From an uncultured delta proteobacterium (GTDB taxonomy: Bacteria; Myxococcota_A; Polyangia; Polyangiales; Polyangiaceae): DNA of 64,000 nucleotides. The stretch spans positions 704,001 through 768,000 of the forward strand of contig CAWJCS010000004.1 of assembly GCA_963841435.1 (NCBI GenBank), given 5' to 3'. The position numbers and the translations under genes are program-made. Numbering within the stretch: the first letter of the stretch is position 1; each line of letters starts with the position of its first letter. This document shows positions 1-64,000 of this stretch, one piece after another. The notes beneath the pieces are model-generated. The model saw only the letters and a list, made by a program, of their open reading frames with translations, made no database searches and was not told the DNA's origin.

Positions 1-1
1 C

Positions 2-1063
2 AGCCAATGGTGCGCGTGGGACGTCAGGGACTGCGACACGTGCACCACGGATGCTCACGTCACCGCGTGCAACGAGCATTTCAGCGACGCGGCGGCGGCG
101 GGCGCACCGATGGGCCTTTCGAGCGACGGCACACGCGCTGTGGTCGCCCTGACGGGCTACCGGAAAATCCATGTCAGGGCCGTGGGGGACGACCTCCGGC
201 CGCTCGGCGAGGAGCAATGCTACCTGCCCGGCGGCGTCGCCACCGGCGTCGCAGTTGCACGCGTACCGGGCGGGTTTCTGCTCGTCACCCAGGAACGCTA
301 CGGCTCGTCGGCCCTGCCGATCCAGATCATGCCGCTCGACGCGGACGGCGTAGCGCGAGGCATGGGCACCCAGCTCGAGACCGTGGGAGGGACCATGACC
401 GTCGTCGAGCGCCCCGACGGAGGACCGTTGGTCCTCGTGACGCGACTGGGCGTCAACGCCTTCCTGGTCAACGCGGACGGACGGACCGAGCGCACCGTCC
501 GGTTGTTCGACGACCGGTATTCGGAAGTGGTTGGCGCCGGCTACGTGGCGGGCGGTTTCGTCGCCTGGGCGGTGAGTGGGGTCGCCAACGATCGCAAGTT
601 CGAAACGGCGCGCCTGGAGCTCGACGGAACCCTGACGAAGAGCATCGTTCCAGATTCCGAGCGCCCTTTCCTCGGCCCGATTGCAGTCGCTGGAAACGAG
701 GCCCGTTCGGTCTGGATCGTGCAATCGGAGGTCATGCTTGCCCGTCTCGATGAAAACGGGATGCCGCTCGGTGCCCCAGAGACGATCGCGACCGGCGACT
801 ACGCTTCCATGCTCGCGCTGACAGCGACCGAGACGGGCACGGTGGCTGTGCTTCGCCAGAAGGAGGGTGGCCTCGCCGGCCCAGGGCTCGTCGCGCTCTG
901 GATCGACGGGCAGGGGGCGTCGTCCACCGCCTACGAATTCGCGCGCGCCACGTCGCAAGGCGACCTAAGACTGACCGCGTTCGGCAGCGACGGCCTGGCC
1001 GCGTACTGGCAGTTGGCGGGGCACTACCCGGGTGGGGTCAAACTGGCAAGGCTGGCACCGTAG
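2..1063 (+). CDS. Hypothetical exported protein, Cys-rich N-terminal part plus beta-strand-rich region; 5' end outside window
   Basis: The frame of ORF 110..1063 is open back to position 2 (SQWCAWDVRDCDTC...); GC3-rich codons. Confidence 0.6.
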   Translation, partial: SQWCAWDVRDCDTCTTDAHVTACNEHFSDAAAAGAPMGLSSDGTRAVVALTGYRKIHVRAVGDDLRPLGEEQCYLPGGVATGVAVARVPGGFLLVTQERYGSSALPIQIMPLDADGVARGMGTQLETVGGTMTVVERPDGGPLVLVTRLGVNAFLVNADGRTERTVRLFDDRYSEVVGAGYVAGGFVAWAVSGVANDRKFETARLELDGTLTKSIVPDSERPFLGPIAVAGNEARSVWIVQSEVMLARLDENGMPLGAPETIATGDYASMLALTATETGTVAVLRQKEGGLAGPGLVALWIDGQGASSTAYEFARATSQGDLRLTAFGSDGLAAYWQLAGHYPGGVKLARLAP

Positions 1064-1214
1064 GACTCGCCGCCACCGGGCGATCTCTCTCCGGCTTCCG
1101 CTCGGTTTTGCTGGCGGAGTTTGCACCGTAGAGCGTGGTGGCGAGAAGCTCGACGCAAGTCGATGGCGCTGCCGCGGTCAGCAGGCGCTGACGCGTCCGT
1201 CGAACGACGCGTTC

Positions 1215-1437
1215 GGCGAGGCGGTTCTCAGGTGAGCCGCAGCCCGTGGCGCTTCGCGTACTCGACGAGACCGAGCTTGTCGATGCTCCGGAGATTGCTC
1301 GTCGTCACCTTGAGGGCGACGTGGCGGCCGAGCTCGGGGACCCAGAGCCGACGCTCCTGCACGTTGACGTGCTGCCAGCGCATGGTCTTGATGTTCGAGT
1401 GCGAAACGTTGCGCGCCTGGAGCTTGCGCTTGCCGGT
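1215..1437. repeat. 223-bp direct repeat, copy 1 (pairs with 12712..12934)
   Basis: Manual alignment, offset 11497 nt; mismatches at 1243/12740, 1296/12793, 1417/12914. Confidence 0.92.
1228..1437 (-). pseudogene. rpmB: 5'-truncated duplicate of rpmB (L28), missing the first 6 codons
   Basis: Translates TGKRKLQARNVSHSNIKTMRW...YAKRHGLRLT*; matches 12725..12934 except at 3 bases; no start codon. Confidence 0.9.
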
Positions 1438-1721
1438 AGTGGGCTGCCCACGCCCCGGCCTGCTTCGGCGCGTGCTCGCGTGCTCGGCAGGGCAGGGGGG
1501 CTCGACGAGGACGACGCAGAACTCGTGGCCTGCCTGCGCGCGCTGCGCGCGCTGCCTGCGCGGGCCTTGCCCCTCCCAAGCACGTGCTCGGCCTCCGGCC
1601 TGCGCGCGAGCGGGAGGGGCTTGCGACCGGCGGCCGAGTGGCGAGTCGTGGCCGCCAGGTCGGGTACGAGCTGGTCGTTCCGATGCCGCAATGGAACCCC
1701 GTCAGACTCACCAGTGTACCA

Positions 1722-2663
1722 TCACCCGGCCGAAAAGCGGTACTCGGACGGGGAGAGTGCAAGCCCTGCCAGTTGCGCCATCGTCCCCAGGAAGAAGAGC
1801 GCAACGGCGACGAACGCGAGCCCTTCCCAGGCGGTGTTTCGTCGATGGTCGCCACGCTGCAAGCGAAAGCACTGTGCGGCGGCGAGCGGCGAGAGCGCGA
1901 GCCAGAAGACAGCGACCTCCGAAGGAACCTGAAGCCAGGCGCCCGAAATCGCGAGCAGGAAAGCGATCAAGATGGAGGCTTGGACGAGGCGCGCCGCGCG
2001 CTCCGGTCCGAACAGGACGACCCAGCTCACTTTGCCGACGCTGCGATCGCCCGCATGATCGGGAAACTCGATCGTGACCAGCATCGCGATCTGCAGGAAC
2101 ACGAGCGGCGCGCTCAACGTGATCGGAAAAAGGTCGAAGCGCCCCGACTGCACGAGAAAACCGGCAAGCGGAGTGAGGAGCGGGACGACGAGCGCCGTGA
2201 CCGGTTCGCCGAAGCCCCTACTGTGCAGCCGCAACGGAGGGCCTGCATGGGACCAGGCGAGCACTTGCATGACGGCGAGCAGCGAGACGGCCCACGAGTA
2301 CTGAGGTGAGCGGAGCAGTAGCCCCACGGCAGCGACCGGTGCGATCGAGCCGACGATGGCCGCAGCGCGGAGCGCCGTGCCGCGCGGAAGCTCGCCCTTC
2401 ACGAGGACACGGCTACCGCCCGACCAGTGCGTGGGCGTGTGGTTCGCCTTGTCTGCCTCGTAGTCGTAGTAGTCGTTCGAGTAGTGCGTCATGAGCTGAA
2501 TCGAGCTCACCGCCAGTTGCCCCAGGGCAAACGCCGTGGCATCGAAGCGATAGCCGCGCCGCAGGGCCGCGAGGGCCCCGAGACCGTAAAGCGCGAAGCC
2601 TCCGAGCAAGAAGACGGGACGGCCGAGTCGCACGACGGCGATGGCGCGGGCGGCGGCGTTCAT
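1722..2663 (-). CDS. UbiA/MenA-family prenyltransferase
   Basis: NDYYD...D and EFPDHAGDRSVGK Asp-rich motifs, SGGSRVL, multiple TM helices; ATG overlaps upstream stop (ATGA). Confidence 0.88.
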   Translation of the reverse strand: MNAAARAIAVVRLGRPVFLLGGFALYGLGALAALRRGYRFDATAFALGQLAVSSIQLMTHYSNDYYDYEADKANHTPTHWSGGSRVLVKGELPRGTALRAAAIVGSIAPVAAVGLLLRSPQYSWAVSLLAVMQVLAWSHAGPPLRLHSRGFGEPVTALVVPLLTPLAGFLVQSGRFDLFPITLSAPLVFLQIAMLVTIEFPDHAGDRSVGKVSWVVLFGPERAARLVQASILIAFLLAISGAWLQVPSEVAVFWLALSPLAAAQCFRLQRGDHRRNTAWEGLAFVAVALFFLGTMAQLAGLALSPSEYRFSAG

Positions 2664-3778
2664 CCTCGAATGCCCCCCGCGAACGCCACGAGCGCCTGCA
2701 TCGCGCTCGGGTGAGCCTTGAAGCCCCGGCGGGCGAGCTCCGCGAGACGCGGGCTTCCGGCAAGCGCGAGAACCCCCGCGCCGACGCAGCGGTGGACCCG
2801 CACCGCGCGCGCACGCGCCCGCTCGAATCGGCGCCGAGCGAGCAGGCTCCCGGTCACGATCTCGAACGCGTGCGCTGCGAGAAGCTCGGCGCTCGTCAAT
2901 GCCAAGCTGAGTCCACCGGCCGTGACGGGATCGACGCTCGCCGAGGCATCGCCGAGCAGGATCAAGCCCGGCGGCTCCGGGCCTCGAGCCGAGCTCACGA
3001 GCGGAGCCCGGCCCATGAGCTCGCTGGTCTGCGTCGCCCCCTCCAGCCATTGTCGTAACAGCGGCTCGCGAGTCACCCAGCGGCGAAAGGCGTTACGAAG
3101 ATCGCCCGCGGCGGTGTGCTCATGAGCGAGTGCAGCCACGAGCACCTCGTCGTGCGGCAGCGGCGTGACGTAGAGCTCGTAACCGCAGCGGAGAAAGATC
3201 TCGATATCCAAAAGCGGCATCGCGTCGCTCCGGCGTCGAAAATGCGCGCGCACCCCGACCCGGCGCGGCTTTACGATGCGTTCGAGACCGAGCTTCCGCC
3301 GCAGCTTCGAGTTGGAGCCGTCGGCGGCGACCACGAGGCGCGCGCGGCGCGCCTGTCCGTGCACGACGACCCCACTGACGCGGTCTCCCTCCGAAAGCAA
3401 CGAATCGACCCCCGTACCAGCTCGGGCAGTCACTCCGGCGGTCCGAGCCGCGGCCGCCCAGAGCGTAGTGTCCAGCCGAATGCGCTTCTGGCCAATCCCG
3501 TGAGGTGCGGCGGAGCCGTCACCGGGGCCGAAGCTGCTGCGCAGCGAGCCGCCCGTCAGGTGATAGCGCACACCCGCGAGCGGCTGTCCCGCCACGGCAT
3601 CGGCGAGCCCGAGATGTTGCAGCGCTTCGACGCCTGCCGGAAGCAGGCCCTCCCCGCAGGGCTTATCGCGAGGAAACGTCGCCCGCTCGTAGAGCTCGAC
3701 CTCGAAACCACGGCGTCCGAGCGCGACCGCGAGCGACGCGCCCGCAGGACCGGCGCCGACGACGATCACGTCAGTCAT
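2660..3778 (-). CDS. FAD-dependent oxidoreductase/monooxygenase (GGR-like fold)
   Basis: DVIVVGAGPAG, FPRDKPCGEG, AADG, LGDA..VDP..AGG motifs. Confidence 0.85.
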   Translation of the reverse strand: MTDVIVVGAGPAGASLAVALGRRGFEVELYERATFPRDKPCGEGLLPAGVEALQHLGLADAVAGQPLAGVRYHLTGGSLRSSFGPGDGSAAPHGIGQKRIRLDTTLWAAAARTAGVTARAGTGVDSLLSEGDRVSGVVVHGQARRARLVVAADGSNSKLRRKLGLERIVKPRRVGVRAHFRRRSDAMPLLDIEIFLRCGYELYVTPLPHDEVLVAALAHEHTAAGDLRNAFRRWVTREPLLRQWLEGATQTSELMGRAPLVSSARGPEPPGLILLGDASASVDPVTAGGLSLALTSAELLAAHAFEIVTGSLLARRRFERARARAVRVHRCVGAGVLALAGSPRLAELARRGFKAHPSAMQALVAFAGGIRG

Positions 3779-4376
3779 GGCTTGCCTCTCGCGCGAGCGC
3801 CGGCGAAGCCCTGCGCAGGCGCGGTACGAAGCGGGGCTTGTCTCCCATCCTTGCGCGGTAGGCGGGGTGAGAGAACAGCACCGACTCCTCGAGCAGGATC
3901 CGTCGTCGGAGCACGAAGAGGTGCAGCACCGAGCCGAGCGCCGCCGTCACCCAGGCGCCTTGAACGAGTGGCAGGAACAGAAGCTCGAGGAAGACGGCCA
4001 CGTAGTTTGGATGACGCACGAACCGATACGGTCCGGAAGCGACGACGCCGAGCCCTACAGAATCGACGACCCGTACGTTCCAGTGCGGGCCGAGGCTGCG
4101 GATTGCCGCCACTCGCAGAAGGCTCGCGCCGACGACGCCCGCAGCCGCGCCTCCGCCGAGCCACAACGGGACCGCGCGTCTCGTGATCAACGGCTCCACG
4201 AGCGCGCCCCCGAGGATGGTGACGTGCAGCCAGACCATCGTGCAAAATCCCGGGTCTTCGACCGCCTGCGCGCCGTGCTCCACGAGCCAGCGGCGGTGCC
4301 TCCGCGAAACGCGTAGCTCCGAAAGCCGCGTCACGGCGAGCAGTCCCACCAGCGCGATGAGAATCGCGATCAGCAC
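3771..4376 (-). CDS. Isoprenylcysteine carboxyl methyltransferase (ICMT) family, SrsB/BpsB-like
   Basis: RLSEL..SRRH, LGPHWNVRV, GPYRFVRHPNY, RI..EE; GTG start at the PKS stop. Confidence 0.88.
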   Translation of the reverse strand: MLIAILIALVGLLAVTRLSELRVSRRHRRWLVEHGAQAVEDPGFCTMVWLHVTILGGALVEPLITRRAVPLWLGGGAAAGVVGASLLRVAAIRSLGPHWNVRVVDSVGLGVVASGPYRFVRHPNYVAVFLELLFLPLVQGAWVTAALGSVLHLFVLRRRILLEESVLFSHPAYRARMGDKPRFVPRLRRASPALAREASHD

Positions 4377-5422
4377 CGCGGGCCTCGCAAGAGCGCGAGC
4401 TCCACGGTGATACCAGGCCCGAACGCCGCGAGCAGGCCGTACCCGCGAGGAACACCGCGCCGGAGCGTTTCGCCGAGGACGAATAGCACCGACGCGCTCG
4501 ACTGATTGCCGTATCTCGAGAGGACGTCCCACGAGGCGGAGGTCTGGGCGGGCTTCAGCTCGAGCGAGCGTTCGAGCGCCTCCAGCACCCGACGCCCCCC
4601 GGGGTGCAGCACGAAGAACTCGACCTCTGAAAGTGAGAGCTCGTGTCGCTGCAGAAACTGGCCCACCACCCGCGGTGTGCAGGCGGCGATGATACGCGGG
4701 ACGTTTTTCGAGAGCACGACGTAGAAACCCGAGTCGCGCAGATCGAAACCCATGTCGTCGAGCGAATCGGGGAAAAAACCCGTGTGCGTCGCCACGACTT
4801 CGACTCCGGACGGCGCGGCCTCTCCCTGGAGCAGCACGGCAGCCGCGCCGTCTCCGAACAAGGAGCTCGCCACGATGTTCTCCACGGAGGGATCGTCGCC
4901 CCGAAACGTGAGGCTCGGGAGCTCCACCGCAACGACGAGGACGCGAGCCGCCGGGAATGCCCGAAGATGAGCGTGCGCGAGGGCGAGCGCGCTCGCCCCG
5001 CCGGCGCAACCGAGCTCAGTCAACGGCAGCCGGCGCACGTCGTGACGCAGTCCGAGCGGTTCGACGAGCAGCGCTGCCAGGGACGGAAGCGACACGCCCG
5101 TGCAGGACGAGGTGATGATCAAATCGACGTCGGCCGGCAAAACCCCGGCTCCGCGGAGACAGCTTCGGGTCGCCGAAAGCGCCAGATCGAGCGCGTGTCT
5201 GCGGTAGAGCGGCATCGCCTCGCTCAGGCTTCGGGACTCGCCGAGATACTCGAGCGGCACGACACTCTGCCTGCAGCGCACGCCCGTCCGGTCGAACAGA
5301 CCGCGCACGGACGCGGTGCGTTCCGCGTCGAGGCGAAACGTCCTCGCAACGACGCTGGCCACGGCATCTTGCTCGATCGCGTTCCGGGGGACCGCCGTCG
5401 CGACATGAGTGATGAACGCCAT
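4370..5422 (-). CDS. Type III polyketide synthase (SrsA/BpsA-like)
   Basis: Catalytic Cys (LGCAGG), His (HPGG), Asn (GNQSS); LFGDGAAA; AFGPG. Confidence 0.93.
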   Translation of the reverse strand: MAFITHVATAVPRNAIEQDAVASVVARTFRLDAERTASVRGLFDRTGVRCRQSVVPLEYLGESRSLSEAMPLYRRHALDLALSATRSCLRGAGVLPADVDLIITSSCTGVSLPSLAALLVEPLGLRHDVRRLPLTELGCAGGASALALAHAHLRAFPAARVLVVAVELPSLTFRGDDPSVENIVASSLFGDGAAAVLLQGEAAPSGVEVVATHTGFFPDSLDDMGFDLRDSGFYVVLSKNVPRIIAACTPRVVGQFLQRHELSLSEVEFFVLHPGGRRVLEALERSLELKPAQTSASWDVLSRYGNQSSASVLFVLGETLRRGVPRGYGLLAAFGPGITVELALLRGPRC

Positions 5423-5744
5423 GACCCTCGAGGTGTGAGGCGGTAAGCAGAACCCGTGCCGACGCTCGACGTCCCATCGAGCGGTGCGCAAGCTCGCCTC
5501 GGCCGTGCCGACTTCGCCTCGAAAACCGCTCGTGGCGACGGGCCCCGAGCCCGGGCCCGCGGTGATCGCGCGGCGTTCTTGCCCACGCTGAACCGCCCCG
5601 GCGAGGCAGGACGGCACGTCTCCGCCGTCACGCGAGAGACACTCTCGAGCTTCTGCGACGAAAGGCTCGCCGTTTGGCGGGAGTGGTGCCTGAGCAGCCA
5701 GGCCCATCGGCTCCCGGCTTCCTTTTCGCGGCTCGCCGACGGCG

Positions 5745-6110
5745 ACACTGGCGGACGCGCTCGGCCGTGTCGGCTCGGGCGGCACAATCTACATGCGAGG
5801 CCGCCGTTACCCGCTCGGAAGCGCGCTCGCCCTCAACGAGAGCGGCCCGCGCCTGGAACAATCTTGACGACGGCTGGGACGGGTACCTCCGGCCCGCCGA
5901 CAACGTGACGACGACCTACGAGCGGTGCTGGGCCATCGACAACGGCAAGCTCAAAAACGGCTCGGTGGGCGTCGGCGACGGCAACGGGTTCAAAACGGGA
6001 GGCAGCGACGGCAACAACGTCCGCCACAACGCCATCTACGAGAAGTGCATCGCCGCAGGCAACGTGCACGACGGGTTTGACCACACAGCAACCGCGGCAC
6101 CATCACGATC
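5745..6110 (+). pseudogene. Internally deleted, frameshifted PL9 (pectate lyase, beta-helix) remnant
   Basis: TLADAL...GGTIYMRG in one frame joined to RAWNNLDDGWDGY...GDGNGFKTGG...DGFDH in another, then SNRGTITI after a further frameshift. Confidence 0.72.
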
Positions 6111-6248
6111 CGGCCTCGGTCCCGACGGCGACCCCAGCCGTACCAGCCTGTCGCGCCGAGGCAGCCTGGCCGCCACAGCCCGACGGCCGTTTTCTCGAGC
6201 TCGCGAGCGACTCCGCTCGCTTCACCGTCGCTCGAGGAAGCACGCACG

Positions 6249-6264
6249 CGGCACGACCGTTGCT
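6249..6264 (+). promoter_or_regulatory. Putative sigma54 -24/-12 promoter
   Basis: CGGCACGaccgTTGCT, GG and GC 12 nt apart, upstream of the hemerythrin gene. Confidence 0.65.
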
Positions 6265-6322
6265 TGTGCTTCCGCTCGCGATTTGCAGAGAAGCAATCGC
6301 CATCACGAAAGCAGGGAGCGCC

Positions 6323-6823
6323 ATGTTGAAAACGACGGACAATTTGGCCTCACAGGCCAGAGGGGCAATGAAGGACGTGAAAGCCGGCATGAAGGGTTTG
6401 AGCGGAGTCTTCATGCACCTGATGGAGGAGCACGGGAAAGTCGGCTCGTTGCTGAAGCGCGTGAAGGGAAGCTCGGACCCGAAAGTCCGCGAGGAGCTCT
6501 ACCCGACCATCCGCCAGGAGCTCTTGTCGCACGAGAAAGGCGAGCTCGCGGTCGTTTATCCCGCAATTGCCGAGTTTCCCGAAACGGCCGCCATTTCCGC
6601 GCAGCACGCAGAAGAGGCTCAGGAGCTCGAGGCAGCGATTGCGGAGGTCGACGCGCAGGCCATCCGCTCCGACGCGTGGCAGCGTGCTTTCGATCAGCTC
6701 GTCGAGTTGGTCGAGAGCCACGTTGACGAGGAAGAAAGCGAGTTCTTTCCGCGAGCGCAGGAGGCACTGGGCTCCGACCGCGCCGAGCAGCTCCTGCCAC
6801 GCTACGAAGCCGCGAAGAAGTAG
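6323..6823 (+). CDS. Hemerythrin (HHE) domain protein
   Basis: LMEEH, LLSHEKGE...YP, HAEEA, HVDEEE..FFP; GGGAG SD. Confidence 0.82.
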   Translation: MLKTTDNLASQARGAMKDVKAGMKGLSGVFMHLMEEHGKVGSLLKRVKGSSDPKVREELYPTIRQELLSHEKGELAVVYPAIAEFPETAAISAQHAEEAQELEAAIAEVDAQAIRSDAWQRAFDQLVELVESHVDEEESEFFPRAQEALGSDRAEQLLPRYEAAKK

Positions 6824-6881
6824 CTAGGGCCGGCGTACGGGCCGCATCGCCACGAAAGCGTGGGGTGCGGCCGTCCGCCCC

Positions 6882-7895
6882 GTGCCACACGACGACACCA
6901 TGCGCCGAGACGCATCCCTCGTGATCCGCTGCGTCGGCGCGGTGGCTCTGCTTGCGCTCGTCGCGCTCGCGGCCCGCGTGCTGCTCGTGCTGTTTGCGGG
7001 GTTTCTGTTCGCCGTCGCGCTGCGCGGGGCCGCGCGCTTCATCGCGGTGCACGCGCGCATCAGGTACGGAATCGCCCTCGCCTTGCTCGTTCTCGTGCTC
7101 CTCGGCGCGACGACGACGGGTATCATCGTTCACGCTCCGCGAGTCGCCAGCGAGGTGGCAAAGCTCCCCGAGCTGCTGTCGGGGCCCGTGGAGCGAACGC
7201 TGGCGTCGCTGCACCTTCCCGTGATGCAGAAAGGGTCGCAAGGGGGCACGGGCCGCCTGCGCATCGATGAAATCTTCTCCGGAGCAATTGGCACCGCGAG
7301 TGCCACACTCGAGATCCTGGCGGGGCTCGTCGTCATCTTCTTCGTGGGCGTCTACGGAGCGGCAAACCCGCGGCTCTACTCGTCCGCGCTCTCCGGGATC
7401 TTTTCGGGTCAGCGCCGCGTGAACGTCAACCAAGTGCTCGGCAACGTGGCGGGGCAGCTCGAGCATTGGTTGCTCGGACGACTGGTCGCCATGCTGTTCG
7501 TGGGCGTGACGACGGCCATTGCTTTCAGCTTGCTCGATCTCCCCCTCGCTGTCGCGCTCGCAACGGTCTGTGGGGTGCTCACTTTCGTCGAGTATCTCGG
7601 GGCCGTCGTTTCTGCGGTTCCGGCGATCCTGCTCGGGCTGACTCGCGGCGTCGCCGTCGCCGCCTGGGTTGGCGTCATCTTCGTCGCCTTGCACGTCGTG
7701 GAGGGCTACGTGCTCACACCGATGCTTGGGAAGAGCACGGTTCGGATCCCGCCGGCCTACGGTCTTGCGAGCCAGGTCATCCTCACCGCGCTGGTCGGCC
7801 CGCTCGGCCTCACCTTCTCGACCCCGCTGCTGGTCGTCGCGGGCGTACTCTACGGGGAGCTCCGCCACGCGAGCTCCGAGGTGACTCCGCCGTGA
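6882..7895 (+). CDS. AI-2E family transporter
   Basis: Multi-TM; WLLGRL..M, F.EYLG..S.VP, EGYVLTP motifs. Confidence 0.85.
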   Translation: MPHDDTMRRDASLVIRCVGAVALLALVALAARVLLVLFAGFLFAVALRGAARFIAVHARIRYGIALALLVLVLLGATTTGIIVHAPRVASEVAKLPELLSGPVERTLASLHLPVMQKGSQGGTGRLRIDEIFSGAIGTASATLEILAGLVVIFFVGVYGAANPRLYSSALSGIFSGQRRVNVNQVLGNVAGQLEHWLLGRLVAMLFVGVTTAIAFSLLDLPLAVALATVCGVLTFVEYLGAVVSAVPAILLGLTRGVAVAAWVGVIFVALHVVEGYVLTPMLGKSTVRIPPAYGLASQVILTALVGPLGLTFSTPLLVVAGVLYGELRHASSEVTPP

Positions 7896-7946
7896 GTGGA
7901 GCCGGACACGCCGCGCTCCTCCCGCGGCCGAACGAGCACGCGTGGC

Positions 7947-9743
7947 TCAGGGCTCGCTGCGCCGCTTCGCGGCGGCGCCGCCGCTGGCGAGATTTCGTGC
8001 GCTGTTGATCAGCGCAACGTGGGACAAGGCCTGCGGGAAGTTGCCGAGCAGCCGCCCGGCGACCGGGTCGTACTCCTCCGACAGCAAACCAACGTCGTTG
8101 GCGACGGCGACTAGTCGTGCGTAAAGCTTCCTGGCCTCGTCGTACCTCCCGTCGAGTACGTAGGCGTCCACGAGCCAGAACGAGCAGGCCAAAAAGGATC
8201 CTTCACTGCCGCCCATCTGGTCGGCCCCGTCGTCGCGGTCGAGCCTGTAGCGCTGAACGAATCCGTGCTGCAGCAGGCGCTCTTCCACTGCCCGCACCGT
8301 ACCGCGAACGCGCTCGTCGGACGCCGGCAGGAACCCGACAACTGGAACGAGCAGCAAGCTCGCATCCACGGCGTTGCTTCCGTAGAACTGAACGAAGCTC
8401 CGGATGTCGGCGTTCCAGCCGTTTTGGCACACGTCGCGGCGAATGGTCTCCCGCGTGCACCGCCAGCGCTCCACCGGACCCTCCATCCCATGGCGCTCGA
8501 CGGCCTTGATGGCGCGGTCCATTGCGACCCAGGTCATGACCTTGGAATGCGTGAAATGCCGGCGTGGCCCGCGAGTTTCCCAGAGTCCGGCATCGGGCGC
8601 GGCCCAGTTCGATTCCAGCCACTCGCACAGGGATCGCTCGAGCCGCCAGCTCGCCTCGGTGGAGCCCATCCTGGCCTTCAGTGCCTCGTGGAGGGTGTCC
8701 CCGACCTCGCCGTAGACGTCGAGCTGCAGCTGGCTGGCGGCGCCGTTGCCGATGCGAACCGGTCGGGACCCTTCGTAGCCTGAAAGCCAGTCGAGCTCCC
8801 GCTGGTCCATGTGCCGCTCCCCGAGGACGCCATAGGCAATCTGCAGCTTGCTCGGGTGGCCCGCGACGGCACGCAGGAGCCAATCGCGAAAGGCACGGGC
8901 TTCCTCGGCGTAGCCACCGTGCAGCAACGCGTGGAGCGTGAACGTCGCGTCGCGCAGCCAGCAGTAGCGATAATCCCAGTTTCGGCTGCCGCCGATGCAC
9001 TCGGGAAGAGACGTGGTCCCGGCAGCGACGATGCCGCCGGTCGGTGCGTAAGTGAGCGCCTTGAGCGTGATGAGCGAGCGCATCACCTCTTCCCTGCATC
9101 GTCCGCGATCTTTGCCGCGCGACGCCCAATCGACCCAGAACGCTTCCGTCTTCTCCAGCTCGGAGAACGCATCCGGTGACGGCGGCGCCGCCTCGTGCGA
9201 CGGGTGCCAGGTGAGCACGAACGGCACCCGCTGACCGGCGCGCACTTCGAACCGGGTGACGCTCGTGTTCCCCTTGCCCGAGCTTTGCACGGGACACACG
9301 AGCTCGAGAGCGTCCGGTCCGGCGACGGCCCGCATCCGACCATCGAGGTGCTCCATCCAGGGAACGACGTTCCCGTAGTCGTAGCGAATGACGACCTCGG
9401 ACCGCATCGGCACCGAGCCCTCGATGCCTTCGACCACGCGGACGACGTTGGGATAGCGCCCGCGGATTGGCATGCTGTCGATGACGCGCACCGCTCCTTC
9501 CGGCATCCTGAACTCTGTTTCCAGGATCAGGGTGTCGCGACGGTAGCGGCGGCTCGCCGTTGCCTGGACGTCTTCCGGCGCGAGCAGCCAGCGACCGTTG
9601 TCCGGGCCTCCGAGGAGCGCCGCAAAGCACGCCGCCGAGTCGAAGCGGGGCAGGCAGAGCCAGTCGATCGACCCGTGGAGGCCCACCAGCGCGAGCGTCT
9701 GAGTGTCGCCGATGACGGCGTAGTCCTCGATGCGCTCTGCCAC
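7947..9743 (-). CDS. Glycoside hydrolase family 15 (glucoamylase/trehalase-like)
   Basis: RIEDYAVIGD, TSLPE.IGGSRNWDYRYCWLRD, GLLSEEYD, GNFPQALSH; start may be 9743 or 9767. Confidence 0.93.
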   Translation of the reverse strand: MAERIEDYAVIGDTQTLALVGLHGSIDWLCLPRFDSAACFAALLGGPDNGRWLLAPEDVQATASRRYRRDTLILETEFRMPEGAVRVIDSMPIRGRYPNVVRVVEGIEGSVPMRSEVVIRYDYGNVVPWMEHLDGRMRAVAGPDALELVCPVQSSGKGNTSVTRFEVRAGQRVPFVLTWHPSHEAAPPSPDAFSELEKTEAFWVDWASRGKDRGRCREEVMRSLITLKALTYAPTGGIVAAGTTSLPECIGGSRNWDYRYCWLRDATFTLHALLHGGYAEEARAFRDWLLRAVAGHPSKLQIAYGVLGERHMDQRELDWLSGYEGSRPVRIGNGAASQLQLDVYGEVGDTLHEALKARMGSTEASWRLERSLCEWLESNWAAPDAGLWETRGPRRHFTHSKVMTWVAMDRAIKAVERHGMEGPVERWRCTRETIRRDVCQNGWNADIRSFVQFYGSNAVDASLLLVPVVGFLPASDERVRGTVRAVEERLLQHGFVQRYRLDRDDGADQMGGSEGSFLACSFWLVDAYVLDGRYDEARKLYARLVAVANDVGLLSEEYDPVAGRLLGNFPQALSHVALINSARNLASGGAAAKRRSEP

Positions 9744-10298
9744 GTGGCCCGATGCTCCACCTGGCATGCGAGCAAGTATCGCGCCGGTGCCCCGACAACG
9801 TCTCGCGGCCACGGCGCCGCGCGTGGATAGCCGTTGCCGCGACGATCGTCGTCGGGCCGCCGCTCGCCTGCGTCGTCGCGCTCGTCCATCGCCCGCTGGC
9901 ATCCCTGGCCGTCTTCAGAGTGTTCACCACATTCGGGCTGTCCGTCCTTCGCCTGGGGGCGTTCGTTTGCCCGAAGTGCGGACGCCGCTGTCTTCTCTGG
10001 GGTCGAGGTCGGCACGCAGGGTCCGTTCAGAACCTGAACGGCGAGCGCGCGCAATCCCGCCTCGCACCGGGGCGAGGTGGTGGTCGCACTTTCGCACTCG
10101 ACGCGGCGCGTCCGCCAGAGGTCGCAAGCTGCGCGGCAGTCGAGAGGGCCCGGTGCCGGCCCGAGTCCTGGCCCGCTTGCTGCAAGTGGTGCCAGTGCGG
10201 AAACAACTCTTTCGCTGGTGGCACTCCTTCGCGGCGAGCCGCCAAACACGGGCTCGAGCTCCACGCTTGGGCACGATCGCCCCACCAAAGGAAACGTC

Positions 10299-10847
10299 AT
10301 GAGCAAGCACAAGAGCGTGATTGGCATCGTCGAGAACACGGTCCAGGCAGAGCGAGCCGTGGACGCGCTGCAGAGCGAACGCTTCAACCGCAACGACATC
10401 TCGGTCCTGCTCCCCGATCGGCGCGGGACGAAGGACTTCGCGTACGAGCACAACACCAAAGCCCCCGAGGGCGCGATCGCCGGAGTGGCGGGCGGTGGGC
10501 TTTTGGGGGGAGCGCTGGGGCTGCTCGCAGGCATCGGAGCGATCGCAATCCCGGGGCTCGGCGCCTTCATCGTCGCGGGGCCGATCTTCTCCGCGCTTTC
10601 AGGCGCGGCGGCGGGCGCCACGGTCGGCGGCGTCGCCGGCGCGCTCATCGGCATCGGAATCCCCGAAATCGAAGCCAAGCGATACGAGGGCAAGGTGCGG
10701 AGCGGCAACATTCTGGTCGCCGTTCACGTGACCGACGACGTAGAGGAAAAGCTTGCCCGAGCCTTGCTGGAGCGCGAAGGCGCACACGACGTGAGCGCCG
10801 CCGGTGAGACTGCGGTCCCGCGGGGTCAAGCCGAGCGCCGCGCCTAG
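10299..10847 (+). CDS. General stress-type membrane protein with glycine-zipper segments
   Basis: DISVL, AIPGLG.FIVAGP, LIGIGIPE.EAKRYEGKVRSG.IL. Confidence 0.8.
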   Translation: MSKHKSVIGIVENTVQAERAVDALQSERFNRNDISVLLPDRRGTKDFAYEHNTKAPEGAIAGVAGGGLLGGALGLLAGIGAIAIPGLGAFIVAGPIFSALSGAAAGATVGGVAGALIGIGIPEIEAKRYEGKVRSGNILVAVHVTDDVEEKLARALLEREGAHDVSAAGETAVPRGQAERRA

Positions 10848-11156
10848 TGCAGCGCACGTGAGATACGGTTAACTTTCGGAACGGGGCTGCACCGGGCGGA
10901 CGCGAAGCGGACGCGGGGTCTGGAGGGAATGCCCCAGCGAAAAGCCAGTGCTGGCGCCTCGATTCGACCCGGGTCCCGAACTCGACGTGCATGGTGTCTC
11001 GCGGGCCGCCGTCGCTGCCGAGCCAGTAGAAGCCGTAGCGCTCGAATGCCGACCCCCAGCGGCGGGATCGGCGTACGTTCGAAGATCGTTTCGACGCGGC
11101 CGCGGCACGTCGTGGAAGGCGTTGTTCTTGCGAAAGCCCGTTCCCGTTTCGGGTGA

Positions 11157-12110
11157 CTAGTACCGACTACCGGATACGCCTCGGCTGATCAGAGACTCGA
11201 GAGCGTCCAAATGTTCCGCGCGCAGGGTGACGTTCTGTGACGCCCAGTTTTCCTCCAGGCGCTCCGTCCTCCGCGTACCTGGGATTGCCGCAAGGGGGAC
11301 GTCGCGCGACAGCACCCATGCGAGGGCGACTTGAGCTGCCGTGGCGCCCATGTCTTTCGCGATTTCAGCGACGACAGCGGCAAGCTCGCTGTTCTTGGCG
11401 ATGGCTTCGTCGGTGAAGCGTGGGTTTTGCAGTCTCCAGTCGCCGGGTTGTAGGTCGCTGCGCGAGCGGACGGCGCCGGAGAGGAATCCTCGGCCGAGGG
11501 GGCTGTAGGCGACGAATCCGATGTCGAGGCGTCGAAGGGTGGGGAGGATGGTGGCCTCAACGTCTCGCGACCAGAGGGAGTACTCGGTTTGGAGCGCGCT
11601 TATCGGATGGACTTCGTGCGCGCGCGCGATGGTCTCGGGGTCTGCCTCACTGAGGCCGATGTAGCGCACTTTGCCCGCCTTCACGAGCTCAGCCATGGCG
11701 CCGACCGTTTCCTCGATCGGCGTTTTGGGGTCCACGCGGTGCTGATAGTAAAGGTCGATGTAGTCCGTCCTGAGCCGCTTCAAGGAGGCGTCGCAGCAAG
11801 CCTTAACGTAGTCGGCACTCCCCTTCACACCTTGAAAGCTACCGTCTTCACCGCGACGAACGCCGAATTTGGTCGCCAGGGTGATTTGGCCGCGACGCCC
11901 TTCGAGTGCCTTCGACAACAAGATTTCGTTCGTGAATGGACCATACATGTCCGAAGTGTCCCAGAACGTGCACCCGATCGCCGCGGCTCGCTCGAGAACG
12001 CGAAGATTCTGAGCTTCCGAAGAGGAACCGTAAAAGTCCGACATCCCCATGCAACCCAAACCGATTGCAGGCACACGAAGGCCCTGTGAACCAAGCTTGA
12101 CCTGTTTCAT
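11157..12110 (-). CDS. Aldo/keto reductase
   Basis: GLGCMGMS, DTSDMYG, LATKFG, IDLYYQHRVDP, AYSPLGRG, IPGT. Confidence 0.93.
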   Translation of the reverse strand: MKQVKLGSQGLRVPAIGLGCMGMSDFYGSSSEAQNLRVLERAAAIGCTFWDTSDMYGPFTNEILLSKALEGRRGQITLATKFGVRRGEDGSFQGVKGSADYVKACCDASLKRLRTDYIDLYYQHRVDPKTPIEETVGAMAELVKAGKVRYIGLSEADPETIARAHEVHPISALQTEYSLWSRDVEATILPTLRRLDIGFVAYSPLGRGFLSGAVRSRSDLQPGDWRLQNPRFTDEAIAKNSELAAVVAEIAKDMGATAAQVALAWVLSRDVPLAAIPGTRRTERLEENWASQNVTLRAEHLDALESLISRGVSGSRY

Positions 12111-12345
12111 GACTCTTATGCGATACCCCCCGCACGGCCGCGGTGCATAACTGCTTGCCCAATCCTTACACACACGGGGAGGCGCGCTCCGTCCCCCCCA
12201 GGCTGGTCCAGGATATCGCTCGAGGCCGACCCCGTGTACCTGGAAGGACTCATCGAGCAGGCTTCCCGGGACGGGCGAGGCGGCCTCCACCCTGGGCTCC
12301 GCCCGTTCGCCATCTCGCGTGAGGGGGTAACCCTCGCTGAACGGT

Positions 12346-12651
12346 GTGCTGGCCACGGTGCCCACCACGGGCGGCACACCGACCGTGCTCGGCTCGGGCA
12401 CCGGGACCGACTGGACTCCCGGTGTGCACGGCGACGGCTTCGGCACACGGAGCCTTGCAGTCGGTGCCGGCCTGGTCTTCTGGACCAACCTCGGCTCCGG
12501 CAAGGTGATGTCCTTGCCGCTCACGGGCGGCGACGCCGTCACGATCGTTTCTTCGCTCACCAACCCCCACGCGCTCGCGGTCAACGCCGACAACCTCTAC
12601 TTCACGCAGGAAACGGGCGGCGTCTGGCGTGTGGCGAAGCACGCACGCTGA
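12346..12651 (+). pseudogene. C-terminal fragment of a beta-propeller-repeat surface protein
   Basis: LAV...VFWTN...VM..P..GG and LAV.ADNLYF repeats; in-frame TAA at 12328, no signal peptide. Confidence 0.5.
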
Positions 12652-12711
12652 GCGCGGCCCGAGCTCGGCGAGCGGGTGAGGGCCCCGGCAAGCGAGCCGT
12701 GCGCCAGCGCG

Positions 12712-12934
12712 GGCGAGGCGGTTCTCAGGTGAGCCGCAGTCCGTGGCGCTTCGCGTACTCGACGAGACCGAGCTTGTCGATGCTCCGGAGATCGCTCGTC
12801 GTCACCTTGAGGGCGACGTGGCGGCCGAGCTCGGGGACCCAGAGCCGACGCTCCTGCACGTTGACGTGCTGCCAGCGCATGGTCTTGATGTTCGAGTGCG
12901 AAACGTTGCGCGCGTGGAGCTTGCGCTTGCCGGT
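12712..12934. repeat. 223-bp direct repeat, copy 2
   Basis: See 1215..1437. Confidence 0.92.
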
Positions 12935-12952
12935 GATCTGGCTTTTTGCCAT
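12725..12952 (-). CDS. rpmB: 50S ribosomal protein L28 (Cys-free)
   Basis: ITGKRK..ARNVSHSNIKT.R...NVQ..R.WVPE...LRSIDKLGL. Confidence 0.93.
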   Translation of the reverse strand: MAKSQITGKRKLHARNVSHSNIKTMRWQHVNVQERRLWVPELGRHVALKVTTSDLRSIDKLGLVEYAKRHGLRLT

Positions 12953-13061
12953 GACGGGGCGCGGACCCTAGCGCCTTTCCCCGACACGTTCAAATCGCGG
13001 GGCGAAACGGCCCGGGCTGGGCGACATTTCATCGTCTTTTCGTGTAGATCGGGTCGCTACC

Positions 13062-16031
13062 TCAGCGGGCCTCGTCGCGCAGCTGGAGCGTCATGCGGGC
13101 CGCGAAGCTGCGGGGAGCGTTGGGGGCACCGGTCGGCTCCGTGTCGAAGCCTACGTCGCTGCGCAGCGACCCGAAGCGCGAAAGCAAGAGCGCCAGTGGC
13201 GAGCCAGAGACGGGCGTTTCCGGGTAGACGGGGGCGTAGGCGGTGCCCCGCGCGGGATCGAGCGTGCCCTCGCGGCTCGCTCGGTAGAGCGCCCCGTCGG
13301 GCGTGAGAGGCACGAAGCCGAGCGTCGCTCTTGCGGCCGCGCGGAAGGCGTCGTCGCCCGCGCGCGCGGGCGGATCACCGCGAAGCACGGCGTCTGCGGC
13401 GTTCCGTCCGCGTTCCGCGGACTGGACGCGCTCGGCAGCCAGCAACCAGCCGAGGGCCGTCGCGAGCGGACCGCCCGGGCTCGCGCCAAGCTCCATCACG
13501 AGCTGCCCGTGTTGGGCCGGGTCCTTCGCCGAGACGGCGCGCGGGGTGCGCCCCTCGAGCTGCTCGTCGATCAGGCGGTCGAGCACGGGGCGCGAGAGCG
13601 AGAAGACGAGCGCTTGCGGGCACAGCGCGTAAAAGAGGGACGCGCCTTTTTCCACCATGCCGCCGGGCGCTGCCGAGATCTCCTTCACCGTGATGCCCCG
13701 GTGCTTGCCCACCTGCTGGAACTGGAAAACGTCGGGCGCCGCGTCGCCCGCGAGCTTTTGAAGGTGGCCGAGGGCGATGCCGGCGCCCACGCGGTTTCTC
13801 ACGGCGAGCACGGCATAGGCGGGCAGGCGGAGCAGCCCTTCGAACCCGTCGCTGACGCGTTCCTCGTTTGGCGGCTCGAGCGCGGGACCCACGAACGGCG
13901 CGGCGACGCTCGTCAGCTCCGCGCGATCGGCCACGCCGACCATGACCCAGTCGCCGACCCAGTCGAGCGCGAAGCGGTACCCGCCGAACGAGAGCGCGCG
14001 CGTGAGCTCTTGGCGCAGGCTCGCTTCTTTGCCGAGCCCGAGCGTCATGCGAAAGCCTGCACCGGAATCGGGGGCGGCGACGCGCGCGCGCCCCACGGTG
14101 CCGGAGACCAGCTCGCGCTCGAGGCTCGGCTCGAGCGGCAATGCGCGCAGCGCGAACGAATAGCGGCCCGGGTGCTCCTTCGAACGCGCGACGCGCAGCG
14201 CCGCGGGGTCGACGTAGCTCGACCAGTTGGCCGCATACGCGAACGCGAAACGCTCGTAGGCGAGCTTCTCGTCGGGCGTCACCTTCACGACTGCCGGCAG
14301 ATCGATGAGCGGCTCGAGCGCATCGAGCGAGCCGTAGGCCGAGCGTGGCGCTGCGCCGGGCACGTAGAAAATGGGGCCACCGTCGAAATGGCGGAGCTCG
14401 TCGCGCGTCAGCACGCCGGATGCGACGAGCTCCTTTTCGTCGGTGGGGCGACGCCCGTTGAGCCAACCAAAGAGCAGCGACGCCACACCCGGTGCCGTGA
14501 GCTCGCCGAGCGCAAGCTCGCGGCGTGCGGCGGCGATCTTCTGCGCTGGCCCGACGACGGACAGGATGAAACGATCACCGAAGAAGGCCAGCGATTCGTC
14601 GGGTGCGTCGGCGTCACGTGCCAGCAAGAAAGAAAGATCGGGCTCGTCGGAGAGCTTCGGCGCGCGACCGAGCGCGGCGTCGATCACGCGTCGGATCGCC
14701 GTGGGGCTGTTCGAGACGAGCTCGAGCCCCGCGACGCTGGCCTGCCGGCGTCGCACGCGGCCGTCCGCCGAACGCGTGGTGGTGACGACGACCCCCGCGT
14801 ACGTTTCTTCCGACGAGGTGACGCCGGGGTGCACGGCGCCGTGCTTCGCGAGGGCCTTCGCGAGCGCCGCCTCGAAGAGCGGCGCCGATTTGACGGCGAA
14901 GAGCAGCGTCACGTCGCTTCCCTCGTGAACGTACGGGTCGCTCCCGGCCACGGCCACGCTGTCTATCGCGCTCGGGCCCAGCACCCGCGCCAGCTCCGTG
15001 CGTTCGAGACCGAGCTCGGTGAGGTAGCGGGCGGTCGTGCCCCAATCGATGCTGCTGCCGTCGAGTGCGTCGGCGGCCGGCTGGCCCCAGCGATCGAAAA
15101 AATCGAGCACGTCGAGGAACGCATCCAGCGTTCGTGAGCGGAAGTACCAGAAGTCGGCCGGCACCGCGCGAGCGAGCGGCTCGTCCGGAGCGGACCGCCC
15201 GAGCCCGGCGAGCATGGTGCGGTAGTCGAGGCGCGGTACGGCTGGCGGCGCCACACTCGCGATGGGCACGCGCCGGCCCTTGGCACTCGCGGCAAGCGCG
15301 AGCCGGCGGTCCTGCATCAGGGCGTGCTGCAGGGCGGCGCGACCCGTCGTCGTCGCCATCAGCTCGGCGAGCGCATCGGGTCCGCTCGACGAGAGCGCCT
15401 CGGTGTGCGCGCGCGCGGAGCCGGGTTTTGCCTTGCTGCTCGCCATTTCGTGCAGCCGCCGTGCGGCGAACGCGGCGAAGGGGCTCGTGCTCGTGTCGCG
15501 CCACGTGAACGTCTGCGCGAGTGCCTCGAGAAACTCCGCGTCGAGCGCGGCCGACGGTTTCGGTAGCGCGCCACGCTGGCTCAACCGGACCTCGCGTCCC
15601 GGTGCTCCGCCCGCCGCGAGAAACAGCGATCCTGTGACGGGCTCGGAGGAGGTGGCGAGGGGCCGTCGCACCCACAGCGTGGGCGTGTTCCCCTGCTTTG
15701 CCACGAACGCGAGCGTTGCGCCGTCGACGACGGCGACCGAGTCGCCAAAGGCGCTGCCACCGACGGGCTGCAGCGAGACCGCGAGGATTTCCGTGTCGCG
15801 CGTCACGCTGCGTCGCACGACCTCGACGCTTTCGTCGAGCGGCGGGAGCGGTGAGAGCGTGCCCGTGCGCAAGCGCGCGAGCGGTGGCTCGGGGGTGAGC
15901 GCCTCGGCCGGCGCTCTTTTCGCGTGAGGCGGCGCTGCGGAGCGGGCAGGCTTTTCCGCTTTCGGCGTGCAGGCACCGGCGAGGACCGCGAATGCGGCGA
16001 CCCCGCGCATCCACGAAGTGAAGGCAGACAT
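13062..16031 (-). CDS. Large hypothetical lipoprotein (~990 aa)
   Basis: Lipobox LAGAC; long GC3-rich ORF; TACCAT box 6 nt before ATG. Confidence 0.75.
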   Translation of the reverse strand: MSAFTSWMRGVAAFAVLAGACTPKAEKPARSAAPPHAKRAPAEALTPEPPLARLRTGTLSPLPPLDESVEVVRRSVTRDTEILAVSLQPVGGSAFGDSVAVVDGATLAFVAKQGNTPTLWVRRPLATSSEPVTGSLFLAAGGAPGREVRLSQRGALPKPSAALDAEFLEALAQTFTWRDTSTSPFAAFAARRLHEMASSKAKPGSARAHTEALSSSGPDALAELMATTTGRAALQHALMQDRRLALAASAKGRRVPIASVAPPAVPRLDYRTMLAGLGRSAPDEPLARAVPADFWYFRSRTLDAFLDVLDFFDRWGQPAADALDGSSIDWGTTARYLTELGLERTELARVLGPSAIDSVAVAGSDPYVHEGSDVTLLFAVKSAPLFEAALAKALAKHGAVHPGVTSSEETYAGVVVTTTRSADGRVRRRQASVAGLELVSNSPTAIRRVIDAALGRAPKLSDEPDLSFLLARDADAPDESLAFFGDRFILSVVGPAQKIAAARRELALGELTAPGVASLLFGWLNGRRPTDEKELVASGVLTRDELRHFDGGPIFYVPGAAPRSAYGSLDALEPLIDLPAVVKVTPDEKLAYERFAFAYAANWSSYVDPAALRVARSKEHPGRYSFALRALPLEPSLERELVSGTVGRARVAAPDSGAGFRMTLGLGKEASLRQELTRALSFGGYRFALDWVGDWVMVGVADRAELTSVAAPFVGPALEPPNEERVSDGFEGLLRLPAYAVLAVRNRVGAGIALGHLQKLAGDAAPDVFQFQQVGKHRGITVKEISAAPGGMVEKGASLFYALCPQALVFSLSRPVLDRLIDEQLEGRTPRAVSAKDPAQHGQLVMELGASPGGPLATALGWLLAAERVQSAERGRNAADAVLRGDPPARAGDDAFRAAARATLGFVPLTPDGALYRASREGTLDPARGTAYAPVYPETPVSGSPLALLLSRFGSLRSDVGFDTEPTGAPNAPRSFAARMTLQLRDEAR

Positions 16032-16239
16032 GCTGCGATGGTACCGGACCTTCGGCACAATCCCTTCGCCGAGGCGTGTCCCCGGGCTCCGGCGCAGTGG
16101 CACTCCGAACCGAACGGGGCGTTTCCCCGTCGGTTTCGGGTGGTGAGGTGGCACTCAGGGGCCGGCCCAACGACCAACCGCGTCGCCTGTGGCCGTCGCT
16201 TGGCGACGGGCAGCAGGACGTCCTAGGGTCCGCTCGCGC

Positions 16240-16917
16240 ATGTCGGAGACAACGGCTCCGTCGGGCGGTCTCGGGCGGCAACCGCTCCACTTCCGCTTGC
16301 TCGCGGCCTACGGCGGCATCGTGGTCGTGTTTCTCACCGGCGTGCAGCGCGTGCTCGGGGGGATCCCGAAGCAGCTCGTCGAGCTGGGGCTCGCGGGGCT
16401 CCTGCTCGGGGCGTTCGCGACGCACCCGGCCGTCGCGATGATGCGAGCCCGCGTGGGCCGCGTGGCGGCGGTCCTGGCGCTCGCTTGGCCCGCCGCCGTG
16501 CTGCTCGTCAACGCGGCGCACCCGCGCACGATGCTGCTCTTCCCCCTCCACAAATGGCACATGTTCAGCGCGCCCATGGGGCACGCGCGCGATCCCGAGC
16601 AGCTTCGTTACTTCGCGCACTACGCCGACGGCAGCTCCGGGCGCGTCATGCCGGGCGCCGGCGTTTCCGACGTCGTCGCGTCGGGGCTCGACGCCGAGCT
16701 CAGGGAGCTCTTCGCGTCGCTCGAGAAGCACCCCGGAGATGCCACGCTCCGTGGCCGGGCCACCGCCGCCCTGCGCGGCGTCGCGGCCATGGAGGCAGCC
16801 GGCGGCGAACGGGGGACCATCACGGGCTTCGACGTCGAACGTTGCGTCTTACCTGTCCGAGCGCCGTACGGCGAGCACTGCGTCGAGGTCGGCGACTTCC
16901 CGAGGCTTTCGCCGTGA
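16240..16917 (+). CDS. Membrane protein with W-x-MFS-A-P motif (HTTM-partner/SdpA-like)
   Basis: N-terminal TMs, FPLHKWHMFSAP; GTGA overlap with next gene. Confidence 0.55.
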   Translation: MSETTAPSGGLGRQPLHFRLLAAYGGIVVVFLTGVQRVLGGIPKQLVELGLAGLLLGAFATHPAVAMMRARVGRVAAVLALAWPAAVLLVNAAHPRTMLLFPLHKWHMFSAPMGHARDPEQLRYFAHYADGSSGRVMPGAGVSDVVASGLDAELRELFASLEKHPGDATLRGRATAALRGVAAMEAAGGERGTITGFDVERCVLPVRAPYGEHCVEVGDFPRLSP

Positions 16918-17789
16918 TTCACGAACACGTGAGCCCGAAGAAGCTCGCGCTCGTGCGCATCGTATTGTTCTCGGCGCTCGCGGGCTACGCGCTCAGCGTA
17001 CCGGGGGAACGGCTGTCGTTGTTGCCGCCCGGCGTGCACGAGGGGGTGGGTCTCACGGCGTTTTTCCCTGCCTTGCTCGACGGGCGCGTGATGCTCGGCC
17101 TGCGCGCCGTGGCGGCGCTGCTGCTCGGGGCGGCCGCCGCCGGTGTGCGCCCGTTTCGGCCCATCGCGTGCCTCGGAATGCTGCTTTTCACCGTTTTCGT
17201 CGCGCTGCTTCACCCCGGGCATCGCGAAGCCGGAGCGCTCTACCTGGGCTATGCGCTCGCGCTCGGACCGTCGGCGGAGGCGCTTTCGGTTGGTGGCTTC
17301 AGCGCGGCGAAGCGTCCGGCTCCGCCCGAGCTTTTCTCGCTCACGCTCGTCGTGGCATCGTTCGTGTTCCTGCTCACCTACGCGATGACCGGCGTGCAGC
17401 GCCTGCTCGACGGGTCGCCCGAGGCGTTCTTCGACCACAGCATGGTCTGGCACATTGCGAGCAACAGTGAGCGCAACGGCAGCTTCGGTTTCTCGTACGG
17501 GTTTGCCTTCCTTCGCAGCGTGCCCGGCGCCAGGGTGCTGCTCGACGCCGGATTCTTGCTTTCGACCTACCTCGAAGCGCTGGCGCCCTTTGCACTATTC
17601 TGGACGAATTTCCGAAGGGTTTTCGTGCTGTTCGCGCTCGGATTTCATCTATCGAATCTGCTGCTCATGAACATCGAGTTCGGTTTGAGCATGCTCGTGG
17701 CCCTCCTTTTGCTCGTCGCGTGGGAAGCACCGGGCGAGCGCGCGGCCCCTCTCGTCGTCAGCGAGCGCACGAGCCGACGGGTCGCGTGA
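16914..17789 (+). CDS. HTTM-domain-like membrane protein
   Basis: LEALAPFALF...RRVFVLFALGFHLSNLLLMNIEF. Confidence 0.65.
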   Translation: MIHEHVSPKKLALVRIVLFSALAGYALSVPGERLSLLPPGVHEGVGLTAFFPALLDGRVMLGLRAVAALLLGAAAAGVRPFRPIACLGMLLFTVFVALLHPGHREAGALYLGYALALGPSAEALSVGGFSAAKRPAPPELFSLTLVVASFVFLLTYAMTGVQRLLDGSPEAFFDHSMVWHIASNSERNGSFGFSYGFAFLRSVPGARVLLDAGFLLSTYLEALAPFALFWTNFRRVFVLFALGFHLSNLLLMNIEFGLSMLVALLLLVAWEAPGERAAPLVVSERTSRRVA

Positions 17790-17814
17790 GCCGGGCGCAG
17801 TCTCGAAGTCGTGG

Positions 17815-19561
17815 TTAGCTCGCGGGTCCGGTCGTGGGCGCTTTCGCTGCCCGTAGCACGACGAACCTCGCGTTCGCGTAGACCGTGGGGTACGCGGCGA
17901 GGGCCGCTTCGTGACCCCGCCGCACGACGACGTAGTCGAATCCGTAGCGGCGGCGCAGGCGCTCCAGGCGCTCGGCGTCGAGCGAATCGTAGCCTGCGAG
18001 CTCTTCCATCGTTCGCAGGTTCGGGCGACCCGAGACGTCACGCAGGCGGCCGAGCCAATCGATGAGCTCGCTGGGAATCGCTGGCACTCCCTTCCAGTTG
18101 ACCACGATGGCGCGCTCGGAAAGAAGCCTGAACGCTTCCATGTCTGGCGGCGTGAGGAACAAGGCGGAACGCGGCGTTTGCGTTCGCATCCAATCGTAGA
18201 GCGCCCACTCGTCTTTGGGCTTCGGCAGGAGCAGCGTGGAGTGGATGGGCATGCGCAGCACCGGGCCCGCGCCGAAAAGGACGAGCAACGCGACGCCTGC
18301 GAGCACGAGGTTCGTCGTCGAGCGGCCGCGACCCCGTGAGAGCAGGCGCTCGAGCCGAGCTGGAAGCTTGACGGAGCCTCCTAGCCCGACGAAGCCCGCA
18401 ACGACGACGGCCGCGGTCCCGAGCGCGAGCAGCTCTAGCGCGGCGGTATGGCGTTGTAGGGCGTAGCCGGTCGTGAGCACGCCGACACCGAGCACGGCGA
18501 GCCAGCGCGGTAAGGTTCCGAAGGCGTGCGAGTGATCCGGCTCGGCGACGAGGCGCAAGCCGACGGCAACCGTGGCGGCTTGCAGCAGCACGAGGGCGTG
18601 GGGCAAGACTCGCCACACGAACAAGAGCGCGAATCGGTCACGCAGCGCCATGGCGATGAGGCCCCCCCAAATGACGACGGCGAAGCCGACGCTCAGCGAA
18701 AGGGTGCGCTTGGACGGCGGATCCCCACGCAGCGCCGCCGGCCAGAGCGCGGCGAGCCCCACGAGCTCCCAGCCGACGAAGGGAAGGAACAGAGGTCCAC
18801 TGCCGGCCCAGCATGAAGTGGTGAGCGTTGCGCGCGTGCGTGAAGACCCAGTTCGCGACGTCCGCCCCCGCCGGGGCCTGGTTGGCGCGCAGCATCATGG
18901 GCAGGAAGCCGGCGCCCACGACGGCGGGTAGCGCGAGCTGTGCGGCGAGCCGGCGCGCGAGCCCCGCACGCCCCAAGAACAGGTGAGCGAGCCCGAACGC
19001 GCCCATACCGAGCACGAGGAGGTTCAGGTGAAATAGCCCGGCGAGCCCGAGTAGCATTCCCGAAAGCAGGTAGCGGCCCTGAACGAAGGGCGCGAACGCA
19101 AGCACGAGAAACAGCGAGCTTACGCCCGACGGCTGGAAGACCCCGTCGAAGACGTAGGTCGTGCCGGGGCCGCGCCAGCGCGTCACGAAACCGATGGTCG
19201 TGAGCACGAGGTACGTCGCGAGCGCGAGCCGCGGACCGGCGAGCACTCGCGCGAGCGCGTACAGGCCAGCCGCCGCGGCCGCGATCGTAAGCGTCTGGGC
19301 GATGCCGAAGGCCCAGCCGTTCGGAGATAGCGAAAGCAGGAGCTCACCTAGGTACCCGTAGGCGGGGTGGTACTGTGTCGTCTCCGTCACGTACCAATCA
19401 CGAGCCAAAAGGCTCGGATCGGAGAAGTGCAGCGAGAGCGGGAGGTAGCAGGTATGGCCGCCGATCGCCCAGTTCCAGCCGAAGCTCGCGCCGAGGCCGA
19501 GCGCGGTCACGGCAACGAGCAGGGCCTCGAGCCAGGGCGCGATGCGGTGCGCGGCATTCAC
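17815..19561 (-). pseudogene. Polytopic membrane protein (possible GT-C-like) split by a frameshift near 18790-18800
   Basis: ORFs 18638..19567 and 17815..18762 join into one hydrophobic protein (DP.LLARDWY ... WMRTQTP...FL.PP...FR..SERA.VV.WK). Confidence 0.6.
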
Positions 19562-19720
19562 GCGCACATCCTATCCGTGGTGGCTCGCCCTGCGAAGGTC
19601 AGCGGTCGAAAAGCCGGCGGCGCTGCGATCAGCGGTTGCCGAACGGTTGGGGCGTGAGCGACATGAGGTACGAATAGAGCGCTGTCATTTCGATGATCGG
19701 CCCCGGGCGGTCAGCGGCCG

Positions 19721-20491
19721 TCAGCGCAGCGACAACGCCCCGAGCTCTCGCACCAGGCTCCGGCAAAAAGCACGCAGCGCCGAAAACTCCTTGGGGCGTT
19801 GGGCGAGGGTCTTCTCGTCCATGTAAAGGCGCCTGGCGAGCTCTATTTGGATCGCGTGGCAGCCTGCCCGCGGGCGGCCGTAGCAGAAGGTGCTGTACCC
19901 CCCGCGGTACGGCTCGTCGTGCCTGAGCTCGTGGCCCGCCTCGCGGCAAAGTGCCTCGACGCGCGCGATCACCGCGGGCCCCGCCGTGCTCTTGCCTCGG
20001 GTCCCGGGCACGATATCGGCCCGCTCGACGCCGGCGTCATCATGGCCGTCGCGGCCGCGGCTCGGCATGGAGTGGGCGCAGAGCAAAAGGGCGAAGCCGT
20101 GGCGCGCGCGCCGCTCCTCGAGCAAGCCGGCGAGCGTCTCGTGATAGGGGCGGTGGTAGGTGGCGACGCGCCGCTCGTACTCGGCGCGTGGCAGCGGGCC
20201 GAGCAGCGCGGGGCGCCCTTCCGTCGTCGTGCGCCAGATGAAGCCGTGGGGTGACGAACGCGCGGCGCCGCCTTCCGCCGCCTGGGGGTCGACGTCGTCG
20301 ACGGCCCGGTTCAGATCGCAAACGTAGCGGCTATAGTTCGCGACGAGCAGCGCCGCGCCCTCGTCGGGAGCATCGGCATAGAGCTCGTCAACGTAGAGGT
20401 CGGCGTCCGAGCCGAGCGACCGCCCGGATGCCGCGAGGGAGCCGAGCGAGACGGGATCGAGGCCGAGTCCGGCATGCGGCACCTCCACCAC
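19721..20491 (-). CDS. N-formylglutamate amidohydrolase family
   Basis: VEVPHAG, D.YVDELY, SRYVCDLNR, HSM, PYRGGY, HAIQIELAR.LYMDE; start may be CTG 20539. Confidence 0.88.
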   Translation of the reverse strand: MVEVPHAGLGLDPVSLGSLAASGRSLGSDADLYVDELYADAPDEGAALLVANYSRYVCDLNRAVDDVDPQAAEGGAARSSPHGFIWRTTTEGRPALLGPLPRAEYERRVATYHRPYHETLAGLLEERRARHGFALLLCAHSMPSRGRDGHDDAGVERADIVPGTRGKSTAGPAVIARVEALCREAGHELRHDEPYRGGYSTFCYGRPRAGCHAIQIELARRLYMDEKTLAQRPKEFSALRAFCRSLVRELGALSLR

Positions 20492-20592
20492 GAGCGGCGT
20501 GGGGGTGCCTCTGGGCTGGGTGAGCGTGAAGGGGAGCAGACGGCGGTGTTACCACGCCTTTTCCCGCCTGGGCAGGCTTCTCGGGCCGCTTT

Positions 20593-21534
20593 TCAGGCGC
20601 GCGGATGGGCCCGACGGTGGGCCTCGCGCACGTGGTCCTGGCTCACGTGGGTGTAGATCTCGGTCGTCACGATGTTGGCGTGGCCGAGTAGGGTCTGCAC
20701 GCTGCGTAGGTCGGCCCCACCGCCGAGCAGGTGCGTGGCGAACGAATGGCGCAGCTGGTGCGGGTGCGCGCCGCCGCGCACTCCGGCCGCGCGCGCGTAG
20801 CGTCCGACGATTTGCCAGAACGCCTGACGTGTCAGCGCCCCGCCGCGCGGCGAGCGAAACACGACGTTCTTCCGCGGGCCGTCGTTCTTCGCCGCGAGCC
20901 GGCTTGGGCCGCGGCGCTTCGAGGTGTCGTTTTCGGCGGCGTCACGCGCTCGGAGGTACGCCTCGAGGTGCGCGAGCGCGACCTCGCCGAGCGGCACGAG
21001 CCTTCGCTTTTGACCCTTGCCGAGCGCGTTCACGACACCGCGTTCGAGGTCGATGTCCCCGAATTCGAGGCGCACGAGCTCGCTCACGCGCAGCCCCGCC
21101 GCGTAGGCCACGCTCAGCATGGCTCGGTCGCGCAGGCCGCGCAGTGTCGACGGGTCCGGGGTCTCGATGAGACGCACCATTTCCGCCTCGGCGAGCGGCC
21201 GCGGAAGCCGCCGGCCGAGGCGCGGGCGTGCCGCGAGTGCCGTGGGATCGTGCTCGAGGTAGCCCTCGCGCAAGAGGAACTTCGAGAAGCCGCGCAGCGC
21301 CGAGAGGTGGCGCGCAGCCGAGCGCGCACCGAGCCCCTCGCGCGCGAGCGCCGTGAGCCACGCCGTCACGAGCCCGAGATCGAGCGGCGGCCCGGCACCG
21401 GTCTTGCTCTTTTCCTCGGCGAAGGCCACGAGCTTCGCGAGATCGGTCGCGTAGGCCGTCAGCGTGTTTTTCGAGAGCGCCCGCTCGACCCTGAGGTGGT
21501 CGAGGTACGCGTCGAGCAGGCGGTCCAGGCGCAC
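20593..21534 (-). CDS. xerD: Site-specific tyrosine recombinase XerD
   Basis: VERALSKNT..AY, RDRAML..Y.AGLRVSEL, GKGQKRR, HPHQLRHSFATHLL.GGADLRSVQ.LLGH...TTEIYT. Confidence 0.9.
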   Translation of the reverse strand: MRLDRLLDAYLDHLRVERALSKNTLTAYATDLAKLVAFAEEKSKTGAGPPLDLGLVTAWLTALAREGLGARSAARHLSALRGFSKFLLREGYLEHDPTALAARPRLGRRLPRPLAEAEMVRLIETPDPSTLRGLRDRAMLSVAYAAGLRVSELVRLEFGDIDLERGVVNALGKGQKRRLVPLGEVALAHLEAYLRARDAAENDTSKRRGPSRLAAKNDGPRKNVVFRSPRGGALTRQAFWQIVGRYARAAGVRGGAHPHQLRHSFATHLLGGGADLRSVQTLLGHANIVTTEIYTHVSQDHVREAHRRAHPRA

Positions 21535-21592
21535 GCGGCAATTGTAGGCGCGGGCCGCCCGCGCGGCACATTTCTGGTAAGAAAGCCGGGCC

Positions 21593-24500
21593 ATGGCCGA
21601 GAGCCCGTTCGAAAAGCTGGTCCAGGATCCGAGCCTGCCGGAGATGGAGCGCGGCATCCTCGAGCTCTGGGAGCGGCTCGACGCGTTCCGGGAATCGAAC
21701 CGGCGCCGAAAAGGGCAGAAGGAGTTCGTGTTCTACGACGGGCCGCCCTTCGCGACGGGAACGCCGCACTACGGCCACCTGCTCGCAGGAACGATCAAAG
21801 ACATCGTCCCGCGCTACTGGTGCATGCGTGGCCATTACGTCGAGCGGCGCTTCGGCTGGGATTGCCACGGCTTGCCCATCGAGAACCTCGCCCAGGACGC
21901 GCTCGGCCTGAACGGCGCGCCGGACATCCGTGCGCGTGGCGTGGCGGAGTTCAACGAACAGTGCCGCTCGATGGTCCTACGTTACGTCGGGGAGTGGCGC
22001 GCCGTCGTCACGCGCATGGGGCGCTGGGTGGATTTCGACGACGACTACAAGACCATGGACCCCGAGTTCATGGAGTCCGTCTGGTGGGTGTTCAAAAAGC
22101 TCTGGGACGCCGGTCGCATCTACCGCGCGCACCGCATCGTCCCGTATAGCTACAAGCTCAGCACGCCGCTCTCGAACCTCGAAGCGAGCGCGAGCTACCA
22201 GGACGTGCAGGATCCGGCGATCACGGTGCGCTTCCGGCTGCTCGACGCACCGTTTGCCGACGAAGCGCCCACGTTCGCGCTCGCCTGGACGACCACGCCC
22301 TGGACGCTCCCGGGCAATCTCGCGCTCTGCGTCGGCCCGGACATCGAGTACCGCGTCGTCGAGGACATTGCTTCGGGCGCGCGCTACGTCGCGGCGACGG
22401 AGCGGCTCTCTGCGCTCTACAAGTCGGAGTCGGAGTACCGCGTCCTTCGCACGCTGCTCGGCAAGGAGCTCGTGGGCCTCAGCTACGAGCCTCTTTTCGA
22501 CTATTTCGCGGGCCAGCCGAGCGCCTTCCGGATCCTCGCGGACGGTTACGTGAGCACGGGCGACGGCACGGGCATCGTGCACATCGCGCCCGCCTACGGC
22601 GAGGACGACTACCGCGTGTGCCGCCGCGAAGGCATCGGGCTCGTGGATCCGCTCGACGCCGAGTGTCGCTTCACGAGCGCCGTGCCCGAGCACGCGGGTG
22701 TGCTCTGCAAGGAGGCTGACAAGGCCATCATCCGGCGCCTCAAGGACGCCGGGAAGCTCGTCAAACAAGAGACGATCGTGCACAGCTATCCGTTCGACGA
22801 TCGCACGGACACGCCGCTCGTCTATCGTGCCATCGACGCCTGGTACGTGAAGGTGGAGGACCTTCGCGATCGCATGGCCGAGCACAACCAGCTCATCCGC
22901 TGGGTGCCCGAGGCCGTGGGCAGGAATCGCTTCGGCAACTGGCTCCGCGACGCGCGCGACTGGAACGTCAGCCGCAACCGCTTCTGGGGCTCGTGCATCC
23001 CCGTGTGGATCGCGGAAGACGGCTCCGATTCGCTCTGCATCGGCTCGATCGCCGAGCTCGAAGAGCTATCGGGCGTCAGGCTGACCGACCTGCACAAGCA
23101 CTACGTCGACGAGGTCGTGATCGAAAAGGGTGGCAAACGTTACCGCCGCACGCCCGAGGTCCTCGACTGCTGGTTCGAATCGGGCGCCATGCCCTACGGC
23201 CAGAAGCACTACCCGTTCGAGAACAAGCAACGCTTCGAGGCGACCTTCCCCGCAAACTTCATCGCCGAGGGGCTCGATCAAACGCGCGCCTGGTTTTACT
23301 ACCTGCTCTTGCTCTCGACGGCGCTCTTCGACAAGCCGGCGTTCGAGAACGTCGTCGTCAACGGCCTCGTGCTCGCCGAGGACGGCAAGAAGATGTCGAA
23401 GTCGAAGAAGAACTACCCCGATCCGGGCAAGGTGCTCGAGGAGATCGGTGCGGACGCCCTGCGCGCCTACCTCATCGACTCGCCCGTCGTGCGCGGGGAA
23501 CCGCTGCGTTTCAGCGAGAAGGGGCTGCGCGAGATCGTTCGCACGGTCGTGTTGCCCTATTGGAATGCGCTCTCGTTTTTTGTCACGTACGCGCGCGTCG
23601 ACGGCTGGGACCCTCGCACGGCGAAAGCGCGCGCCGTGCGCGAGCGCGGCGAGCTCGACCGCTTCGTCTTGTCGGAGCTCGAGAGCCTGGTCGGCGACGT
23701 GAATCGCGAGATGGAGGCGTACCGGCTGTTTGCGGTCGTGCCGCGGCTCGTCGCCTTCATCGACACGCTCACCAACTGGTACATCCGGCTATCGCGGCGG
23801 CGCTTCTGGAAGAGCCAGGACGACGCCGACAAGGGTGACGCGTACGAGACCCTGTACGAGGTGCTCACGACGTTCGCGCGCGTCATGGCGCCGTTCATGC
23901 CCTTTTTGAGCGAGTTCGTGTACCAGCGCACGGTGCGCGCCGTCGACGCGGCGGCGCCCGCCTCGGTGCACTTCTGCGACTACCCGCTCGTGCGTCCCGA
24001 GCGCATCGAAAAAGCGCTCGAAGGGCGCATGAGGCTTGCGCGCCAGGTCGTCTCGCTGGGGCGGCGCCTGCGCGAGGAGCAGAAGCTCAAAGTGCGCCAG
24101 CCGCTCGCTCGGCTCACGGTCGTGAGCCGCAATCCCGCCGTGCGCGCAGCCGCGCTCGAGAGCACGGCGCTCTTGTCGGAGGAGCTGAACGTCAAGGCCG
24201 TCGACAGTTCGGACGACGAGGCGTCGTTCTGCTCGCTCAGCGTGAAGCCGAACTTCGCCAGCCTCAAAGCGCGGGCCGCGAGCAAGCTCAAGGAGATCGG
24301 GCAGGGGCTTTCGAGCTTCGGCTTCGAGGAGGTCGGGCGGCTCGAAGCCGGCGAGACGATCCCGCTCGCGGGTGAGGCGATTGCGCTCGCCGACGTACTC
24401 TTGGTCAGAAAGCCGACGCCCGGCCGTGCGGTGGCGAGCGAGGGCGACGTGACGCTCGTGCTCGACGCCGAGCTGACGCCCGAGCTCTTGCTCGAAGGAC

Positions 24501-24739
24501 TGGCGCGCGAGCTCGTCAGCGTGCTGCAGCAGGCGCGAAAGTCGCTCGGCCTCGAGGTGAGCGATCGGGTGAAAGTGTTCTGGGACAGCGAGGACGCGGA
24601 CGTGGTGCGCGCCATCGAGGTGCACGGCGCGTGGGTGAGCGAGGAGGTGCTCGCGCGCGAGCTGTCACGCGACGCGACGGTGACGGGCCGCGAATCGCTC
24701 AACGGCAGGCCAGTCAGGCTGCGCGTCGAGAAGGCGTGA
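21593..24739 (+). CDS. ileS: Isoleucine--tRNA ligase (IleRS2-type)
   Basis: DGPPFATGTPHYGH, GWDCHGLP, WTTTPWTLP, EGLDQTRAWF, KMSKS; no C-terminal Zn finger. Confidence 0.96.
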   Translation: MAESPFEKLVQDPSLPEMERGILELWERLDAFRESNRRRKGQKEFVFYDGPPFATGTPHYGHLLAGTIKDIVPRYWCMRGHYVERRFGWDCHGLPIENLAQDALGLNGAPDIRARGVAEFNEQCRSMVLRYVGEWRAVVTRMGRWVDFDDDYKTMDPEFMESVWWVFKKLWDAGRIYRAHRIVPYSYKLSTPLSNLEASASYQDVQDPAITVRFRLLDAPFADEAPTFALAWTTTPWTLPGNLALCVGPDIEYRVVEDIASGARYVAATERLSALYKSESEYRVLRTLLGKELVGLSYEPLFDYFAGQPSAFRILADGYVSTGDGTGIVHIAPAYGEDDYRVCRREGIGLVDPLDAECRFTSAVPEHAGVLCKEADKAIIRRLKDAGKLVKQETIVHSYPFDDRTDTPLVYRAIDAWYVKVEDLRDRMAEHNQLIRWVPEAVGRNRFGNWLRDARDWNVSRNRFWGSCIPVWIAEDGSDSLCIGSIAELEELSGVRLTDLHKHYVDEVVIEKGGKRYRRTPEVLDCWFESGAMPYGQKHYPFENKQRFEATFPANFIAEGLDQTRAWFYYLLLLSTALFDKPAFENVVVNGLVLAEDGKKMSKSKKNYPDPGKVLEEIGADALRAYLIDSPVVRGEPLRFSEKGLREIVRTVVLPYWNALSFFVTYARVDGWDPRTAKARAVRERGELDRFVLSELESLVGDVNREMEAYRLFAVVPRLVAFIDTLTNWYIRLSRRRFWKSQDDADKGDAYETLYEVLTTFARVMAPFMPFLSEFVYQRTVRAVDAAAPASVHFCDYPLVRPERIEKALEGRMRLARQVVSLGRRLREEQKLKVRQPLARLTVVSRNPAVRAAALESTALLSEELNVKAVDSSDDEASFCSLSVKPNFASLKARAASKLKEIGQGLSSFGFEEVGRLEAGETIPLAGEAIALADVLLVRKPTPGRAVASEGDVTLVLDAELTPELLLEGLARELVSVLQQARKSLGLEVSDRVKVFWDSEDADVVRAIEVHGAWVSEEVLARELSRDATVTGRESLNGRPVRLRVEKA

Positions 24740-24906
24740 GCAGAGCCGGACGGCGGTTCCCAGCGTGATCGACCAGGCGCCGGCCCTGTGGCATCGCTCC
24801 CCGCAACCGTTGCTGGGCCAGAGAGCCGCTGGCACAGCTGGCACAGCCGCGGAGCCCGAAACGGCCCTCGGGGGAGCACTGGGCCCTGCTGACGCGCTCC
24901 GAGGCG

Positions 24907-24922
24907 TGGCATGATGGTTGCT
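24907..24922 (+). promoter_or_regulatory. Putative sigma54 -24/-12 promoter
   Basis: TGGCATGatggTTGCT, GG/GC spacing 12 nt, 14 nt before ATG 24937. Confidence 0.68.
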
Positions 24923-24936
24923 CCGCCGAGGACCCC

Positions 24937-25602
24937 ATGAAGCGCCGCCGCTCACGAATCGTACCCAGCGTGGTGTTCGCCACCACCGTCACGGCGGTCG
25001 TGCCCGTCGTCGCCTGCGGGTCGTCCTCGGATGACGAGCAGGGTGGGGGCAGCTCCGGCAAGGGGGGCACGGCGCAGTCCGGAAGCGGTGGCACGGCGGG
25101 GGGCGTGGCTATGGGCGGATTCGGGGCCACGGGCGGTGCGACCGTAGCGGCGTCCGGCTTTGGGGGTACGGGAGGCGCCACGGTGTTTCTCGCCGGGTTC
25201 GGGGGCACGGGCGGTGTGAGCGGCGCGGGTGCCGGGCTCGGCGGCACGGCCGGCGCAACCGTGTTCGCCGCTGGCTTCGGCGGGTTCTCCGTGGCGGGGG
25301 GCGGCTTCGCCGGGCTCGGCGGCACTGCGGGCTTCGGCGGCGGCGTGTTCCTCGCCGGCTTCGGTGGCATCGGTGCTGCCGGCGCGGGCGGCCGTGGTGG
25401 TGCGGGCAACGCCGGAGCCTCGGGTGCTGGCGCGGGTGGGCAGTCGGGCAGCGCCGGCTCGAGCGGCGCGGCGGGGCAGGGGGGTGGAGGAGGGTTCACG
25501 GTCTTTGCGGCTGGTTTCGGGGGAGGCGTCGCGGCCGGTGCCTTCGGGGGAGGCGTCGCGGCCGGTGCCTTCGGCGGCGGTGGCCGCGGCAGCGGCGCCT
25601 GA
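24937..25602 (+). CDS. Gly-rich lipoprotein with nine V-x4-F motifs (candidate multi-core precursor)
   Basis: Basic N-terminus, hydrophobic stretch, VVAC27G lipobox; GAGGA SD. Confidence 0.75.
   Translation: MKRRRSRIVPSVVFATTVTAVVPVVACGSSSDDEQGGGSSGKGGTAQSGSGGTAGGVAMGGFGATGGATVAASGFGGTGGATVFLAGFGGTGGVSGAGAGLGGTAGATVFAAGFGGFSVAGGGFAGLGGTAGFGGGVFLAGFGGIGAAGAGGRGGAGNAGASGAGAGGQSGSAGSSGAAGQGGGGGFTVFAAGFGGGVAAGAFGGGVAAGAFGGGGRGSGA
25516..25574 (+). repeat. Exact 27-bp tandem duplication encoding FGGGVAAGA
   Basis: ttcgggggaggcgtcgcggccggtgcc at 25516 and 25543. Confidence 0.9.
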
Positions 25603-25622
25603 GCGATTCGAGGACCGCGTCG

Positions 25623-26498
25623 ATGACCGTGCGCGAGCGCCTAGCGATCACGTCCGCGCTGAGCGGGACGCCGCTCTCTCGTCAGCACGAGCTCGCGCTC
25701 GCCGGCAAGCTCGTGAAGCCGCCCAAGGCGCTGCCATGGACGGCGTTCGACCGGAGCGCTCACGCGGAGGCCGCGCTCGGCCTCGCGACGCACCTGCATC
25801 GCGGCCTTGCACGCGGTGAATATGCGGCCATCGGCCTGTTTGCGGAGCTCGCGGCGGGCCTCTCGTTCACGGGTGCGCCGCTCGACTTCATCCATGCCGC
25901 CACGGTGGTGAGCGGCGACGAGGCGCGTCACGCCGAGTACTGCGTGCGCATGGCAACCCTGTGCCACGGGGCCGAGGTTCCGATCGAGGTGGCCGCCAAC
26001 GATCTCCACGCGAGCCTCGCTCCGCTCGTCAACATCGAGGAAGTGGACTTTGCGATGCTACAGCTCGTCGCCTTTTCCGAAACGCTCGCCACGGGCCTCC
26101 TGGCCGAGTGCCAGCGGCGCGCGAAGGATCGACTGAGCCGTGCGCTGTTTCGCGCCTTGATCTCCGACGAGGTCCATCACGCGCGGCTCGGCTGGTACTA
26201 CGCCGCCTACCGCTCGCCCCAGTGGTCGCTCGCAGAGCGACAGCGGCTCGCGGATCGTGTCAGCGGGTTCGTCGTGGAGGTCGAGCGACAGTTCTGGGTC
26301 GGACGCGACGCCCCGCCGGCGGCCGCTGCTTCGGCGCGCGCGCTCGGCATCCTGGACTCCAAGGCGCAGCGAGCGGTGATCCGAGATGTCATGGAGAACG
26401 AGATCGTGCCGGCGCTCGACGCGCTCGGCTTCTCCGGGTCGCGGGTGTGGTCCGTGCGGCGGCGTGGCGCGCCGGCTCCGCGCCGCCGCAAGCGATGA
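25623..26498 (+). CDS. Ferritin-like diiron-carboxylate protein
   Basis: E(YAAI)...DEARH and E(TLA)...DEVHH paired ligand motifs. Confidence 0.82.
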   Translation: MTVRERLAITSALSGTPLSRQHELALAGKLVKPPKALPWTAFDRSAHAEAALGLATHLHRGLARGEYAAIGLFAELAAGLSFTGAPLDFIHAATVVSGDEARHAEYCVRMATLCHGAEVPIEVAANDLHASLAPLVNIEEVDFAMLQLVAFSETLATGLLAECQRRAKDRLSRALFRALISDEVHHARLGWYYAAYRSPQWSLAERQRLADRVSGFVVEVERQFWVGRDAPPAAAASARALGILDSKAQRAVIRDVMENEIVPALDALGFSGSRVWSVRRRGAPAPRRRKR

Positions 26499-27922
26499 CG
26501 GCGGTCCTCGCGCTCCGGCCGCTCCGCGCGCGGCTGACGGCTCGCGAGCGCTCGCGGCTCGCGAGCACCCTCGAACGGTTGCTCGCGTGGCAGCGCACGC
26601 TCAACGGGTTCCCCGCGGCCGTGAGGGCTCCCGATGCGACCCCCATCGTGTCCCTGTATGCCGACGGGACGCTGCGCGGCTGCGCGTACAGCGACGAAGG
26701 ACGGGGTGGCGAGCGGCTCGCGCGAGCGTTCTTGTTCGCGCTCGGGGACCCGCGCGCGCACTCCCTGGACCCGCGCGCCCGGGGACGGCTGGTGGCAGAG
26801 CTCAGCTATGCTCGCGATCTCCGGCGCGTCTCCTGGGCCGCGGCACCGGCCCTGATTGCCCCCGGTGCGCACGGCCTCGCGCTCGAGCATCCTGGGGGGA
26901 CGACGCTGCTCGTCCCCGATGTCGCCCGTGAAGCGGGTCTCGACGCTGGCGGGTTGCTCGACGCGCTGTCGCGCAAAGCGGCGCTCGGTGTGGCCGAGCG
27001 AACGGCGCGCCTCTACCTGTTCGAAACGGAGCGCATCGTCGTTCCGGGCACGCGGTCGAGCGTTTCACGGGCTGCCGACGCGATTTCGTCCGCCGTGCGC
27101 TGGCTGTGTGGCCGCGTGGGGTCGGACGGCGCCATGAGCTTTGGTCTCGATCCCAAGGCCGGGCGTGACGAGCCGGTCGGTCCGTTTCACCACGGGCGCG
27201 CCGCCGTCGCCGTCGCCGCGCTCTCGGCCCACCCCCTGGGCCGCAGCGCGGCGGAGCGCGCTCGCCGTTGGCTCGGGCGCGAGCTTGCCCGGGCGCTCGG
27301 TGGTGCCCCCGTCCCCGGCTTTCCGAAGGACGTGCCGGGCGTCGCCGGAACGCTGGCGCTCGCGTCGCTCGCGGGCGTCGCCGTCGGGCCGCGCCTCGCC
27401 GAGCTTTCACTGAGCGACGCGCTCGGGCGGTCTGCGTGGCACGCGGCGCAGGTTGCGTGCGCGCTCGGGTCCGAGACGCCGCCTTCGCTATGGCGTTCGT
27501 TGGTCCGCGCCCTCGACCGTGACGCTCGTGCGCCGTGGACGCTCCTCGCAGCGCGCGCTCGCGGCGACGCGCGCGTCGTCGAGCGCACGACGGCTGCGCT
27601 GGTCGCGGCGCTGAGACCCGACGGTCCCCACCGGGGCAGTGTCACGAGCGGCGGCGCGCCCGAAGTCGCGCTGACGGCGCTCACGGTCGAAGCGCTCGCA
27701 GGCGGGCAGGAGAGCGCGGTGCGCGCAGGGCTCGTCGAGGCGGTCGCGTTCCTCGAAGGCTGCCAGGTGGGGCCCGACTCGCTGCCGGAGGCTCTCGACG
27801 CCTCCCGAGCGCTGGGCGCCTTTCCGCTGACGCCGGTTTGTTCCTTCCTGCGCACTGACGTCACGGCGCATGCCGTGCTTGCCCTCCTCGCGGCCAAGGC
27901 AGGCCCGCGGGGCGCGCGCTGA
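26495..27922 (+). CDS. AMMECR1-domain protein fused to a helical (alpha/alpha toroid-like) C-terminal domain
   Basis: GTLRGC, DPR, PGAHGL, LVPDVARE..L...GLL..L.RKA, LFETE; C-terminal RTDVTAHA; ATGA overlap. Confidence 0.72.
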   Translation: MTAVLALRPLRARLTARERSRLASTLERLLAWQRTLNGFPAAVRAPDATPIVSLYADGTLRGCAYSDEGRGGERLARAFLFALGDPRAHSLDPRARGRLVAELSYARDLRRVSWAAAPALIAPGAHGLALEHPGGTTLLVPDVAREAGLDAGGLLDALSRKAALGVAERTARLYLFETERIVVPGTRSSVSRAADAISSAVRWLCGRVGSDGAMSFGLDPKAGRDEPVGPFHHGRAAVAVAALSAHPLGRSAAERARRWLGRELARALGGAPVPGFPKDVPGVAGTLALASLAGVAVGPRLAELSLSDALGRSAWHAAQVACALGSETPPSLWRSLVRALDRDARAPWTLLAARARGDARVVERTTAALVAALRPDGPHRGSVTSGGAPEVALTALTVEALAGGQESAVRAGLVEAVAFLEGCQVGPDSLPEALDASRALGAFPLTPVCSFLRTDVTAHAVLALLAAKAGPRGAR

Positions 27923-27982
27923 ATCAGAGTGACCGCTCCAAAGCTCTTGCGGACGCGGGGAAGGTCGCTACGGTGAACGCGC

Positions 27983-28489
27983 ATGGCGTCGCGCAACGCT
28001 CTCGTCGTCGGAAGCCCGGCGCCAGACTTCACGCTGCACGATCAGTCCGGGCGCGCCGTGCATTTCGCCGAGCTTCTGAAACAGGGCCCCGTGGTGCTCT
28101 ACTTTTACCCGAAGGACCACACGCCCGGCTGCACGCTCGAGGCTTGCGGTTTTCGTGATGCCCAGGCGGATTTCGCGAAGGCCGGGGCCACCGTCGTCGG
28201 CGTGAGCGACGACACGGTCGCGGAGCACGCGCGCTTTGCCGCCCAGCACGCCTTGCCCTTCACGCTGCTCAGCGACGCCCGGGGTCAAGTGCGCGAGCTC
28301 TACGGCGTGCCGCGCCTCTTCGGCGTCATCCCAGGTCGCGTCACGTTCGTGGTCGATCCGGACGGTATGATCCGCCACGCGTTCACGTCGCACCTTCGTA
28401 TGCAGCGCCACGTGGTCGAAGCGCTCGAGACGGTGCGCAAGCTCGCTCAGGGCGGCAGCCCGGCGAGCGGCGGCGCGGTCACGGCGTAG
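27983..28489 (+). CDS. bcp: Peroxiredoxin BCP/PrxQ
   Basis: APDFTL, YFYPKD.TPGCTLEAC.FRD. Confidence 0.92.
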   Translation: MASRNALVVGSPAPDFTLHDQSGRAVHFAELLKQGPVVLYFYPKDHTPGCTLEACGFRDAQADFAKAGATVVGVSDDTVAEHARFAAQHALPFTLLSDARGQVRELYGVPRLFGVIPGRVTFVVDPDGMIRHAFTSHLRMQRHVVEALETVRKLAQGGSPASGGAVTA

Positions 28490-28562
28490 CTCTCCCCGGT
28501 TCGGCAGCGTTCGAAGGCAGAACCCGACCGGCCGCCGCGTATCAAAGGTCGGGTTAGAGGTC

Positions 28563-29708
28563 GTGCTTCGTCGTCCGCTCATGCTGGCCCTGGTTGGTTC
28601 GGGGCTGTTTTTCCCGCTCGGTGCGTTCGGAGCGACCGGCGAGGCGCCCTCCGACACGATGTCGCCCGGGAGCGACGCCGCACGGGCGCCCGATGCCTCA
28701 GGCCCGCCAGCGAGCGCCAAGGACGCTTTTCTGCCTGGCGCGGCACCGGACGGTGCCGGCGCGTCCTCGAGCGCGGACCGGCACGCGGATCCCTCCGAGA
28801 TCTGCAAGATCGACCCGGCGGCTTGCCCCTCGCTCGACCTGAAAGCGGAGGCGGCGACAACCTCGGACGAGCCCCTCTACGCGACGGCTCAGGTGCGCTC
28901 GCTGGGCGGGCTCGCTTCGAAGAGCAGCGAGCGCTTCGTGCTTCCCGCGGGCGTCGGCGAGCTCGGCGGCGATGTCGCGCTCATCACGAGCGGCCCGGTG
29001 CTCACGGACCACGAGCTACAGCTCACCAATCTCGGCCTCTTTCGGCTGCGGGGCAGACAGAGCTTCGGTACGAGAGTCGAGCTTCGCGCGGGCACGTCGC
29101 TCCTTGCCAAGCAGCCGGTCGATGCTCACGAGGGAGCCTGGCAGGGAGCGTTCGTCGGAACGACCTTCGAGCCCACGCGCGGCTTTGCCTTCACGTTCGA
29201 CGCGTCCTTCTCGCCGCTGCTCTACGATGCAGGCAGCGCCTGGCAGGTGACGCCGGGGCTGATGGCAAAGTGGAGGCTCGACCGCTATGCGCGGCTCTTG
29301 CTCGGCGTCGGCAGCATCTTCACGGCGCTCGATGCCGAAGGGGGCTTCACGCCGCGCGCGTTCGTCGAGGAGGGCAGCGCGGAAGTGGAAGCACAGCTCG
29401 GCGGCGACGACGGCGGCTTTTGGCTCACGACGGACTATCGCGTTCCCTTCGCGTCGCGCGGTGACCGGCCCGGGTCGCCGTCGGTCCCTCTCGACGCCCC
29501 CGTCACGCTGTCGCTCGAGGTCGGCGGCGTGCTCACGGTTTCCGACACCTGGGATCTTTTCGCCTCCTACGCGTTCGTCGACCACGGCGAGCTCGAGCGG
29601 CCCGAGACGACGCTACCCATCCTCGACGGAGGCTTCGACCAGCGACAGCTCGTGTTCGGGGTGCAGCACCGGTTCCTGCCGAAGCGGCCCCGTCACCGCG
29701 CTCCCTGA
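28563..29708 (+). CDS. Hypothetical exported protein, possible outer-membrane beta-barrel
   Basis: Signal peptide, alternating amphipathic strands, GVQHRF near the C-terminus. Confidence 0.6.
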   Translation: MLRRPLMLALVGSGLFFPLGAFGATGEAPSDTMSPGSDAARAPDASGPPASAKDAFLPGAAPDGAGASSSADRHADPSEICKIDPAACPSLDLKAEAATTSDEPLYATAQVRSLGGLASKSSERFVLPAGVGELGGDVALITSGPVLTDHELQLTNLGLFRLRGRQSFGTRVELRAGTSLLAKQPVDAHEGAWQGAFVGTTFEPTRGFAFTFDASFSPLLYDAGSAWQVTPGLMAKWRLDRYARLLLGVGSIFTALDAEGGFTPRAFVEEGSAEVEAQLGGDDGGFWLTTDYRVPFASRGDRPGSPSVPLDAPVTLSLEVGGVLTVSDTWDLFASYAFVDHGELERPETTLPILDGGFDQRQLVFGVQHRFLPKRPRHRAP

Positions 29709-29727
29709 ATCGCGGTCGGGTCCGCCG

Positions 29728-30156
29728 CTACCTTCGCGGACCTTTCACGTGAACCTGCAGGCTTGGCGCTTCGGTGCGCGTCGCGTGCAGACCGATCATG
29801 AAGCTGCCGGGGACGCGGGGCTTTTGGTCGAAGGTCTTGCCGTCGAGGCTCACGCGGATGCCTCCTTCGCCGAAGCGCACGAAGCAGTGCTGGCGTGCGA
29901 CGAGCGTGAGCTCCGCGTCCTTTCGCTCGAGAACGAAGTCCTCCCCGTCGAACTGGAGGTCGACGGGCAGTCGATCGCCGGCCTGAAACTCGACCACGAG
30001 CGCGCGGTCGCCCTGGTAGGCGGAAAGGCCGCCGTGGCCGACGTCCGCATAGCGGACCACGTAGGGTGGTGGGCTCGCGGCACAGCCGAGGGCGCAGCAA
30101 GCGGCGCCGACGAGCAGGCCGGCGCGGCTCTGGAATCCGCGCACGAATTCGATCAT
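29728..30156 (-). CDS. Hypothetical lipoprotein
   Basis: Lipobox ALGC; GAGG SD. Confidence 0.65.
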   Translation of the reverse strand: MIEFVRGFQSRAGLLVGAACCALGCAASPPPYVVRYADVGHGGLSAYQGDRALVVEFQAGDRLPVDLQFDGEDFVLERKDAELTLVARQHCFVRFGEGGIRVSLDGKTFDQKPRVPGSFMIGLHATRTEAPSLQVHVKGPRR

Positions 30157-30284
30157 CGCTTTTTCCTCACGTTGGGGCGTCGGGGTCACGAGGACGAGTT
30201 GCCCCAGAATACCCGCGGAGTGAAGCGCCGTCTGCGCGGCGCGCGTGGAGGTTCGTCAACTTGCCGCACGAAGCGGGCCCGTGT

Positions 30285-31502
30285 ATGGCCGGGAGAAGGA
30301 CTTCCATCGCAAGCGACGTCATCATCGTTGGAGCGGGTCCCGGTGGTTCGAACGCCGCTCGCATCGCCCTCGATGGCGGTCTGTCCGTCGTTCAGATCGA
30401 CGCGCAGCGGTTTCCGCGCGTCAAGCCTTGCGCCGGCGGAGTGACACGCAAGGCCGAACGCGCGCTGGCGCTCGATCTGATGCCTTCCGTTCGCGCCAAG
30501 TCGAACACCATCGAGTTCAACGTCTGGAAGAAGCGCACGAACCGCTTCACCGATCAGGACACGCTGGTCTCGTTCGTGTGCCGCTCGGAGTTCGACAACG
30601 ACCTCGTGCGCCAGAACCGGGAGCGGGGTCGCTTCGAATTTTTCGACGGCGAGCGCGTCGAGCGCATCGCGTACGACGGTGTCTTTCGCGTCGAAACGTC
30701 GAAGCGCGTGCTCACGGGCAAGCAGCTCGTGGGTGCGGACGGCGCGTACAGCGTCGTCAACCGCAGGTTTGGCATCGCGCGCCCGCGCGCGCTCGCCACG
30801 GCGCTCGAGGTCAACATAGACCGCGGCCGGCTCACGGCGTGGGACGAGTCCGTGCCGTGCGTCAACTATGGCGCGGTCCCGCAGGGCTACGGCTGGATTT
30901 TCCCCAAGGACGACCACCTCTCGATCGGCCTTTACACGCTCGCGCCCAAGACGGACCGGCTGCGCGAGCGCCTCGTCGAGTACCTGGCGTCGAAAGGCGC
31001 GCTACCGAGCGGCAGGCCGCTCGACGGTCTCGAGGCGCACCGCATCCCCGTGGGCGGCTACCAGCTGAAGACCCCGCTTGCGCCCGTGTACTTGGTGGGC
31101 GACGCCGCGGGGCTTGCCGACGCGCTGACGGGTGAAGGTATCTACTACGCGCTCGAGAGCGGGCGCCTCGCGGGAGAGACGCTCTGCGCGGTCGCCGCGG
31201 GGCATGCTTCGCATCGAGCGTACTACTCGCGTCTCTGGCGCACGGTTCTCGCCGACACCGCACTCACGTACGCGCTCGCGATCCCCTTCACCAAGAACCC
31301 CGACTCGGCAATGCGGCTGCTCGAAATTCCGCTCGTCTGGCGGCCGCTCACCTACGGCTACTCGCGCGGGGCCACGTTCACGGGTTGCGTGCTCAGGGGG
31401 GCCGCCTATTTCGCGGCGTCGCTCGCGCGCACGACCCGGGAGCACGCGAGCTGGCGGGAAGCCGTACCCGTACCCTGCGAGGATCCAGACGTTGGAGACT
31501 GA
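30285..31502 (+). CDS. Geranylgeranyl reductase family flavoprotein
   Basis: VGAGPGG, FPRVKPCAGG, GADG, GYGWIFPK, VGDAAG..D.LTGEGIYYA. Confidence 0.9.
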   Translation: MAGRRTSIASDVIIVGAGPGGSNAARIALDGGLSVVQIDAQRFPRVKPCAGGVTRKAERALALDLMPSVRAKSNTIEFNVWKKRTNRFTDQDTLVSFVCRSEFDNDLVRQNRERGRFEFFDGERVERIAYDGVFRVETSKRVLTGKQLVGADGAYSVVNRRFGIARPRALATALEVNIDRGRLTAWDESVPCVNYGAVPQGYGWIFPKDDHLSIGLYTLAPKTDRLRERLVEYLASKGALPSGRPLDGLEAHRIPVGGYQLKTPLAPVYLVGDAAGLADALTGEGIYYALESGRLAGETLCAVAAGHASHRAYYSRLWRTVLADTALTYALAIPFTKNPDSAMRLLEIPLVWRPLTYGYSRGATFTGCVLRGAAYFAASLARTTREHASWREAVPVPCEDPDVGD

Positions 31503-33588
31503 CCTCCCGAGCCCGCGCCGCGTGATGGTTGCGACCGATCGCTCGGAGACGGCCGAGCGCGCGGTGCTCTGGGCCGCGAGCTTCGCCGAGCGTTCCGGCG
31601 CGGAGCTGCACGTGATCCAGGTGCTCGTCGTCGCGAGCACGAGCGCGCCGCCTTCCGACATCGACGAGCTCGTGAAGAGCGCGACCGAGGACATCGAGCG
31701 GCACGCTCGCGTGCTCGCCGGCCCGCGAGGCCACGGGCGGGTCATCCTCGCCGAGGACCCGGCGATCGCCATCGTGCGCGCCTCTGCGGAAGACGCCGTC
31801 AACGTGCTCGTGGTCGGCAACGCGGGCATGACGGACCGCAAGGAGTTCCTGCTCGGCAATGTTCCGAACCGCATCAGTCACAACGCGCGCTGCACGGTGG
31901 TGATCGTCAACACGCTCGGCATCGAAGGCATGGGCGTCTTCACGATCCCACCCGCCGAGCGAGCCTCCAGCGTGCCCGCGTCGCAAGCTGGCCGTCTGTC
32001 GCGCGGGCGGGCGATCGCCACCGTTTTCGCCAAACACGGGATCCGCGAGCTCCTCGGCGGGCCCGACGAGGAGGGCGCCACCGGCCGACGCCGCCAGGCA
32101 AAGCGACTGAAAAGCGCCCTTGCGGAGCTCGGGCCGACGTTCGCGAAGCTCGGCCAGCTGCTCTCCACGCGGCCGGACCTGATGCCCCCCGAGTTCATCG
32201 AGGAGCTTTCGGAGCTGCAGGACGCGGTGGGCCCGCTCACCGAGGCCGAAGTGGTGCGCGTGCTCGAGGAAGATCTCGGGGTGCCTTGGGAAGACGTGTT
32301 CGAGACCCTCGATCCCAAGCCGCTCGCCGCGGGCTCGGTCGCGCAGGTGCATCGCGCGACTCTCGCGACGGGCGAAAAGGTGGTGGTGAAGGTCCAGCGC
32401 CCCGGCGCCCGCCAGCAGATCCTGCAAGACCTGGCCCTGCTCCGGCTGTTCGTCGAACGGGTCGGCACGCGTCCGGGGGTCCGGCGCGTGATCGACATGC
32501 CGACGATCTTCGAGCACCTGTCGCGGTCACTCCAAGAGGAGCTGGACTTCAGGAGCGAGGCGAAGAACGCCGAACGCCTCGGCGCCACGCTGAGCCATTT
32601 CCCGCTCCTCGACGTGCCGCAGATCCATTCGAACGTGCTGACGGCGAGGGTGCTCGTGATGCAGGACGTGGCCGGGGTCCCTTGCACGGCCGTGCCGCCG
32701 GGCACGCTTCGCCGCGATCTCGCGCGCCAGCTCGTCGAATCGTTCTGCAATCAGATCCTCGTCGAAGGCTTCTTTCACGGTGATCCGCACCCGGGGAACG
32801 TCATGTGGCAGCCGATCGAAAGGCGCCTGTACTTCCTCGATCTCGGCCTCGTGGGTGAGGTCGGCCCGGACATGCGCGAGGCGATGGTCCTGATGCTGAT
32901 TGCCTTCTGGCAGAAGGACCCAGCGTTTCTCACGGACGTGCTCGTCACGCTGTCGGGCTCGGGGCGTATGGTGCCGGACATCGACGCGTTCACCAAGGAC
33001 ATCGACGAGTTCGTCACGAAGCATCGCGGCGGCTCCAAGAAGACCGTGGCCTTCGGCCCGGTGTTGCAGGAGCTCATGGCGATTTCGTACCGGCACGGCG
33101 TCGCGCTGCCGCCCGCGCTCAGCATGACGGCGAAGAGCCTCTCGCAGATGAACGCCATCACCTCCGAGCTCGATCCGGACATGGATACCTTCGAGGTCTC
33201 CGGACGCTTCCTCACGGCTTGGCTCCTGCGTCGCACCATCAAAGAGGCCGATCCGAAGCAGCTCGGCTACGAGCTTTCGAAGCTCCGGCTTCGCGTCATG
33301 CGGGTACTCGAATCGGTCGAGCGCGTCGTCGGTGCGCACCCCGGCGAGCGTTCGGCCTTGAGCTTTCGTGCCGTGACGCTCGAGAGCGCGCTGCGCGCCG
33401 CGAGTCGCCGCCTTTCGCTCGGGATGGCGGCCGGTTTCGCGCTGCTCGCGAGCGCCGTCACCGCGGCGGCCGAGCGCGTCGAGCCGTGGATTTCCATCGC
33501 GTTCGGCGCGACGGGCGGCGTGCTCATCGTCGCGCTGCTCATCGACGTCCTTCGCGACAAGCGGCAAAAGACGGAGAAAGCAGCATGA
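31492..33588 (+). CDS. Universal stress protein (USP) domain fused to ABC1/UbiB atypical kinase
   Basis: VATDRS, VVGNAGM, LLGNVPNRISH; then LGPTFAKLGQLLSTRPD, VKVQRP, HGDPHPGN, DLG, C-terminal TMs; TTG start inferred. Confidence 0.87.
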   Translation: METDLPSPRRVMVATDRSETAERAVLWAASFAERSGAELHVIQVLVVASTSAPPSDIDELVKSATEDIERHARVLAGPRGHGRVILAEDPAIAIVRASAEDAVNVLVVGNAGMTDRKEFLLGNVPNRISHNARCTVVIVNTLGIEGMGVFTIPPAERASSVPASQAGRLSRGRAIATVFAKHGIRELLGGPDEEGATGRRRQAKRLKSALAELGPTFAKLGQLLSTRPDLMPPEFIEELSELQDAVGPLTEAEVVRVLEEDLGVPWEDVFETLDPKPLAAGSVAQVHRATLATGEKVVVKVQRPGARQQILQDLALLRLFVERVGTRPGVRRVIDMPTIFEHLSRSLQEELDFRSEAKNAERLGATLSHFPLLDVPQIHSNVLTARVLVMQDVAGVPCTAVPPGTLRRDLARQLVESFCNQILVEGFFHGDPHPGNVMWQPIERRLYFLDLGLVGEVGPDMREAMVLMLIAFWQKDPAFLTDVLVTLSGSGRMVPDIDAFTKDIDEFVTKHRGGSKKTVAFGPVLQELMAISYRHGVALPPALSMTAKSLSQMNAITSELDPDMDTFEVSGRFLTAWLLRRTIKEADPKQLGYELSKLRLRVMRVLESVERVVGAHPGERSALSFRAVTLESALRAASRRLSLGMAAGFALLASAVTAAAERVEPWISIAFGATGGVLIVALLIDVLRDKRQKTEKAA

Positions 33589-35369
33589 CCCAGGTGATCG
33601 TGATCGGGGGTGGCATCGGCGGGTTGACCGTGGCGCACGAGCTTTCGGAGCGCGGCATGCAGGTCCACGTGTTCGAGTCGCGTGCGGCCTGGGGTGGCAA
33701 GGCGCGCACGCAGCCCGTCGCCGGAACGGGAACGGGCGGTCGCCGCGACCTGCCGGGCGAGCACGGGTTCCGCTTCTACCCGCGCTTTTATCGCCACGTC
33801 ATCGACATGATGGCGCGCACGCCGACGGGCGACGGGCCCTCCGCGACGGTGGAGAGTCGCCTCCGACCCGTCACAGAGGCCGGCGTCGCGCTCGTCAACG
33901 GCAGGAAGATGTCGCGCTTTCAACGTCGCGGCACGATGCGCCCCGCCGAGATCGTCGAAGGGGCCGAGACGATGTTTCGCGAGTTCGGCCTCGACCCCGC
34001 GGACGCGGGCCTGTTCGGCCTCAAGGTGCTCCAGTTCTTGACCTCCTCCGAGGAGCGGCGCCTCGGCCAGTACGACGCCGTGTCGTGGTGGGATTACCTC
34101 GGTGCCAACGGCTACTCGGAGCGCGCCAAGGCCCGCGCCGATGGCATCCCGCGCATGCTGGTGGCGATGGATGCCCGCCTCGGCAACGCACGCACCATCG
34201 GTGGCACGTCCATGCAGCTCTTGCTCGACTACACGACATCGGGGCAGTCCGTCGACCGCACCATGGGCGGGCCCACGAGCGAGATGTGGATCGACCCGTG
34301 GATCGAGCACCTGGAAAAGCTCGGCGTCACGTTGCACCCCGGAGAGACCTGCACGGGGCTCGACGTGAGGGGGGGGCGCATCGACGGCGCACGCTTCGCG
34401 AGCGGCCGCGTGGCAAAAGGGGACCACTACGTGATCGCCGTGCCCGTCGAGGTCGCGCAGACGCTCATGTCGGACGAGCTCGCCGCGCTCGACCCGCAGT
34501 GCGAAAGACTCCGGAGCGCGAACGTCGACGAGCTACTCTCCTGGATGGTCGGCATCCAGTTCTATCTCTACGAGGACGTGCCGCTCGCGCGCGGCCACCT
34601 CGTCTTCCCCGATGCACCCTGGGCGCTCACGGCCATCTCCCAGCCGCAGTTCTGGACCGACACGGTGGGTCGCTTTCGCCGCCACTACGGCGACGGCGAG
34701 GTCGGAGGCTTGCTCTCCGTCGATATCTCGCAGTGGGACCGCCCCGGCACCTTCGTCCAGAAGGAGGCCAAGGACTGCACGAAGGAGGAGATCAAAAAGG
34801 AGGTGTGGGAACAGCTCAAGGCGGCCGTCAACGGCGAGAGCCGCGACGACCACGTGCTCACTGACGACCTGCTTCACTCGTGGCACATCGACGACGATCT
34901 CGACTATTCGGCGGGGCTTCCCCCCGTGAACTCCTCACGCCTCTTGATTCATCCGCCGGGCTCCTGGGCGCTCCGGCCGGAAGCGGCGAGCGCGATCCCC
35001 AACCTGTGCTTTGCCTCCGACTACGTGCGTACGCATACCGACATCGCTTCCATGGAGGGCGCCTGCGAGGCAGGCCGGCGCGCAGCGAATGCCATCCTCG
35101 ATCGAGAGCGGTCCGACGCTGCGCGTGTGGCGATCTGGTCGCTCGAGGAGCCGCCCGAGTTCGACGCCTGGAAGAAGCTCGATGCGGATCTGTACCGTCA
35201 GGCACGCCCGCATTTCTTCGAGACCTTCGGCATCCGCCGGGCCTTCGAGGCCGCAGAGCTCATGCGCCGTTTTGCCTCGCTCGTCTCCCTCGGCAAGCTC
35301 GACGAAATCATGAGGCAGTTCAAGCTCGTGAACGTCGTCGGCGGTCTGCTCGGCCGCTTCAAGCCCTGA
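33585..35369 (+). CDS. FAD-dependent oxidoreductase, carotenoid desaturase/HpnE-like
   Basis: GGGIGGL..AHEL, GGKART, GEHGFRFYP, ASDYV, SMEGA.EAGRRAA; ATGA overlap. Confidence 0.82.
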   Translation: MTQVIVIGGGIGGLTVAHELSERGMQVHVFESRAAWGGKARTQPVAGTGTGGRRDLPGEHGFRFYPRFYRHVIDMMARTPTGDGPSATVESRLRPVTEAGVALVNGRKMSRFQRRGTMRPAEIVEGAETMFREFGLDPADAGLFGLKVLQFLTSSEERRLGQYDAVSWWDYLGANGYSERAKARADGIPRMLVAMDARLGNARTIGGTSMQLLLDYTTSGQSVDRTMGGPTSEMWIDPWIEHLEKLGVTLHPGETCTGLDVRGGRIDGARFASGRVAKGDHYVIAVPVEVAQTLMSDELAALDPQCERLRSANVDELLSWMVGIQFYLYEDVPLARGHLVFPDAPWALTAISQPQFWTDTVGRFRRHYGDGEVGGLLSVDISQWDRPGTFVQKEAKDCTKEEIKKEVWEQLKAAVNGESRDDHVLTDDLLHSWHIDDDLDYSAGLPPVNSSRLLIHPPGSWALRPEAASAIPNLCFASDYVRTHTDIASMEGACEAGRRAANAILDRERSDAARVAIWSLEEPPEFDAWKKLDADLYRQARPHFFETFGIRRAFEAAELMRRFASLVSLGKLDEIMRQFKLVNVVGGLLGRFKP

Positions 35370-35427
35370 GAAAAAGGCCCTCGCGCGAGCTTGGGACCGA
35401 CCGGAGAGCGGGTGTACCCTCTCGGCG

Positions 35428-36543
35428 ATGCTGCCGCCCGGAGCCCACGAAGCGAGCCCGTCGCCCGACGACGAGGATTTCGAGGCGGCCCCGCTTTCCA
35501 TTCCGCCGCTCTCGATGGGCGAGCGGCCCGCCCATCGGTTGACGGGCACGCGGCTGAGCTCTCGCCCGCCGCCCGCGGAGCGAAAAGTGCTCGAGGCCGT
35601 CACGGAGCTGCTCCTCGTGGCGGGCCACGTCAACGGCGAGCTCTGCCGCCGCGAGCGCCGCGCGGTGCGGCGCATTCTCGGGCGGCTCTGCGGGCGTGAG
35701 GAGCCTCCGAGCTGGCTCGAGGACAAGCTCGAGCACTTCGACCCGGCGAGCTTCGACGCCGTTCGAGTGACGAACCTCCTCTGCGGCCTGCACCCGGAGG
35801 AGCGTCGTCACGTGCTCGAGCTCGTACGCGAGGTGTGCGACGCGGACAACGCCTTCGACCTCGAGGAAGAGCGCTACCTCGTCGGCCTGGTGCTCGCGCT
35901 CGCGCTCGAGCCGTCCGCCGCCTCGGACCTCGTCGTGCACGAGGCGCGCGGGTACGCCGCCTGGCGCAAGCGCGCGTTCAACGTCGTGTTCTCGACCTTA
36001 TTCCTCGCGACGACGTGGCCACTTTTCATCGCCATCGGAGCCCTCGTCAGGCTCGAGTCACCGGGGCCGGCGCTGTTTCGCCAGGCTCGCTACGGCAAGG
36101 ACGGGAAAGTCATCAACGTGCTGAAGTTTCGCACGATGAGCGTCATGGAAGACGGCGACGACGTGAAGCAGGCCACGCGCTGCGATCCGCGTATCACGCG
36201 GCTCGGAGCGTTCCTGCGGCGTACGTCGCTCGACGAGCTGCCGCAGTTCGTCAACGTGCTCCGCGGCGACATGTCCGTCGTGGGCCCGCGTCCGCACGCC
36301 GTGGCCCACAACCGGCATTACCGCAAGCAGATCCTCGAATACATGCTGCGGCACAAGGTCAAGCCGGGCATCACGGGCTGGGCCCAGGTAAACGGCTGGC
36401 GTGGCGAGACCGACACGCTCGACAAGATGATCGGCCGCGTCTCGCACGACCTCGAGTACATTCGTCGGCAAAGCTTGCGCTTCGACATCGAGATCGTGCT
36501 TCGCACGGTGCTCGGTCCTAGCGCGCGCGGCAACGCGTACTGA
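35428..36543 (+). CDS. TerB-like domain fused to a bacterial sugar (phosphoglycosyl) transferase
   Basis: AGHVNG...E and DADNAFDLEEERYL (TerB-like); KFRTM, DPRIT..G.FLRRTSLDELPQ, VGPRP, KPGITGWAQ; start uncertain. Confidence 0.82.
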   Translation: MLPPGAHEASPSPDDEDFEAAPLSIPPLSMGERPAHRLTGTRLSSRPPPAERKVLEAVTELLLVAGHVNGELCRRERRAVRRILGRLCGREEPPSWLEDKLEHFDPASFDAVRVTNLLCGLHPEERRHVLELVREVCDADNAFDLEEERYLVGLVLALALEPSAASDLVVHEARGYAAWRKRAFNVVFSTLFLATTWPLFIAIGALVRLESPGPALFRQARYGKDGKVINVLKFRTMSVMEDGDDVKQATRCDPRITRLGAFLRRTSLDELPQFVNVLRGDMSVVGPRPHAVAHNRHYRKQILEYMLRHKVKPGITGWAQVNGWRGETDTLDKMIGRVSHDLEYIRRQSLRFDIEIVLRTVLGPSARGNAY

Positions 36544-36614
36544 CGGTCCCACCGCGGGGGCGCGGCGAAGGCTCGGGGGGGGCGCACGCTTCGACCCACG
36601 CGAGGCCGCGGAGG

Positions 36615-38543
36615 TCAGGGCTCGAACGTTCCGGAGCCCGGCACGTTCGTCTCGTGGTGCCAGTCCGGCTGCCAAAAGAGCGCAGCATTCGGGCCGCCGG
36701 GCTCGTCGGAGTCTCGAATGGCGATGTTGAAGCGAAGCGCACCGAAGTGGCCGCTCGGGCGGAGCGCATCGAGCACGCGGCGCGGCAAGACGACCTCGGC
36801 CGAATAGCCCCTGGCGTTGGGCACGCACGCGACGACGACGCCCTCGGGTATTTTCTCGGGCTCCCAGACGGACATCGCCGCGCGCGTGGGCGCGGGGCTG
36901 AAGCCGAGATAGGCGTAGGTCTTCCAGGCTGCGCCGTAGTCACGTCGGTTCTCGGCGCGCGCCGGGTCGTCGCGAGGATCCACGCTGATCTCGATGCCGT
37001 CCTGCTCCCACGGGCGGTGGCTCGCGTCGGCGACGACGCGGTCGTCGAGGACGTCGACGGCGACGTACACGTTTTGCTCGTCGTGGGCGACCTCGAAGGC
37101 GTAGCGGGCGTCGCCGGGCCCCGTGTAGGAGGCATCGGCGATGAGCTCGCCGGGCTTCACCACGTCGATGGCAAGCTTGCCCCACTCGTCGAGGCGGCCG
37201 TCGGGCGTGACCGGTCGTGTGCGGCGGCGGAGCGCGAAGCGCGGCGCCACCACGAAAGAGGAATGATCGGACAGGACGATGGGCCGTGTCGGATCGGACT
37301 GGAACGTCGCCGTCCAGTCGAAGGGCAGGGGCGGCACGCTGTTAACGGGGAACGGGTGAGAGACCCGGATCTCGATGGGCAGGCTCTTCTTTTCGCCGGG
37401 AGCGAGCGAAAGCTCGACGGCGTGAGGGAGGGGCTCGACGCCCGAGCTCGGTCCGAAGCGGGCGCTGAGCAACACGGCGCTCGGTGTCGCATTCTCCACG
37501 CTGAAGAGCGTGCGTCCGCCCCTGTAGCGCTTCCCGGCGAGGTACTGATTGGCGAGGCGCACGGAAAACCCGCGCTCGTGCGCCTCGACCACCGCGCTCG
37601 ATTCGGGCGTGCGCACGTCCTCGCCGAGGATGCCGTCGAGAAGGAGGTTGGCGATACGCGGCCCCTGCTTGGTCATCGTGACCCAAGCCACGTGGTCGAA
37701 CTCGCCGAACAGCGGGCCTCGAAGCCGGCTCGCTCCACCCGTCGTCGCGAGGATGAAGTAGCGCCGCGAGTTGCGCGTGTACTTTTCGTAGTTGTGGAAA
37801 TGCCCGGCGAACACCGTGTACGGCCGCCCGGCGAGCTTCTTTTCGAGGTGCTCGAAGGCGGCGCGTCCCGGCCGCCCCTCGTAGCCGGCCCACAGCGGTC
37901 GGTGCATGAAGAGCAACGTCCAGCGCACGTTCGGATGCTCGGCGAGCGCGCGCTCGAAGTATGCGAGCTGGGCGTCGCCGAGCTGCGCCTCGCCGCCGTC
38001 CTCGGTGTTCAAGCACAAGAAGAGCACGCCCTTGTAGACGAAATGGTAGTAGGCGGGCCCGAAGCGCTCGCTCCAGGCGCGCGCCATCACCGGATTCGAG
38101 ATGTCGTGGTTGCCGGGCACGTAGTAAAAGCGCGTGCCGAACCCGCTGACGAATCGCTGAAATTCCTCCCATTCGGCGACGATCTCCGTGGGGTTCTCGG
38201 AGTAGCCCTCGATGAGATCGCCCACGCTCATCACGAGCTCGGGCCGCATGAGGCGGGTCTTCTCGACGCCCTTCTCGAAGACGCCGTCGCGGTGGCCGCC
38301 CGTTCGATCCGTGACGATCGCGAAGCGGAACGTCGCAGGGTCGTCGTCGATGTCTGCGGGGCTCCAAGGTGATGGCCGGGGCTCGCCGGCGGCTGCTTTC
38401 GCGGCCGGCGCCGCGTGCGCTTCGCTCGACGCGGGCTGGCCGCTCGCGGGGTGCAACGGAGCCCGTGGCGCCGGCGCGCAGCTCGCCGAAAGAGCAATGC
38501 TCAGAGCCAACGAGCCCGGCAGCGCGCGGATGCCCCTGGCCAT
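36615..38543 (-). CDS. Lipoprotein metallophosphoesterase with C-terminal CBM9/DOMON-like domain
   Basis: TDRTGG, VGDLIEGY, PGNHD, MH.P, AGHFH; DGRLDEW, YVAVDVLDD, WEQDGIEI. Confidence 0.8.
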   Translation of the reverse strand: MARGIRALPGSLALSIALSASCAPAPRAPLHPASGQPASSEAHAAPAAKAAAGEPRPSPWSPADIDDDPATFRFAIVTDRTGGHRDGVFEKGVEKTRLMRPELVMSVGDLIEGYSENPTEIVAEWEEFQRFVSGFGTRFYYVPGNHDISNPVMARAWSERFGPAYYHFVYKGVLFLCLNTEDGGEAQLGDAQLAYFERALAEHPNVRWTLLFMHRPLWAGYEGRPGRAAFEHLEKKLAGRPYTVFAGHFHNYEKYTRNSRRYFILATTGGASRLRGPLFGEFDHVAWVTMTKQGPRIANLLLDGILGEDVRTPESSAVVEAHERGFSVRLANQYLAGKRYRGGRTLFSVENATPSAVLLSARFGPSSGVEPLPHAVELSLAPGEKKSLPIEIRVSHPFPVNSVPPLPFDWTATFQSDPTRPIVLSDHSSFVVAPRFALRRRTRPVTPDGRLDEWGKLAIDVVKPGELIADASYTGPGDARYAFEVAHDEQNVYVAVDVLDDRVVADASHRPWEQDGIEISVDPRDDPARAENRRDYGAAWKTYAYLGFSPAPTRAAMSVWEPEKIPEGVVVACVPNARGYSAEVVLPRRVLDALRPSGHFGALRFNIAIRDSDEPGGPNAALFWQPDWHHETNVPGSGTFEP

Positions 38544-38670
38544 CGACCCTTCATGCCCGCTTCCGTCGCGAGCGTCGAGGGGTCGCCTTGACGCGCTCCG
38601 TGCCTTCCTCGAAGGTGCGAAAACCTCGATGAAGACGACCGGCCCTGGTTCGCTCGGGGTCTGGCCCGCC

Positions 38671-39480
38671 ATGCGGGGCGGAGCCGCCTGGTTCTCGGTC
38701 GCCTGCCTCGCGCTCGTGGCGCTCTGCCTCGCCGGCTGCCACGCCGATGCCGAGGCCGAGCGGCCGGAAAGCGAGCTCGTCGTGTTCGCGGCGGCGTCCC
38801 TCGAGAGCGCGTTTCGCATCCTCGGACAGCGCTTCGAGAAGGCGCACGCCGGCGTGCACGTCAGGATGAGCTTCGCCGGAACGCAGACGCTCCGCGTCCA
38901 GCTCGAGCACGGCGCACCCACCGACGTGTTCGCTTCCGCGGACCGCGTGCACATGCAGGCGCTCTTCTGGGGCCACCGCGTGGAGAGGCCCGTGCTGTTC
39001 GCCGAGAACGAGCCCGTGCTCGTGGTGGCGCCCGACCGGTCCTCGACCCTCAACGCTCTTTCAGCGCTGCCGCGTGCGGATCGCATCGCGCTCGGTGCTG
39101 CCAACGTGCCGATCGGCCGCTACTCTTTGGAGATCCTCGACCGCGCAACGGTGCTCTACGGTGCCGACTTTCGGTCGCGCGTCGAGGCGAAGATCGTCTC
39201 GCGCGAGCTCAGCGTACGACAGGTGCTCGCCAAGGTGACGCTGGGCGAGGCCGACGCCGCGATCGTTTATCTAACCGACGCGCGGAGCGCGCAGGGAAAG
39301 GTCACGGTCGTCCCGCTTCCGAGGAGCATCAATCTCACGGTGCAATATCCCGTCGCCATGGTGACCGGCGCGGCCCACCCTCGGCTCGCCCAGAGCTTCA
39401 TCGAGCTTTTGCTGTCGCGGGAGGGCAGGGCGGTGCTCGCCGAGGCCGGCTTCCGCGAGCCCGCGGTGGGCGCGCCGTGA
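38671..39480 (+). CDS. modA: Molybdate ABC transporter substrate-binding lipoprotein
   Basis: Lipobox LAGC, VFAAASL, DVFASAD, VPIGRY, GEADAAIVY.TD. Confidence 0.9.
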   Translation: MRGGAAWFSVACLALVALCLAGCHADAEAERPESELVVFAAASLESAFRILGQRFEKAHAGVHVRMSFAGTQTLRVQLEHGAPTDVFASADRVHMQALFWGHRVERPVLFAENEPVLVVAPDRSSTLNALSALPRADRIALGAANVPIGRYSLEILDRATVLYGADFRSRVEAKIVSRELSVRQVLAKVTLGEADAAIVYLTDARSAQGKVTVVPLPRSINLTVQYPVAMVTGAAHPRLAQSFIELLLSREGRAVLAEAGFREPAVGAP

Positions 39481-40289
39481 GCGCCGACCGGCTCGGCGCC
39501 CAGCGGCTCCTCATCGCCGGCATCGGGGCCGTTCTGGGGGCGTTTCTCGTCGTGCCGCTCTTGTCGCTCGGCATCGGGGAGCGCGGGGCCTCGCTTGCGC
39601 TCGGGCTGTCGCACCCACTCGTGTGGCCTGCCCTGCGGCTCAGTCTCGTCACGACGACGCTCAGCCTGATCGTCGTCGTCGGGTTCGGCACACCGCTCGC
39701 CTGGACGCTCGTGCGCACCGAGGGGCGCGTCGCGCGCGCGCTCGAAACGCTCGTGCAGCTGCCCATCGTCATCCCACCTGCGGTCGCCGGCGTGGCGCTC
39801 CTGCTCGCCTTCGGCAGGCACGGCCTGCTCGCCGGGGTCCTCTACCCGCGCGGTACCTCGCTCGCGTTCACGACGGCGGCCGTCGTCATGGCCGAGGTGT
39901 TCGTCTCCGCGCCGCTCTTTCTGCAGACGCTGCTCAGCGCCTTCCGGCGCGTGGACCCGCGGCTTTTGCTCGTGGCGCGGAGCTTCGGGGCGTCGCCGCT
40001 CAGAGTGCTGTTTCGCGTGGCGCTGCCGCTCGCGGCGCCCGGCCTGCTCGCGGGCGCGGCGCTCGGCTGGGCTCGCTCGCTCGGCGAGTTCGGCGCCACG
40101 CTGCTTTTCGCAGGGAACCTCGAGGGTGCCACGCAGACGCTGCCGCTCGCGGTGTACACGGCGATGGAGTCCGACCTCGACGCCGCGCGCTCGCTCTCGA
40201 TCGTGCTCGTCGCCGTCGCGCTCGTCGTGTTGTTCGTGGCGCGGACGGCGCTCGCGCGGTCGCAGACGGAAGCGGAGGGCGGCGCGTGA
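39477..40289 (+). CDS. modB: Molybdate ABC transporter permease
   Basis: LPIVIPPAVAG.ALL, WARSLGEFGAT..FAGN, TQTLPLAVY. Confidence 0.92.
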   Translation: MSADRLGAQRLLIAGIGAVLGAFLVVPLLSLGIGERGASLALGLSHPLVWPALRLSLVTTTLSLIVVVGFGTPLAWTLVRTEGRVARALETLVQLPIVIPPAVAGVALLLAFGRHGLLAGVLYPRGTSLAFTTAAVVMAEVFVSAPLFLQTLLSAFRRVDPRLLLVARSFGASPLRVLFRVALPLAAPGLLAGAALGWARSLGEFGATLLFAGNLEGATQTLPLAVYTAMESDLDAARSLSIVLVAVALVVLFVARTALARSQTEAEGGA

Positions 40290-41014
40290 CGCTGAAGGCG
40301 CGCCTCAGGGCCCGCGTCGGACGGCTGGCGCTCGAGGTCAACCTCGAGACGGGGCCGGGCACGCTGGCGCTCGTCGGTCCGAACGGCGCAGGCAAGAGCA
40401 GCGTACTCTCGCTGATCCTGGGGGCGCGCCTGCCCGACGACGGCCGCGTCGAGGCGTCGGGCTCAGTGCTGTACGATGCCGGGGCCGGCGTCAACGTGCC
40501 GCTCGAACGGCGACGGCTCGGCTACGTACCTCAGGATTACGCCCTCTTTCCGCACCTCTCGGTGCGCGACAACGTCGCCTTCGCGCTCACGTCGGCCGAG
40601 CCACACCTCGAACGCCGCGTGGCGCGCGAGCGCGTCGCGCGTCTGCTCGACGAGCTCGGTCTCGAGTCGCAAGCCGAGCGTCGCCCCGCGACGCTGTCTG
40701 GCGGCGAGCGGCAACGCCTGGCTCTCGCGCGCGCCCTCGCTCTCGGCCCGCGTGCGCTTTTGCTCGACGAGCCACTGGCGGCGCTCGACGTGCAAAAGCG
40801 AGCCAAGGTCCGCCACTTTCTCGCGACGACGCTCGAACGTCTCGCGCTGCCCACGATCCTGGTCACGCACGACCCGCTCGATGCGCGCCTGCTCGGGACG
40901 CGCGTCGCCGTGCTCGAAGACGGCCGCATCACCCAGCTCGGCAGCTTCTCCGAGCTCGCGGAGCGCCCGCAGTCGAGCTTCGTGGAGGAATTCGTGAGGA
41001 CCGCCGGTGGCTGA
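40286..41014 (+). CDS. modC: Molybdate ABC transporter ATPase
   Basis: GPNGAGKS, QDYALFPHL, LSGGE, LLLDEP. Confidence 0.88.
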   Translation: MTLKARLRARVGRLALEVNLETGPGTLALVGPNGAGKSSVLSLILGARLPDDGRVEASGSVLYDAGAGVNVPLERRRLGYVPQDYALFPHLSVRDNVAFALTSAEPHLERRVARERVARLLDELGLESQAERRPATLSGGERQRLALARALALGPRALLLDEPLAALDVQKRAKVRHFLATTLERLALPTILVTHDPLDARLLGTRVAVLEDGRITQLGSFSELAERPQSSFVEEFVRTAGG

Positions 41015-42665
41015 CGCGTTGCGCTCCCTGGCCACCCGTTGGGCTCCTGCTGCCGGTGGCGTCATCCTCGCTGCGTTCGTCGTCGCGACGCAGTTTCCGG
41101 CAGCCGGCAACGACGACAGCCACATCACGTTCTGGGTGGCCCACGCGCTCGCCAAGCACGGCGCGGTCGTCAACTACGACGGCTTCCCAGTCGAGCAGAC
41201 CAGCAGCCTGTCACTGGCTTTCGTCTTGTCGCTCGCCGAGCGCATCGGGCTTTCAATCCCGAGCGCTGCCTGGGTCTTCGGGTTGCTCTGCGCGGCCGCG
41301 TCGGTGGCGCTTTCGTCCGGCCCGGAGCGCGAGCTCGAGGGACCACGCGCGATCTTCGCGCCGGTCCTCGTGGCAAGCTCTCTCCCCTTTCTCTACTGGA
41401 GCACGAGCGGCATGGAGGGGACGTTCATGGCCGCGCTCGGACTGTTGGTCGCGTTCGCCGCGGGCAGGCTCATCGACGCCGAGCGCGCGCCGAGGGCCCG
41501 CGAGCTCGTCGGCACCGGCCTTTTGGCGCTCGGGTTTGCGCTCGCGCGTCCGGAGGCGCCCATCGAGCTTTGCTCCATGGCTGCGGCTGCCGCCGCGCTC
41601 TCGATGCTGCGCGCGCTCTCGGACGAGGGTGCCGGGCGCTTCCGCCACACCGTTCGTGCGCTCGTCGCCGTGGGCGCGTCGGTCGTGCTTTCGCTCGGCA
41701 TCGCGCTCGCGCGCACCCTCGCTTTCGGTGTGCCGGTTCCGAACCCCGCGGCGGTCAAGACCCACGCCTTCGCGCTCGAGCCCGGGGTCGCGTACCTCGT
41801 CAACGTGTTCACGCTGTCGAGTCCATATCTGCCAATCGTTGCGCTTGCTGGCGCCGTCTTGGTCGTACGCGGGGGCATCGCCCGGCGGATGTCGTCCTGG
41901 CTCGCCATGGTGCTCGGCTTTTGCGTGGCGGCGCTCTCGTTCGTCGTCGTGAGTGGCGGCGACTGGATGCCCTGCGCACGCCTGCTCGTTCCCGCCGTGC
42001 CGGGCCTCGCCATCCTCGCTGCGGAGGCGCTCGGGACGCTCGCGCTCCGCTCGCGCCTGCTCGCTTCCATGATCGGCGTCGGCCTCGTCGCGCACGGCAC
42101 TTCGCGCGCGGTCGCCTTCGGGTCGTCGCCGCAAAATGGCAGCTACCGAGCCGAGGAAGCCCACGCGGGCGCCGCCCTTTTCCCGCACGCCGCCGGCTAC
42201 GCCTTCGCCGAGCTCGCCAATCGCGCCCACCGCCGCGATGCGAGGCTCCTCGAGCGCTTGATGCCCATTGCGCGGAGCGCGCGGCCGACGCGAGAGCGCC
42301 CGATCACGCTCATGTCCGGCCAGGCCGGCATGGTGCCGTACTACGTGTTTCGTGAGTTCTACGGGTCGGCGCGCTTCATCGACCTCTACGCTCTCACCGA
42401 TCCGCGACCGCTCGACTGCCTGCCGGAGCGGGCCCGTGCATTTCAGCTCCAGGGCGCGTGGCTCAGCCCTGCCTACATCATCGACCACGCCGACGAGCTC
42501 TCGGAGGACTGTGGTCTCGGCCGCCCCGACATCGTGTTCAGCACCGGCCGCTTTCCGCGCTATCTCGCCAAGCGCGGCTACCGAAAGGTCTATCAAGGCC
42601 CACGCGGCATGGAGGCGTTCATCGCCGTCGACGAGGACAGGTTCGGCGAAGCCCCTCCACGTTGA
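41007..42665 (+). CDS. Polytopic membrane protein, putative GT-C glycosyltransferase-like
   Basis: DDSHITF, VE.TSS, SGME, RPE, GGDWM..AR, AG.VPY, ID..ALTD. Confidence 0.65.
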   Translation: MADALRSLATRWAPAAGGVILAAFVVATQFPAAGNDDSHITFWVAHALAKHGAVVNYDGFPVEQTSSLSLAFVLSLAERIGLSIPSAAWVFGLLCAAASVALSSGPERELEGPRAIFAPVLVASSLPFLYWSTSGMEGTFMAALGLLVAFAAGRLIDAERAPRARELVGTGLLALGFALARPEAPIELCSMAAAAAALSMLRALSDEGAGRFRHTVRALVAVGASVVLSLGIALARTLAFGVPVPNPAAVKTHAFALEPGVAYLVNVFTLSSPYLPIVALAGAVLVVRGGIARRMSSWLAMVLGFCVAALSFVVVSGGDWMPCARLLVPAVPGLAILAAEALGTLALRSRLLASMIGVGLVAHGTSRAVAFGSSPQNGSYRAEEAHAGAALFPHAAGYAFAELANRAHRRDARLLERLMPIARSARPTRERPITLMSGQAGMVPYYVFREFYGSARFIDLYALTDPRPLDCLPERARAFQLQGAWLSPAYIIDHADELSEDCGLGRPDIVFSTGRFPRYLAKRGYRKVYQGPRGMEAFIAVDEDRFGEAPPR

Positions 42666-42713
42666 GCGCCGCCGCGTCGCCGCCGGCCCACGGCTCCGCT
42701 ACGCTTCGCCACG

Positions 42714-43958
42714 ATGCCCGAGCGCGAACGGCTCATCCTGCACGCCGATATGGACGCGTTCTATGCGTCCATCGAGCAGCGGGACCATCCAGAGCTGCGC
42801 GGCAAGCCGGTCATCGTCGGCGCCGCGTCCGCGCGAGGCGTCGTGGCCGCTGCGTCCTACGAGGCGAGGCGCTTCGGCGTGAAGAGCGCCATGCCGGGAT
42901 TTCGCGCGCGCGAGCTGTGTCCGGACGGCGTATTCCTACCTTCGAACATGGAACACTACGTTGCCGTATCGGCTGAAGTGCACGAGGTGTTCTTGTCGTT
43001 CACTCCGGAGATCGAGCCTCTCGCGCTCGACGAGGCCTTTCTCAACGTCACGGGCTCGCTCGGCCTGTTCGGCGACCCGGAGACGCTCGCGCGCAAGCTC
43101 AAGGCGGCGGTGCACGAACGCACCGAGCTCAACGTCTCCGTCGGGGTCGCGCCCAACAAGCTCGTCGCGAAGATCGCCTGCACGCTGGGAAAGCCCGATG
43201 GGCTCGAGGTCGTCGCGCCTGGCCGCGTCCGTGCCCTGCTCGACCCCTTGCCGATCCGTCGCCTTTGGGGCGTCGGTCCCGTGCTGGGCGCGCGCCTCGC
43301 GGCGCTCGGCATCGAGACGTTCGCCGATCTGTCGGGCTACGACGCGCGCGCACTTTTCGAAGCGATCGGCGACCGCGCGGCCGCGCTGCAAGCGCTCGCC
43401 CGCGGCGAGGACGATCGTCCCGTGGAAGCGGACCGCGCGCCCAAGTCGTATGGCGAGGAGAACACGTTCGAAAGCGACGTTTCCGATCGCGGGCGCGTGA
43501 CGGCGGCGCTCACGGCGCACGCAGAAGCGGTCGCGCGCCGCGTCCGGCACGACGGGTACGCGGGCCGTACCGTGACGCTCAAGGCGAAGCTCGCACGCGC
43601 GCGCGGCCGGCGTGAGTCGCGCGACATTGCCGGTGGGTCGGAGCCAAGTTATCCCCTTGTCACGCGCTCCAAAACTTTAGAGCACCCAACCGACGACGGC
43701 GCCACGATCCGCGCGCTCGCGGTCGCGCTCTGGGACGCTTCCGGCATCGACGAGCCCGTGCGACTGCTCGGTGTGTCGCTCTCGAGCCTCGAGCCGCGCT
43801 CGGCCGAGCAGCTCGAGCTGTTTCCGGAGCGCCAGGCCGCGCTCGGCGCTGCGCTCGACGCCATCCAGGAGCGCTTCGGCGAGCGTGCGATTTCGCGCGC
43901 GGTCGACCGCCCCGAAAAGATTACGCACGGCCGAACGAAGAAGCGCGGCGAACCCTGA
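42714..43958 (+). CDS. dinB: DNA polymerase IV
   Basis: HADMDAFYAS, ASYEARRFGV.SAMP, LDEAFL, KPDG. Confidence 0.95.
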   Translation: MPERERLILHADMDAFYASIEQRDHPELRGKPVIVGAASARGVVAAASYEARRFGVKSAMPGFRARELCPDGVFLPSNMEHYVAVSAEVHEVFLSFTPEIEPLALDEAFLNVTGSLGLFGDPETLARKLKAAVHERTELNVSVGVAPNKLVAKIACTLGKPDGLEVVAPGRVRALLDPLPIRRLWGVGPVLGARLAALGIETFADLSGYDARALFEAIGDRAAALQALARGEDDRPVEADRAPKSYGEENTFESDVSDRGRVTAALTAHAEAVARRVRHDGYAGRTVTLKAKLARARGRRESRDIAGGSEPSYPLVTRSKTLEHPTDDGATIRALAVALWDASGIDEPVRLLGVSLSSLEPRSAEQLELFPERQAALGAALDAIQERFGERAISRAVDRPEKITHGRTKKRGEP

Positions 43959-44057
43959 GGCCCCGGGCCGGCGCCTCGGGCGCGCGTGACGTTTTTCCTA
44001 TTCGAACGAGGAAGGAGCCACGCTAGGCTCGGGGTTTCGAGGCGGCAGGCGCGGGGC

Positions 44058-47000
44058 ATGCAGACGAGCGGCGACAGCGGGCGGCAGCCAAACCACTTCG
44101 AGGGGCTTTTTCGCAAGGAGCTCGGCCTCGCCGAAGAGGAGTGTGCCGTCGCGACGGGCGCATCGGACGAGCCTCGAGTGACGTTCGTAGCGCGCGATAC
44201 CGTCGGCCTCTCGCTCTCGGGCGGTGGTATCCGCAGCGCGACCTTCAACCTGGGCCTCTTGCAGGCGCTCGCCGAGCTCGGCTGGCTCGGACATTTCGAC
44301 TACCTCTCGACCGTCTCGGGGGGCGGCTACGTCGGCGGGTTCTTCTCCGTCTATCTCGCGCGCCGGGGCAGAGCCGGCGAGCCACCGATCTTTCCGGGCG
44401 GTTCCGGTCCGGAGCCGAAGGAGATCCGGCATCTGCGCGAGTTCGGCAATTTCCTCGCGCCGCGCGTCGGCTTCTTCCAGAACGAGACCTGGACGCTCAT
44501 CACGTCGTTTTTGGCGGCGCTCGCGCCCGGCGTCACGGTCACGACGGCGCTCGGCGTCCTGTTCGTCAACGGGGTACTCGGCGTGGGCTGGTTGCTCGAT
44601 ACCCACCGGCTCGCGGCGTTCTTCGCGCTTTCGTTCGTCCACCTCCTCGCCACCGAAGTCTCCTGGCAGAAGACGAAGAAGGCGATGCCCGAGGACCGAC
44701 GCACGGGCGTCTACGTTTTCGCGAGCGTGCTCCTCGTTTTGGTCGGTGCCTTCGTCCTCGCCCGCTTCGTCGCCGGAGAGCGCTTTTTCGCGCGCCCCTT
44801 CCCCGTGCTCGGCGGCTGGGCTGCGCCCGGTGCCGGCTGGTTCGCCTCGCGCTGGCTGCTTTCGCGCTTCGTGAGCCCCCAGGCGCGGGGTGCCGTCGAC
44901 CGGGCCGCCGTGCGGCTGCTCGCGCTCTGTGGGGTGGTCGGCGTCACGGCGGTTGGGCTTCAGTTGGCCGTGCTCGTCGAGGGCGGGCTGCTCTCGTCCT
45001 GGGTCGCGCCGACCGGGGCCGCGATCTCGGGTGGGCTGTTCGGGCTGCTGATCAAGAAGGTTTCCACGCAAACGCGCGAGAAGGCCGTCGATTTCGCCAA
45101 GGATGCGCTAAAGCGCAGGCTTCCGCAGGTCCTGTCGCTCGCTTCCCTCGCGCTGATGCTCGTGAGCGTCGCGACGCTCGTGGTCTTCTCGTGGGCGGAG
45201 CCGTCACGTCGTGCGTTCGGCCAACCGCTCGGTCCCTTCGTGCTCGAAGTGGCCGCCGCCACGGTGCTCGTCGCGCTCGTGCTGTTCGACCCGAAAAAGA
45301 TCGGGCTGCACGCGGCGTACAGCGGTCGCATCGCTCGCGCGTTCCTGGGTGCCGTGTACACGGGAGACACCGAGCGGCGCGCCACGGCCGATTCCAGCAA
45401 GGACGACCTCGCCTTCGCGCGGATGCCCGCGCGCCCGTTGCACCTGGTCTGCTGCACGGCGAACGACCTCGCCGGTGACCCGCTCGCGACGCTCGACCGC
45501 GGTGGTCAGAGCGCCACGCTTTCGCGCCATGGGTTCGCGATTGCCGATCGCCATCGACCGCTCCTCGACAGGGAGATCGGCCTGGCATCGGCGCTCACGG
45601 CCTCGGCGGCGGCCTTCAACTCGAACATGGGCTCGTTCTCGGTGTGGCTCGGCCGTGCCTCGACGTTCCTCATGTCGGCGTTGAACCTCAGGCTCGGTTG
45701 CTGGCTCGCGCACCCGCGCTCCCTTTCACGCCACGAGCTTGCGACGCCCGGCTGCCTGTACTTTACGGAGCTTTTCGGCCTCACGCGCGCGCAGGGCAAC
45801 TGGGTGCACCTCTCCGACGGCGGCCATTTCGAGAACCTCGCGCTCTACGAGCTCGTGCGCCGTCGCACACGCTACGTTGTCGTGAGTGACGCGGGCCGCG
45901 ACCCCGAATCGTCGTTCGACGATCTCGGCAACGCGCTCGCCCGCATCCGCACCGACTTCGGCGTGGAGGTCCGCCTCGACCTTTGCGAGCTCCGACCGGA
46001 CGCCGATGGGCTCTGCCGTGGCCATGGCGCCGTGGGCGAGATCGTGTACGGGCCGAACGAGTTCGGATTGCTCCTCTACCTGCGTCCCGCGCTCACGGGT
46101 GACGAGCCCGAGGACGTGCGAAAGTACCGTCGCAAGCACCCCGATTTCCCGCACGAGAGCACGGGCGACCAGTTCTACGGCGAGGAGCAGTGGGAGGCGT
46201 ATCGCCGCCTCGGGCACCATGTGGCTCGGTCCATTTTCGGCCGGCCCGAGCTCGCGGAGCTCGCGCCGAAGCGGCGTACGAGCGAGCTCTTCCAGATCCT
46301 GCGTCAGGCGCTCTACCCGCTCGAGCCCGGCGTCGAGGAGACGTTTCTCGAGCTCACGGCGCGCTATGGAGCGCTCGAGGCGCGCATCGGCGCGGAGGCG
46401 CCGCCGTCGTTCTTGGCCGAGCTCTACCCCGAGCTCTTCCCCCCACCGTCGGGGGCGAAGGAGCGCGATGCGGCAACGGACCGGTCGGCTTCACTCTCGC
46501 TCTCCCTCGCGATGGCGCAGCTCATCGAGGACGTCGTGGTGGGCGGCAAGCTCTCGGCGAACGAGACGCATCCGTTGAACCTCGGGTGGACGAACGTCTT
46601 CAGCCGCTGGACTCGCACCCCGACCTTTCGCCTCTTCTGGCCGCTCTTGCGCCCGGGCTTCAACGCGGAGGCGCGGCGCTTCGTCGAGCACGAGCTCGGC
46701 GTGCCGAGCGGACTCTTGAGTCTCGAGGCGAGCCGGGGCACACCGTGGTCGTTCGCACTCTGCCTCGAGTCCGAAGGGGTCCCGGCCATCGCCGTTCCCG
46801 TCGCGACGGTCACGCTCGATGTCGCCCGGGGCGAGGCGAGCTTCACGCCCGACGGCTTCGTGGTCGCGCCGGGTTTCTGGGGAGCCGGCGTCGGGACACG
46901 CGTGCTCGAGCTCCTGCTCGAGGAGCTCCGTGCCGAGGCGGGCGTCGACCGCGTCTTGGTCGTCCCGGAGTCGTCCGCGAGCACGCCGCACGACCGCGGC

Positions 47001-47138
47001 GAGGTGCGCGAGCGCGCCGCGGGCCTGCAGTTTTTCCTGTCGCACGGCTTTCAGGCGAGGCGCGACGGCACGCTCGAGCTCGTGCTCCACCCCGCGCGGC
47101 CCCGTCAGGAGACGGGCTCGAGCATCACGACCGAGTAG
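44058..47138 (+). CDS. Membrane patatin-like phospholipase with C-terminal GNAT-like domain
   Basis: SGGGIRSA, STVSGG, SDGGHFENL; central TMs; V.PGFWGAGVGT...FFLSHGF. Confidence 0.78.
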   Translation: MQTSGDSGRQPNHFEGLFRKELGLAEEECAVATGASDEPRVTFVARDTVGLSLSGGGIRSATFNLGLLQALAELGWLGHFDYLSTVSGGGYVGGFFSVYLARRGRAGEPPIFPGGSGPEPKEIRHLREFGNFLAPRVGFFQNETWTLITSFLAALAPGVTVTTALGVLFVNGVLGVGWLLDTHRLAAFFALSFVHLLATEVSWQKTKKAMPEDRRTGVYVFASVLLVLVGAFVLARFVAGERFFARPFPVLGGWAAPGAGWFASRWLLSRFVSPQARGAVDRAAVRLLALCGVVGVTAVGLQLAVLVEGGLLSSWVAPTGAAISGGLFGLLIKKVSTQTREKAVDFAKDALKRRLPQVLSLASLALMLVSVATLVVFSWAEPSRRAFGQPLGPFVLEVAAATVLVALVLFDPKKIGLHAAYSGRIARAFLGAVYTGDTERRATADSSKDDLAFARMPARPLHLVCCTANDLAGDPLATLDRGGQSATLSRHGFAIADRHRPLLDREIGLASALTASAAAFNSNMGSFSVWLGRASTFLMSALNLRLGCWLAHPRSLSRHELATPGCLYFTELFGLTRAQGNWVHLSDGGHFENLALYELVRRRTRYVVVSDAGRDPESSFDDLGNALARIRTDFGVEVRLDLCELRPDADGLCRGHGAVGEIVYGPNEFGLLLYLRPALTGDEPEDVRKYRRKHPDFPHESTGDQFYGEEQWEAYRRLGHHVARSIFGRPELAELAPKRRTSELFQILRQALYPLEPGVEETFLELTARYGALEARIGAEAPPSFLAELYPELFPPPSGAKERDAATDRSASLSLSLAMAQLIEDVVVGGKLSANETHPLNLGWTNVFSRWTRTPTFRLFWPLLRPGFNAEARRFVEHELGVPSGLLSLEASRGTPWSFALCLESEGVPAIAVPVATVTLDVARGEASFTPDGFVVAPGFWGAGVGTRVLELLLEELRAEAGVDRVLVVPESSASTPHDRGEVRERAAGLQFFLSHGFQARRDGTLELVLHPARPRQETGSSITTE

Positions 47139-47659
47139 CCGACGGCGCGCTCGCGCCCGGGATTCAGGTACGAATGCCGTTGGTCGCCCCGAAACACGAC
47201 AACGTCACCGGGCTCGACACGGAACGTATCGCCCGACGCCACGAGCTCGATCACCCCGACCTCGCAGGTCAGATACTCGCGCGTTCCGGGCGTGTGGGGG
47301 ACGCCCACGAGGCGCTCGCCTGCCGGCAGCTCGAGTCGCTCCATGAGCATGCCGGGCACGTTGTCGGGCAACAGCGAGCTGACCTCGACCCCGCCGCGTT
47401 TGCGCGAGGGCAGGGCGCCCTTCGGGTAGTGCCTGGCATTGGCGCGCGGCTGTGCGACGAGCTCCTCGAGCGAAACCTGCAGCGCGACGGCGACGGCGTG
47501 GAGCACGGCGAGGGTCGGGTTCGCGGTGCCCGATTCGAGGTTCGCCCACGTCGCTCGCGGTAGCCGCGAGATCTTGGACATCTGCTGCTGCGTCAGCCCG
47601 CGCCCCTGGCGCAGCTGACGGACGTTGGCGGCGAGCCGGGCCGCGAGATCGTCACTCAT
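47105..47659 (-). CDS. XRE-family HTH + cupin transcriptional regulator
   Basis: LR..RGLTQ, LESG.ANPTL, H.PG.RE, GD...F.GD..H.Y.N. Confidence 0.9.
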   Translation of the reverse strand: MSDDLAARLAANVRQLRQGRGLTQQQMSKISRLPRATWANLESGTANPTLAVLHAVAVALQVSLEELVAQPRANARHYPKGALPSRKRGGVEVSSLLPDNVPGMLMERLELPAGERLVGVPHTPGTREYLTCEVGVIELVASGDTFRVEPGDVVVFRGDQRHSYLNPGRERAVGYSVVMLEPVS

Positions 47660-47779
47660 CGTTCGCGCTCCTGCCGCGGCGCCGAGTCGGCTTTCCGCAA
47701 GCGTGTCGGCACGATGACCTTATTCCAATCCCTTGTCAACCCTGCCACCAAACGAGCGAAGCGGGATCAAGCTCGTAGT

Positions 47780-48508
47780 ATGTCCAACGAAAAGCTTCTT
47801 TCCGTGATGGTGACCGGGGCGAGCCGCGGGCTTGGTCGCGCCCTCGCCGAGCGGCTCGCGGCCGATGGTGCACGAGTCGTGCTCGTGGCTCGCGGCGAGA
47901 CAGCGCTCGCCGAAGCGGTCGGAGCGATCCGGGCTCGCGGCGGCGAAGCCTACGGCCTCAGCGCCGACCTCGGCGACAAGCTCGCGGTGTACCCGCTCGC
48001 CGGCGCCGCCGCGGAGCTCGTCGGACCTCTCGACCTGCTCGTCCACAACGCGAGCGAGCTCGGGCCGACGCCGTTGCGGCCCCTCCTCGACACCGCCTGC
48101 GAGGACCTCGAGCGCGTGCTCGCCGTGAATCTGATCGGTCCGTTTCGTCTTTCGAAGATCGTCGCCGGTTCGATGGCGCTGCGCGGCCGGGGAACGATCG
48201 TCCACGTGAGCTCGGACGCCGCGGTGAACGCCTACCCGGGCTGGGGGGCATACGGCGTATCGAAGGCGGCCTTCGATCACCTCGCGCGCTCCTTCGCGAG
48301 CGAGCTCGGCGCGCACGGCGTGCGCCTCTTCAGCGTGGACCCAGGTGAGATGGACACCGCGATGCATCGCGCCGCTCTGCCGGAGGCGGATCCGAGCACG
48401 TTGCTCGATCCTCGGGGCGTTGCCGAGCGCATCGTACGCATGCTCCGCAGCGACGGCGTCGAAAACGGGGCAAGGCTCGAAGCTGCGTCGTTCGAGGCTC
48501 TGTCGTGA
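47780..48508 (+). CDS. Short-chain dehydrogenase/reductase
   Basis: TGASRGLG, HNAS, YGVSK, VDPGEMDT. Confidence 0.9.
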   Translation: MSNEKLLSVMVTGASRGLGRALAERLAADGARVVLVARGETALAEAVGAIRARGGEAYGLSADLGDKLAVYPLAGAAAELVGPLDLLVHNASELGPTPLRPLLDTACEDLERVLAVNLIGPFRLSKIVAGSMALRGRGTIVHVSSDAAVNAYPGWGAYGVSKAAFDHLARSFASELGAHGVRLFSVDPGEMDTAMHRAALPEADPSTLLDPRGVAERIVRMLRSDGVENGARLEAASFEALS

Positions 48509-49570
48509 GCACGATGCGCGTGCTCGAGCCGGCGCGCAGCCCGGACCGGAAGAAGCCCGCGAGGCTTCTCGAGCTCGAAACGGGCGCGCCACCCCGCGAT
48601 CACTCGCTTTCCGAGCTTCCCTCTCTGCTCGATGCCGGGGACCTCGTCGTCGTCAACGACGCAGCGACGCTGCCGGCCTCGCTCGCGCTCGACTCGCACG
48701 ACGGCGAGCTTCGCCTCGCGGGCTTCGCACCCGGCGGTGCGTTCCGCGCTGTGCTCTTCGGCGCGGGCACGTACCGCGTGCCCACCGAGGCGCGTGGTCC
48801 GGCGCCGCGCCTCGCCCCCGGCGATCGTGGTGCAGCCGGGGAGCTCGGGTTCGAGGTGCTCTCGGTTCAACGCCGACGAGCCCAGGCTCGTGACGGTCGG
48901 CTTCGACCGGTCGGACGCAGAGCTGATGAGCGCGCTCTACCGCGTGGGGCGCGTCGTTCAATACGCGTACCTCGAGCGGCCGCTCGCACTCTGGGACGTG
49001 CAAACTGGCTACGCCTCCCGCCCCTTTGCTTTCGAGCCACCTTCGGCCGGGCTTTCGCTGTCGTTCGAGCTCTTCGGCGCCATGAGGGCGCGAGGGGCGC
49101 GCCTCGCGCGCGTGACGCACGCGGCCGGCCTCTCCTCGACGGGCTCGGCGGCGCTCGATCGCCGCCTGCCGCTGCCCGAGCGCTACGACGTGCCGGAGGA
49201 GACCGGGCTCGCCATCGAACGAACACGGCAGGCGGGCGGCCGCGTCGTCGCGGTGGGCACGACCGTCGTGCGGGCGCTCGAGAGCGCCGCCGCGAGCGGC
49301 AAGCTTCGCACCGGGGAGGGCACGGCGACGCTCGTGCTCGGCAAGGGATTTCGTCGTCGCGTGGTCGACGATCTGCTCACGGGGATGCACGTCGAGGGCA
49401 CGAGTCACTTCGCTCTCCTCGAAGCCTTCGTCGGTCGAGAGCTGCTGACCGAGGGTCTCGAGGTTGCGGCCGCGCTCGGCTACGAGGAGCACGAGTTCGG
49501 AGATCTCTGTCTCGTTCGCGGCAAGGGCCTGTGCGCCGTCGCCTCGACCGGGTGGCCACTGTGTGCATGA
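48505..49570 (+). pseudogene. QueA-family protein split by a +1 frameshift near 48866
   Basis: GDLVVVND in frame 1; E.PSAG, H.AG.SS, VAVGTTVVRALES, LLTG.H, Y..HEFGD in frame 2. Confidence 0.8.
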
Positions 49571-49802
49571 GCGATCCGACGCCGCCCCCCGGCGCAACGA
49601 GCCCGGTGCTCGAGGGCCTGCACCGCTGGTTCGCTCGCACGGCTGCACCCGGGTGACGCGCACTGTCACTTTGGCGAGGCCCCGGCGGGAGCGTGTCTCG
49701 ACCGCGACAACGTGACCAAACTCACCCTGAGGCCGGCGACGATCGGCGCGTGCGCGCGACCGCCGGGCGTCGAAGTGAGCGCGCGTGACCCACGGGTCGG
49801 CG

Positions 49803-49818
49803 CGGCACGCGCTTTGCT
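49803..49818 (+). promoter_or_regulatory. Putative sigma54 -24/-12 promoter
   Basis: CGGCACGcgctTTGCT; upstream palindromes at 49653-49669 and 49694-49709. Confidence 0.68.
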
Positions 49819-49829
49819 GAGGGTTGAGC

Positions 49830-50222
49830 ATGACGATTCGAACACCGAGACGTCCCTCGCGGGGCGTGACGCTTTTCGAAGTGCTCATCGTCGTGGCGAT
49901 TCTCGCGCTCATCGCGTCCGCGGTCGGCATCGCGGCTTTCGACGCGTGGAAGAGAGCGCAGATCGAGCACGCGACCAGCAACGCCCGAGAAATGCGCCAC
50001 GCCGTGAAGACCTTCTGGGTGCAGCGCGACGCGACCGTGTGCCCGGACGTCGAGCGCCTCCTCAGCGATGGCTTGCTCGAGCGTGGCAGTCCGAAGCGCG
50101 ATCCTTGGGGCGGAGCCTGGGTGATCGAGTGTGACGGGGAGGATGCGACCGTCGTCTCCGCCGGGCCCGATCGCCAGCGCGGCACCAGCGACGACATCCG
50201 CGCGCCGCCGCTCGATGGTTAG
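49830..50222 (+). CDS. Prepilin-type protein, GspG/pseudopilin-like
   Basis: RG|VTLFEVLIVVAIL cleavage motif, DPWG, SAGPD..GT.DDI. Confidence 0.88.
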   Translation: MTIRTPRRPSRGVTLFEVLIVVAILALIASAVGIAAFDAWKRAQIEHATSNAREMRHAVKTFWVQRDATVCPDVERLLSDGLLERGSPKRDPWGGAWVIECDGEDATVVSAGPDRQRGTSDDIRAPPLDG

Positions 50223-50240
50223 CCGAGCCCAGCGGGCTCG

Positions 50241-50618
50241 CTACGGTGCCGGTTTCGCGCCGGAGGAGGCGTGGGTGCGCGCCGCGGTGTCGTCCCCGGC
50301 CAGCTTCCATTCGAGCGTCTCGGGGTCTTCCTCGAAGCAAGGCAGGTTCCCGACGCAGGGCGGTTTCACCGACGCGGGGCGGCAGCCGCGATCCGTGCAG
50401 TGGACGAGCGTGTACATGAAGTTGCACGCCACCGCGTACTCGCGCACGCTCGGTGTCTCGCGGTTCAGAGCCACTTCGAGCTCGCTTCGCCCGCATTGAA
50501 GGTTTCGCGCGCCGACGTCGAGGACGGCGTCGGGAGCGCTCGCGCAGCCTGCAAATGAGCCCAAGGTAAGCGCCGCGAGCGCGCCCGCGCGGGCGCGTTT
50601 CGAGCCTCGTTTCGACAT
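50241..50618 (-). CDS. Hypothetical Cys-rich lipoprotein
   Basis: Lipobox FAGC, several Cys. Confidence 0.65.
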   Translation of the reverse strand: MSKRGSKRARAGALAALTLGSFAGCASAPDAVLDVGARNLQCGRSELEVALNRETPSVREYAVACNFMYTLVHCTDRGCRPASVKPPCVGNLPCFEEDPETLEWKLAGDDTAARTHASSGAKPAP

Positions 50619-50666
50619 GCACGCTACGACACGGCGAAAGCCACGGGGCTTGGGTATGATCACGGC

Positions 50667-51191
50667 GTGTCCCGCCTGACCGTCGTCACCGGTGACATCA
50701 CCGAGCTCGCCGTCGATGCGATCGTCAACGCTGCGAACGAGCGGATGTTGGGCGGCGGCGGTGTGGACGGCGCCATCCACCGAGCCGCGGGCCCCGAGCT
50801 CCTCGCAGCATGCCGTGCCGTTCCCGAGCTCCGGCCCGGAGTCCGTTGCCCGACGGGCGAAGCACGCCTCACGCCGGCCTTCGCGCTCAGGGCGCGCTTC
50901 GTCATCCACACCGTCGGCCCCGTGTGGCGAGGCGGTGCTAGCGGCGAGCCGGAAGCGCTCGCTGCCGCCTATCGTGCCTCGCTCGCCCTCGGTCGAGATC
51001 ACGGCGCGCGAACGATCGGTTTTCCGGCGATCAGCACCGGTGTGTACGGCTATCCGCTAGACCAGGCCGCAGACCTAGCGGTTCGCACCATCCGGGCGTT
51101 CCAGGCGCTCGAGCCGATGCCGGAGCGCGTTTTGCTCGTTGCCTTCACGAGCGCGGACGCGGCGATGCTCGCCAGGCACCTTTGCGGGTGA
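50667..51191 (+). CDS. Macro-domain O-acetyl-ADP-ribose deacetylase (YmdB-like)
   Basis: GDIT, IVNAAN, GGGGVDGAIHRAAG, HTVGP, AISTGVYGYP. Confidence 0.93.
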   Translation: MSRLTVVTGDITELAVDAIVNAANERMLGGGGVDGAIHRAAGPELLAACRAVPELRPGVRCPTGEARLTPAFALRARFVIHTVGPVWRGGASGEPEALAAAYRASLALGRDHGARTIGFPAISTGVYGYPLDQAADLAVRTIRAFQALEPMPERVLLVAFTSADAAMLARHLCG

Positions 51192-51309
51192 GCCGCGACC
51201 GGGGCAGGGGAGCCGCGCCTGGGCGGCCCTCGCGCGCTCCGGCGCGTGGCCGCGCGCGCTGCTGCGGGAGCCGCTGCCGATCCGGCCGAGAGCGGCTAGA
51301 GTCGTCGGC

Positions 51310-51693
51310 GTGCCCAGGTACGAAGGGTCGTGTCACTGCGGGCGCGTGCGCTTCCGGGTGGAGGCGAGCCTCGACGCGGTGGCGGAATGCAACTGCTCGA
51401 TGTGCGAGAAAAAGGGCTTCTTGCACCTCATCGTCGCGACCGGCGCTTTCGAGCTCGTGGCGGGTGCCGACGAGCTCACGTCGTATCGCTTCAACACCGG
51501 CGTCGCGGAGCACCGCTTCTGCCGTCACTGTGGCGTGCACCCTTTCTACACGCCGCGCTCCGATCCCGACAAAGTGGACGTGAATGCGCGCTGCCTCGAA
51601 GGCGTCGACGTGACGAGCCTCGAGCGTCGTGCCTTCGACGGCAAGAACTGGGAGCAAGCCATCCGCTCCGCCCCCTTTCAGACGCCCCGCTGA
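51310..51693 (+). CDS. GFA/CENP-V family Zn-binding protein
   Basis: GSCHCG, CNCSMC, FCRHCG, RSDP, VNARCL. Confidence 0.92.
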   Translation: MPRYEGSCHCGRVRFRVEASLDAVAECNCSMCEKKGFLHLIVATGAFELVAGADELTSYRFNTGVAEHRFCRHCGVHPFYTPRSDPDKVDVNARCLEGVDVTSLERRAFDGKNWEQAIRSAPFQTPR

Positions 51694-51735
51694 GCGGCGG
51701 AGCCAACGATCGATCGTGAACGACGGCGGCTCGCC

Positions 51736-52800
51736 TCAGTTGGCGCCCGCCAGCGAGATCACCGCGCAGCGCCCCGCGTTGCAGACGGCTTCGAGAGCGG
51801 GCGGGTACTGAGGGACGCAGGCGGGGCAACCGACGGGGTCGCTGCCGCACACGAGCGCGCCGAGCCCACCCTCGGGGTTCACGGCGACGACCTTGCGCGC
51901 ATCGGCGCTGCACCCCTCGCAGCAACCGAGTCCGTCGCGCAGCGTGCAATCCTCGTTCGTCGTGCACTCCGTCACCGACGACTCGCGCGCGTCGAAGAGC
52001 TCGCAGAAGCCGGCCTGACAGGTCGCACCGAACCAGGCGCTGTCGTCCGGGTCGGGCGGATCGCAAATGGGGCAGGCGATCCCGCCGCAGCCCGCGCGCA
52101 GGGGGTAATTCGCTGCGGCGTCATGATTCACGGCGACGAGCGGATCCGGCTGGCGGAGCGCGCAGTCACCGCAGCAGCCCCGCGTGATGACGACGCAATC
52201 GGACGACGAGGTGCACGCGGCGGCGTGGAAATCGCCCGACAGACCGCAACCGTCGTAGCACCGCTCCATGCTTTCGAAGTTGTTCGCGTTGCCTTCGCAG
52301 CCGCCGTAAGAAAACGGCACGCAGACGCCGAGTTTCTGGTCGAAGGCGTAGCGGGAGAGCGCGCCGTCGCATGGCCCGGTGTCGGCGGGCAGCGCGCAAG
52401 GGTCACCGTTGTCTCCGCCGGCGCCCGCGGCGCCGCTCGCATTGCCCGCGCCGCCGCCACCTGCCGGCCCCGTGCCGCCCAACGAGCCCGCAGTGCCGCC
52501 CTCCGTTGCGTCGCCGCCCGTCGGTCCGTCGCCGCCCGACGAGCCCCCGCCGCCGCCGCTGCCCCCGACGGTGCTGCCCGCGAACGACCCCGCGCTACCG
52601 GCCGTGCCGCCGCGGCCGCTGCTTGCGCCCGTGCCGCCGTTCGCTCCACGACCCGCCGCCGCGCCGCTGCCCGCCTGGGCGCCCTCGCCGCCCGTGCCGG
52701 CGTTGCAATCCGCGCAGCTCGACTCGGAGCGGCCCGCGCACCCCGCAAACGAAGCCGCGGCGAGCGCGATGCCGAAAAGCGCACCACCGACGCCTCGCAT
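51736..52800 (-). CDS. Lipoprotein with Gly-rich linker, BPTI/Kunitz domain and Cys-rich repeats
   Basis: CALPADTGPC...RY.F...C..F.YGGC.GNANNF....C...C. Confidence 0.88.
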   Translation of the reverse strand: MRGVGGALFGIALAAASFAGCAGRSESSCADCNAGTGGEGAQAGSGAAAGRGANGGTGASSGRGGTAGSAGSFAGSTVGGSGGGGGSSGGDGPTGGDATEGGTAGSLGGTGPAGGGGAGNASGAAGAGGDNGDPCALPADTGPCDGALSRYAFDQKLGVCVPFSYGGCEGNANNFESMERCYDGCGLSGDFHAAACTSSSDCVVITRGCCGDCALRQPDPLVAVNHDAAANYPLRAGCGGIACPICDPPDPDDSAWFGATCQAGFCELFDARESSVTECTTNEDCTLRDGLGCCEGCSADARKVVAVNPEGGLGALVCGSDPVGCPACVPQYPPALEAVCNAGRCAVISLAGAN

Positions 52801-52850
52801 CATTCGAGATTATCGCACGGTGCGAGTCCCGAGCAAGGGGCCCGTGCGGG

Positions 52851-53741
52851 TCAGCGCTTTTCGAAGCTGTACATGAACGGATCCACCTCGACCGTCGCGC
52901 CTTCGGGAAACTCGAGCGCGAGGACGTAAAGGTTCTTGCCCACGACGTGGATCGTCCCAAGCTTCTGCACTTTGTCCGGGCAGACCACCTTGTACTGGAT
53001 CGACGTGTGGCCTTCCTTTTCGATGATGGCGTGGAGCTTCATCTTGTCGGCGCAGCGGCCGAAGAGCTCGCGCGAGCGCTTGAGGAAATAGCGATTGTCG
53101 ATCTTCGTGGCCGGTGGCGCGGGGCGCAGTGTCACCTCGTACGCTGCGCCGTTCGGCGCCGACACCGACCATTTCTTCACGTCGCCGTCGCTGCTCGCCG
53201 TGACGCCTTTGGGCATCACCGCCGAGAACCCGGCTTGCTTGGCCTCGAAGCGCGCCCAGCCGTCCGGCATCGTCTGCTTTTTCACCTCGACGGGAGCGAC
53301 GCCCGTGGCGGCGCACACGCCGACCGCTTTGAACTCCTTGGCACAGTTGAGCGGGACGACGTTCGAGCAGAACAAGAAGTCCTTGTCGGTGCGAGCACAC
53401 TCGAGGGCTTTGCGCGTCACGCCGTCGCAGGCCTCGGGCGAGTCCTCGTAGTTTTTACACGTGACCCGGCACGTCGCGAGCTGGTCCTTCGTGCACTTCG
53501 GCGCGACGGCGTCGCACATCTTGTTGCACAGAGACAAGAGCGACTCGGGGGGCGGCGCGGAGGGCGTCTCATCGCTGGCTTCGGGCTCGGGGCTCGCGGG
53601 AGCCTCGAGCTCGCTCGCTCTGGGCTCCGGGGAAGCGTCGGTGCCGCCCGTTTGGGGCGTTTCGGGCGGCTCGTCCACGGGAGCCTTCGGGCTCGCGCAG
53701 GCGCAAGCCAAAAGGACGAGCAGGACGGCGCGGCGTGCCAT
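52851..53741 (-). CDS. Hypothetical Cys-rich lipoprotein
   Basis: Lipobox LACAC, Pro/Glu linker, helical Cys repeats. Confidence 0.72.
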   Translation of the reverse strand: MARRAVLLVLLACACASPKAPVDEPPETPQTGGTDASPEPRASELEAPASPEPEASDETPSAPPPESLLSLCNKMCDAVAPKCTKDQLATCRVTCKNYEDSPEACDGVTRKALECARTDKDFLFCSNVVPLNCAKEFKAVGVCAATGVAPVEVKKQTMPDGWARFEAKQAGFSAVMPKGVTASSDGDVKKWSVSAPNGAAYEVTLRPAPPATKIDNRYFLKRSRELFGRCADKMKLHAIIEKEGHTSIQYKVVCPDKVQKLGTIHVVGKNLYVLALEFPEGATVEVDPFMYSFEKR

Positions 53742-53765
53742 GGGCGGCGAGCCTAGCAGGGTCGG

Positions 53766-55097
53766 TCAGGCCTTGACTAGGTCGGGCCACGCGTCGCGAA
53801 ACACGCCCCGCGTGTTGACCACCAGCCGGGCGTGTCTGCGCACGAACGAGAAGTTGACGGCGCGGTGGTGGGTGACGACCACCACGGCGTCGGCTGCCGC
53901 GAGGCGCTCCTCGGTGAGCGGCTCGGAGGCAAGCTCCGGCAGCTCCGGGAACGCCCGCGCGCGCGGCAGCTTCTCGACGTGGGGATCGTGATACGCGACG
54001 GTGGCGCCGCGCTCCAGGAGGCGCCGCAAGAGCTCGAACGCTGGGCTTTCGCGCGTGTCGTCGATGTTGGGCTTGTACGAAACACCGAGCACGAGCACGC
54101 GCGCGCCCGGGAGCCGCCCGCCACGCTCGCTGAGCGCGCGTTCGAGCTTGTTGACGACGAACGACGGCATGCTGACGTTGATCTCTCCGGCAAGCTCGAT
54201 GAAACGCGTCGGTGCTCCGACCGCCTGCGCCGCGAACGCGAGGTAGAAGGGATCCACCGGGACGCAGTGTCCGCCCCAGCCTGGCCCGGGATCGAAACGG
54301 TCGTAGCCGAAGGGCTTCGTGGCCGCCGCGTCGAGCACCTCCCACACGTCGATGCCCATGCGGTCGAAGATCAACTTGAGCTCGTTGACGAGCGCGATGT
54401 TCACGGCACGATAGACGTTCTCCGAGAGCTTGGTGGCCTCCGCAACGCGCGCCGACGAGACGCGCACGGTGCGCTCGAACACCTCGGCGTAGAGTGCTTC
54501 GGCCACGTCGCCCGAGAGTGGATCGACACCGGCGACGACCTTGGGGATCGTGTGCGTCGGGAAGCGCGTGTTCCCGGGGTCCTCGCGTTCCGGCGAAAAT
54601 CCGAGGAAGAAGTCGCGGCCCGAAGCGAGGCCGGAGCGCTCGAGCAGCTCCTTGACGAGGCCGTCGGTCGTGCCGGGGTAGGTCGTCGACTCGAGCACCA
54701 CGAGCTGGCCGCGGCGCAATCTCTTGCCGATGGCCTCGGCCGTGCTGCGAACGGCACCGAGATCGGGCTCGCGCCGCCGTGTGACGGGGGTCGGGACGGC
54801 GATCAGGATCGCGTCGGCCTCGGTCAGTCGCTCGAGGTCCTCGGTCGGGAGGAAGCGTCGCGAAGCGAGCGCGTCGACGAGGCGCGCCTTTTCGAGATAC
54901 GAAAGCGTCGGCTCACCGCGCCGGAGGCGTTCGAGCTTCTCGCCGTCGATGTCGAGCCCGATCACGCGAAAGCCATGCTCGACGAAGGTGAGGGCGACGG
55001 GCAGCCCGACGTGCCCGAGCCCGATCACGGCGACGCTCGCGTCACGCGAGCGAAAGCGCGCGACCAGCTCCCGGGCCGTGCTCGACGCTTCGGACAC
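53766..55097 (-). CDS. Nucleotide-sugar dehydrogenase (UDP-GlcNAc 6-dehydrogenase/WbpA-like)
   Basis: GLGHVGLP, VPTP, ESTTYPGTT, SPEREDPG, GGHC.P.DP, YK..IDD.RESP. Confidence 0.92.
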   Translation of the reverse strand: MSEASSTARELVARFRSRDASVAVIGLGHVGLPVALTFVEHGFRVIGLDIDGEKLERLRRGEPTLSYLEKARLVDALASRRFLPTEDLERLTEADAILIAVPTPVTRRREPDLGAVRSTAEAIGKRLRRGQLVVLESTTYPGTTDGLVKELLERSGLASGRDFFLGFSPEREDPGNTRFPTHTIPKVVAGVDPLSGDVAEALYAEVFERTVRVSSARVAEATKLSENVYRAVNIALVNELKLIFDRMGIDVWEVLDAAATKPFGYDRFDPGPGWGGHCVPVDPFYLAFAAQAVGAPTRFIELAGEINVSMPSFVVNKLERALSERGGRLPGARVLVLGVSYKPNIDDTRESPAFELLRRLLERGATVAYHDPHVEKLPRARAFPELPELASEPLTEERLAAADAVVVVTHHRAVNFSFVRRHARLVVNTRGVFRDAWPDLVKA

Positions 55098-55103
55098 GGG
55101 CGC

Positions 55104-55886
55104 CTATTCCCTCGACCCGCTCGTTCCCGCGGCCCGGACGAGCGTCGCGAGCAGCGGCTCGGGGTCGTCGACGCGCATCAAGGCCTCCCCGAGCAGTGCG
55201 GCGTGGGCCTTACCGCGCGCCACCTCGGCGACCGCCTCGGGCGTTGCGAGCCCCGAGAGGTGGACGCCCGTGATGCGGCTCGGGAGCGCGTTCAGGGTGC
55301 GTGCCGCGCGAGCCGGGGCCATCTCGAGCGTGTCGAGGTCGCGGGCGTTCACGCCGACGAGCGTCGCACCGGCGTCGAGCGCGAGCGTGGCTTCCCGCTC
55401 GTCCACGATTTCGACGAAGGGCTCGAGGCCGCGCTCGCGCGCCGCACCGACGAGCTCGGGGAGGCGAGCGGCCGAGAGGATGCGAACGATCAAGAGCACG
55501 GCGTCCGCGCCGACCGCGCGCGCCGCGTCGAGCTGCACCTCGTCGATGACGAACTCCTTGCAGAGGATTGGCAGCGCACACGCTGCGCGCGCCTCGCCGA
55601 TGTGCTCGAACGCCCCGTCGAAGAACGGCCCGTCCGCGAGCACGCTCACCATCGTCGCGCCCGCCCGCTCGTACGCCCTTGCCCGCTCCGCCACGCCGAG
55701 CGCCACGGACAGCGCTCCGGCCGAGGGCGAGCGGCGCTTGATTTCGGCGATGAGCCGCAAGGGCTCGCCCTCGCCGCGCTCGAGCCCGAGCGGGCGCGGT
55801 GCGGGCCCCGGCGCGAGGGGCCGCGAGCGTAGCTTTCGCACCTCCTCGACCTTTTGCGCGAGGATGCGCGCGAGGACGCCGCTCAC
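55104..55886 (-). CDS. trpC: Indole-3-glycerol phosphate synthase
   Basis: IAEIKRRSPSAG, SVL, L.KEF, GADAVLLI, GVNARDL, GEALMR. Confidence 0.92.
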   Translation of the reverse strand: MSGVLARILAQKVEEVRKLRSRPLAPGPAPRPLGLERGEGEPLRLIAEIKRRSPSAGALSVALGVAERARAYERAGATMVSVLADGPFFDGAFEHIGEARAACALPILCKEFVIDEVQLDAARAVGADAVLLIVRILSAARLPELVGAARERGLEPFVEIVDEREATLALDAGATLVGVNARDLDTLEMAPARAARTLNALPSRITGVHLSGLATPEAVAEVARGKAHAALLGEALMRVDDPEPLLATLVRAAGTSGSRE

Positions 55887-56930
55887 GTGCTTTTCGGAGC
55901 GCGCTGGGCGAGGGCCGCGTTCCGCCAGGTTTCGAGCAGCCGTAGCGCGGCGCCGTTCTCGAGGACCTCGCGGGCCGCGTGGGCGGCAGCCTTCGGCTCG
56001 AGCCCCCGCGCGACGACGAGCGCGGCCGCACCATTGAGCACGAACGCGTCGCGTGACGGATGAGGCTCGCCGGCGAGCACCTTGCGGAGCACGTCCGCGT
56101 TCTCCTTCGGGTCGCCCCCCACGACGGCGCCCGCGGGGCTCTTCGAGAGCCCGAAGTCTTCCGGAGCCACTTCGAACTCGCGTAGCGTGCCGTCGTCGAG
56201 CTCCGTGACGCGCGTCGTCGCGTGGGGGCTGAGCTCGTCCATGCCGTCGCTGCTGCGGATGACCCACGCGCGGCGGGTTCCGAGGTCGCGCAGGGCGCCC
56301 GCGAGCACGGGGCGCATCGAGTCGTCGTAGGCGCCGAGCAGCTGGTGGGTGGCCAACGCCGGATTCGAGAGCGGCCCAATGGCGTTGAACAGCGTGCGGA
56401 TGCCGAGCTCGCGCCGGATCGGCATGGCGTGCTTCATCGCGGGGTGGTGCGCCTGGGCGAACAGGAAGGCGATGCCCGCCTCGCGCAACACCGCGGCCTG
56501 GCTTTTTGCGGGCACGTCGAGCGGCACGCCGAGCGCCTCGAGCACGTCGGCGCTGCCCGAGCGGCTCGTGGCGGCGCGGTTGCCATGCTTGGCCACGGGC
56601 ACGCCTGCCGCGGCCGCGATCAGCGCCGCGCCGGTCGAACAGGTTCAACGTTCCCGAGCCGTCGCCACCCGTGCCGCACGTGTCGAGCACGACATCGTGC
56701 TCGTGCGGCACGCGGATCATCACGGCGCGCATCGCGGCCGCGGCCTGGGCGAGCACCTCGGCGCGGTCGCCATGGAGGCGCAGGCAGGCAAGCAGGGCGC
56801 CAATCTGCGATGGAGCCCAGGCACCGGCGAAGATCGCGTCGAAGACGCGCCGTACCGTCGGGCCGCGCAGGCCTCCCGGAGCGGTCAGCTCCTCGAAGAC
56901 CATCGCGAAGGGGATCGGATCGTCGGTCAT
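55883..56930 (-). pseudogene. trpD: Anthranilate phosphoribosyltransferase with a +1 frameshift near 56638
   Basis: DTCGTGGDG..T.NL, one extra T, then STGAA...KHGNR...SGSADVLE, HPAM, GMDE. Confidence 0.88.
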
Positions 56931-57499
56931 AGCGAGCTCAGCCAGTTCTGCATGAGGGTCATGCCGTGCTCGGTGAGCACGGACTCGGGGTGAAACTGCA
57001 CTCCCTCGACGGGTTGCTCCTTGTGCCGGAGGCCCATAATCTCGCCCTCGGCCGTGCGAGCCGTGACCGTCAGGCAGGCCGGCAGGGTCGCCTCCTCGAC
57101 GATCAACGAATGATAGCGTGTGGCTTCGAACGGGGTCGGGAGCCCGCGATAGATGCGCGCGCCGTCGTGCTCGATGGGTGACGTCTTGCCGTGCATCAAG
57201 CGCGGGGCACGCATCACGACGCCGCCGTACGCCTGGCCGATCGACTGGTGTCCGAGGCAGACCCCGAGGATCGGCAAACTTGGTGGGTGCTTCTCGATGA
57301 GCTCGAGCGTGATGCCCGCGTCGTTGGGCGTCCCGGGGCCGGGCGACAAGAGGACGCCATCGGGGCGGCTCTCGAGCACCTCGCTCGCCGTCGTGCGATC
57401 GTTCAGCCGTACGTCGCACTCGGCGCCGAGCGCGAGCAGGTACTGCACCAGATTGTAGGTGAAGGAGTCGTAGTTATCGACGACCACGACGCGCTTCAT
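56927..57499 (-). CDS. trpG: Anthranilate/aminodeoxychorismate synthase glutamine amidotransferase
   Basis: DNYDSFTYNL, SPGPG, GVCLGHQ, HGK, RYHSL, QFHPES. Confidence 0.92.
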   Translation of the reverse strand: MKRVVVVDNYDSFTYNLVQYLLALGAECDVRLNDRTTASEVLESRPDGVLLSPGPGTPNDAGITLELIEKHPPSLPILGVCLGHQSIGQAYGGVVMRAPRLMHGKTSPIEHDGARIYRGLPTPFEATRYHSLIVEEATLPACLTVTARTAEGEIMGLRHKEQPVEGVQFHPESVLTEHGMTLMQNWLSSL

Positions 57500-57705
57500 G
57501 ACGAGGCGGAGCGTTGCATCGAAAAAAAACCCGGTCAATGCGCGGGGGGCGGCCGAGCCCATCGCGAACGCGCGGCCAGCGCGGATCCGGCTCCCGAAGC
57601 GCGGCCCGGGAGCCCTTCAGGAACCGAAAACCGCCCTGACCGAGGCCGACCGGGCGAGCCGTGGTAAAATAAGGTGCGTACGCTTTTCGCAACGGAGGGA
57701 CTGTC

Positions 57706-58290
57706 ATGCTTCAACGCGCTAGGGCTTGGGTCGGTTTCCGTGCGGGCCTCCTGGGTGTCGCTCTCGCCAGCTCCCTCGCCGGCGGCTGCAAAGGTGGGGA
57801 CGACGAGGACGACTCCGCGTGCGCGCTGCCGTCGAACGCGCGCGGGAGCACGGCCTGCCAGCGCTGGCAGACGACATACTGCTCGTTTTTGGATCGCTGC
57901 GGCGGCGGCGGCGACCAGTGCACGTGCATCGATCAGGCGAGCGGCGTCAGGTGCTCGTCGGATTCGCAGGCGTCGAGCTGCGCCGACGCCCTTGCGTCGG
58001 TGGGCTGCAACTCCCCGCCGAGTGGCTGTGACCTCGGCGACGTGGCTGATCCCGTCCCGGCCCAGCAGGGATGCCAGTCGTTCCTCGGCGCCGTGTGCGA
58101 CCACGACGCCGCGTGCGTCGGGACGCCCGTCGACCAGTGCCTCGCCGACGCGAGCACGCAGATCGATTGCAGTCAGGCCATCGCCATCAAGCCGAAGCTC
58201 GATCAGTGCCTGGTCAACGTCGGGGCGCTGTCCTGCTCCGCGAGCGAGCTTCCGCCGACGTGCGACGCGGCGGTGGTGCTGCTGCGCTGA
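57706..58290 (+). CDS. Cys-rich lipoprotein
   Basis: Lipobox LAGGC; GGAGG SD; two internal Cys-pattern repeats. Confidence 0.75.
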   Translation: MLQRARAWVGFRAGLLGVALASSLAGGCKGGDDEDDSACALPSNARGSTACQRWQTTYCSFLDRCGGGGDQCTCIDQASGVRCSSDSQASSCADALASVGCNSPPSGCDLGDVADPVPAQQGCQSFLGAVCDHDAACVGTPVDQCLADASTQIDCSQAIAIKPKLDQCLVNVGALSCSASELPPTCDAAVVLLR

Positions 58291-58312
58291 GCAGCCGAGC
58301 CGTGAGAGACGC

Positions 58313-59171
58313 TCACCTCGCCGGGCCGGCGAGGAAGCGCTCGATGCGCGCGTTGACGAGTGCGGGGAACTCGACGGGCACGTAATGCGTCGCCCTCGGC
58401 ACGACGAACAGCTCCGCGCTCTTCAGTCGCCCCGCGAGCTCGGCGGCAACGCGCGGGGAAAACAGCGGATCGCGGGCGCCCGTCACGACGAGCGTCCGCG
58501 CCGTCACGCGGGCGAGCGCCACGGACGCGTCGTGACGATGCAGCTCGCCGAGCGTGCGCAAATAGGTGTCGAGATCGATGCTCTCGAAGTCGCGCGCGAG
58601 CGCGAGCAGCTCGTCGGTGCCGAGCGCCGGGCTGACGAGGTGGAGTCGCCGCACGAGCTCGGCGGCACGGCGCGAGCGCGACAAGCGCCGCACGATCCGC
58701 TCCCCGATGCGATGGTGAGGGCGCATCCGCTCGAGCAGGCCCGGCAGGAAGGCGCCCGCGCCGGGCAACCTCAGGCGCGCGAGCGGCTGGCGGTACGTGC
58801 CGTTGATCAGCACGAGCTTTTGCGCCCGCTCGGGGCTCCGCGCGCAGAGCTCGAGCACGACCTGGACCCCCATGCTCCAGCCCACGGAAAATCGCCTTCT
58901 CGACCCTCGCAGCGTCGAGCAGATCTTCGAGGTCGTCGGCTTGCGCCGCCACGTCCACCCTCGAAGGGGGAGCGTGTCCGCGCGAGCCGTAAAGTCCGCG
59001 GTAGTCCCACGAGAGCAGTCGGTGACGGGTCTCGAAGTGCGCGACCTGGTGGTGAAAGGCGCTCACCGGACCGCCGAGCCCGTTCGCGAGCACGATGGTG
59101 TCGCCCTCGGTTCCGCCCCGGTACGCCGAGAGGGGCGCCCCATCCCGGCGGGTTAGCAGGAACCGTTGCAT
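58313..59171 (-). pseudogene. Alpha/beta hydrolase split by a +1 frameshift near 58886
   Basis: NGLGG, WDYRG.Y.S in the 5' frame; GWSMG, D, TH...EFP in the 3' frame. Confidence 0.82.
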
Positions 59172-59304
59172 CCCTGCCCATTCTAGCGGGGGCGGACGGG
59201 GGCGGGGCGATTCGAGCTTGCCTAGAATGGGGGCCTACCGCTACTGTCCCGGGCCCGCTGGGTCCGACCGGGCCCGCCGTTCGGCCTCTCACCGCGAAAA
59301 ACCG

Positions 59305-60423
59305 ATGTCGGACAACAAGCCAAAAATCGATCTCAAGGCTAGGCTCGGCAAAAAGACCGTGAGCACCCCTGCCGCGGCCTCCGTGCCCCCCCCCATGGGC
59401 ATCCCCCGGCCACCGGCCGCGGCGCCGGTGCCGCAACGCTCACCCTCCGGGGTCCCGGCCCCCCCGTTCGGCCAACCCCAGGGGGCGCCGCGGGTGGACC
59501 CGACCAACCCCTACGCGTCGGTGTCGGCCCAGGCCGCGCCGTCGCGCCCAGCTGCCATCCGCGTCGAGATGGGCGAAGAGGTGAGGGAGGCCCAGCGGCG
59601 CGGCAGGAGCCGCGTGCTCGTGCTCGCCCTCGTCACGGCCATCGTGGGCGGCGTCATCGGCTTCGCGTTTGGCGGTGGCGCCGAGCGCGCCAAAGGGGCG
59701 GACGCTGCGGTCGCGGGCGCCAAGGAGCTTCTGAAGCTAGTCAACGACTCCAACAAGCAGATCACCGAGCTCGCCGACGTGATCAAGTCGGCACGCGGTA
59801 AGCTGCTCCAGAAGGGCGAGTACCCGCAGGACGAGGTGACCAAGCTTGCCGCGATCAACATCGCGTTCAAGCCGGCTGATCTCGCCGACAAGGGCATCGG
59901 CCGCTTCAAGCGCGACACGATGGCGATGCTGGTCGATTTTACCGCCGCTGCCGAGGCGATGAACGATCAGAAGGAGTCCCTGCACCTCTTCCTCGCGAGC
60001 CAGCGCCTCAAGGATTTCGTCGCCGAGCAAAAGGCGCCGAAGGTCGCGTGGGTCGGCTACATGGGCGGGGGTCCGGGCGGCCCGTGGATTTCGCTCGAGC
60101 CGCTGCAGACGCAGTTTCCGGCGGCCGCCGACAAGACCAAGTGGCCCGACGACATCGAGGTCAGCGACGGCAAGTCGAAGACCAAGATCAAGCGCTACAA
60201 CTCCGGTGACCCCGCCGGCAACGAGCCGCCCTTCATTCCCATCAATCCGCAGACCCAGGGCGCGGTCTGCCCGTCCGACATCGTCGGCTCCTTAATCTCG
60301 CAGATGATCAAAATGGAGAACGTGCTGCGCGGCGACCCGACCCCGGGCGTCGACAAGACCGGTCTCATCGAGAAGGGCCAGAAGCTCGTGGAGCAGCTGA
60401 AGAAGATCGGCAGGGACGCCTAG
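59305..60423 (+). CDS. Hypothetical single-pass membrane protein, Pro-rich N-terminus
   Basis: Strong GC3 codon bias, one TM segment. Confidence 0.7.
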   Translation: MSDNKPKIDLKARLGKKTVSTPAAASVPPPMGIPRPPAAAPVPQRSPSGVPAPPFGQPQGAPRVDPTNPYASVSAQAAPSRPAAIRVEMGEEVREAQRRGRSRVLVLALVTAIVGGVIGFAFGGGAERAKGADAAVAGAKELLKLVNDSNKQITELADVIKSARGKLLQKGEYPQDEVTKLAAINIAFKPADLADKGIGRFKRDTMAMLVDFTAAAEAMNDQKESLHLFLASQRLKDFVAEQKAPKVAWVGYMGGGPGGPWISLEPLQTQFPAAADKTKWPDDIEVSDGKSKTKIKRYNSGDPAGNEPPFIPINPQTQGAVCPSDIVGSLISQMIKMENVLRGDPTPGVDKTGLIEKGQKLVEQLKKIGRDA

Positions 60424-60492
60424 TCCGGCAGGGCCTCGCCGCTCGGACGAGGCCCCCACTTCTTCGCTCGGCGCGCCCGTCGCGTCGGCTCT

Positions 60493-61821
60493 TCAGGCTG
60501 CTGACACGCGCGTGCTCGGTCGCGGCGCGATCGACGTGGGCGGGGTCTCGCGGTGGATCTCGACCTTCGACACGTGCCGTTGGTCGGCCTCGAGCACGAT
60601 GAACTCGAGGCCGAAGGCCGAGAGCGTGGCGCCCACCTCGGGCACGCGCCCGTGCTGGGCGGCCAAGAACCCGCCGAGCGAGTGGTAGTCGCCGTCGCTC
60701 GGCAGGTTCGTGCCGAGGTAGCGGCTCAGATCGTTGAGCGCGAGGCTCGCGTCCACGACCAGGCGCCCATCCCCGAGGTCGGCGATGGGCGCCTCCTCGA
60801 CGTCGTGCTCGTCGCGGATGTCGCCGACAATCTGCTCGAGCAGGTCCTCGAGCGTGACGATGCCGCTGAACCCGCCGAACTCGTCGATGACGATGGCGAG
60901 GTGGTGCCGGCCGGCGCGCATGTCTCGCAGCACGCTCGCCGCCGACTGGCTCTCGGGTACGAATGCCGCGGGCCGAAGGATCGACTCCAGGGTCTTGGAG
61001 GCCGCCTCCCCCCGGGCGACGACGCGCAGCAGGTCCTTGGCGTGCAGCACTCCGACGATGTTGTCGATGGTCTCGCGGTGCACCGGGTAACGCGAATGGG
61101 CGTCCTCGGCCACTTGCTTTAGCACCTCGGCGATCGGCGTTTCGACCTCGAGCGAGGTCGTGCGGGTGCGCGACACCATGACGTCCCCCGCGGTCACGTC
61201 GCCGAACTCGAGCACGTTGCGGATGATTTCCGACTGTTCGTGGTCGAGGGCCCCCGTCATCTCGCCTTCGGTGACGATGAGCTCCACCTCGTTCTCGGTG
61301 ACGGCGGGTGGCGGCTCGGTCTGCATCCGGGCAAGCCCACGGGTGACGCGCTGTCCGAGCCAGACCGGTACGAACGCGACCGGCGCGACGAGCATCTCGA
61401 CGGGCCTTAGCAGCTGCAGCAAAAGGGGCGCGGCACGCTCCGGTGCCCGGCTCGCAGCCGCCTTCACGATCTCTGCGGGAGCGGAGTAGGCAAGGACCGC
61501 GGCGAACGCCGCGAGCGCCGGACCGTAGGCCCCGAGCTCGGCGGGCAGCAGGCGCGCGACGAGCACGGCGGTCAGCGCGATGCCGATGGCGCGCACGACG
61601 AGCCAGCGCGCCTCGATCGTCGAACCGCGGTCGACGTACCGCTCGAGAGCGCGTCGCGCACCGCCGGTCAGCGAATCCCTGAGCGCAAGGCGCCGGGTGC
61701 CGGGCAAAAGGGCGAGCGCCCAGCTTGCTGCGCCGAACATGGCCGCCATGACAGCGGGTAGAAACGCTAGAACCAGACCGAGGGCAGTGATGACCTCGCT
61801 CGTTTTTGGGACAGACTCCAC
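60493..61821 (-). CDS. Hemolysin/CNNM-CBS-CorC family protein
   Basis: N-terminal TMs, HSRYPV, DEFGG.SGIVTLED, CorC-like tail; start uncertain. Confidence 0.88.
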   Translation of the reverse strand: MESVPKTSEVITALGLVLAFLPAVMAAMFGAASWALALLPGTRRLALRDSLTGGARRALERYVDRGSTIEARWLVVRAIGIALTAVLVARLLPAELGAYGPALAAFAAVLAYSAPAEIVKAAASRAPERAAPLLLQLLRPVEMLVAPVAFVPVWLGQRVTRGLARMQTEPPPAVTENEVELIVTEGEMTGALDHEQSEIIRNVLEFGDVTAGDVMVSRTRTTSLEVETPIAEVLKQVAEDAHSRYPVHRETIDNIVGVLHAKDLLRVVARGEAASKTLESILRPAAFVPESQSAASVLRDMRAGRHHLAIVIDEFGGFSGIVTLEDLLEQIVGDIRDEHDVEEAPIADLGDGRLVVDASLALNDLSRYLGTNLPSDGDYHSLGGFLAAQHGRVPEVGATLSAFGLEFIVLEADQRHVSKVEIHRETPPTSIAPRPSTRVSAA

Positions 61822-61929
61822 GTGGGCCTCGGCCGCCCGTGTGCCGTCGGGCGGACCTCCTTCGTCGGAGAGGGTATCGAACGCTTGGACCCCCACGCAA
61901 CCCGGCCGCCCGGCGTCCGATCCTCGTCC

Positions 61930-62556
61930 ATGGTCACTCCTATCGGAAACCGCGCTCGCTCCGGTCCGGACGAGGCCGGTGCCGGGGGCCAGAATGGAAG
62001 TGTTATTAGCAGGTTGAGGACTGAGTTCCGGCATCTCCTTCGCTCGGCTGTTGGGCCGGCAGAGCGCGATTTCGGGCAACCTGGCTGGAATCCACTTTCA
62101 GTGCTTTCAGCAGCAACGGATCAAAATCGGGGCTCCGCCGCAGCTTGGGAGAGTGAGCAGGGGTCGCCCGCCGCCACGGACGACGCCCTGCCGCCAGTCG
62201 TCGATCCGCTGGCCGTCGGTCTCGCCCCGCTCGGTGACGTCACGTCTGGCGGCGCGCCTGCGGCGTGCGGTGACGAGCGAGGTGCGGCAATCGGGCCGCG
62301 CGGAGTGCTCGACGCGGCGCTCGTTGCGGAGGTCGTGCAGCGGGTCTCGTGGGGTGGCGACCGCCGACGCGGGGTGGCCCGCCTCGAGCTCGGCGGCGAA
62401 CTCTCGGGAGTGGTGGTCGTCGTCGAGGGTGAGGGAAGGGACATCGGCCTCGGCATCAGCGCGCCGCCGGGCCGCAATTTCGACGGGCTCCGCGAGCGGC
62501 TGGAAGCGAGGCTCGTGGCGCGGGGGCTTTCGGTCCGCGAGCTCTCGGTCGGTTGA
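61930..62556 (+). CDS. Hypothetical protein with FliK/YscP-like C-terminal domain
   Basis: Low-complexity N-terminus, then ARLELGGELSG..V.V...LRERLEARL..RGL.V; start uncertain. Confidence 0.45.
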   Translation: MVTPIGNRARSGPDEAGAGGQNGSVISRLRTEFRHLLRSAVGPAERDFGQPGWNPLSVLSAATDQNRGSAAAWESEQGSPAATDDALPPVVDPLAVGLAPLGDVTSGGAPAACGDERGAAIGPRGVLDAALVAEVVQRVSWGGDRRRGVARLELGGELSGVVVVVEGEGRDIGLGISAPPGRNFDGLRERLEARLVARGLSVRELSVG

Positions 62557-62570
62557 GACTCTGGGCGCGC

Positions 62571-63446
62571 TCAGCGGAAGCCGCGCAGCACGCGGAACGC
62601 GTCGCCTTGCCGCGCGCCGACGGCGACGAGCGCGTCCGGCGGTAGGATCCAGGCGCTCGGCTCGTCCGGGGGAACGTGACCGACGACGAAATGCTCCGGA
62701 AGGAGCGGCTTTCCCTGGCGCGCGCGTTGCGCCCCCTCCTCGCTCAGCTCCGCGGTCGGCAGGCAGCGCCGGGCGACGGTGGTGAGCGGCAGGAGCGGCC
62801 AGGGCGCCGTGAGCGGCAGGGCGGTTGCTTCCGCAAGCTCGAATGCACCGCTGCGCGTGCGCCGCAGGCACGATAAGTGCGCGGGCAAGTCGAGCCGCTC
62901 GCCGAGATCGCGAGCGAGCGCTCGCACGTAGTAGCCTTTGCTCGCCGTGACCGTGACCTCGATGCGCTCGGCCCCGAGGGACGCGAGCTCGAGCGACGCG
63001 ACGTGCACCGGGCGCGCCGCCAGCTCGGGGGCGGCGCCGCGCCGTGCCAGCCGATAGGAGCGCTGGCCATCGACCTTGATGGCGCTCACCACGGGGGGAA
63101 TCTGTTCGGTGCGACGGCGCTCGGCGTCGAGCGCTGCTTCGACGCGCGCTCGGTCGAGCCCGCCGTCGGGGAGGGGTCGCTCGGCGAGCACCGTGCCCTC
63201 GGCATCGAGCGTGTCGGTCGCGCGACCGAAGCACACCTCTGCCAAATACGACTTGGTTTCGAGCGCGAGGTAACCCGCAAGCTTGGTCGCCTCGCCGACG
63301 AGGACGAGCAACACGCCGGTCGCCATGGGGTCGAGCGTGCCGGCGTGGCCGACGCTCTTCGTGCCCAGGGCGCGCCGCACGCCGGCGACAACGTCGTGGC
63401 TGGTCATGCCCCCGGGTTTGTCGACGACGAGTAACCCGCTCGTCAC
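62571..63446 (-). CDS. truB: tRNA pseudouridine(55) synthase
   Basis: DKP.GMTSHDVV, GHAGTLDPMATGVL, SAIK..G, SKGYYVR.LARD. Confidence 0.95.
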   Translation of the reverse strand: MTSGLLVVDKPGGMTSHDVVAGVRRALGTKSVGHAGTLDPMATGVLLVLVGEATKLAGYLALETKSYLAEVCFGRATDTLDAEGTVLAERPLPDGGLDRARVEAALDAERRRTEQIPPVVSAIKVDGQRSYRLARRGAAPELAARPVHVASLELASLGAERIEVTVTASKGYYVRALARDLGERLDLPAHLSCLRRTRSGAFELAEATALPLTAPWPLLPLTTVARRCLPTAELSEEGAQRARQGKPLLPEHFVVGHVPPDEPSAWILPPDALVAVGARQGDAFRVLRGFR

Positions 63447-64000
63447 CCGAACCAGACGCTCCGCCGCTCGCGGACGCCGCTGTCGAGCATGCTCTGGATC
63501 GTCCCGCGCACCCGATCCGACAGGCTCCCGACGAGCACGTGATCCTCGGCTGCCTCGGGCCCATAGTGCTCGAGCGACACCGGCTCGCCGAACGTGAGGC
63601 GCCAGCGGCTCGGCGCGGGCAAGAGGCCGAGCGGGCCGAGCAAGGGAAACGTCGGCGTCACGGGGATGTACGGCAGGCCGACGAGGTTCGCGAGGTATTC
63701 GACGCGGTAAAGAAGCGGGTTCGTCTCCTCCGCCCCGACGATGGCACAGGGAACGATCGGCGCGCGCATGCGAAGCGCCAGACGGATGTACCCACCGCGG
63801 CCGAAGCGCTGGAGCCGATAGCGCTCGCGGTAGAGCTTCTTGATCCCCTGCACGCCCTCCGGGAAAACGGCGACCGTGTGCTCTTTGCCGAGCAGCCGCT
63901 CCGCGTTTTCCTGGCAGGCTCGCACCGCCCCGACGCGGTTCATGAACACGCCGGCGAACGGCAGATAGAACAAAAAATCCTCCGCGAGCCAGCGCAGGTC
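63443..64000 (-). CDS. Lysophospholipid/PlsC-like acyltransferase, 5' end outside window
   Basis: VFPEG, FGRGG, PIVP.AIVGAEE, FGEP; frame open to the window edge. Confidence 0.85.
   Translation of the reverse strand, partial: DLRWLAEDFLFYLPFAGVFMNRVGAVRACQENAERLLGKEHTVAVFPEGVQGIKKLYRERYRLQRFGRGGYIRLALRMRAPIVPCAIVGAEETNPLLYRVEYLANLVGLPYIPVTPTFPLLGPLGLLPAPSRWRLTFGEPVSLEHYGPEAAEDHVLVGSLSDRVRGTIQSMLDSGVRERRSVWFG

Follow-up and report, generated by a model that had tools for sequence, protein, structure and literature searches.

A conserved three-gene module of Polyangia encoding a repeat lipoprotein, probably the substrate of a ferritin-like diiron protein and an AMMECR1-toroid protein

Organization of the locus

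What does a Gly-rich lipoprotein that carries one short motif nine times have to do with the ferritin-like protein and the AMMECR1 domain encoded directly behind it? The question is raised by three genes, here called g1, g2 and g3, in a 64-kb window (the whole stretch of DNA analyzed) of a Polyangiaceae genome. We propose that the small lipoprotein g1 is probably the substrate of two cytoplasmic enzymes, g2 and g3; that they bind and modify g1, by what chemistry and in which order, is what we infer from the features below, given with window positions and strand.

24907..24922, +: sigma54-type −24/−12 promoter-like element TGGCATGATGGTTGCT, TGGCAT-N5-TTGCT (consensus match; 15 nt 5′ of the g1 ATG)
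24937..25602, +: g1, 221-aa Gly-rich repeat lipoprotein, putative precursor/substrate (ORF call)
24937..25017, +: g1 signal region with lipobox, residues 1–27, MKRRRSRIVPSVVFATTVTAVVPVVAC (family alignment)
25105..25572, +: nine V-x4-F motifs in the Gly-rich spacer of g1 (motif script and shuffles)
25623..26498, +: g2, 291-aa ferritin-like protein of the diiron-carboxylate oxidase/oxygenase type, without signal peptide (predicted fold, ligands)
26495..27922, +: g3, 475-aa two-domain protein (ORF call, AF2 model)
26648..27034, +: AMMECR1 domain of g3, residues 52–180 (Pfam, Foldseek, profile against PDB)
27077..27919, +: C-terminal (alpha/alpha)6 toroid of g3, residues 195–475 (predicted fold, VIA-align)

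A preliminary description of this DNA had named a lipoprotein, a diiron enzyme and an AMMECR1 fusion as three tightly linked co-directional genes; the assignments were right, and the ORF coordinates and junction sequences agree with the linkage. The g1 stop codon (TGA, 25600–25602) is followed by a 20-nt gap with GAGGA before the g2 ATG at 25623, and the g3 start overlaps the g2 stop as ATGA. The sigma54-like element reported ahead of g1 contains GG-N10-GC; no other site in the 64 kb of the window matches TGGCAY-N5-TTGCW, and shuffled sequences give a mean of 0.07 matches, with one or more in 7/100. By consensus match it is a candidate sigma54-dependent promoter, and a relaxed sigma54 pattern occurs no more than 250 nt 5′ of g1 in 7 of 23 loci.

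Conservation of the module across Polyangia

Linkage was examined in two samples: the best 80 loci of a genome-contig scan, which held 23 g2 orthologs (E ≤ 1e-53), and 401 genomes of the order, where g2 was found in 30, spanning six families. The expectation that a repeat lipoprotein would stand beside g2 and g3 homologs held in both. In the first sample a g1-type gene lies immediately 5′ of g2 in 21/21 loci having more than 221 nt of upstream DNA, and g3 immediately 3′ in 21/23; in the second, g1 adjoins g2 in 28/30 and g3 or the toroid adjoins it in 25/30. Identity of g2 among linked loci goes down to 38%. The three genes thus make up a module conserved in Polyangia (Myxococcota), in which g3 is not obligatory since it is absent beside g2 in 5/30 and 2/23 loci.

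Two further arrangements were seen. Tandem g1 genes, in two or three copies, occur at eight loci (L040, L042, L043, L133, L135, L141, L143 and L145), and g2 is fused to the toroid in four protein clusters (P0316, P0318, P0333 and P0344), with 51% identity to g2 (E 1e-85) and 39% to the toroid (E 3e-38). The same fusion is present in three genomes (L124–L126), with a g1 gene upstream in one. The frames and arrangements of the g1 stop and g2 start differ between loci, which argues against recoding or an assembly error. Crude ORF clustering found no further conserved neighbours, and searches of the module with Pfam and NCBIfam returned AMMECR1 and a sub-threshold DUF455 match alone.

Signal region and repeats of the lipoprotein

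As described earlier, g1 looks like a lipoprotein with a single Cys at the lipobox (C27). Its N-terminus is K/R-rich and then hydrophobic, and all 26 aligned family members have P10 and C27; conservation of V9 and P23 is 90% or more, and the residue preceding C27 is A, G or S in 26/26, all consistent with a lipoprotein signal. The family consensus is R..IVP.VVF...VVP..[AG]C. This region is conserved like an enzyme, with a mean identity to the window sequence of 49% vs 50% for g2 and ~22% for non-Gly mature positions. When g1 is viewed as a leader and core, the N-terminus, conserved like g2, would be a candidate leader and the repeats, kept in a variable spacer, candidate cores; the conserved part, however, doubles as signal peptide. 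Together with the tandem g1 genes and the g2-toroid fusions, the enzyme-like conservation of this region strengthens the case for a precursor-enzyme relationship. A pattern search of the 7.8-Mb genome gave two matches for this signal type, of which that of g1 alone is real; the other, in an ORF that has an ordinary composition and lacks lipoprotein features, was rejected.

Glycine makes up 85 of the 221 residues of g1 (38%). No Pfam or NCBIfam match was obtained for the protein, and its composition suggests that it has no folded domain. A motif script recovered exactly the nine V-x4-F motifs listed in the preliminary description, starting at residues 56, 69, 82, 108, 118, 136, 188, 197 and 206 (Val at 57, 70, 83, 109, 119, 137, 189, 198 and 207). 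For V-x4-[FY], nine observed compare with 0.8 expected, and 0/2000 composition-preserving shuffles reached nine. Among 50 unique mature sequences of the family, [VLI]-A-x-x-x-[FY] occurs 124 times vs 6.2 expected, ~20-fold over shuffles, and position +4 is G or A at 111/122 sites, giving [VL]-A-x-x-[GA]-[FY]. The spacers between these repeats shift among Gly-rich, Asp-rich and Pro-rich. Judged from these alignments and counts, the repeat motif is under strong selection while the spacers change. With that said, the main motif is absent from 10/50 g1-type proteins, which have others instead (FSVA, PVVAAY, DVSAHF, IFAGDVS, GPMGG). The site may be plastic, or else modification may not occur at the motif.

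On the opposite strand a 261-aa ORF overlaps g1, and codon-position GC is similar in the two ORFs. This similarity, the lack of a domain match in g1, and fused ferritin-like paralogs in the same genome (C3:76367–77671 and C5:16026–17930) and in Sorangium would fit g1 being a leftover signal-plus-linker from a split lipoprotein-ferritin-like fusion, or a chance ORF in GC-rich DNA. We consider either origin highly implausible, as six families retain the g1 ORF together with its lipobox Cys and motif, g1 is duplicated in tandem, and the g1-stop and g2-start frames differ between loci. The motif is also in excess over shuffles, and the Kunitz lipoprotein of the window (51736..52803, − strand; Kunitz_BPTI domain, E 7e-18) has no V-x4-[FY] in its first 80 mature residues although they are 39% Gly, in agreement with the earlier observation that its linker lacks the pattern. 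The leftover or generic-linker reading therefore appears largely refuted by the comparative data.

The ferritin-like diiron protein

The AF2 model of g2 (pLDDT 93.8) predicts a four-helix-bundle core. In VIA-align the top match is 6d9f (Z 18.5, rmsd 3.5, 249 aligned), followed by sMMO hydroxylase (1fyz, 17.7), R2 (17.5) and R2lox (4hr0, 17.2), with aldehyde-deformylating oxygenase (ADO, 5ux2) at Z 17.0, PaaA (3pvr) at 16.2 and acyl-ACP desaturase (1oq4) at 14.3. Across the ferritin-like diiron-carboxylate enzymes (R2lox, ADO, PaaA, bacterial multicomponent monooxygenases and acyl-ACP desaturases) the fold is the same, with Z 14–18.5 over 206–259 aligned residues, and so is the pair of E...(D/E)ExxH ligand sets, but identity is just 7–16% and the N-terminal extension (LS.TPLA..HE ... 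IPW) is specific to the g2 family. A g2 profile gave no profile-level match to solved PDB chains, Pfam DUF455 (PF04305) scored 23.3 bits, below the cut-off of 34.3, over residues 35–107 only, and Pfam found no DUF692 match in g2.

Both E...DExxH sets noticed earlier in g2 are invariant in the family: E66, D99-E100-x-x-H103, E153 and D182-E183-x-x-H186 are identical in 46/46 aligned homologs, all with two DE..H motifs, the six metal ligands being E66, E100, H103, E153, E183 and H186. A catalyst should show such invariance, or at the least a protein whose function depends on metal. The genes linked to g2 include no reductase or ferredoxin partner. R2lox forms an internal Val-Tyr ether crosslink, a lead that makes a Val-aromatic crosslink by g2 chemically conceivable.

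The ferritin-like paralogs of the same genome mentioned above are fused, exported lipoproteins, and the superfamily is thus not tied to cytoplasmic peptide chemistry. On the other side, a paralogous ferritin-like family forms a parallel system that favours the substrate reading of g1: its genes, too, follow one for a small lipoprotein whose signal region is related. What the window and paralogous families have in common is the ferritin-like protein and the I..x.VVF signal region, the lipoproteins being unrelated in their mature parts. It is conceivable from this, and from the signal region being the best-conserved part of g1, that g2 with g3 handles g1 non-covalently, binding the N-terminus of an aggregation-prone protein as an escort, a targeting factor or a metal/O2-responsive export gate. 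We think this quite improbable, given that 46 sequences show no change in any of the six diiron ligands and that an N-terminal escort leaves the selection on the repeat motif unexplained. Nor are we aware of any ferritin-like protein that acts as a signal-peptide chaperone.

The AMMECR1-toroid protein

The only AMMECR1 domain of the genome is that of g3, where Pfam AMMECR1 (PF01871) matches residues 52–180 with 38.9 bits against a cut-off of 25 (E 8e-10). Foldseek retrieved 1zq7 (E 1.3e-8), 1vaj and 1wsc, and a profile search of the PDB also found 1zq7 (E 1e-13). An L-R-G-C type motif is the hallmark of the AMMECR1 family, which is conserved from archaea to humans. In g3 LRGC occupies residues 60–63; L.GC is present in 44/50 homologs and LRGC in 18/50, with G62 invariant and C63 at least 90% conserved in the family. 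The Pfam match, the motif and the AF2 model (pLDDT 92.7, helical C-terminal domain confidently modelled) all support the proposed joining of an AMMECR1 domain to a helical domain. TIGR04335 (AmmeMemoRadiSam system protein A) scored 32.3 bits, below its cut-off of 99. While g3 has the fold and the L.GC of AMMECR1/AmmeMemoRadiSam protein A, it differs in that the domain is part of a fusion with an alpha/alpha toroid and has a diiron protein as its partner, rather than a Memo protein and a radical SAM enzyme; no Memo-like or radical SAM genes lie between ileS and bcp in the window.

The C-terminal domain is predicted to be an (alpha/alpha)6 toroid like that of class II terpene cyclases, although Pfam found no match in it. 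VIA-align matched it to 8paj (Z 19.4, 22% identity), 5z3a (19.4), 8zg0 (19.2, 21%) and 1gsz (18.7), and 6sbb is 20% identical. The class II terpene cyclase/squalene-hopene-cyclase-like proteins (8paj, 8pak, MstE 6sbb, 1gsz) have the same fold (Z 17.4–19.4) and, among the matches listed, the highest identity (18–22%), but glycosidase toroids match equally well (5z3a, Z 19.4). DxDD is the catalytic motif of class II terpene cyclases, and D.DD was found anywhere in 0/50 g3 homologs. There was no LanC entry among the 50 fold matches listed for g3; other toroids fill these lists, so a match to a LanC-like peptide cyclase may have gone unlisted.

These similarities raise the possibility that g2 and g3 make or alter a hydrophobic metabolite (for example a lipid or isoprenoid) in the cytoplasm, and that the repeated hydrophobic "stickers" in the flexible chain of an unmodified g1 bind, carry or organise it in the envelope. 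The proteins closest to g2 in fold are oxidases of lipids or aromatics (6d9f, ADO, PaaA, acyl-ACP desaturase), and among the matches listed the toroid is nearest by identity to class II terpene-cyclase-like proteins (8paj, 8zg0, 6sbb). In L125 and L126 the gene directly 5′ of the g2-toroid fusion encodes a geranylgeranyl-reductase-like FAD enzyme, a 28% relative lies 2 kb downstream in the window, and the enzymes are cytoplasmic while g1 is exported. We nevertheless regard a role in metabolite handling as unlikely, because the surroundings of the module hold no conserved gene for isoprenoids or lipids, the class II DxDD motif is missing from all 50 g3 homologs, and neither the enzyme-like conservation of the g1 signal region nor the tandem duplication of g1 is explained.

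Proposed modification of a pre-lipoprotein

The explanation we prefer, held with a little less than even confidence, is that the cytoplasmic g2/g3 pair modifies the g1 repeats before Sec export and lipidation. g1 would be made as a pre-lipoprotein whose conserved N-terminal signal region doubles as a recognition handle. As an O2-activating diiron-carboxylate enzyme, g2 would act together with g3, the toroid serving as its physical partner and the AMMECR1 domain supplying an accessory activity, and the two would oxidatively modify the repeated [VL]-A-x-x-[GA]-[FY] units. As to the reaction, we would guess that the aliphatic residue undergoes C-H hydroxylation or desaturation, or that Val is crosslinked to the aromatic residue so as to close a ring of six residues. 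Sec export, acylation on Cys27 and release by signal peptidase II would follow, and the product would be a lipid-anchored repeat peptide that is multiply modified. Since g2 and g3 are without signal peptides and g1 is exported, the model requires modification ahead of export.

The g1-g2 adjacency is what is generally expected of a RiPP locus, a gene-encoded precursor beside modifying enzymes, but Pfam and NCBIfam found no recognized RiPP enzyme family or RRE domain at the module, and no protease or transporter. Counting against a peptide substrate, the proteins that resemble g2 and the toroid in structure have lipids, aromatics, terpenoids or sugars as substrates, not peptides. The fuller claim, that the module represents a new class of lipid-anchored, multi-site modified peptide in which a diiron oxidase and an AMMECR1-toroid protein modify or crosslink each repeat with the signal peptide as leader, is one we put forward tentatively and regard as doubtful.

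If this were true, the ferritin-like diiron fold would for the first time be seen in a RiPP-type role, and RiPP-lipoprotein hybrids would have a second, unrelated enzyme set. It would also provide the first defined substrate for an AMMECR1 domain, the biochemical function of which has, to our knowledge, been a question for two decades. Motif, handle and enzyme are each short and well defined. Should no modification take place, the module would still be an envelope system of Polyangia, strictly linked and restricted to the lineage, with an unusual lipoprotein of stickers and spacers.

Comparison with known systems

In multi-core RiPP precursors, such as those of cyanobactins, fungal dikaritins and multi-core microviridins, the units are excised by dedicated proteases. 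The g1 family resembles them in having a short unit repeated within the precursor, variable copy number and tandem precursor genes, but no protease is linked to the module and the chain likely stays whole and lipid-anchored.

The preliminary description recognized no described pathway with this arrangement, which stands only in part: we found no publication with this enzyme set or with a multi-repeat substrate of this kind, but the lipoprotein-signal RiPP logic has already been published (PMC13056109). That report (PNAS 2026) presents DAG-RiPPs, RiPP-lipoprotein hybrids made by ChrH/DybH-type MNIO enzymes, whose precursors have lipoprotein signal peptides and undergo modification by a cytoplasmic iron enzyme that lacks one, followed by triacylation (PMC13056109). 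DAG-RiPPs and the module have in common a precursor with a lipoprotein signal peptide and an invariant lipobox Cys, an iron enzyme without signal peptide, and a precursor gene directly adjoining the enzyme gene (PMC13056109). With a signal-less iron enzyme in both, modification would come first, and export by Sec, diacylglyceryl transfer and cleavage by signal peptidase II only afterwards. The differences lie in the enzymes and their presumed sites. The module has a ferritin-like four-helix-bundle diiron protein where DAG-RiPPs have a DUF692 TIM-barrel MNIO, and an AMMECR1-toroid partner where theirs is ChrI- or DUF2063-type; its presumed sites are 2–10 Cys-free [VL]-A-x-x-[GA]-[FY] repeats, as opposed to the single CPxCGxG of the DAG-RiPPs.

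Locus Organization and Promoter

The three genes of the module, which code for a Gly-rich lipoprotein with V-x4-F repeats (g1, the putative precursor), a ferritin-like diiron-carboxylate protein (g2) and an AMMECR1 domain joined to an alpha/alpha toroid (g3), lie in the same direction between ileS and a peroxiredoxin/Bcp-like gene, in a window with a G+C content of ~70% that homolog names assign to Polyangiaceae (Myxococcota):

21593..24739, ileS, upstream flank
24937..25602, + strand, g1 ORF
25623..26498, + strand, g2 ORF
26495..27922, + strand, g3 ORF
27983..28489, peroxiredoxin/Bcp-like gene, downstream flank

The gene junctions are as the preliminary description gave them: the g1 stop codon (25600-25602) is followed by a 20-nt gap containing GAGGA and then by the g2 ATG, and g2 and g3 overlap by ATGA. 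Upstream of g1, TGGCATGATGGTTGCT (24907-24922) is the sole sigma54 consensus match in the 64 kb, with 0.07 matches expected. Since this element is just 15 nt before the g1 ATG, the predicted transcript would have almost no leader. As a raw count, 7 of 23 related loci have a relaxed sigma54 pattern ahead of g1, spaced differently from one locus to the next; neither a sigma70-like promoter nor an intrinsic terminator was found between 24500 and 28600, and no RNA runs were listed for 24800-28000. A 261-aa Pro-rich antisense ORF (24714-25499, - strand) overlaps g1 as a mirror image of its Gly codons, has a GC content by codon position resembling that of g1, and is most likely a shadow ORF. Recoding or a frameshift joining g1 to g2 was rejected because frames and spacing vary between loci, and ileS and bcp were rejected as module members, as neither is found beside orthologous modules.

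Conservation of the Linkage

The expectation that g2 and g3 homologs would consistently adjoin a repeat lipoprotein was borne out in two sets of genomes. Sample A, a pattern scan using one genome per GTDB species and the best 80 loci, held 23 orthologs (E <= 1e-53, 38-62% identity, Sandaracinaceae included) and 57 paralogs at 26-33% identity, while sample B comprised 401 genomes from the order, 30 of which contain g2 (families f1, f2, f14, f17, f18 and f84). A g1-type gene is directly upstream of g2 in all 21 sample A loci with enough upstream DNA and adjoins g2 in 28/30 cases in sample B, and g3 is directly downstream of g2 in 21/23 loci in sample A and adjoins it, whole or as its toroid, in 25/30 cases in sample B; these counts express consistency and are not statistics, as the samples overlap and kin are non-independent. 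Locus L037 (73 nt upstream) and locus L050 (which starts within a g1-like C-terminus) were left out of the sample A g1 count, and in the same sample g3 fails to follow g2 only in L034, where the module is a genome's second copy, and in L050, where the contig is 2.2 kb long.

Where g3 is not beside g2, a copy can be elsewhere in the genome. The order g3-g1-g2 was inferred across a contig break in genome G024 (L114 = G024:C258; L009/L050 = G024:C765), and genome G025 has an intact g1-g2 pair on one contig and g3 behind a g2 C-terminal remnant on another (L113, G025:C14). In loci that lack g3, the genes following g2 are unrelated to one another, and crude ORF clustering of 24 loci gave no further conserved neighbours beyond g1-g3. 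All carriers seen are uncultured MAGs. In one genome (G037), a putative polyprenyl-synthetase-like ORF is convergent with g3 (L030:2692-3621).

The g1 Lipoprotein and Its Family

The g1 product has 221 aa, 85 of them Gly, and a single Cys (C27) behind a K/R-rich and then hydrophobic N-terminus; it had no match in Pfam or NCBIfam. All nine V-x4-F motifs listed in the preliminary description were recovered exactly, compared to 0.8 V-x4-[FY] motifs in shuffled sequences, and a count of nine never arose in 2000 shuffles. Its further claim that the Gly-rich Kunitz lipoprotein of the window lacks the motif also holds. In the product of that gene (51736-52803, - strand), a long linker rich in Gly accompanies a Kunitz/BPTI domain (E 7e-18), which is not common among bacteria.

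Searching residues 1-40 of g1 against 5.8 billion proteins gave 28 candidates, none at E <= 0.01. Twenty-six family members can be aligned, at the N-terminus only, with the pattern M-[K/R-rich]-x-(I/F/V)-V-P-x-x-V-(F/L)-...-(V/I)(V/I)-P-...-[AGS]-C, with no variation at P10 or C27. Within a protein, conservation is usually lowest in the signal peptide. Mean identity to the window is 49% over the 24-residue g1 signal stretch, 50% for g2 and ~22% at non-Gly mature g1 positions, and the Sandaracinaceae sequences match the window at 58% of signal-region positions versus 38% for g2, with the signal-region figures being inflated by hydrophobic composition. In the window's own genome this type of signal has a single genuine copy, the sole other pattern match being an ORF without lipoprotein features. 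A Tat signal, and with it hitch-hiking export of g2 or g3, was rejected, as the twin arginine varies in position and is missing from several members.

Mature parts in the family range from 40 to 218 residues with Gly-rich, Asp-rich or Pro-rich spacers. Counting over 50 unique g1-type sequences gave 124 [VLI]-A-x-x-x-[FY] motifs where 6.2 would be expected, with at least one in 40 sequences and at least two in 34, and G or A fills position +4 at 111/122 sites (examples are VAAGGF, VANMAF, VAYRGY, VAAVAY and LAIGAF). The remaining 10 sequences are missing the main motif and have other short repeats instead, including FSVA(D/A) in Sandaracinaceae, PVVAAY, DVSAHF, IFAGDVS, and GPMGG in L034. Eight loci have two or three tandem g1 genes. 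Next to these figures, the reading of g1 as a leftover linker or chance ORF is very hard to credit. The g1-type lipoprotein at L034:628-1194 (= L023) belongs to a second module in one genome, one without g3, and its mature part has zero Val, Phe or Tyr and carries G-(T/N)-G-P-M-G-G repeats.

The g2 Diiron Protein and Its Tie to g3

The AlphaFold model of g2 (pLDDT 93.8) is a ferritin-like helical bundle whose best structural matches are 6d9f (Z 18.5), the sMMO hydroxylase alpha subunit (17.7) and RNR R2 (17.5), followed by R2lox (17.2), PaaA (16.2) and acyl-ACP desaturase (14.3). Behind these enzymes of the ferritin-like fold come the storage ferritins and the Dps proteins, at Z <= 12. Residues E66, D99, E100, H103, E153, D182, E183 and H186 are invariant across 46 homologs. 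The score against Pfam DUF455 was under cut-off, a profile search found no solved structure related by sequence, and no signal peptide was seen on reading the N-terminal sequence.

The g3 model (pLDDT 92.7) places an AMMECR1 domain at residues 52-180, with a Pfam score over cut-off, Foldseek matches to 1zq7, 1vaj and 1wsc, and a profile E-value of 1e-13 against the PDB. It is the sole AMMECR1 domain of the 7.8-Mb assembly, and g3 scored far under cut-off against AmmeMemoRadiSam protein A. Residues 195-475 form an alpha/alpha toroid of twelve helices, for which glycosidases and class II terpene-cyclase-like proteins are level at Z ~19, with higher identity to the terpene-cyclase-like proteins (18-22%). 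The DxDD motif is present in 0/50 g3 homologs. A lipid or isoprenoid pathway with g1 as its binding lipoprotein seems unlikely to us.

Profile searching of 1.84 billion representatives with g3 gave 122 matches at E <= 1e-30. Four of these (571-594 aa), from four separate clusters and sources, have a g2 domain first and the toroid last with no AMMECR1 domain between, the g2 part being 51% identical to g2 (E 1e-85) and the toroid part 39% identical to that of g3 (E 3e-38). Three genomes, all from a single genus, have the same fusion as an unbroken frame, with a g1 gene directly upstream in one. These fusions indicate that the toroid is the partner of the diiron protein, and AMMECR1 is an addition present in most, not all, versions of the module. 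Using fusion protein P0318, a metagenome scan returned a single weak locus, and a phylum-level sample matched 5/401 genomes with the fusion in none. In two of the genomes, a geranylgeranyl-reductase-like FAD oxidoreductase (L125:267-1427, and in L126) is directly upstream of the fusion and a g1 gene is absent from the flank; a 28% identical relative is found in the window at 30066-31502 (+), 2 kb downstream of g3. The reductase-like gene was rejected as a conserved partner, as it adjoins the module in L125 and L126 only.

Paralogous Ferritin-like Families

One paralogous family, 27-31% identical to g2 over the full length, is found in Kofleriaceae, Haliangiales and Polyangia MAGs. Ahead of its gene is one for a small lipoprotein, whose signal region, I(W/F)(K/R)TVVFAGAMLG..AC, is related to that of g1. 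The mature part is unlike g1, having a DPCAG-repeat or Lys/Ala/Pro-rich middle and always ending in GRGF(I/V/L)L(S/T/A/G), and no g3 was found at these loci. This pair may be a second precursor-enzyme system, and the related signal region and ferritin-like gene in both families point to an ancient pair of a small lipoprotein with that signal region and a ferritin-like protein. Loci with the lipoprotein are L055:3732-3983, L060:3507-3899, L057 (two copies, ~3150-3843), L056, L058 and L059; a lipoprotein conserved downstream has the sequence FDF(T/V)AVGE(Y/M)EILLHRYDL.

Other paralogs, from this genome and Sorangium, have a lipoprotein signal of their own, a Gly/Ser-rich linker and a Cys-rich region fused ahead of the ferritin-like domain. 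The diiron domain of such proteins would be extracytoplasmic.

Fused ferritin-like paralogs
C3:76367-77671, + strand, genome G000
C5:16026-17930, + strand, genome G000
C3:288767-290038, - strand, genome G000
L072, L074, L076, L110, other loci (Minicystis, Sorangium)

Proposed Function and Comparison with Known Systems

The adjacency of the genes, the tandem precursor-like copies and the conserved handle fit a RiPP-type enzyme-substrate pair, as does a short motif kept in a drifting spacer together with an invariant O2-activating metal site. We tentatively suggest that g2 and g3 modify the g1 repeats before export, and rate this at somewhat less than an even chance. Non-covalent escort or gating, to be set beside that same metal site, is distinctly improbable, and the remainder of our expectation goes to an explanation outside these four. 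The chemistry can be guessed at: the aliphatic residue could be hydroxylated or desaturated, or Val could be crosslinked to an aromatic residue, the latter idea coming from R2lox, a fold neighbour of g2, which has a Val-Tyr ether link. Should it not be a RiPP system, g1-g3 would still be an undescribed lineage-specific envelope module.

Literature searches on AMMECR1, ferritin-like/diiron proteins, RiPP precursors and AmmeMemoRadiSam found no description of the g1-g3 module, and those on ferritin-like/diiron enzymes with RiPP precursor peptides listed MNIO/HDO work only. Database names for the module proteins are only 'ferritin-like domain-containing', 'AMMECR1 domain-containing' or 'hypothetical'.

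The main objection to modification is one of location, with the enzymes in the cytoplasm and g1 exported. It is answered by the precedent of the DAG-RiPPs, RiPP-lipoprotein hybrids made by MNIO enzymes, for which PMC13056109 describes a signal-less iron enzyme that acts on a precursor bearing a lipoprotein signal peptide, triacylation following the modification. The words 'ferritin' and 'AMMECR1' are absent from the main text of that paper, and its supplementary datasets may list other lipoprotein-type precursors. Lipoprotein signals are also predicted for ~16% of Buf2 bufferins, according to PMC12452194. By analogy, the g1-g3 module would follow the logic of a RiPP-lipoprotein hybrid, using an enzyme set and a substrate architecture that appear to be new and not seen before.
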